A DNA stretch of 26,391 nt from an uncultured virus (IMG/VR IMGVR_UViG_2508501054_000004) (taxonomy: Duplodnaviria; Heunggongvirae; Uroviricota; Caudoviricetes): the IMG/VR virus record IMGVR_UViG_2508501054_000004; one strand, 5' to 3'. Positions within the stretch are counted from its first letter, which is position 1; each line of letters starts with the position of its first letter. This document shows positions 1 through 26,391 of the stretch, piece after piece. A model generated the notes under the pieces. It was not told the origin of the DNA. It saw nothing but the letters and a program-made list of their open reading frames with translations, and made no database searches. The position numbers were made by a program, and so were the translations under genes.

Positions 1-293
1 ACCGGCTTTACACACTGCTTAACCAGGCGTTCGCGAACGGTCGTCAACCGGTCCAGTTCGTCCAGCTCGCCCTTGGTCAGCGAGTCGGCTTTCTCCAGAA
101 GCAAGGTGATACGCCGGCTGACGGCGGTCAGCGGTTCTTCATCCGTCAGCATGTCTTCCCAGCCACCAATGCGAATCCAGTGGTACACGATCCGGATGTT
201 GGGCAGGTTCAACTGCACCTGAATTTCCTTGGCCTTGTGACGGCGTAGAAACAGGCGTTTGGCGGCTTCTTTGACTTCGGTTGAGTAGTACAT
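1..293 (-). CDS. Terminase ATPase (large) subunit, N-terminal part (P2 gpP-like), truncated by the window edge
   Basis: Manual translation from ATG at 293: MYYSTEVKEAAKRLFLRRHKAKEIQVQLNLPNIRIVYHWIRIGGWEDML..., open to the edge. It has an HTH-type terminase N-terminus and is divergent from the scaffold gene, as in P2/HP1. Confidence 0.88.
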   Translation of the reverse strand, partial: MYYSTEVKEAAKRLFLRRHKAKEIQVQLNLPNIRIVYHWIRIGGWEDMLTDEEPLTAVSRRITLLLEKADSLTKGELDELDRLTTVRERLVKQCVKP

Positions 294-350
294 GGGCCGC
301 AGTCTATGCGGCGAAAACGCGGAAAACGTGCAGTTAAAATCCGTGTTTCT

Positions 351-369
351 CCTATAAATCAAATATAGG
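351..369. promoter_or_regulatory. Inverted repeat CCTATA-N7-TATAGG between divergent late genes; candidate late-activator site
   Basis: The palindrome lies in the AT-rich spacer between terminase and scaffold genes, where P2-like phages carry Ogr-activated promoters. Confidence 0.45.
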
Positions 370-454
370 TGAAGCGCGAAAGTAAACCGTTTGTTGGAGG
401 CGTTGCGGCTCCCTATCTTGGGGCCTCAACTTACCGATGAGCGCAGTTCTTCCC

Positions 455-1387
455 ATGCCCCGTTCCCTTGTCAGCTTCTGGAAACGCGTCGCCACCAGCG
501 GTCCTACCGTAGATGGTCGCGTCATCACGCCCCAGGAACTGCGCGACATCGCCGAGACGTACAGCACTACTACTTACACGGCCACCATCTGGTCCGAACA
601 TGACCGCTGGCCAGGCTCCTACGGCACCGTGTTTGCCGTGCGCCTGATTGAGGATGTCGAGGGGCTGGCCCCCGGCCAAGTCGCGCTGGAAGCGCAGTTG
701 AAGCCCAACCAAAAGCTGCTGTGGCTCAACGACCAAGGCGAAAAGCTCTTCACCAGCATCGAGATCATGCCCGACTTCGCTGGCACCGGTAGGGCGTACC
801 TGACCGGCCTGGCCGTCACCGACGAACCGGCGAGCCTGGGCACTCAAGAACTCTACTTCTCCCGCAACCCCGGCAACCCCGGAAAGCGCGTGCATTACGC
901 GGCTGCCGTCCCGCTGGGTTCGATTGGTGAAGACGAACCGCAAGGCGAGGTGGCCAAGCTGTTCAGCATGTTCACCGGCCTGTTCAAGCGCTTTGGCATT
1001 GAAGAGGTGCCAGCCGAAACCACCCCGCAAACCCCTACCGAGAGCAAACCCCCAATGGATGAAGCTACAGCCAAAGCGCTGCAGGCCTTGATCGAACAGC
1101 AACTGATCGTCACTGCCGGCATTCAGGCGCTGATTGACAGTTTCGCAGAGGCACCGCCGGCACCCGACCAGGCCCCGATCGACGACGTACAGACGGCGGT
1201 CGATGACATCGTGGCCACCGCCGAAGACGAAAAGCAGTTGAGCCGCAAGGGCTCGTCCAACGCCGCAGTGCTGGCCGGCATGAACAAGCTGCAGGCGCAA
1301 TTCAGCGCGTTGCTGGACAAGCCGGAAGGTCGCCACCTGGCACGCACCACCGGTGCCGCTGACCCTAAACCGAAGCGGGTGCTCTGA
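455..1387 (+). CDS. Capsid scaffolding protein/protease (P2 gpO family)
   Basis: Typical gpO motifs RVATSGPTVDGR and YLTGLAVTDEPASLGT. An alternative start lies at 437. Confidence 0.93.
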   Translation: MPRSLVSFWKRVATSGPTVDGRVITPQELRDIAETYSTTTYTATIWSEHDRWPGSYGTVFAVRLIEDVEGLAPGQVALEAQLKPNQKLLWLNDQGEKLFTSIEIMPDFAGTGRAYLTGLAVTDEPASLGTQELYFSRNPGNPGKRVHYAAAVPLGSIGEDEPQGEVAKLFSMFTGLFKRFGIEEVPAETTPQTPTESKPPMDEATAKALQALIEQQLIVTAGIQALIDSFAEAPPAPDQAPIDDVQTAVDDIVATAEDEKQLSRKGSSNAAVLAGMNKLQAQFSALLDKPEGRHLARTTGAADPKPKRVL

Positions 1388-1388
1388 C

Positions 1389-2411
1389 ATGGCCCAGTCA
1401 CTGAGCGCATTCGGCGCGAAAATGTTCGCGGCTCTGCAGGTTTCCCTGGCTGAGTCTTACGGTGTCGAGTTGGCCAGCAAGACGTTCAGCGTCGAGCCAT
1501 CGATTGCCCAGGAACTCAACGAGGCGATCACCCACAAGTCCGATTTCCTACAGCGCATCAACGTCATCGGCGTGACTGAGATCAAGGGTCAAAAGGTGTT
1601 CCTGGGCGTGTCGGGTCCTGTGACCGGTCGCACCAACACCAAGACCACCGATCGCGAAGCCAAGGACGCATCGGCGCTGGATGACAGCACCTACGAGCTG
1701 TTCTCGACTGAATCTGACGTCAGCCTGCCTTACGCCAAGATCGACGCCTGGGCCAAGTTTCCGGACTTCCAGCAGCGCTACTCCGCCGCAGTGCAGAAGC
1801 AGATCGCACTCGACCGTCTGATGATCGGCTTCCACGGCCTCAAAGCGGCTGCGCAAACCAATCTCACTGAATTCCCGATGCTGCAGGACGTGAACAAGGG
1901 TTGGTTGCAGATCGCTCGCGAGCAGATCCCTGAGCAGGTTCTCAAGGAAGGCAAGGTCGCTGGAAAGGTGACGCTGGGCGAAGGCGGCGACTATGCCAAC
2001 CTCGACGCCTTGGTGCATGACACCAAGCAGATGGTCGACGAGCGCGTTCGCGATGGCGGCGACCTGATCGCAATCATCGGCAGTGACCTGCTGGCCGCTG
2101 ACAAAGCCAAGCTGTATGCCAAGCAAGGCGACCTGCCAACCGAGAAAGAACGCATCGAAGACGCTCAGGTCATCGCGACCTACGGCGGTCTGCCGAGCTT
2201 CAGCGTGCCTTTCTTCCCGGTCAACACCGTGGTGGTCACCAGCTTCGATAACTTGTCGATCTACTTCCAGGATTCCAGCTGGCGCAAGCAAACCATCGAT
2301 AACCCGAAGCGCTCCCGCGTCGAGGATTACAACAGCCGTAACGAAGGCTATGTGATCGAGCAGCTGGAAAAGTTCGCCATGACTGAAAACGTCGAATTGG
2401 TGAAAGCATGA
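1389..2411 (+). CDS. Major capsid protein (P2 gpN family)
   Basis: Motifs FSVEPSIAQ, LQDVNKGWLQ and SRNEGYVIE. Starts immediately after the scaffold stop. Confidence 0.95.
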   Translation: MAQSLSAFGAKMFAALQVSLAESYGVELASKTFSVEPSIAQELNEAITHKSDFLQRINVIGVTEIKGQKVFLGVSGPVTGRTNTKTTDREAKDASALDDSTYELFSTESDVSLPYAKIDAWAKFPDFQQRYSAAVQKQIALDRLMIGFHGLKAAAQTNLTEFPMLQDVNKGWLQIAREQIPEQVLKEGKVAGKVTLGEGGDYANLDALVHDTKQMVDERVRDGGDLIAIIGSDLLAADKAKLYAKQGDLPTEKERIEDAQVIATYGGLPSFSVPFFPVNTVVVTSFDNLSIYFQDSSWRKQTIDNPKRSRVEDYNSRNEGYVIEQLEKFAMTENVELVKA

Positions 2412-3130
2412 GCCTGGCACTGGCGCACAAACGCCGCTTGATCGCAGAAGGCCCAGCGGCTGCGATGGCCGGTGCCCCAATGGCTTATTCGGCGGACACC
2501 GCGATGTCCAGCCCTGCCAATGCACGCAAGCACTTGAAGTTGATGGAAGACGCGCTGGCGGGCGATCTGGAGCGCATCAGCGCGATCAACAGCCACTCGC
2601 TGCGCCAGTTGCTCAAGCGTGACGAGCTGCTGCCCAAATACCTGGATTACGTACAGCGGTATCGCGATTCGGAATTGAATTTCCAGAACTCGGTGTTGGT
2701 GTACGTCCTGATCTGGCTGTTCGACACCGAGCAGTTTACGCAGGGCTTGGAGCTGGCCGATTTCGCCATGTCCCAAGGGCAGGCACTGCCTGAGCGCTTC
2801 AACCGTGACATTCCGACCTTTGTTGCAGACGAGGTGATCGACTGGGCTGAGGCTGAGTTCAAGGCCAGGCGCAGCCCTGAACCTTACGTTTCCAACTTGC
2901 TGCCCCGCGTGGATGGCGAATGGCAGCTGTATGAGCGCATTCCTGCTCGTTACCACAAGTTGCTGGGAATGATCGCGCTGCACCGCAAGGACTGGCCTGT
3001 AGCAATTCACCACTTCGAACGAGCCGAACAGCTCTACGAAAGCATCGGTGTAGGGACGCGCCTGGCTGACTGCCGCAAGGCGCTGGCCAAAGCACAAGCC
3101 ACCGCAAACGCCGGCAACGGCACCGAATAA
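2408..3130 (+). CDS. Terminase small/endonuclease subunit (P2 gpM family)
   Basis: Motifs KRDELLPKY and IWLFD...ALPERFNRDIPTFVADEV. ATGA overlap with the capsid gene. Confidence 0.9.
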   Translation: MSLALAHKRRLIAEGPAAAMAGAPMAYSADTAMSSPANARKHLKLMEDALAGDLERISAINSHSLRQLLKRDELLPKYLDYVQRYRDSELNFQNSVLVYVLIWLFDTEQFTQGLELADFAMSQGQALPERFNRDIPTFVADEVIDWAEAEFKARRSPEPYVSNLLPRVDGEWQLYERIPARYHKLLGMIALHRKDWPVAIHHFERAEQLYESIGVGTRLADCRKALAKAQATANAGNGTE

Positions 3131-3221
3131 CCGACTACCCCCCCCCGGCGAGAAACTGTGGATGTGAGCCAACCATTTATGGCCCTGACCCACTGAAACA
3201 GTTTTCCCGCCCCTAATAAAG

Positions 3222-3245
3222 AAGCCCCGCTTCGGCGGGGCTTTT
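3222..3245. terminator. Bidirectional intrinsic terminator
   Basis: AAGCCCCGC-TTCG-GCGGGGCTT hairpin, followed by TTTT on + and TTCTTTATT on -. It lies just downstream of the minus-strand XRE-like gene. Confidence 0.8.
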
Positions 3246-3269
3246 GAGAGGTTTCCAATGAGTGGTAGA

Positions 3270-3569
3270 TCACTGAGAGAGCTTATTAATCGTCACTTTG
3301 CCGTCCGGGAAAGTTACGGTTATTTCCAGCGTGCCACCTTTGGATCGGATGTATTTCCGCAAGGTTTCGATATAGGTGTCGGTAAACCTGATCCCTTTCG
3401 TTATCTCTTCGTAACTAAGTTCTTCATGGGCAGCCAAGCTGCCTTGGCTGGAAGAAAGAACGTCCTGCCACGTTGCCTCTATCTCTTTTTTATGAAGATC
3501 TTTTTCGGCAAGGCGTGCTCTGAGGCGATCACTCATATTTCCACTCGCGCTTACAGGCTTCTTCGTCAT
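3270..3569 (-). CDS. HigA/XRE-family antitoxin-like protein with divergent HTH (moron)
   Basis: The C-terminus TDTYIETLRKYIRSKGGTLEITVTFPDGKVTINKL matches the DMYISTLRxYIEAMGGELEIxARFPDG tail of XRE/HigA proteins. A GGAG lies upstream of the ATG, and GC is lower than in the flanking genes. Confidence 0.72.
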   Translation of the reverse strand: MTKKPVSASGNMSDRLRARLAEKDLHKKEIEATWQDVLSSSQGSLAAHEELSYEEITKGIRFTDTYIETLRKYIRSKGGTLEITVTFPDGKVTINKLSQ

Positions 3570-3604
3570 GGCTTTTATCGCTCCGTCGTCTATCGGGGAA
3601 GTGT

Positions 3605-4363
3605 ATGAGCTTTTCCGGGAAACCCACCACCTTTGTGGAACAAGTGATCGAGAACGACGGCTTTTGGCCTGATCTCTCTGTGACCGAGTTTCAGAAGGGT
3701 TACCGCCTGCCGGCGGAGTACCTGGTAGAGATGCTGGCCGCCGATCTGAACATGGCCATGGTCGAGGTCAATACCGACCTGGCCAAGTTAAAGGCGCGCT
3801 GGCAGGGCGCTGGCGTGTCCAACGTTGAATCCGCAGACACCACCGTCCTGCCAGAGCGCACCTTTCAAGCGGCGACTTATAAGCGCGCCGCGTACAGCCG
3901 GGCAAAAGCCAGCTTGCTGACCCAGTTNNNNNNNNNNNNNNNNNNNNNNNNNNNNNNNNNNNNNNNNNNNNNNNNNNNNNNNNNNNNNNNNNNNNNNNNN
4001 NNNNNNNNNNNNNNNNNNNNNNNNNNNNNNNNNNNNNNNNNNNNNNNNNNNNNNNNNNNNNNNNNNNNNNNNNNNNNNNNNNNNNNNNNNNNNNNNNNNN
4101 NNNNNNNNNNNNNNNNNNNNNNNNNNNNNNNNNNNNNNNNNNNNNNNNNNNNNNNNNNNNNNNNNNNNNNNNNNNNNNNNNNNNNNNNNNNNNNNNNNNN
4201 NNNNNNNNNNNNNNNNNNNNNNNNCGCCACGGTCAGTCGTCGCGAAAGCGCCGAAAACGTGGGCAAGGAACTGCCAGAGCGCTCCGAAACCTTCCTCGCT
4301 TTCAGCCAGGCCGCCGTGCGGTCGCTGCAGGGCCGTGGCCGCATCACGGCGGCGCTGCTGTGA
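3605..4363 (+). CDS. Head completion/stabilisation protein (P2 gpL family), spanning an N gap
   Basis: IENDGFWPDL motif. The gap flanks join in frame as ...LLTQ-F-ATVSRRE.... Confidence 0.88.
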   Translation: MSFSGKPTTFVEQVIENDGFWPDLSVTEFQKGYRLPAEYLVEMLAADLNMAMVEVNTDLAKLKARWQGAGVSNVESADTTVLPERTFQAATYKRAAYSRAKASLLTQXXXXXXXXXXXXXXXXXXXXXXXXXXXXXXXXXXXXXXXXXXXXXXXXXXXXXXXXXXXXXXXXXXXXXXXXXXXXXXXXXXXXXXXXXXXXXXXXXXXXATVSRRESAENVGKELPERSETFLAFSQAAVRSLQGRGRITAALL

Positions 4364-4803
4364 TCAAGCTCAAGGCGTTGACCGCCTACCTGCTCGAACG
4401 CCAATTGGTTGCCCCTGAGCAGCTCGACAGCTGGACCGACCAGGTGCAGGTGGAGCTGATCTGGAAACCTGACACCCAAGGCATGCATATGGGTGACATG
4501 AATTACGGCGCGACCATCGCGATCGAGCGGTTCGCGGATCACCCTGCGCGCCTGTTTGCCCTGGTAGGCAGTTGGCTGGAAACCCACGACCAGGATCGCG
4601 ACGGTCTGCCGAACGTGGTGTTCGATGTGGTCATGCTCGACAACGACCTGGCCGACGTCGACATCAAGCTGCAGTTCACCGAGGCGCAGTACCTGGCCGA
4701 GGATCCTGCCGGCGAGATCGAGGCCTTTGGCAGTACCTGGTCGTTCGTACCGTTCGAACTGTGGGTGGCTGAGAGCGGCGAGGTGACCGATCATGGCCTT
4801 TGA
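4360..4803 (+). CDS. Tail completion protein (P2 gpR-like)
   Basis: GTG start overlapping the gpL stop; position and size fit HP1-type gpR. Confidence 0.75.
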   Translation: MIKLKALTAYLLERQLVAPEQLDSWTDQVQVELIWKPDTQGMHMGDMNYGATIAIERFADHPARLFALVGSWLETHDQDRDGLPNVVFDVVMLDNDLADVDIKLQFTEAQYLAEDPAGEIEAFGSTWSFVPFELWVAESGEVTDHGL

Positions 4804-5461
4804 TCTGGACATTCGCGGCATGCTCGAAGCCCAGGACCTGCTGGCTTTGCTGGAACTGCCGACGCCCAAGCGCAGACGTCTGTTGAACAACGTTGCCAAG
4901 CGCGTGCGCAGTCTGAGCCGCCAGCGCATCCGCAACCAGCAGAACCTGAATGGAACGCCGTTCGCGGCCCGCAAGGACACGTCCAAGGGCAAGAAGAAGA
5001 TGGAAGCCGGCCTGGGCAAGCTGCTCGATGTCACTCGCCTGACCGGTACCGAAGCGGAGCTGGGCTGGCGCAACACGCTGACCCGTTGGGTTGCCTCGCA
5101 GCAACACAACGGCATGTCCGAACGGCGCACCGCCGCACAGATGCGCCAGTGGAACAAGGTTCCGCCGGGCACCGCTGCTACCGAAAAGCAGGCCAAGACC
5201 CTGCGCCGTCTGGGTTTCAAGACCCGGCAGGAAGGCAAAAAGACCCTGACCCGCCCATCCGTGGCGTGGATCCAGCAACACCTGAACTACGCCCGGGCGG
5301 GATTGTTGATCCGCGTCCTGGACGACCAACGAGCCGAATCTGCCGGTGCGCAAAGCTGGGATATCCAGCTGCCTGCGCGTCAGTTCCTCGGTGCCAGCGA
5401 AAGTGAAACCAGCCAGCTGGTGAATCTGGTGCTGCAACAAATCCTTAATTCACCCCGCTAA
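4793..5461 (+). CDS. Virion morphogenesis/tail completion protein (P2 gpS-like)
   Basis: Motifs RIRNQQNLNGTPFAARK and LPARQFLG. Confidence 0.85.
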   Translation: MAFDLDIRGMLEAQDLLALLELPTPKRRRLLNNVAKRVRSLSRQRIRNQQNLNGTPFAARKDTSKGKKKMEAGLGKLLDVTRLTGTEAELGWRNTLTRWVASQQHNGMSERRTAAQMRQWNKVPPGTAATEKQAKTLRRLGFKTRQEGKKTLTRPSVAWIQQHLNYARAGLLIRVLDDQRAESAGAQSWDIQLPARQFLGASESETSQLVNLVLQQILNSPR

Positions 5462-5475
5462 CGAGGCACCGCTTT

Positions 5476-6588
5476 ATGGCACTCGGCAAAGTCAGCGTTA
5501 ACAATCTCAACCTCGGCCAGGGTGCCGTGAGCGAGATCGAACGCTATTTCCTGTTCATCGGTCCCGCCGCCAAGAACGTCGGCAAGCTGGTTCCGTTGGA
5601 CACCCAAAGTGATCTGGACGTCCAGCTGGGCGTTGCGGACAGCGACCTGAAAACCCAGATCCTGGCGGCGCGCAGCAACGGCGGCGATCGCTGGGCATGC
5701 ATCGCTGCTCCGATCGCAGGCGAAACCACCTGGCAACAGGCGCTTGAGAGCGCCACCCGCAGTTATTCCTTCGAAGCGGTGGTGATCGTCAATCCGGTGA
5801 CCACTCAGGCCGAGCTGTCAGCGATGCACGTTGCAGCCAATGACCTGAGCAACAAGCTGGGCCGCCGCGTCTTCGTGCTCGCCGCGACTGCCGGCATTGC
5901 TCCGCAGTTGAGCTGGAGCGCTTACGTTGTCGAGCAGAAAGCCATCGTCGACGGCCTGGCTGCGCCTCGGGTTTTGCCGGTACCGCAACTGCACGGCAAT
6001 AACCTGGGCGTGCTGGCCGGTCGACTGGCCAATGCCGCAGTGAGCATTGCCGACACCCCGATGCGCGTGGCCACCGGCGCGATCGTTGGCCTGGGCGCTG
6101 AACCCAAAGACATGGACGGCATCCCGCTGACCACTGCCGTGCTGACTCAACTGGACGCAGCGCGCCTGTCGGTGCCGCAGACGTATCCGGACTATCCGGG
6201 CACCTACTGGGGCGACGGCAACCTGCTGGACACCCCCGGCAGTGACTTCCAGGTGATCGAGAACCTGCGGGTCGTCGACAAGGCCGCCCGCCGCGTGCGG
6301 ATCCTGCTGATCCGCTACGTGGGCGATCGGAGCCTGAACAGTTCGGCCAACAGCATGGCGACCACCACGTCCAAGCTGATGGCCCCGCTGCGCGCGATGG
6401 CCAAGTCCACCAAATTCGCCGGCCAGGTGTTTCCAGGCGAGATCGAGCAGCCAAAGGACGGCGACATCGTGCTGACCTGGACGAGCAAAACCTCTGTCGT
6501 GGCCTACCTCAAGCTGCGCCCCCTCAACTGCCCGAAAGACCTGACCGCGAACATCGCGCTGGACCTTTCCGTTACGGATTCGGAGTAA
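5476..6588 (+). CDS. Tail sheath protein (HP1-type, DUF2586-like)
   Basis: Motifs VSVNNLNLGQG, YPDYPGTYWGD and FQVIENLRVVDKAARRVR. Confidence 0.9.
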   Translation: MALGKVSVNNLNLGQGAVSEIERYFLFIGPAAKNVGKLVPLDTQSDLDVQLGVADSDLKTQILAARSNGGDRWACIAAPIAGETTWQQALESATRSYSFEAVVIVNPVTTQAELSAMHVAANDLSNKLGRRVFVLAATAGIAPQLSWSAYVVEQKAIVDGLAAPRVLPVPQLHGNNLGVLAGRLANAAVSIADTPMRVATGAIVGLGAEPKDMDGIPLTTAVLTQLDAARLSVPQTYPDYPGTYWGDGNLLDTPGSDFQVIENLRVVDKAARRVRILLIRYVGDRSLNSSANSMATTTSKLMAPLRAMAKSTKFAGQVFPGEIEQPKDGDIVLTWTSKTSVVAYLKLRPLNCPKDLTANIALDLSVTDSE

Positions 6589-6591
6589 CCC

Positions 6592-7128
6592 ATGGCCGCA
6601 AAAATTGGCGGTAAGAACTTCGACGTGAACCTGGGCGATCTGCTCGTTCACGTCGAGGCCGGCACCATCGACATCACGGACAACAGCACCGTGGCCCAGA
6701 CCAAGGGCGTGCCCAATGGGCACGTCGACGGCGATGTCGCCGCATCTGGCGAACTGGAGCTGGACACCACCAACTTCAATCTGCTGATCGAGCAGGCCAA
6801 GACTGCCGGCAGTTTCCGCGAGCTGGAGCCGTTCGACATCGTGTTCTTCGCCAAGGCCGGCGAAGAGGAACTGCGCATCGAGGCCTTCGGCTGCAAGGTC
6901 CGCGTGTCGAGCCTGCTGAGCATCGATCCCAAGGGCGGCGCGAAGAACACCCACAAGGTGCCGTTCGACGTCACCAGTCCGGATTTCATCAAGATCAACG
7001 GCGTGNNNNNNNNNNNNNNNNNNNNNNNNNNNNNNNNNNNNNNNNNNNNNNNNNNNNNNNNNNNNNNNNNNNNNNNNNNNNNNNNNNNNCCGTACCTGGC
7101 TGCTGCTGAAATCGAGGGCCTGACGTAA
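6592..7128 (+). CDS. Tail tube protein (HP1-type, DUF2597-like), spanning an N gap
   Basis: Motifs GVPNGHVDGDVAASGE and VTSPDFIKINGV|PYL, contiguous across the gap. Confidence 0.88.
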   Translation: MAAKIGGKNFDVNLGDLLVHVEAGTIDITDNSTVAQTKGVPNGHVDGDVAASGELELDTTNFNLLIEQAKTAGSFRELEPFDIVFFAKAGEEELRIEAFGCKVRVSSLLSIDPKGGAKNTHKVPFDVTSPDFIKINGVXXXXXXXXXXXXXXXXXXXXXXXXXXXXPYLAAAEIEGLT

Positions 7129-7337
7129 TGGTTTGCCCGTTCGATCGTGCGCAGGCTCTGGAGCAGCGACAGCGCGACCAGGCCATTGCGGCCCAGTTGG
7201 CCAAGCCGCGAGCGAGCGGGCCGAGCCTCACCCATTGCCAGGATTGCGACAAGGAGATCCCACCGGCGCGCCAGGCATTAGGCGGCATGACCCGTTGCGT
7301 GCCTTGCCAAACCCTGACCGAAAAAGGACTTCGCTGA
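7128..7337 (+). CDS. TraR/DksA C4 zinc-finger protein
   Basis: CQDC-x-EIPPARQALGGMTR-CVPC, 69 aa; start overlaps the tube stop. Confidence 0.88.
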   Translation: MVCPFDRAQALEQRQRDQAIAAQLAKPRASGPSLTHCQDCDKEIPPARQALGGMTRCVPCQTLTEKGLR

Positions 7338-7543
7338 TGAGCACCAATCAAGCTGCTCAGGACACCGCCATTGCGTTGGTGAAGGCGTCGCCCGCGATCG
7401 GCGTCGCCGCCACCGGTGCGACCGGTGCCGTTGACTGGTCCGCAGTGGCCTACATGCTGACTGCGTTTTACATGGTGCTGCAGATCCTGCTGCTGATCCC
7501 CAAGTACCGCCAGATGCTGCGGGACTGGAGGGTCAAACCATGA
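7337..7543 (+). CDS. Putative holin
   Basis: 68 aa from the ATG at 7337, with hydrophobic segment AVAYMLTAFYMVLQILLLI and a basic C-terminus. Directly upstream of the endolysin. Confidence 0.72.
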   Translation: MSTNQAAQDTAIALVKASPAIGVAATGATGAVDWSAVAYMLTAFYMVLQILLLIPKYRQMLRDWRVKP

Positions 7544-8067
7544 GCCTGCGGGTCAAGATCACCGCGGGCTTTCTGCTGCTCTGCAGCGGCACGTTGACCG
7601 CCTTCCTGGGCACCTGGGAAGGCAACGGCCAGAACGTGGTGTATGCCGACAAGCTGGCCAGTGGTTTGCCCACGGTCTGCAAGGGCATCACCAAGCACAC
7701 CAGCCCGGACCCCGTGGTGGTCGGTGAATATTGGTCCGATGCGCGCTGCGCCGAGGTGGAAGGCCTGGTCATCGCCAAGGGCCAGTTGAGCCTGGCCGAC
7801 TGCCTGACCAACCAGGCGATCGGGCAGAACACGTTCGACGCCTTGAGCAGCCATGGCCACAACTTCGGCGTGCCAACGACGTGCGCGAGCCGTGCCGTGG
7901 GCCTGATCAATGCGGGCCGCATTGCCGAGGGCTGCAAAGCGCTGGCCTGGGCTTCCGACGGTATGACGCCGGTGTGGGCCTATGTGACCGGTGCCGATGG
8001 CCGTAAGACCTTCGTTCGTGGCCTGCACAACCGCCGGCTGGCCGAAATGAGGCTGTGCCTGCAATGA
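7540..8067 (+). CDS. Endolysin, GH24 lysozyme, probable SAR type
   Basis: N-terminal Gly/Ala-containing hydrophobic segment, then the catalytic region WEG...YAD...PTVCKGIT and C-terminal GLHNRRLAE. Confidence 0.9.
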   Translation: MSLRVKITAGFLLLCSGTLTAFLGTWEGNGQNVVYADKLASGLPTVCKGITKHTSPDPVVVGEYWSDARCAEVEGLVIAKGQLSLADCLTNQAIGQNTFDALSSHGHNFGVPTTCASRAVGLINAGRIAEGCKALAWASDGMTPVWAYVTGADGRKTFVRGLHNRRLAEMRLCLQ

Positions 8068-8543
8068 CCATCAGCCCGCTGCGCCTTGCCCTGTTTCTGC
8101 TGGTGGTCGGTTTGCTGATCTGGTGCGCTTTCGAGTACCAGGGCAACCAGCTCGTCGCCGTCCGTGCTGATCTGGTCGACGCCACTGCAGATCTGCACAC
8201 CGAGCGAGAGGCGGCGCGCCTGGCCCGCGATCAGCTGGCAGCGCGGGACCAGCTCGACACCCACCATACCGAGGAACTGAATCGTGCTCGCGCTCAAATC
8301 AACACTCTGCAGCTTGCTGTTGCTGATGGCCGTTACAGGCTGCGCATCAAAGCTTTCTGCCCCGCAATGCCCGGTGCCGCCGGCACCACCGGCCTGGCTG
8401 ATGCAGGCAGCGCCGAACTCGCAGCAGACGCTCGACCTGATTATTTCACCCTCCGAGATCAGCTTGCCCTCAGTCGGCAAATGATCCTCGGCCTGCAGGA
8501 CTACATCCGCCAGGTCGTGCAACGCACGCCGGCACAACCCTGA
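8064..8543 (+). CDS. i-spanin (Rz-like)
   Basis: N-terminal TM helix, coiled coil and the ARPDYFTLRDQL...ILGLQDYI motif. ATGA overlap with the endolysin. Confidence 0.88.
   Translation: MTISPLRLALFLLVVGLLIWCAFEYQGNQLVAVRADLVDATADLHTEREAARLARDQLAARDQLDTHHTEELNRARAQINTLQLAVADGRYRLRIKAFCPAMPGAAGTTGLADAGSAELAADARPDYFTLRDQLALSRQMILGLQDYIRQVVQRTPAQP
8284..8484 (+). CDS. o-spanin lipoprotein (Rz1-like), nested in the +1 frame of Rz
   Basis: Signal peptide with lipobox VTG-C and Pro-rich PVPPAPPAWLMQ segment; GAGGA upstream of the GTG start. Confidence 0.85.
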   Translation: MLALKSTLCSLLLLMAVTGCASKLSAPQCPVPPAPPAWLMQAAPNSQQTLDLIISPSEISLPSVGK

Positions 8544-8576
8544 CCCTTTGCAACTCAACCTTACGGAAACACCGAC

Positions 8577-8867
8577 ATGAACGAAGTAAATCGCAGCATC
8601 ACCCTGGAACGTGGCGACAAGGAATTCACCTTCAACCTGACCCCGCAGGTGATCACCAAGTACTTCAACGCCACCACCCAGGCCAACAAGGTCGCCCCGG
8701 CCCACAACCTGCTGATGGGCACCGTCAAGGACGAAGACAAGGCCGCACTGAAGGCGCTGCTGGAAAACCCGATCACCACCATGACCCTGGCCGGTGCGTT
8801 GCTTGAAGAGTATTCGCCGGACGTTGAAGTGATCGTAAAAAAGCCCTCGAACATGCCGAAGGCCTGA
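8577..8867 (+). CDS. Tail assembly chaperone
   Basis: NKVAPAHNLL motif, position upstream of the tape measure gene, and a slippery site near its end. Confidence 0.85.
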   Translation: MNEVNRSITLERGDKEFTFNLTPQVITKYFNATTQANKVAPAHNLLMGTVKDEDKAALKALLENPITTMTLAGALLEEYSPDVEVIVKKPSNMPKA

Positions 8868-9031
8868 CCCAGGACGGGCTGGGCCAGTTGCTGGCCCTGA
8901 CCCAACGCTGGCTGCCTGGCGCTGAGCCCACGATTGAAAGCATGGGCACCGCCAAGTGGCTCGAAGACGAACACTGGAGACGCATGGAAATTGCCGTCGC
9001 CAACGGCATTTCCACTGCCTTTAACGGATAA
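8837..9031 (+). CDS. -1 frameshift extension of the tail chaperone (E+E'-like)
   Basis: In-frame A AAA AAG at 8837-8843. The -1 frame reads KALEHAEGLTQDGLGQLLALTQRWLPGAEPTIESMGTAKWLEDEHWRRMEIAVANGISTAFNG, stopping at 9031. Confidence 0.8.
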   Translation, partial: KKALEHAEGLTQDGLGQLLALTQRWLPGAEPTIESMGTAKWLEDEHWRRMEIAVANGISTAFNG

Positions 9032-9036
9032 CCCTG

Positions 9037-11406
9037 ATGGCTGACCGTTCCGCCCGCCTGGCTTTCATCCTGAAACTGACCGACAAGGTCAGTGCCCCGT
9101 TGGGCAAGGTGAAAACCAGCTTTAGTGACCTTGCCGCCAAGAGCCAGCAGAACATCATTCAGATGGGTGCGGGCCTGGCCGGCATGGTGGGAGCGGGCAA
9201 GGCCATCACCGAATCACTGGAGCCGGCGCTGGAAGTGAACCGGGCGCTGGGCGACATGCGCGCCTTGGGCACCACTGAAGACGCGCTGGCCTCGTTGAAC
9301 AGGACTGCCCTTGAATTCTCGATCACCTACGCCACCAGCGCCGCCGAGTTCGTGGCGTCGTCACGTGTCATCGATGGCGCGATCAAGGGCCTGGTCGGCG
9401 GCCAGCTGGCCACCATCACCAGTGCCAGCAACCTGTTGGCTAAGGTCACCAAATCCGACGCCGAAACGACCGGCGCGTACCTCGGCACCATGTACAACCT
9501 GTTCAAGTCCCAGGCTGACAAGATGGGCCGGGTGGAATGGGCGCAGCAGCTGACCGGCCAGACCGCGCTGGCGGTGAAGCTGTTCCGCACCGATGGAGCC
9601 CAGTTGAAAGACGCCTTCAAGGAAGTCGGGGCGATCGCCACCCAGGCCGGCGTCAGCTTTGCCGAACAAATGGCGGTGGTCGGTACGCTGTCCAGCACCA
9701 TGGAAGGCGGCGACGCCGGCGGGCGCTACAAGGCGTTTTTCGAAAACCTCAGCGCGGCTGCCGAGAAAACCGGCCTGAGCTTCACGGACGCAGCCGGCAA
9801 TACACTGCCCATGCTGCAGATCATGGACAAGCTGCAGGGCAAGTACGGCGACCTGACCAGCGCGGCTGCCGGCACCAAGCTGATGGAAGTGTTCGGCGGT
9901 GAAGGTGCCCAGGTGATCGGCGCGCTGGCCAAGGACACCGATCGGCTGCGCAATGGTATTGCCGAACTGGGCAAGGTCCGGGGCCTGGAGAACGCCGAGA
10001 AGATGGCCAAGGCCATGGTCGACCCATGGCAGCAGTTCGGCAAAGCCGTCGAAGCGCTGCGCATCGCCTTCGGTCAGTCCCTCATTCCGACACTGACCCC
10101 GCTGATGGAGCGCCTGGTGGGGATTGCCAAGACCTTGACCCGCTGGACGCAGCTGTTCCCGAACATCACCCGGCTTATCGGTATCACTACGCTGGTGGTC
10201 TTTGGCTTCGTTGCTGCGATGTCGCTGCTGACCTTGGTAGTCGGTGTCAGCAAAATGGTGTGGCTGGGCATGCTCACCGTGTGGAAACTGCTCACCTGGC
10301 AGGGCTTCAAATCGATCGCCATGTTCCTGTTCCACACGGTCATGGTTGCGGCTTTCGTGGTCGGCCTGATCGCTCTGTACACCTGGATGGCGATCGTGCG
10401 GGTCGGCATGCTGCTGTGGCAAGGCGCAATCTGGCTGGTCAACGCCGCCATGCTGGCCAACCCGGTGCTGCTGATCGTGGCCGGCATTGTCCTGCTGGCC
10501 GCTGCCGTGGTTGCGGCGGTCGTGTACTGGGACGATCTGTGCGCCGCACTGATGAACACCACCGCGTTCCAGTGGATCAGCGATCAGATGGCCAAACTTT
10601 CCAGCTGGTTCGACTCGATGGGTGGCTGGTCAGGCATCGCCAAAACGGCCTGGGACAGCATCCTGTCCACGGTGAAGGGCGCAATCAATGGCCTGATCGA
10701 GATGGCCAACAAGATCCCCGGCATCAACATTGAAACCACGTTTGGTGATCTGCCCGAGCCGCCGAAGGTGCCCGATCTGCCTGGTCAGGTGGGTGCACCT
10801 GTACCGGGTCCACAACTGCCGGCAGTGGTGACCACACCGCCGGCGGGCACAGTGCCGGGGGCGAAAGTCGCCTCGGCAGCTCCCGCTCCAGCAAGCCAGC
10901 CACCTAAGCCTTTGGCTCTGGTACCGGCAGCGGTCGCTCGATCTGCGCCTGCCCAGGGTGCTGCAGCGAGAGTCCAGGTGGAACCGTCGCCGCCTATCAG
11001 CCTGCCGCAACCCAACGTGCTGCCCTTCAAACCGCTGCAGATGCCTGCCCCGCAGATCAGCCAGGCCGACCCGATCATGCTGCCGCCGGCGTCGGCTGAC
11101 CTGGCGTTTTCAATGCCGGCCAAAGCTGCTCTGCCAGAGCGCGTCGAGAAGGTCATCGAGCTGCCCGCCAAATCGGACAAAGGCATCGAAGCCCGCAAGG
11201 CGATCAACGCCAATACGTCGATCAGCCCCACCAAACCGCAGGCCGTCCCGAAAGGAGGACTGATGCAAAGTTTCCAGAACCAGAGCAACGCCATGAACCC
11301 AAACCAGCGCCCCGGCACCCACGTCGAGACCTTGAACATCAATACTTCCAAACCGATGACACCGCTGGAGCTGGAAAACATGATGGCCATGGCGGTGGGC
11401 GGCTGA
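9037..11406 (+). CDS. Tail tape measure protein
   Basis: 789 aa, Ala-rich, with a hydrophobic central block and NPVLLIVAGI motif; follows the chaperone. Confidence 0.92.
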   Translation: MADRSARLAFILKLTDKVSAPLGKVKTSFSDLAAKSQQNIIQMGAGLAGMVGAGKAITESLEPALEVNRALGDMRALGTTEDALASLNRTALEFSITYATSAAEFVASSRVIDGAIKGLVGGQLATITSASNLLAKVTKSDAETTGAYLGTMYNLFKSQADKMGRVEWAQQLTGQTALAVKLFRTDGAQLKDAFKEVGAIATQAGVSFAEQMAVVGTLSSTMEGGDAGGRYKAFFENLSAAAEKTGLSFTDAAGNTLPMLQIMDKLQGKYGDLTSAAAGTKLMEVFGGEGAQVIGALAKDTDRLRNGIAELGKVRGLENAEKMAKAMVDPWQQFGKAVEALRIAFGQSLIPTLTPLMERLVGIAKTLTRWTQLFPNITRLIGITTLVVFGFVAAMSLLTLVVGVSKMVWLGMLTVWKLLTWQGFKSIAMFLFHTVMVAAFVVGLIALYTWMAIVRVGMLLWQGAIWLVNAAMLANPVLLIVAGIVLLAAAVVAAVVYWDDLCAALMNTTAFQWISDQMAKLSSWFDSMGGWSGIAKTAWDSILSTVKGAINGLIEMANKIPGINIETTFGDLPEPPKVPDLPGQVGAPVPGPQLPAVVTTPPAGTVPGAKVASAAPAPASQPPKPLALVPAAVARSAPAQGAAARVQVEPSPPISLPQPNVLPFKPLQMPAPQISQADPIMLPPASADLAFSMPAKAALPERVEKVIELPAKSDKGIEARKAINANTSISPTKPQAVPKGGLMQSFQNQSNAMNPNQRPGTHVETLNINTSKPMTPLELENMMAMAVGG

Positions 11407-11723
11407 TGAGCGAATACGTTGATCTGTTGATCATGAACAACGACCTGGTGCTTGATCCGGCCCGCCAGCCGTTGCTGGTGGATGATCGCGCCTCGATCGC
11501 CCAGGACATCGCGCACCTGATCCGCGAAAGCGGCCTGCTGATCACCCTGGTGGCCGAGCGCGACCGGTTGCGTCAGCGTGACTGCATTCAGCAGATGGAA
11601 CTGCTCGTCGAGGATGACGAACGCCTGGTACCAGGTACTGCGCAGATCGAGCAGACCCAGCCGGGTGTGTACCTGGTGACCGCCACGACCGTGAAGTTCG
11701 GCCAAGTGGAGATCACCCTATGA
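11406..11723 (+). CDS. Baseplate wedge protein (DUF2590/gp25-like)
   Basis: Motif SIAQDIAHLIRESGL...LLVEDDERLVPGT; lies between tape measure and baseplate J. Confidence 0.8.
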   Translation: MSEYVDLLIMNNDLVLDPARQPLLVDDRASIAQDIAHLIRESGLLITLVAERDRLRQRDCIQQMELLVEDDERLVPGTAQIEQTQPGVYLVTATTVKFGQVEITL

Positions 11724-12889
11724 CCGTCGACTTCAAAAAGGCGCTGGGTGACTCCGGCATTCCGACCACTGAGGCGCAGCTCAAACAGGCCTGGGAAAAG
11801 CTGGCCGTCGAGCAGGGCAGCACGCTGACCAACACCAGCGCGTACAGCCCGTTCTGGCGGATCATCACGGCGCTGGTCACCAAGCCGGTGCTGTGGCTGC
11901 TGGAGTTCGTCAGCGGCACGGTGCTCCCGAATTTCTTCGTCAAGACTGCCGGCGCGCAGTGGCTGGACATGCTGGCCTGGGCGGTGAACATCGAGCGCAA
12001 AGCCGCGACGGTAGCCGTTGGTGAACTGCTCTTTACCCGCGCCAATACCGGTGGCGAGCTGGAAGTGCCGATCGGCACTGTCGTTCAGTCCCCGACCCTC
12101 AACGGTCATATCTATCAGTTGGTGACCACCGAGCCGCGCAGCTTTGAAGAGGGCCAGAGTCAGCTGGTGGTACCGGTCAAGGCCGTGGGAGCCGGCAGCG
12201 GCTACAACCTGGCACCGGGTTATTACGCGGTGCTGCCTCAGTCGGTACCGGGCGTTGTCCAGGTGGTGAACAATACCGACTGGCTGCAGACGCCTGGCGC
12301 GGATTCCGAGCATGACGACCAGTTGCGTCTGCGCGTGCGCAACCAGTTTTCGGCGGTCAACCAATGGCACACCGACGCGGTGTATCGGGCAATCATCACC
12401 GGGTTTCCTGGGGTTGCCGCTGACGGCGTGTACTTTGAACACGGCGCGCCGCGTGGACCAGGCAGTGCCAATGCCTTCGTGCTGTTCGACGCCGGCGTGC
12501 CCGCCGATACTTTCCTCGAGCAGATCAACACGCATATTCGGGATGGCGGCAACCATGGCCACGGCGACGATCTGCTGGCCATGGCCATGCCCGAAACCCT
12601 TCACGCGATCAGCGTCAACGTCTGGCCGGTGGTCAACCTCACCGTGCTGCAGCTGCAGACGCTGCAGGCCGAGATCGGGTTGTTCATCCGTGCTGCGTTC
12701 CGTGAAAGCACCCAGAGCGACTACGCACCGACCCGCACGTTTCCTCAGTCGCGTTTCAGTTTCAGCCGTCTGACCGAAGAGCTGCACGTCCAGTTTCCGA
12801 ATATCAGTTCGTTGCGGTTCGCCAACAGCGACATCGTGTCTGCACTGGACATCCCGCGTATCAGCACCCTGGCGGTGGTCCTGCAATGA
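11720..12889 (+). CDS. Baseplate J-like protein
   Basis: Motifs GSGYNLAPGYY, PGADSEHDDQLRLR and APRGPGSANAF. Confidence 0.9.
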   Translation: MTVDFKKALGDSGIPTTEAQLKQAWEKLAVEQGSTLTNTSAYSPFWRIITALVTKPVLWLLEFVSGTVLPNFFVKTAGAQWLDMLAWAVNIERKAATVAVGELLFTRANTGGELEVPIGTVVQSPTLNGHIYQLVTTEPRSFEEGQSQLVVPVKAVGAGSGYNLAPGYYAVLPQSVPGVVQVVNNTDWLQTPGADSEHDDQLRLRVRNQFSAVNQWHTDAVYRAIITGFPGVAADGVYFEHGAPRGPGSANAFVLFDAGVPADTFLEQINTHIRDGGNHGHGDDLLAMAMPETLHAISVNVWPVVNLTVLQLQTLQAEIGLFIRAAFRESTQSDYAPTRTFPQSRFSFSRLTEELHVQFPNISSLRFANSDIVSALDIPRISTLAVVLQ

Positions 12890-13410
12890 TCAAGCTCAAG
12901 CTGCCATTCTGGCTCGAAGGGCTGGAGCTGACCAAGCTGGTGGCCACCGCCCAGCTTTGGTGGGAACAGGCCACCGAGTGGCTGCGCTGGCCTTATCTGC
13001 AGTTCGACGCGGACACCTGCCACCTGTCCATTCTGGAGCTGTGGGCCTGGCAGCGCGACGTCACGCGGTTTCCCGCCGAGCCGGAAAGCCTGTTCCGGTT
13101 GCGGGTCAAGTACGCCTTTATCAACTCCGTGGACGCCGGCAGCACTGCCGGTTTGAAACGCATCCTGGAGCGCCTTGGCGTCGGTTATGTCGAGATCCAG
13201 GAACGCATGCCCGAGCGCGACTGGGACGTCGTGCTGCTCACCCTGAGCGATTCCCAACTGTCCGAGAACCCCGACCTGCTGCGCGTGCTGATCCGTCAGT
13301 ACGGACGCACCTGTCGCCGGTATGACTTCGTAACCATCACCCCGGTGCGGCTTGCTGTTGCCCTGGTGGATTTCAATGACGATCAGCAAACGCTGGTCGC
13401 CAGCCTTTAG
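12886..13410 (+). CDS. Tail protein I-like
   Basis: Motif LWAWQRDVTRF...FRLRVKYAFIN; follows baseplate J. Confidence 0.85.
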   Translation: MIKLKLPFWLEGLELTKLVATAQLWWEQATEWLRWPYLQFDADTCHLSILELWAWQRDVTRFPAEPESLFRLRVKYAFINSVDAGSTAGLKRILERLGVGYVEIQERMPERDWDVVLLTLSDSQLSENPDLLRVLIRQYGRTCRRYDFVTITPVRLAVALVDFNDDQQTLVASL

Positions 13411-13418
13411 GAGCCCTC

Positions 13419-15761
13419 ATGGCTGCAAGTATCACCATCGCCGGCGAGAAACTGATCGCCCAGAAACAAGCGGCCAACCTGCCGCTGACCGTGGCCCGCT
13501 TCGTGCTGGCCAACGTGCCAGGCCTCAATGTGAGCGGCCCGGTCAATCGCGCCGGCGTGAAGCCGCCAGCGGCCCAGATCGTCTACACCGCAAACATCAC
13601 CCAGCAGGGTTACGTGAACCCTAACCAGGTGGTGTACAGCCTGCTGATGGGCACCGATATCGGTGACTTCGACTGGAACTGGATCGGCATGGAGACCACC
13701 GACGACGTGCTGCTGTCGGTCGCCTATGTGCCTGTGCAACAGAAGCGCAAGAACATCCTGCCCGACCAGATCGGCAACAACGTCACGCGCAACTTCCTGT
13801 TGGTGTTCGACGGTGCTCAGCAACTGACGGGCATCAAGGTCGATGCAAGTACCTGGCAGTTCGACTACACCGCGCGCATGAAAGGCATCGATGAGCGCGG
13901 GCGCATCAGCAACCGGGACATGTTTGGGCGCGCCTGCTTTTTCGGCGCAGGCCTGCAGCTGCAGAAGGTGGGTAATGCCTACCAGCTCAATCCGGGCGTG
14001 GCTTATGTCGAAGGCGTTCGCCTGCAGCTCGATGCCGTGCTGCCTGTGACCGTGCCGGCAGTGCCGACCAAAGCGTGGCTGGATGTGGTGCTGCAGCGCG
14101 AGCTGAACGACGTCGTGGCCGCGTTCAAAGTGGTGTTCGGCCAGGAAGCGAAGGTCGACTACACCGACAGCGCCTCGGCCAGGCACTACCTGGTGCCGTT
14201 GGCCGACATCACCGGTACCAGCAGCCTGGTCGACCTGCGCCCGATCGAGGCGATCGACAGCGAGCTGGTGAAGTACTTCGCAGCGCGGGTTGGTGACTAT
14301 GCAGATCTGCGCGCCCGGGCCACGACCAAGGAAGACGTCGGGCTGAGCAATGTGCCGAACGCGATCAGCGATGATCCTGCCAACAGCAGCAGCGCTGTGC
14401 TGGCGACCACCAGGATGGTCAATGCCGTGCGCACGGCGATCTTCCAGGCCATTGCTGCGATCGTTGATGGCTCGACCACCGTCGGCAGGGCCGTGCGCCT
14501 GGTTACGCCGCGAGCCTTTCGATTCAGCGGGGCTGCCAGTGGCATCGGAACCTATGACGGCGCGAGTGATACCAATATCACCCTGACGCTGGCCGATAGC
14601 GGTGTAGCGGCAGGCACGTACACAAAAGTAGCCGTCAACCTTAAAGGCCTGGTCACCAGCGGCAGTAACCCGACAACGCTCTCTGGCTACGGCATCACCG
14701 ATGCGTACAGCAAGGATGACGCGAACAGCAGTTTCGTGAAGCAAGGCGGCGGGCCTGACCAGAAGGCCAACCGGATCAACATCGGCTGGACCGGCGCGAT
14801 GCTCAAAGTAAGCGTCGACGGCAGCGACATGGGCAGGATCTGGACTGAAACGTCATTCAACCCCAATGACAAGGCCAACAAGGCGACCTCGCTGAGCGGC
14901 TACGGGATCACCAACGCCTATACCGTTGAGCAGGTCAACGACTTGGTGGGCAGACGGGTACTGGCCGACTCCATTGTTCACGCCGGTTTTGCCAGCAACA
15001 ACACCGACTATCCGTATTTCCGTCGTATCTCGGATGACAAGGTTTATTACCTGCAGCCGCAGATCGGTTACACGCCCTTGCAGCAGGGCGGCGGTGCCGG
15101 CCAGAAGACCAACAAGGTGTATATCGGTTGGTCGGACGTGGGTCTGAAGTTGACGGTCGACGCCACAGATATGGGCCGAATCTGGACCGAGCAGTCGTTC
15201 AACCCCAACGACAAAGCCAACAAGTCCAGCTCGGTCGCCGGCTACGGCATCACGGACTGTTACACGGTCACTCAGGTCAACTCTCTGCTGAACCAGCGCA
15301 TCGCAGGGGATTCGGTCCAGACCGCTGGTTTCGCCAGTGACAACCCGGAGTTCCCCTATTTCCGTCGTACCTCTACCGGTGGCATTCATTACCTGCAGAA
15401 CCGCCTGGGGTTCACGCCCGTGCAGCAAGGCGGCGGAGCCAACCAAGCCAGCAACCAACTGCGTCTGGGCTGGGCTACCAATGGCGCGGGTGTTAGGGCG
15501 CAAGTAGACGCTTCCGACCTTGGTCTGCTGTGGGGCGAACAGAATTTCTACCGCCCTGACAACAACAACTTTCTGGCGGTATCCATCACCGCGACTGAAG
15601 TGAGACTGCCCGCTGGCGGCACCTGGTGCTATTCGCTGATGCATTACTACTCGGGCGGTGCCGGCGTGATCGGTCGAAGTGGCCAGGCAGCTGGCGGGAC
15701 AGTTATTTCATTCAGCGGCGGAAGCACCATTTACGGTTTCGCCTGGAGGTACGCAGCATGA
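13419..15761 (+). CDS. Tail fibre protein with 114-aa internal repeats
   Basis: P2 gpH-type N-terminus (IGDFDWNWIG), GYGITDAY motifs and repeated QQGGG...IGW modules. Confidence 0.92.
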   Translation: MAASITIAGEKLIAQKQAANLPLTVARFVLANVPGLNVSGPVNRAGVKPPAAQIVYTANITQQGYVNPNQVVYSLLMGTDIGDFDWNWIGMETTDDVLLSVAYVPVQQKRKNILPDQIGNNVTRNFLLVFDGAQQLTGIKVDASTWQFDYTARMKGIDERGRISNRDMFGRACFFGAGLQLQKVGNAYQLNPGVAYVEGVRLQLDAVLPVTVPAVPTKAWLDVVLQRELNDVVAAFKVVFGQEAKVDYTDSASARHYLVPLADITGTSSLVDLRPIEAIDSELVKYFAARVGDYADLRARATTKEDVGLSNVPNAISDDPANSSSAVLATTRMVNAVRTAIFQAIAAIVDGSTTVGRAVRLVTPRAFRFSGAASGIGTYDGASDTNITLTLADSGVAAGTYTKVAVNLKGLVTSGSNPTTLSGYGITDAYSKDDANSSFVKQGGGPDQKANRINIGWTGAMLKVSVDGSDMGRIWTETSFNPNDKANKATSLSGYGITNAYTVEQVNDLVGRRVLADSIVHAGFASNNTDYPYFRRISDDKVYYLQPQIGYTPLQQGGGAGQKTNKVYIGWSDVGLKLTVDATDMGRIWTEQSFNPNDKANKSSSVAGYGITDCYTVTQVNSLLNQRIAGDSVQTAGFASDNPEFPYFRRTSTGGIHYLQNRLGFTPVQQGGGANQASNQLRLGWATNGAGVRAQVDASDLGLLWGEQNFYRPDNNNFLAVSITATEVRLPAGGTWCYSLMHYYSGGAGVIGRSGQAAGGTVISFSGGSTIYGFAWRYAA

Positions 15762-16258
15762 CAGACGTGACACTTGAAACCCCTGAAGAGGTCCTGCCGC
15801 CGATTTTCGCGGCTCCAGAAGAGCCAGTGGCTTTGGGCGTGTCCTTCTCCGAGGTGGCCACTAAAAACGATGGCTCGTTCGTGATAACCGTTGCTGGCAA
15901 CCGTTGTCATGTTACCCAGGACTACAACCCGCCGCTTTACCAGGCTGTTGTCGACTATCTGGACGCCGGTGGCCACGCTACCGAGTACGCCGAGGACATC
16001 GTTGTCCAGGCCGACCCGGCATTGCTGGCCAAGCTCTGGGTGGAGCTGCGTTTGAAAGTCTCGGACAACCTGGTATCGCAGTACCGCGATGCTCGCGATC
16101 TGGGCAGTGAACTGCCGATCACACCCGAGCAATTCACCCAACTGCTGACCTGGCGTCAGGCAGTGCGTGAATGGCCGCAGGTGCCTGGCTACCCGAAGGA
16201 AACCACGCAGCCGGTTACCCCGGACTGGATTGAAGCGGTCGTGCTCAATGGCGAATGA
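15758..16258 (+). CDS. Tail fibre assembly chaperone
   Basis: ATGA overlap with the fibre gene; C-terminal LLTWRQAVREWPQ...PVTPDW. Confidence 0.8.
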   Translation: MTDVTLETPEEVLPPIFAAPEEPVALGVSFSEVATKNDGSFVITVAGNRCHVTQDYNPPLYQAVVDYLDAGGHATEYAEDIVVQADPALLAKLWVELRLKVSDNLVSQYRDARDLGSELPITPEQFTQLLTWRQAVREWPQVPGYPKETTQPVTPDWIEAVVLNGE

Positions 16259-17180
16259 ATGGGCACCGATCAAACTGCAATGGCCGGTGCAGGCCACGCA
16301 GTGGATGGATCAGATGGCGGGCGCTCGTGATTTGATCGCGAGCGAAATGGAAATCACGGGCCAGCGTGTTTCGATGCTGGCCGATATCGCCACCACCAGT
16401 CCTGGTCTGATCGCAGGAGCCGCGCAGTCCGCCATCAGCGCCGGACGCGATGCGTTGGTCGCGCAGTTCGAAAACATTCCGTCGTGCATTGTGGTGACGC
16501 CGTTTCAGCACGGTGTAGGGCAGGGCAGCGGTGGTCACCAACGCTTTCTGTCTGCGCCCAACCTGCTGCAGCTGCTGGCCGACAAGTTGACTGACACGAC
16601 CGACGCAGTCCGTCCGCAAGGCCAGCAGAGCGCTCTGGTACTGATATTCCTCGCCACGCGACTGTACCAGCTCGCCGCGACGCTGGGCCGATTCAACGTG
16701 GTTTTGCCTATGCCTGACCTGGTGCGCGCCGAGCGCCGTGCCGAACACCTGGCCAAGCTGGAAGTGGAAAAATGGATCATGCCGATCGCCGGGAAAATGC
16801 CGCTCTGGAGCCAGTTGCCGCTGCAGCGCTGCCCTATCACCAAGCTGGCCAGCCAGTCCATGGCCGGACAACTGGCGGTACTCGAAGGCTATGCCGCCGA
16901 CAGCTCGCCCATGGCGGACCTTGCAGATCTGCAGGCGCGAAAGAAGGCGCAGGTACAAGAGCGTGAGCAGCAGCTGGCCGATCTGAAAGCCCAGTTCACC
17001 AACAGTGCCGACGAAGTATCGATACAGTCCAGGATGCTGGGACCGGGTGACCTGGGCCAGCTGCGCCGCGAACTGCTCGAAGGCGAAGCACCTGGTCATG
17101 AATGGCCGCTGTGTGCCGGCGCGCTGCTGGTGGGATCTGCAGAGAGCCTGAGCTTTGTTCAGGAACTGGTGGGCCTATGA
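16248..17180 (+). CDS. Phage baseplate/tail-associated protein, function uncertain
   Basis: ATG at 16248 overlapping the previous gene; position in the distal tail operon. Confidence 0.65.
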   Translation: MANEWAPIKLQWPVQATQWMDQMAGARDLIASEMEITGQRVSMLADIATTSPGLIAGAAQSAISAGRDALVAQFENIPSCIVVTPFQHGVGQGSGGHQRFLSAPNLLQLLADKLTDTTDAVRPQGQQSALVLIFLATRLYQLAATLGRFNVVLPMPDLVRAERRAEHLAKLEVEKWIMPIAGKMPLWSQLPLQRCPITKLASQSMAGQLAVLEGYAADSSPMADLADLQARKKAQVQEREQQLADLKAQFTNSADEVSIQSRMLGPGDLGQLRRELLEGEAPGHEWPLCAGALLVGSAESLSFVQELVGL

Positions 17181-17707
17181 CGCTGCTACTCAATGGCGAG
17201 CAGATCGTCGGCCACCGCATGAAGCTGACGGCCAACCTCAAGATCGAGGCCGACGAGCTGGGCGGCCAGACATCGGCAACCGACAAATCGCACAAGGGGT
17301 TCAAACCCAAGACGCTGACCGTCGCGCTGACAATCCCCTACAAGGCCCTCGAGGACTTACGCACAATCATGCGCTTGGCCGAGGCGACTGCAGGCGGTGG
17401 CCAACTGCAGACCTACCGCATCGTGAACGACACGGCCAAGGCCTTTGGCATCCGGCAGGTGACGTTCTCTGATGGGGTTAGCGCCCGCGAAGACGACACG
17501 CTGGCCCAATGGATCGTCCAGTTCACCCTGAGCGAAAAGCTATCCAACCCGGAGAAGGTTGAGAACCGGCGCGCCGGCAACGGCGTCACGTCGCAGTCAG
17601 CACCAGGTGATGGTGTTGCGGGCAGCGGATCGGGCACGCCCGAAGAGCTGACCGGCTTTGAGGCAGTGCTCAAGAAGGTGGACACCTACCTGGGCGGCGC
17701 GTCATGA
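17177..17707 (+). CDS. Phage baseplate complex protein
   Basis: ATGA-coupled; motif ELGGQTSATDKSHKGFKPKTLTV...LSEKLSNPEKVE. Confidence 0.7.
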   Translation: MTLLLNGEQIVGHRMKLTANLKIEADELGGQTSATDKSHKGFKPKTLTVALTIPYKALEDLRTIMRLAEATAGGGQLQTYRIVNDTAKAFGIRQVTFSDGVSAREDDTLAQWIVQFTLSEKLSNPEKVENRRAGNGVTSQSAPGDGVAGSGSGTPEELTGFEAVLKKVDTYLGGAS

Positions 17708-18414
17708 GCATGAAGCTACACAAGGTGCTGACGATCGGCGGCACGGTCATGCCGTTGGTCAACGACGATGTCCGTCTTGACCTCAAGAGTCCAGGCCGCG
17801 CCACGTTCACGATCAAGGCCGGCGTTACCGTCAAAGGTTTGGTCACGTTTGATATCGGCTACAACGAAGCGGTCCTGCAGCGTCATTTCATTGGCTATGT
17901 CGAGCGCTGCACGGCCACCAATGGCATCGAGCAGGTGGTGCTGTGCCGCGAGTTAGCCGCGGTGCTGGCCAAGCCGTTGCCCATGAACCTGCGCCATGTA
18001 GATCTGCGCGCTGTGCTGGCCGATATCGGCAGCAAGACCGGCCTGCGTTTCCGGGTTCCGGATCAGGCCTACACACGCGTCAAGACGCCGTTTTTCTACA
18101 ACCTGGCCGCTGGATACCAGGCGCTGGACAGCATGGCGCGGGTGTTCGGCATCAAGGACTTTATCTGGCAGCAACAGGGTGACGGCGAGATCTACGTCGG
18201 TGCCTGGGCTGACAGTTTCTTCGGCGCTCGATCGCCACTGCAACTGCCGGTCAACCTTTTCGACGGTTACCAGGGCAGCCAAAGCGCAATGATCGCGGCC
18301 TTACCGGGCCTGCGACCAGGCGTATCAATCAACCAGGGCGAGCGGATCACGAACGTGACGCTGGCCGGCACGCAGATGGCTATCAAATGGACGACGCAAT
18401 CAAGCGCAGCGTAG
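17704..18414 (+). CDS. Tail/baseplate hub protein (gpD-like, inferred)
   Basis: ATGA-coupled; motif FIWQQQGDGEIYVGAWADS; lies upstream of a spike-like gene. Confidence 0.65.
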   Translation: MSMKLHKVLTIGGTVMPLVNDDVRLDLKSPGRATFTIKAGVTVKGLVTFDIGYNEAVLQRHFIGYVERCTATNGIEQVVLCRELAAVLAKPLPMNLRHVDLRAVLADIGSKTGLRFRVPDQAYTRVKTPFFYNLAAGYQALDSMARVFGIKDFIWQQQGDGEIYVGAWADSFFGARSPLQLPVNLFDGYQGSQSAMIAALPGLRPGVSINQGERITNVTLAGTQMAIKWTTQSSAA

Positions 18415-19041
18415 AGCGACAATTCCCTGAACTCACTGGTGGCTATCACTTGCCGCGCTTCGCCAAGGTCGTAGCCGTGGCGGATGCGCCGGCCAGCGCC
18501 GGGCTGTGTGACGACTTCCGACCGCGCTTCTCGGTCGACCTGCAGGTGATGGGGCCGTACGGCGAGATTGATACAGCGCTGCCGGTACTGGCCGGTGTGC
18601 CGCTGCCCATGCCGGTGGGCGGTGATGAAATGGGGTTCTTTGCCTTTCCGGAGGAGGGCACCAGCGTGGTGGTGTGCTTTGCCTATGGCCTACCGCACAA
18701 GCCCTACATCCAGACTATCCTGCCGCATGGACTGACACTGCCGAAGGTGCCCAAGGGCGACCAGGTGTGGCAGCACAGTGACGCCGTGCAACAGCGCGTC
18801 GACGCCGACGGCAACTGGCTGCGCAAGACCGATGGCAAAATCCTGGACCAAGCGATCGAGCGGGAAGTCGACGCCATGACGAACACCGAAAGCTTCCAGA
18901 GCCACACCAGGACGGTGGATGACCATTCGACCGAGTCAGTGGGTGGCGTGAAGAAGATCGAGGCCCTGGGCGCACTCAAGCTCCTGTCGGGCGGATCTGC
19001 GAGTCTTGCGGCAGTGGATGACCTGCACCAGGCTACTGGTA
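18387..19041 (+). CDS. Baseplate spike/gpV-like protein, 3' end lost in N gap
   Basis: OB-fold-like region FAFPEEGTSVVVCFAYG followed by beta-repeat-like HSTESVGGVKKIEALG. Confidence 0.7.
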
Positions 19042-19645
19042 NNNNNNNNNNNNNNNNNNNNNNNNNNNNNNNNNNNNNNNNNNNNNNNNNNNNNNNNNNN
19101 NNNNNNNNNNNNNNNNNNNNNNNNNNNNNNNNNNNNNNNNNNNNNNNNNNNNNNNNNNNNNNNNNNNNNNNNNNNNNNNNNNNNNNNNNNNNNNNNNNNN
19201 NNNNNNNNNNNNNNNNNNNNNNNNNNNNNNNNNNNNNNNNNNNNNNNNNNNNNNNNNNNNNNNNNNNNNNNNNNNNNNNNNNNNNNNNNNNNNNNNNNNN
19301 NNNNNNNNNNNNNNNNNNNNNNNNNNNNNNNNNNNNNNNNNNNNNNNNNNNNNNNNNNNNNNNNNNNNNNNNNNNNNNNNNNNNNNNNNNNNNNNNNNNN
19401 NNNNNNNNNNNNNNNNNNNNNNNNNNNNNNNNNNNNNNNNNNNNNNNNNNNNNNNNNNNNNNNNNNNNNNNNNNNNNNNNNNNNNNNNNNNNNNNNNNNN
19501 NNNNNNNNNNNNNNNNNNNNNNNNNNNNNNNNNNNNNNNNNNNNNNNNNNNNNNNNNNNNNNNNNNNNNNNNNNNNNNNNNNNNNNNNNNNNNNNNNNNN
19601 NNNNNNNNNNNNNNNNNNNNNNNNNNNNNNNNNNNNNNNNNNNNN

Positions 19646-20008
19646 CGACAGCCCGCCCGCGTACAATGAGGGATCGGGAGTGATTTCCTCGAAGCCGACC
19701 AACTCGGAAACCTTGGCCACCACGTCCGGATGCTGGATCGCATAGGTTATGTTGCTCAGGATCTCGGGGAAGTCACTCAGATCCGTCATCGTCTTTTTCT
19801 TCTCGCGGAACGACTGGCGATCGAAGAAACCGTCAGCTGCCTTTGGAAAAGCGTCGTAGATGGTCTGCGCCATATCATCGGTCAGAAGCTCGTCTACGAT
19901 GAAATGGCGGGTATGTGTGCCTGTCGGGTTGTTCCATTGATGCCGGATGTCGTGCTGCAGGCCGTCAAGTCGTTTGACCAGCATTGCAGCGATCTCGGGG
20001 ACGTTCAT
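19646..20008 (-). CDS. 2OG-Fe(II) oxygenase-family protein, 3' part in N gap
   Basis: HFIVDELL...IYDAFP and PDPSLYAGGLS are typical of the segment preceding the HxD motif in prolyl-hydroxylase-like oxygenases. RBS AAGGA. The HxD motif itself is not visible. Confidence 0.75.
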
Positions 20009-20146
20009 CTCTATTCCTTAGGGAGCGGAGCCAGGATTTCTAAAGCATCCATTGTCTGGCATTCAGCGATAATTTCAAAGGTTTGTTTGCAGTAACAGGA
20101 GGCGTTTCGCTCACTACGATCATAGCTGCTTCTCGGCCTTTACACG

Positions 20147-20230
20147 TTTATCTATGCGTCTTTCTATTGATTTTTCTATGCGTCTTCCTATTGGTCTTCC
20201 TATGCGCTTATCTATTTACTTATCTATTTA
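20147..20230. repeat. Tandem array of seven degenerate 12-bp units with invariant CTAT
   Basis: Units: TTTATCTATGCG, TCTTTCTATTGA, TTTTTCTATGCG, TCTTCCTATTGG, TCTTCCTATGCG, CTTATCTATTTA, CTTATCTATTTA. Confidence 0.9.
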
Positions 20231-20442
20231 GTTTTCGGTTTTTGCAGTTCGGCTGTTAGCCGTTAAGGCTTCATAGTGCAAAGTGTTTAATGTGTTTACT
20301 TTTTCGCGCACAAAGTAAACCGTCTGTCTGGTAAATGCCTACAACCTGCCTCTAATAAATCCCGATCTTTGGATGATCAAATTTGATCAATGCCCAAGCG
20401 ATATAAGGTTCTGAGCGATGTGTGATGGTTTGATGGCGAGCA

Positions 20443-20477
20443 GAAAAGACTCAGGCCCGCGCAATGGCGGGCCTGAG
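20443..20477 (-). terminator. Intrinsic terminator
   Basis: 11-bp stem CTCAGGCCCGC/GCGGGCCTGAG followed by TCTTTTCT on the minus strand. Confidence 0.85.
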
Positions 20478-20553
20478 AGGGAGGTTTCGGGGAAGATTTC
20501 TTATGCTAGGATCTTCCCGTCACCGTACAGCCATGCATCTTGGAACCAATGAA
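20443..20553 (-). ncRNA. Candidate ~110-nt small RNA
   Basis: Bounded by a promoter-like sequence and a terminator, with an internal hairpin (20490-20518) and no credible ORF. Confidence 0.55.
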
Positions 20554-20559
20554 TCTCCG

Positions 20560-20588
20560 AGGGTATGGCTAGCGCACCGATGCGTCAA
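20560..20588 (-). promoter_or_regulatory. Sigma70-like promoter for the candidate sRNA
   Basis: TTGACG-N17-TACCCT on the minus strand. Confidence 0.6.
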
Positions 20589-20729
20589 CAGTCAAATACG
20601 CATGCGGCATGCGTAATTTGCCTTCAAAGCTTTGAGCGAGCACGCGATTGATATTGTGAATATCTGCGAAAGTTTCTCTGCGCGTGGACGGTGACGACTT
20701 TTAAAAAGCCCAATGGCAACTCATCGTTG

Positions 20730-20745
20730 CTGTCTATGTATACAG
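20730..20745. promoter_or_regulatory. LexA (SOS) box
   Basis: CTGTCTATGTATACAG fits CTGT-N8-ACAG with a TA-rich spacer. Confidence 0.8.
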
Positions 20746-20756
20746 GAGATATTGGT

Positions 20757-20846
20757 ATGATGCGTTTCTTCCATGAAGAGCTGATTCGGACTCTGCAAAC
20801 CCTTTACTGGGCGTTGCGCTTGTACAGCGTAATCAAACAGCTTTGA
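20757..20846 (+). CDS. Unannotated 29-aa peptide MMRFFHEELIRTLQTLYWALRLYSVIKQL
   Basis: AGGAG lies 8 nt before the ATG, with a LexA box upstream and a terminator just downstream. Confidence 0.55.
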   Translation: MMRFFHEELIRTLQTLYWALRLYSVIKQL

Positions 20847-20853
20847 CCCTACC

Positions 20854-20888
20854 CGGGGCAGAGGTGGGTTCTCTGTCCCGTTTTGTTT
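20854..20888 (+). terminator. Intrinsic terminator
   Basis: CGGGGCAGAG/CTCTGTCCCG stem with one G-U pair, followed by TTTTGTTT. Confidence 0.8.
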
Positions 20889-20967
20889 AGGCTATTACTT
20901 ATAATGCGTAAAAATTATTCTAATTCGACGTATCCAGTTTTCCGTTGCACTTGCCTACCAGGCGATA

Positions 20968-21264
20968 TCACTGGTACCGACACCACCATGACTGGGCGTA
21001 GGCGCAGCCTTCGATGTGTTCGATTCCACTCAGCACGAACCCATTGTGGGCCATTGTGGCCAACGTTACGTCCAGCAGCTCCGGCAGCCGCTGCGCCTCC
21101 TTTGGCATGCCTGCATCGAGCCAGGCAACGTTTGCATGTCTGCCAAAATGATCGCAGTGAACTGATCGGACTATTACGTTCCCTAGTACCGCTTCGAAAC
21201 GGTCCCTTTCTCTTGGCTCCAACGCTACACCCTTGCGCCTCATTGGAACGACCAAGACCTGCAT
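20968..21264 (-). CDS. Hypothetical prophage protein, second gene of an SOS-box operon
   Basis: 98 aa ending GFVLSGIEHIEGCAYAQSWWCRYQ; TGATG overlap with the upstream gene. Confidence 0.75.
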   Translation of the reverse strand: MQVLVVPMRRKGVALEPRERDRFEAVLGNVIVRSVHCDHFGRHANVAWLDAGMPKEAQRLPELLDVTLATMAHNGFVLSGIEHIEGCAYAQSWWCRYQ

Positions 21265-21512
21265 CAGGCGGCACTGTCTGATGCGGGTAGGTCCAACTGC
21301 GCTTCAATTGCGTAGGCGAGCGCTCCGTCAGCTAACTCCAACATGTCGCTGTATTCCTCTGCGCTCACGATCTGAGAGGCGTGCAAAACGCCGGCCTGCC
21401 GGACCAGCAGCTTATGGTGAATGCCGGGACTTGTGAGCAATGCGCTGCTGTCGTCCAGAAGCGCGACCCATGCAGCAACCGCTGTTTTTTTCTCTGTGTT
21501 GACCGTGGACAT
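21264..21512 (-). CDS. Hypothetical helical prophage protein (82 aa)
   Basis: MSTVNTEKK...EEYSDMLELADGALAYAIE; GGAGG RBS and a LexA box upstream. Confidence 0.75.
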   Translation of the reverse strand: MSTVNTEKKTAVAAWVALLDDSSALLTSPGIHHKLLVRQAGVLHASQIVSAEEYSDMLELADGALAYAIEAQLDLPASDSAA

Positions 21513-21535
21513 GGTGTCTACCCTCCAATAAATTA

Positions 21536-21551
21536 CTGTATGCACATACAG
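21536..21551. promoter_or_regulatory. LexA (SOS) box
   Basis: TA-CTGTATGCACATACAG, close to consensus, ~24 nt upstream of the start codon. Confidence 0.88.
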
Positions 21552-22612
21552 GACATTCGGTTGATCTTGGTTTGCCACCGGTGTCCGATGAAATGCCTGC
21601 ATCCGCTTCAGAAAATCATCTGAGGAAAATTCGCTCNNNNNNNNNNNNNNNNNNNNNNNNNNNNNNNNNNNNNNNNNNNNNNNNNNNNNNNNNNNNNNNN
21701 NNNNNNNNNNNNNNNNNNNNNNNNNNNNNNNNNNNNNNNNNNNNNNNNNNNNNNNNNNNNNNNNNNNNNNNNNNNNNNNNNNNNNNNNNNNNNNNNNNNN
21801 NNNNNNNNNNNNNNNNNNNNNNNNNNNNNNNNNNNNNNNNNNNNNNNNNNNNNNNNNNNNNNNNNNNNNNNNNNNNNNNNNNNNNNNNNNNNNNNNNNNN
21901 NNNNNNNNNNNNNNNNNNNNNNNNNNNNNNNNNNNNNNNNNNNNNNNNNNNNNNNNNNNNNNNNNNNNNNNNNNNNNNNNNNNNNNNNNNNNNNNNNNNN
22001 NNNNNNNNNNNNNNNNNNNNNNNNNNNNNNNNNNNNNNNNNNNNNNNNNNNNNNNNNNNNNNNNNNNNNNNNNNNNNNNNNNNNNNNNNNNNNNNNNNNN
22101 NNNNNNNNNNNNNNNNNNNNNNNNNNNNNNNNNNNNNNNNNNNNNNNNNNNNNNNNNNNNNNNNNNNNNNNNNNNNNNNNNNNNNNNNNNNNNNNNNNNN
22201 NNNNNNNNNNNNNNNNNNNNNNNNNNNNNNNNNNNNNNNNNNNNNNNNNNNNNNNNNNNNNNNNNNNNNNNNNNNNNNNNNNNNNNNNNNNNNNNNNNNN
22301 NNNNNNNNNNNNNNNNNNNNNNNNNNNNNNNNNNNNNNNNNNNNNNNNNNNNNNNNNNNNNNNNNNNNNNNNNNNNNNNNNNNNNNNNNNNNNNNNNNNN
22401 NNNNNNAAATATTACCTTTGCTCGAAAACGCTGAAGGCCACGGTTTACAAGGGCTGCAGCCATTTTTTTCGAGTCATATTACTAATATTACCTTTTTTCA
22501 GACCCCTCTCGAATTTTGAGCATAGGCCTGTGAAGTCGCATGCATCATTCATGACGGTTGTGCTCACATCAGTCCGATAGGGTTGGGCAAGGGGAGGCGT
22601 AGCTTGACGGAT

Positions 22613-22984
22613 TTACTTTCTGGTTGCAGAACCGAAAACGAAGCCAAGGGCGGATGTGGTTATTCCATACAGCCATTTTCTTGCTTCGTTTAGCTCTGGT
22701 GTCTCGGTGACAAAGAAGCTGCCGACAACCAAGAGTGCCGAAACACCGATAACGAAGCCCGCAATGTTTGTCGGAGCAGCGCTGCTGGTCGAGCCCCAAA
22801 ATTTGCCGAGCCAGCCTAGGTTTTGTTGATTGTGCTGAAGGTGGAAATGCTCTTTGCCGTTAGCAAAAAACGCATTTTCATCATTCCCGGAGCCATTTAC
22901 TTGAGGCGAGGCTGACTCGGCAGTCGGATCGATCACTAAAGATCCGATCCGTCTAGCTTCGTCCTCCCCCTCCCCAGAAGTCAT
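22613..22984 (-). CDS. Putative membrane protein (123 aa), candidate PanT toxin
   Basis: ATGA overlap with the DUF4065 gene; two hydrophobic segments IAGFVIGVSALLVVGSFFV and WLYGITTSALGFVFG. Confidence 0.7.
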   Translation of the reverse strand: MTSGEGEDEARRIGSLVIDPTAESASPQVNGSGNDENAFFANGKEHFHLQHNQQNLGWLGKFWGSTSSAAPTNIAGFVIGVSALLVVGSFFVTETPELNEARKWLYGITTSALGFVFGSATRK

Positions 22985-23478
22985 GCCTGAGCTGCCGGTT
23001 GAGACTTCCTCACTGCTTCTTTGAAGTACGAAGAAATTTCTGCGAAAGGGATATCCACGCCTCGCATACCCTTGCACTTACTCCATGTTGTATCCCACGG
23101 TGTGCCAGACGCATGGGTCATTTCTGATAACCGAATGCCTGAATACTTTCCGTAGCTGTTGAACACATTTTGGAGAAAGGTTCGGACATTAGGATCTGAT
23201 GGCGTTGCCGCTTCCCTGACGCCAAGGGCGTCGTAATCGAACGCTTTGCACTGGATGTCCCCAGAGCCGAAGCGTTTGAATTCATGGTAAAGGGATGGGA
23301 TTACAGGACCGTATTGCCACGCTTCAACAGGCTCGTTGATCAAAGGGCGATCGGTATAGCCCGAATACCAGCCGTGCGCGTAGTACACCAGCTTTTGCAA
23401 TTTCATCGGACTAATAGACTGGCCACTGGCGGCTGCCAGCTCCAGAAAGTAATTAGCTATCGATTTTGCGCTGAACAC
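22981..23478 (-). CDS. Panacea/SocA (DUF4065, GepA-like) antitoxin-domain protein
   Basis: Signature IANYFL...SPMKLQKLVYYAHGW...EAWQYGPVIPSLY...LSEMTH..TPW; GTG start with GGAGG RBS. Confidence 0.92.
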   Translation of the reverse strand: MFSAKSIANYFLELAAASGQSISPMKLQKLVYYAHGWYSGYTDRPLINEPVEAWQYGPVIPSLYHEFKRFGSGDIQCKAFDYDALGVREAATPSDPNVRTFLQNVFNSYGKYSGIRLSEMTHASGTPWDTTWSKCKGMRGVDIPFAEISSYFKEAVRKSQPAAQA

Positions 23479-23624
23479 GATTTGATCCTCCAGGTGCACT
23501 GGGGTGACGAAAACTGCAGGAGCGTTCGCTCCGGTTCCTCTGGACACACCCTCAGTGAAGGAGTATGGCACAGCGGATTGTGTTTCCTATCATAAATCTA
23601 TAAGGGCGAAAAGCAACTAAAAAA

Positions 23625-23640
23625 CTGTTCATGCGTACAG
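23625..23640. promoter_or_regulatory. LexA (SOS) box
   Basis: CTGTTCATGCGTACAG-TA, about 150 bp upstream of the Panacea gene. Confidence 0.7.
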
Positions 23641-23711
23641 TAGTTTTGTTCTCACCTTAACGTGTACCTACGCCAAGATCCCTCAGGGACGACCGCCGTC
23701 CGACTTTCTTG

Positions 23712-23773
23712 TTACGTCCGTTATTACGTCTAGCACAAAAAACAAGGGCCTGCATCGCTGCAAGCCCTTGATT
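23712..23773. other. att-arm region: TTACGTC direct repeats, IHF-consensus site and terminator hairpin
   Basis: TTACGTC at 23712 and 23724. AATCAAGGGCTTG on the minus strand matches WATCAANNNNTTR. Hairpin 23743-23770 has a T-tract downstream of the tRNA. Confidence 0.6.
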
Positions 23774-23777
23774 TATA

Positions 23778-23853
<76 letters not shown>

Positions 23854-23866
23854 GTAATGGGCTGCG

Positions 23867-23894
23867 AGTATATAGAGTCTGATGCGCTTGTAAA
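23867..23894 (-). promoter_or_regulatory. tRNA promoter
   Basis: TTTACA-N16-TATACT followed by a GC-rich discriminator. Confidence 0.65.
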
Positions 23895-24611
23895 GCCTAG
23901 CTGTCTGATTCAGTTGAAAAAAATCGACCGTTGGCGCTTCGGGTCGGATGTGGGCGGGTGGTGGTGCAGGACGTTTCTGTTGGTTTGGACGGATTGGTCT
24001 GTGTGGTAGGGCGGATGGCGTTGAATGCGGGCGTTGATCTTGCCTTTGGTGCGCACAGCTTGTGCCTGACAGAACGCTGGATTTTTAACCTGGTCGCGCA
24101 AACCAATACGTCCAGCGTTGATGGCGATTTGGCGTACGAACAGGCACCCATCCGACCCCGCCATTTTTGGGCAGTTGCGGGGCAGGAGGGCTTTGCATAG
24201 GCTTGTTCTCAACGGCCCAGGCTACTGAGTCAGCAGCACGGGTCGTTAGCTTTTCAGCCATGCAGATAAAGGACTATCTGATGAGTGATGCGATGGATCG
24301 TAACCGGGTTTGGGGTGTTGTTTGCCGCAGGCTGGTCATTCGCTGAAGAGTTGTTGAAGGATATTTGCAGATGCGCCTGGCCTGTTGGCTTTGCGCAGGG
24401 TGGGGCTGAGGATGGCTGTCTGAATCGCATGAATGTGCGTCTGGATGCCGACGAAGGCTTCATCGATGTATCAAGAAATGCCCGGATCCTCTGGATTCGG
24501 GCATTTTCTTGTGCGCTGGTTGCTGTTGCGTCGGATTTGCACTGGAGCTACCGGCTTTTTGGCCGATACAACTGTATCGAAAATGGCAGTCAGCCATGGA
24601 CAGCAAGTGCA

Positions 24612-25628
24612 ATGCAGAGAACGCCTACGCATTACGAGCTGCTGAGTGTTGCTCGCGATGCCTCTCCTGAGCAGATCAAGAAGGCTTATCGCAAGCTGGC
24701 GCAGAAGCTGCACCCGGACAGGAATCCAGATCCTTACGCCTCGGACATGATGGGCGTCGTCAACGCGTCTCACGATGTGCTGGCTGACCCTTCGCGGCGT
24801 GCGGCTTATGATGCGCAGCTCGCTGCCAATGAGCACAAGGCGCGTATCGATGCTGCGCGCCGCAAGCAGGCGCATGCAACGCGCGGGCAGGCGGTTCATG
24901 TGTATGCCGCCACGTCAGCAGCCGCGACCTCAGCGCCGTCTCAGGAGGCTCGTTCGGGACCGGCGCCCAAGTCCTCTTCCTACGCTTCTGCATCCCCTTC
25001 CCGTGACAGGCGTCGTCGCAGTGCGTGGCGTTGGGCGCTGTTGTTTGTGGTGTTCTGCGCGGGTGGGGCGTGGATGGGCTACGAACCGGGTGCGGGCAAG
25101 TCGTTTGTGCCGTCCGAGCCTGCGCCGGTTGCGCAGACGTGGGTCAAGCCCGCGCCTGCCGCGCCGGTCGAGGAGCCTGTAGCGAGCCCGGCGAAGCCTG
25201 CAGATGCGGCGGCGTCCGAGTGTGGCGTGCCGGCGCTTGATCCGATGGGCGCGCCTTGGCCGGACAAGGCGGGCTATGTGAAGGACATGCCGGTGCTCAA
25301 GGACAACGGCTGGTCGCAGATCACTGTGGATAACTCGGCGGGCGAGTCGGCGGTGTATGCCAAGGTTACAGATGCGGTGGGGCGCCGGGCGTTTCGGCAT
25401 GCGTTTGTGCCGGCCGGGGCGGTGTTTGTGTTCGCCAAGATGGACCCGGGGCTGTACCTGCTCAAGTACAAGATGATGAGTACGGGCTGTGCCTTTGCGT
25501 CGGGGCGGATTTTGCTGGAGGAGACGCCGATGGGCAGTCAGATCAAGTCCAGTGCCTACAAGCTGACGTTGCGCAAGCTGCAGAACCGCAGTGTGCCGTT
25601 TGCGCGGTTGAAGGATGATCAGTTTTAG
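24612..25628 (+). CDS. DnaJ (J-domain) membrane-anchored protein, host gene
   Basis: THYELLSV...IKKAYRKLAQKLHPDRN with HPD motif, then a TM segment WALLFVVFCAGGAWMGY and a C-terminal beta domain. Confidence 0.9.
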   Translation: MQRTPTHYELLSVARDASPEQIKKAYRKLAQKLHPDRNPDPYASDMMGVVNASHDVLADPSRRAAYDAQLAANEHKARIDAARRKQAHATRGQAVHVYAATSAAATSAPSQEARSGPAPKSSSYASASPSRDRRRRSAWRWALLFVVFCAGGAWMGYEPGAGKSFVPSEPAPVAQTWVKPAPAAPVEEPVASPAKPADAAASECGVPALDPMGAPWPDKAGYVKDMPVLKDNGWSQITVDNSAGESAVYAKVTDAVGRRAFRHAFVPAGAVFVFAKMDPGLYLLKYKMMSTGCAFASGRILLEETPMGSQIKSSAYKLTLRKLQNRSVPFARLKDDQF

Positions 25629-25668
25629 TAGTGGGTCATGACAGGAATGCGGCGCTGCGTATTCAGTC

Positions 25669-25691
25669 TTCGCGAACAAGTTCGCTCCTAC
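25669..25691 (-). repeat. Single Pseudomonas GTAG-type REP element
   Basis: The minus strand reads GTAGGAGCGAACTTGTTCGCGAA. Confidence 0.75.
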
Positions 25692-25812
25692 GGCCTTCGG
25701 CCAGAATCAAAGCGTCGTACTGTGAACTCACCTTTTGCAACGCTTTCAGGCGCGTTTTTGCAGGCACCGTCTCTTTCTTTTGAAGGACATTTCCGAGAGA
25801 ATCCCCGACCGC

Positions 25813-25841
25813 TTGCGCCCCTCTATCTGGGCTTCTACTCT
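25813..25841 (+). promoter_or_regulatory. Sigma70-like promoter of the C4 cassette
   Basis: TTGCGC-N17-TACTCT upstream of the a1/b1 sites. Confidence 0.5.
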
Positions 25842-25935
25842 CCGCCCGTCGCTGCCTATCAGCGATCGGGTTTAGTAGCCCGTAGTGAGTTAAGGCGTAA
25901 CACAGCCGCGTTTCATTAGGCTTCGTCCTGATGCT

Positions 25936-26014
25936 ATGGCGACTGTGCGCTTGGCACCTTCGGGTGCGCCGGTTCTTAGCTCACCGGTCTACTAACTCGC
26001 GTACAGTTGCCGCC
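25936..26014 (+). ncRNA. C4 antisense RNA motif (phage P1 C4/P4 CI-like cloverleaf)
   Basis: Closing stem GGCGACTGTGCGC/GCGTACAGTTGCC, hairpin GCACC-TTCG-GGTGC, and loops complementary to flanking sites. Confidence 0.82.
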
Positions 26015-26064
26015 TTTTCGTTTAGTAGCGAAATGGCAGCGACTTCAATAGAAGGAGCTAAAGC

Positions 26065-26391
26065 ATGGTCAAAGTAACCCCCGATCCGCCCAACAAACCG
26101 TCCAGCGCCGCACCGGTCTTCGACAAGGCTGTGGTCAAGCGCGCCATGGAGTGTTACCTGCCAATCTCCCGACCGGCCAAGGAACCCCACGACAGCAAGT
26201 TCGACTTCATCAGCCTGGAAGCCACCTTGGTGCACGCGCTGGATTTCCTGCGCTGCGCATCGGCCACCGCTCACGAACTCGGCGATGAACTGACCGGTTC
26301 GCAGCGCGATCTGGCGTTCGCTTCCATGCACATGCTGGAAATGGCCAAGGTCATGGTCGAGCGCTCGCTGGAGTGTGTCGAAGAGGTCTGA
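26065..26391 (+). CDS. Pseudomonas DUF3077/DUF6124-like small protein
   Basis: MVKVTPDPP...KRAMECYL...SLEATLVHALDFLRCASATAHE; AAGGAG RBS; lies downstream of the C4 RNA. Confidence 0.8.
   Translation: MVKVTPDPPNKPSSAAPVFDKAVVKRAMECYLPISRPAKEPHDSKFDFISLEATLVHALDFLRCASATAHELGDELTGSQRDLAFASMHMLEMAKVMVERSLECVEEV

Follow-up and report, generated by a model that had tools for sequence, protein, structure and literature searches.

A conserved micro-protein gene is found in phi3-like prophages of Pseudomonas (Peduoviridae, P2-like), at the cargo end just past the baseplate spike gene, and its products make up a previously uncharacterised micro-protein family. The window, meaning the whole stretch of 26,391 nt analysed here (IMG/VR record IMGVR_UViG_2508501054_000004, an uncultured virus), carries a 29-codon member that, on the comparative sequence evidence, is very probably a real coding gene. 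The explanation of the locus that is modestly favoured is that of a conserved micro-protein gene whose mRNA would have a structured leader and would be opposed by an antisense sRNA, with a LexA box as an addition in the lineage of the window only. A preliminary description had proposed a hidden, SOS-regulated micro-gene with a LexA box, an AGGAG, an ATG at 20757, a 29-aa peptide and a terminator; each of these elements was found in its place, and the Shine-Dalgarno sequence (SD), the gene's own terminator and the consensus LexA box bear out the view that this is a real, unannotated prophage micro-gene.

20730..20745, no strand assigned: consensus LexA (SOS) box CTGTCTATGTATACAG, sharing 2 nt with the SD
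20744..20748, plus strand: Shine-Dalgarno sequence AGGAG, 8 nt to the ATG at 20757
20757..20846, plus strand: micro-protein gene, 29 codons and TGA, product MMRFFHEELIRTLQTLYWALRLYSVIKQL
20854..20888, plus strand: intrinsic terminator of the micro-gene, 11-bp stem (hairpin 20854-20880), loop of 5, tail TTTTGTTTAG

Locus counts given here refer to 14 loci, the window included. The frame is present, with a coding-type substitution pattern, in the 13 other loci, and a GGAG-, GAGG-, AGGA- or GAG-type motif is located 8-13 nt ahead of the start as read in all 14. A dN/dS comparison, proposed in the preliminary description, shows purifying selection on the 29 codons: between the window and its diverged relative L006, sd is 13.5 of S 19.8 and nd is 5.5 of N 67.2, for an omega of 0.05 (Fisher p=2e-7), and the two micro-ORFs also differ by an in-frame 3-nt indel (an AAG insertion). 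Variable columns are distributed 6/2/14 over the three codon positions, and core pN/pS across 11 representatives is 0.34 in the micro-ORF frame vs 0.51-2.2 in the five other frames. The terminator hairpin begins at the eighth base past the stop codon, and its stem is preserved in relatives through G-U/G-C and A-U/U-G changes. In most of the distant loci, too, the stop is followed directly by a hairpin that is rich in GC and ends in a T-rich tail; in L017 and L023, the hairpin tail is not T-rich. A longer, GTG-started frame of 51 aa was rejected as the gene because a 1-base deletion in L004 disrupts it upstream of the ATG; this frame also has no match in PHROGs or NCBIfam.

Members of the family are 29-42 aa long and share the motif RFxxEELIRxLQxxYWxxRL, with a core that can also be written [R/K][F/Y]x[P/H]EE[L/M]IRxLQxxYWxxRL. 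Annotation usually misses genes of about 30 codons or places their starts wrongly, and the ORFs of this family are either unannotated or called with wrong starts giving 40-53 aa. A profile search of 1.84 billion representatives gave six matches at E<=0.001, one of them in a cluster that contains PSPPH_4948 of P. savastanoi 1448A. A protein of 460 aa (P0011) that falls in the cluster of one of the peptides looks, from its sequence, like a flavoprotein disulfide reductase and is unrelated. Of the 401 Pseudomonas genomes sampled, 10 contained a family member; in the sample of the class (399 scored genomes), the centre genome aside, there was one weak match (22.6 bits). At the nucleotide level, a blastn-type search of the 401 Pseudomonas genomes returned only G003 and three short chance matches, an exact 33-mer search of genome contigs returned none, and no match to the peptide at E<=10 came from tblastn over 50,697 phage records. 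One AT-rich metagenome contig (L008) was considered as a member and left out of all counts, being a chance match with an in-frame stop.

The spike gene is upstream of the micro-gene in the window, L006, L018, L019, L020, and L022, and the prophage DNA is similar to the tail genes of phi3 and UFJF_PfPro; these two phages are themselves without the micro-gene. In the literature searched, the index of which does not extend to supplementary tables, there was no mention of PSPPH_4948 or of six neighbouring locus tags, and no type I-like module was found in the literature on P. syringae prophages.

The proposal that the micro-gene is under SOS control stands in part: there is a perfect consensus box, although it is neither family-wide nor placed over a promoter of the ORF. 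A perfect box precedes the micro-ORF in 3 of the 14 loci, which are close relatives and nearly identical. L004 and L007 have it unaltered, as do the contigs of four runs; these runs were of DNA type and yielded clade-A variants only, and no RNA run was found to contain the locus. The box is invariant in seven clade-A sequences. The next clade, clade B, has CTATCCATTCATACAG at this position; the box is degenerate in L006 and L011, and there is none before the ORF in L017-L025. The LexA consensus is CTGT-ATATATAT-ACAG, and four differences separate the clade A box from the clade B sequence, three of them towards this consensus. No sigma-70-like promoter was found that both overlaps the box and would retain the SD and ATG in its transcript, and the sole overlapping sigma-70-like match would initiate near 20768, inside the micro-ORF. 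Of the properties expected within a LexA regulon, the palindrome is thus seen, and promoter overlap and conservation between orthologues are not. The box, as judged from these comparisons, is a feature of the lineage of the window only, and the chances that LexA binds it and that this matters in that lineage are put at about even. Across the window there are three perfect CTGT-N8-ACAG sites where 0.40 are expected, and two of 100 shuffles contained at least three.

A single stray LexA box in 26 kb is not unlikely, given the 0.40 expected per window.

Two further cargo operons in the window have LexA boxes. One of these converges on the micro-gene, spans 20968..21512 and encodes proteins of 82 aa (p82) and 98 aa (p98).

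21264..21512, minus strand: p82 gene (phrog_6137), 82 aa, convergent to the micro-gene
20968..21264, minus strand: p98 gene (phrog_5560), 98 aa, in the same operon as p82
21536..21551, no strand assigned: LexA box CTGTATGCACATACAG, 23 nt upstream of the ATG of the p82 gene

Just past the micro-gene, a convergent p98 homologue is present in 10 of the 14 loci and a p82 homologue in nine. Where both genes are present, a perfect box precedes p82 in eight of nine loci (the window, L004, L007, L006, L011, L023, L024, and L025). Four loci (L017, L018, L019, and L022) keep the micro-gene without p82 and p98, which are therefore not obligate partners. Nothing was found for p82, p98 or a 154-aa ORF in Pfam, NCBIfam or PADLOC. 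AF2 models show p98 as all-beta (pLDDT 86.8) and p82 as a helical bundle (pLDDT 89.2); a fold search of both models against the PDB gave no match at E<=0.001.

Upstream of the micro-ORF, a long and conserved segment would form the leader of its mRNA.

20504..20512, plus strand: extended -10 promoter-like element TGCTAGGAT, predicted transcription start near 20519
20519..20756, plus strand: predicted leader (about 240 nt), with conserved nucleotide sequence
20531..20568, plus strand: stem-loop at the 5′ end of the leader, arms GCCATGCATCTTGG and CCGAGGGTATGG

A TGnTAnnn[T/C] element occurs at the equivalent place in 11 of the 14 loci, and a GTATGGC anchor lies 188-239 nt ahead of the ORF match in 12. 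We infer, from constant spacing only, that the leader RNA is continuous with the ORF transcript. Between clades, identity is 85-86 % over 20478-20699, 53-56 % over 20700-20756 and 34-39 % in the spacer past the micro-gene terminator, and the synonymous difference within the micro-ORF is 0.65-0.68. The conserved promoter-like element lies about 210 nt upstream of the LexA box.

A position about 210 nt past the promoter is an unusual place for LexA repression.

The stem-loop at 20531-20568 is supported by its pattern of change. Over 12 pairs and 12 loci, 135 of 144 cells pair when read on the plus strand and 105 of 144 on the minus strand, with 30 G-U cells on the plus strand and none on the minus. 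Covariation is 0.356 vs 0.252 in shuffled alignments, a value reached by none of 500 shuffles, and slid controls are 30-51 % paired vs 93.8 % for the stem itself. A candidate long-range pairing of 20518-29 with 20685-96 is invariant in both arms, which speaks neither for it nor against it. Predicted occlusion of the SD by the leader is not consistent: the unpaired probabilities, computed with some start offsets a few bases off, range from 0.0 to 0.5, differ between loci and involve no common partner. A leader ORF of the mok type at 20533-20616 was tried and rejected, since it changes like non-coding DNA (3 synonymous vs 9 non-synonymous codon changes); the open frame is missing in L018 and later loci. 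Rfam 15 had nothing at gathering score over 20000-21000 and, at E<=10, no more than weak matches to Bp1_684 (20762-20874 on the minus strand, E 0.11) and mir-1537 (E 7.9).

On the opposite strand, facing this leader, are the elements of a putative antisense RNA.

20560..20588, minus strand: promoter-like element, TTGACG (20588..20583), 17 nt, TACCCT (20565..20560)
20441..20553, minus strand: predicted antisense sRNA of about 113 nt, overlapping approximately the first 35 nt of the plus-strand leader
20450..20477, minus strand: intrinsic terminator, 11-bp stem with 9 GC, tail TCTTTTCTG

The arrangement TTGAC[G/T]-N17-TAnnCT is found in 13 of the 14 loci, and L025 has N18 and TATCTT, so that all 14 fit TTGAC[G/T]-N17/18-TAnnnT. 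These promoter-like bases are the most invariant of the region. The -10 is a weak one (3-4 of 6); its invariant bases belong at the same time to the 3′ arm of the plus-strand helix, which could also account for their conservation. In 13 loci, the predicted minus-strand start is followed at 75-128 nt by a hairpin with a T-rich tail, and in the 11 loci with both promoters the predicted 5′ ends overlap by 33-46 nt. Four of nine pairs of the terminator stem keep pairing with changes on both sides (12 loci); with 6 G-U vs 4 A-C cells, the counts for the hairpin at 20450-20477 do not tell the strand, and it may do no more than terminate the late operon. The predicted sRNA folds at -40.2 kcal/mol (z -2.95, reached by 1 of 200 shuffles), and a consensus fold of its whole length recovers only the terminator. 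Both promoters and the antisense RNA are predictions from the conservation of motifs alone, and the chance that the antisense sRNA exists is put at slightly better than even.

The product of the micro-gene is a cationic amphipathic helix and not a membrane-spanning one. GRAVY is 0.24, the best 19-residue Kyte-Doolittle window reaches 0.65, far below a membrane-spanning helix, and there is a charged or polar residue every 3-4 positions (3 Arg, 1 Lys, 2 Glu, and 2 Gln); the peptide therefore has no membrane-spanning stretch. Its charge is net positive, its hydrophobic residues L9-L13-L16-L20-Y23 form a heptad-like face, and the invariant residues of the family are Arg, Gln, Tyr, and Trp. A profile search of the PDB gave a 7-residue coincidence as its sole match. 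Type I toxins are almost all hydrophobic, with exceptions such as SymE. They are usually encoded by ORFs of fewer than 60 aa, as is the case here with 29 aa, but the hydrophobic or membrane-spanning character is lacking. That the peptide is not hydrophobic and yet is strongly conserved suggests a mode of action unlike that of the dominant membrane toxins.

In the favoured explanation, the micro-gene would be transcribed as an mRNA of about 370 nt (approximately 20519-20888) with a long structured leader. A facing minus-strand promoter would give an sRNA of about 110 nt (approximately 20553-20441) ending at the hairpin 20477-20450, perfectly complementary to about the first 35 nt of the leader, a stretch that takes in the 5′ arm of the stem-loop; this antisense sRNA would hold the micro-gene mRNA down. 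A LexA operator would then have arisen between leader and SD, in the lineage of the window only. The box has two further LexA-boxed cargo operons beside it, and LexA would therefore probably make the gene SOS-dependent in this lineage, the most plausible mechanism being a roadblock to transcription within the leader. The peptide itself would bind to the surface of the membrane or to a protein partner, and would not form a transmembrane pore in the manner of TisB. A layout resembling type I systems does emerge, but from the leader and the predicted antisense RNA, features absent from that description. That the micro-protein is growth-inhibitory, and so a true type I toxin, is doubtful. The more ambitious suggestion, that Pseudomonas prophages have here their first toxin-antitoxin family of a type I-like kind, with face-to-face promoters, a soluble or interfacial effector bearing an invariant LIR-LQ-YW-RL face, and an SOS wiring recently acquired in one lineage of the P. 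syringae group, can be offered only tentatively.

The preliminary description had preferred a membrane-active peptide, induced by DNA damage and likened to TisB and DinQ, with effects on dormancy, lysis timing or exclusion. As a LexA-induced type I toxin of this kind, its single helix would insert in the inner membrane and collapse the membrane potential. The 29-aa size class, the perfect LexA box, the SD and the gene's own terminator all suit such a toxin, as do the long leader and predicted antisense RNA, and TisB and DinQ are themselves described as LexA-controlled type I toxins (PMC4147584). The likeness, however, comes down to size. DinQ and TisB are the nearest clusters in the Atlas, but at a score of 0.78, under the 0.9 that the tool takes as a lead, and short helices of equal length cluster together there; Pfam searches with three family members gave nothing at E<=10, TisB_toxin (PF13939) and DinQ (PF28061) included. 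Hydropathy speaks against membrane insertion, as does the invariance of Arg, Gln, Tyr, and Trp, and a box in 3 of 14 loci, over no promoter that would include the ORF, is not what such a toxin would lead one to expect. A toxin of this kind is improbable. A non-toxic regulatory micro-protein, the helix of which would bind a phage or host protein, for example modulating the p82/p98 products or the prophage switch, with the upstream elements as ordinary expression control, is unlikely, but less so. The heptad-like face and positive charge are consistent with it, as is the convergent position of p98 and p82 and the LexA box of their operon; in 186, N15, and the Gifsy phages, antirepressors are the products of small LexA-boxed operons lying at the edges of the prophage (PMC3121763). 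Set against this are the four loci in which p82 and p98 are absent, and the fact that these two proteins have no recognisable fold relative and nothing that ties them to repressors.

The preliminary description had also raised a different product, an SOS-induced sRNA starting near 20768; this would measure about 115-120 nt, with the ORF incidental to it. Its extended -10, TGGTATGAT, is indeed present at 20753-20761, and forms part of the only plus-strand sigma-70-like match near the box (TCTATG-17-TATGAT with TG, 7 of 12). The LexA box would cover the -35 region, which is the classical geometry for LexA repression, and the terminator would yield a discrete RNA. An RNA without a start codon would nevertheless leave unexplained the purifying selection, the in-frame indel and the SD motifs of all 14 loci. 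The last T of the -10 (T6) is lost in L007 and in run X1 (20761 T>A), the TG is missing in clade B, and other family members do not have this element, because TATGAT here is just ATG ATG codons. As the main product, this sRNA is very improbable; an extra SOS-induced short transcript may exist in the window's own sublineage.

To our knowledge, few type I-like modules have been described in Pseudomonas. The locus offers a testable module in prophages of plant-associated Pseudomonas, made up of a micro-protein with a structured leader, opposed by a predicted antisense RNA and supplemented, in one lineage, by a LexA box. Sister clades with the box (window, L004, and L007) and without it (L006 and L011) amount to a natural experiment on cargo gaining SOS control, and if the favoured explanation is true, the birth of that control could be compared between them.

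Several known systems share parts of this putative design. The E. coli pairs tisB/istR-1 and dinQ/agrB have, as here, a one-helix ORF of 27-29 codons and a LexA box, which here is confined to this lineage (PMC4147584, PMC13159721); their long 5′ leader and the small RNA gene adjoining or within the leader region resemble what is predicted here. There is no sequence relationship, however, and the peptide here is amphipathic and cationic rather than hydrophobic. The box lies in the leader beside the SD and not at the promoter, and the predicted RNA is cis-antisense to the 5′ end of the leader, whereas theirs is a divergent trans-acting gene. In hok/sok and ldrD/rdlD, an antisense promoter is embedded in a structured toxin leader and gives an RNA of about 60-110 nt with its own terminator (PMC4147584), as is predicted here; in contrast, there is no conserved leader ORF of the mok/ldrX type here, the product is not hydrophobic, and the locus is known from sequence alone.

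Peptide genes with an antisense RNA, here a predicted one, are also carried as prophage cargo in C. difficile phiCD630-1, B. subtilis SPbeta (yonT/SR6) and S. aureus (sprG1/SprF1), and the C. difficile modules have a reported role in keeping the element. Those systems differ in their Firmicute hosts, in their hydrophobic membrane peptides and in antisense RNAs that mostly overlap at the 3′ end; the sequence comparison with them was through Pfam and PHROGs. Tum of 186, AntC of N15 and the Gifsy dinI-gfoA operons are small LexA-boxed operons outside the immunity region, in prophages that include P2-like ones (PMC3121763). The p82/p98 operon and, in this lineage, the micro-gene share the LexA-box wiring of these antirepressor operons, but searches with p82 and p98 found no likeness in sequence or fold to DinI or known antirepressors, and no known antirepressor is nearly as small as the micro-protein.

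Comparison of related loci argues that the 29-codon frame is a real gene of a new micro-protein family whose architecture is type I-like. The parts seen in the preliminary description are confirmed, each being found in the window sequence, and its interpretation is partly supported.

20730-45: LexA box CTGTCTATGTATACAG, a perfect CTGT-N8-ACAG
20744-48, plus strand: Shine-Dalgarno (SD) motif AGGAG, 8 nt 5′ of the ATG at 20757
20757 (ATG) to 20844-46 (TGA), plus strand: 29-codon frame
20854-80, plus strand: 11-bp hairpin, then TTTTGTTTAG

Close relatives of the ORF were drawn from IMG/VR contigs, one metagenome contig, and one P. syringae genome. Two of these loci (L005 and L009) are identical in sequence to the window; another (L008), interrupted by an in-frame stop, was judged a chance match and left out. 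Clade A comprises the window and loci L004 and L007, and clade B comprises loci L006 and L011. The window and L006 differ at 13.5 of 19.8 synonymous sites and at 5.5 of 67.2 non-synonymous sites (pS 0.68, pN 0.08, omega ~0.05, Fisher p 2e-7), a coding-type pattern in the dN/dS check that had been suggested. The sole length difference between these two ORFs is one in-frame codon, and variable columns among the close relatives number 6/2/14 at codon positions 1/2/3. A 1-base deletion in L004 falls in the GTG-started extension 5′ of the ATG, therefore the ATG is taken as the start.

Searching 1.84 billion representatives with a profile returned six proteins at E<=0.001. One of them shares a cluster with entries from the P. 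syringae group, including PSPPH_4948 of P. savastanoi pv. phaseolicola 1448A, whose annotation is hypothetical protein of 40 aa. Six-frame profile searches identified a family member in 10 of 401 sampled Pseudomonas genomes and, in the class sample, the centre genome aside, one weak match (22.6 bits) among 399 scored genomes. Conservation of the ORF and its RBS was looked for at homologous loci and found; in nine new loci an SD-type motif (GGAG, GGGAG, AGGA, GAGG, or GAG) also lies 8-13 nt 5′ of a plausible start. Most of the nine have a GC-rich hairpin and T-rich tail 3′ of the stop, the tails in L017 and L023 not being T-rich. Across 11 representatives, core pN/pS is 0.34 in the ORF frame, versus 0.92 and 1.60 in the two remaining sense frames and 0.91, 0.51, and 2.23 in the three antisense frames. 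The residues R, F, L-I-R, L-Q, Y-W, and L are invariant in the family. Literature searches, by locus tag outside supplementary tables, gave no account of this family, nor any of type I systems in prophages of P. syringae.

Conservation between the clades varies sharply from stretch to stretch and reaches well upstream of the ORF, into a predicted leader of ~240 nt (20519..20756).

20478-20699: non-coding stretch, clade A versus B identity 85-86%
20504-12, plus strand: extended -10 element TGnTAnnn[T/C], TGCTAGGAT in the window, in 11 of 14 loci
20531-68, plus strand: stem-loop of the leader, beginning ~12 nt further on
20700-56: stretch before the ATG, identity 53-56%
3′ of the terminator: spacer, identity 34-39%
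98-aa gene of the convergent operon: identity 86%
20477..20450, minus strand: hairpin and tail TCTTTTCTG

The core of the conserved non-coding stretch is common to distant loci too. In the stem-loop, 135/144 cells are paired on the plus strand versus 105/144 on the minus strand, with 30 versus 0 G-U pairs; both sides have changed in three pairs, the covariation score is above 500/500 shuffles, and sliding the partner lowers the share of paired cells from 93.8% to 30-51%. These pairing, G-U, and covariation results argue that the plus strand is transcribed here. A GTATGGC anchor lies 188-239 nt 5′ of the ORF match in 12 of the 14 loci, therefore the distance from leader to ORF is nearly fixed. 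Rfam has no model matching the leader or the upstream elements. A 12-nt inverted repeat, 20518-20529 (CGTCACCGTACA) and 20685-20696 (TGGACGGTGACG), has both arms invariant between clades; its pairing would enclose a domain of ~180 nt from the predicted plus-strand start, and GGTGACG could alternatively partner CGTTGCT, just 5′ of the LexA box.

On the minus strand the two most invariant upstream motifs, GGGTA and GTCAA, form a promoter-like element, TTGAC[G/T]-N17-TAnnCT, in 13 of the 14 loci; L025 has N18 and TATCTT. A GC-rich hairpin with a T-rich tail stands 75-128 nt further along the minus strand (13/14 loci). With the 5′ ends predicted for them, the two RNAs would overlap by 33-46 nt, usually 35. 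The window's predicted 113-nt minus-strand RNA folds, in the model, into a hairpin and the terminator behind a looser 5′ part (z -2.95). It is proposed that this is a micro-protein gene under antisense control, with a long structured leader, a small ORF, and its own terminator, because the layout matches type I loci with an antisense RNA over a long 5′ UTR. The face-to-face promoter would produce a short antisense RNA against the 5′ end of the leader; LexA on 20730-45 would add damage dependence in the window's lineage, most simply as a roadblock within the leader. According to PMC4147584, hok/sok and ldrD/rdlD are type I loci of this kind, and the likeness to them lies in a leader, small ORF, and facing antisense promoter predicted here from sequence, every transcript end at the locus likewise being a predicted one.

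The micro-gene had been described as SOS-regulated. This stands in that the perfect box is present and probably binds LexA; there are three perfect CTGT-N8-ACAG sites in the 26.4-kb window versus 0.40 expected (three reached by 2/100 shuffles), and the remaining two each precede minus-strand genes. It does not stand as a property of the family, since the box is lineage-specific and oddly placed. A perfect box 5′ of the ORF occurs at 3/14 loci, one close clade throughout (the window, L004, and L007; the same in contigs of four runs); the clade B counterpart is CTATCCATTCATACAG, and none of L017-L025 has a box 5′ of the ORF. By contrast, the box of the convergent operon encoding the 82-aa and 98-aa proteins (p82 and p98) is perfect in 8 of the 9 loci having both genes. 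The box at the ORF thus appears to be a recent gain in the window's lineage, and it lies within, not at the start of, the predicted transcription unit of the family.

The alternative of an SOS-induced sRNA of ~115 nt takes TGGTATGAT as an extended -10. This sequence (TCTATG-17-TATGAT, 7 of 12) is the sole plus-strand sigma-70-like match near the LexA box, and its predicted start, ~20768, falls within the ORF. The reading is weak: the final T is gone in L007 and in run X1 (20761 T>A), and clade B is without the TG. Weak too is the proposal of a TisB/DinQ-type membrane toxin. DinQ and TisB are the nearest clusters in the Atlas, at a score (0.78) that shuffled proteins often reach, and neither Pfam (E<=10) nor a PDB profile search gave a match to the peptide. 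With a GRAVY of 0.24, a best 19-residue hydropathy window of 0.65, a net charge of +2, and hydrophobics spaced 4-3-4-3 (L9, L13, L16, L20, Y23), the peptide is an amphipathic helix, not membrane-spanning.

The DNA of the window belongs to a P2-like prophage and forms its right arm. Up to ~19.7 kb the plus strand carries genes for tail fibre, HP1-ORF34-type baseplate, and gpV/Gp5 spike, which have DNA-level likeness to the Pseudomonas phages UFJF_PfPro and phi3 (both Peduoviridae, Phitrevirus). Cargo genes follow the spike gene, then a tRNA-Thr, probably the attachment site bounding the cargo region. N runs at ~19020-19680 and ~21638-22400 hide parts of the spike/oxygenase region and of the stretch 5′ of the 82-aa operon; genes within them are unreadable because the sequence is masked.

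20968-21551, minus strand: LexA-boxed operon, 82 aa (phrog_6137) and 98 aa (phrog_5560), overlapping ATGA junction
21536-51: LexA box, 23 nt 5′ of the ATG of the 82-aa gene (minus strand)
23077..22613, minus strand: 154-aa ORF of no known family, after the SocA/Panacea gene and overlapping it
23571..22981, minus strand: SocA/Panacea-domain gene (Pfam E 3e-20)
23625-40: third perfect LexA box, ~54 nt 5′ of the SocA/Panacea-domain gene (minus strand)
23778-23853, minus strand: tRNA-Thr (TGT) with its own terminator
within 24285-26017: DnaJ-domain protein (phrog_11153, E 1.6e-208)
25835-25886: a1/b1 target of C4 antisense RNA (61.8 bits)
25932-26017: C4 antisense RNA (68.8 bits)

A convergent p98 homologue lies 40-75 nt past the micro-gene stop in 10/14 loci, and p82 is present in 9/14. 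Because other cargo replaces them in L017, L018, L019, and L022, they are frequent, not obligate, companions. Almost no variation is seen in the C-terminus of p98, GFVLSGIEYIDGCAYAQSWWCR, and in phages vB_PstS-pAN and PG1 an SOS-response-associated peptidase gene (SRAP/YedK-type) precedes the p98 homologue. The AF2 models, both confident, are all-beta for p98 (pLDDT 86.8) and a helical bundle for p82 (pLDDT 89.2); neither had PDB relatives at E<=0.001. LexA-boxed antirepressor operons occur in phages 186 and N15 and in the Gifsy phages, according to PMC3121763, the comparison with p82/p98 being a functional analogy only. The SocA/Panacea gene and the 154-aa ORF are possibly an SOS-controlled Panacea-type toxin-antitoxin pair.

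In clades A and B only, the spike gene is separated from the micro-gene module by an inserted cargo gene that is 2OG-Fe(II) oxygenase-like (~19700-20008 on the minus strand of the window, where it is partly masked; in L006 at 2460-3278, 272 aa, PADLOC '2OG' E 3.7e-12). Also present are a tandem array (20147-20230; period 12/24, ~3.4 copies, unit CTATGCGTCTTC), GTTTAC/GTAAAC repeats at 20285-20325, and a 16-bp perfect palindrome, TGATCAAATTTGATCA, at 20374-89, kept in clade B; in L018 and L019, large GTAAAC/GTTTAC palindromes separate the leader from the ORF. These arrays, repeats, and palindromes may be operator or arm-type sites. Past the tRNA is a second mobile-element-like stretch (24285-26017), in which the C4 antisense RNA and its a1/b1 target constitute a P1/P7-type immunity module.
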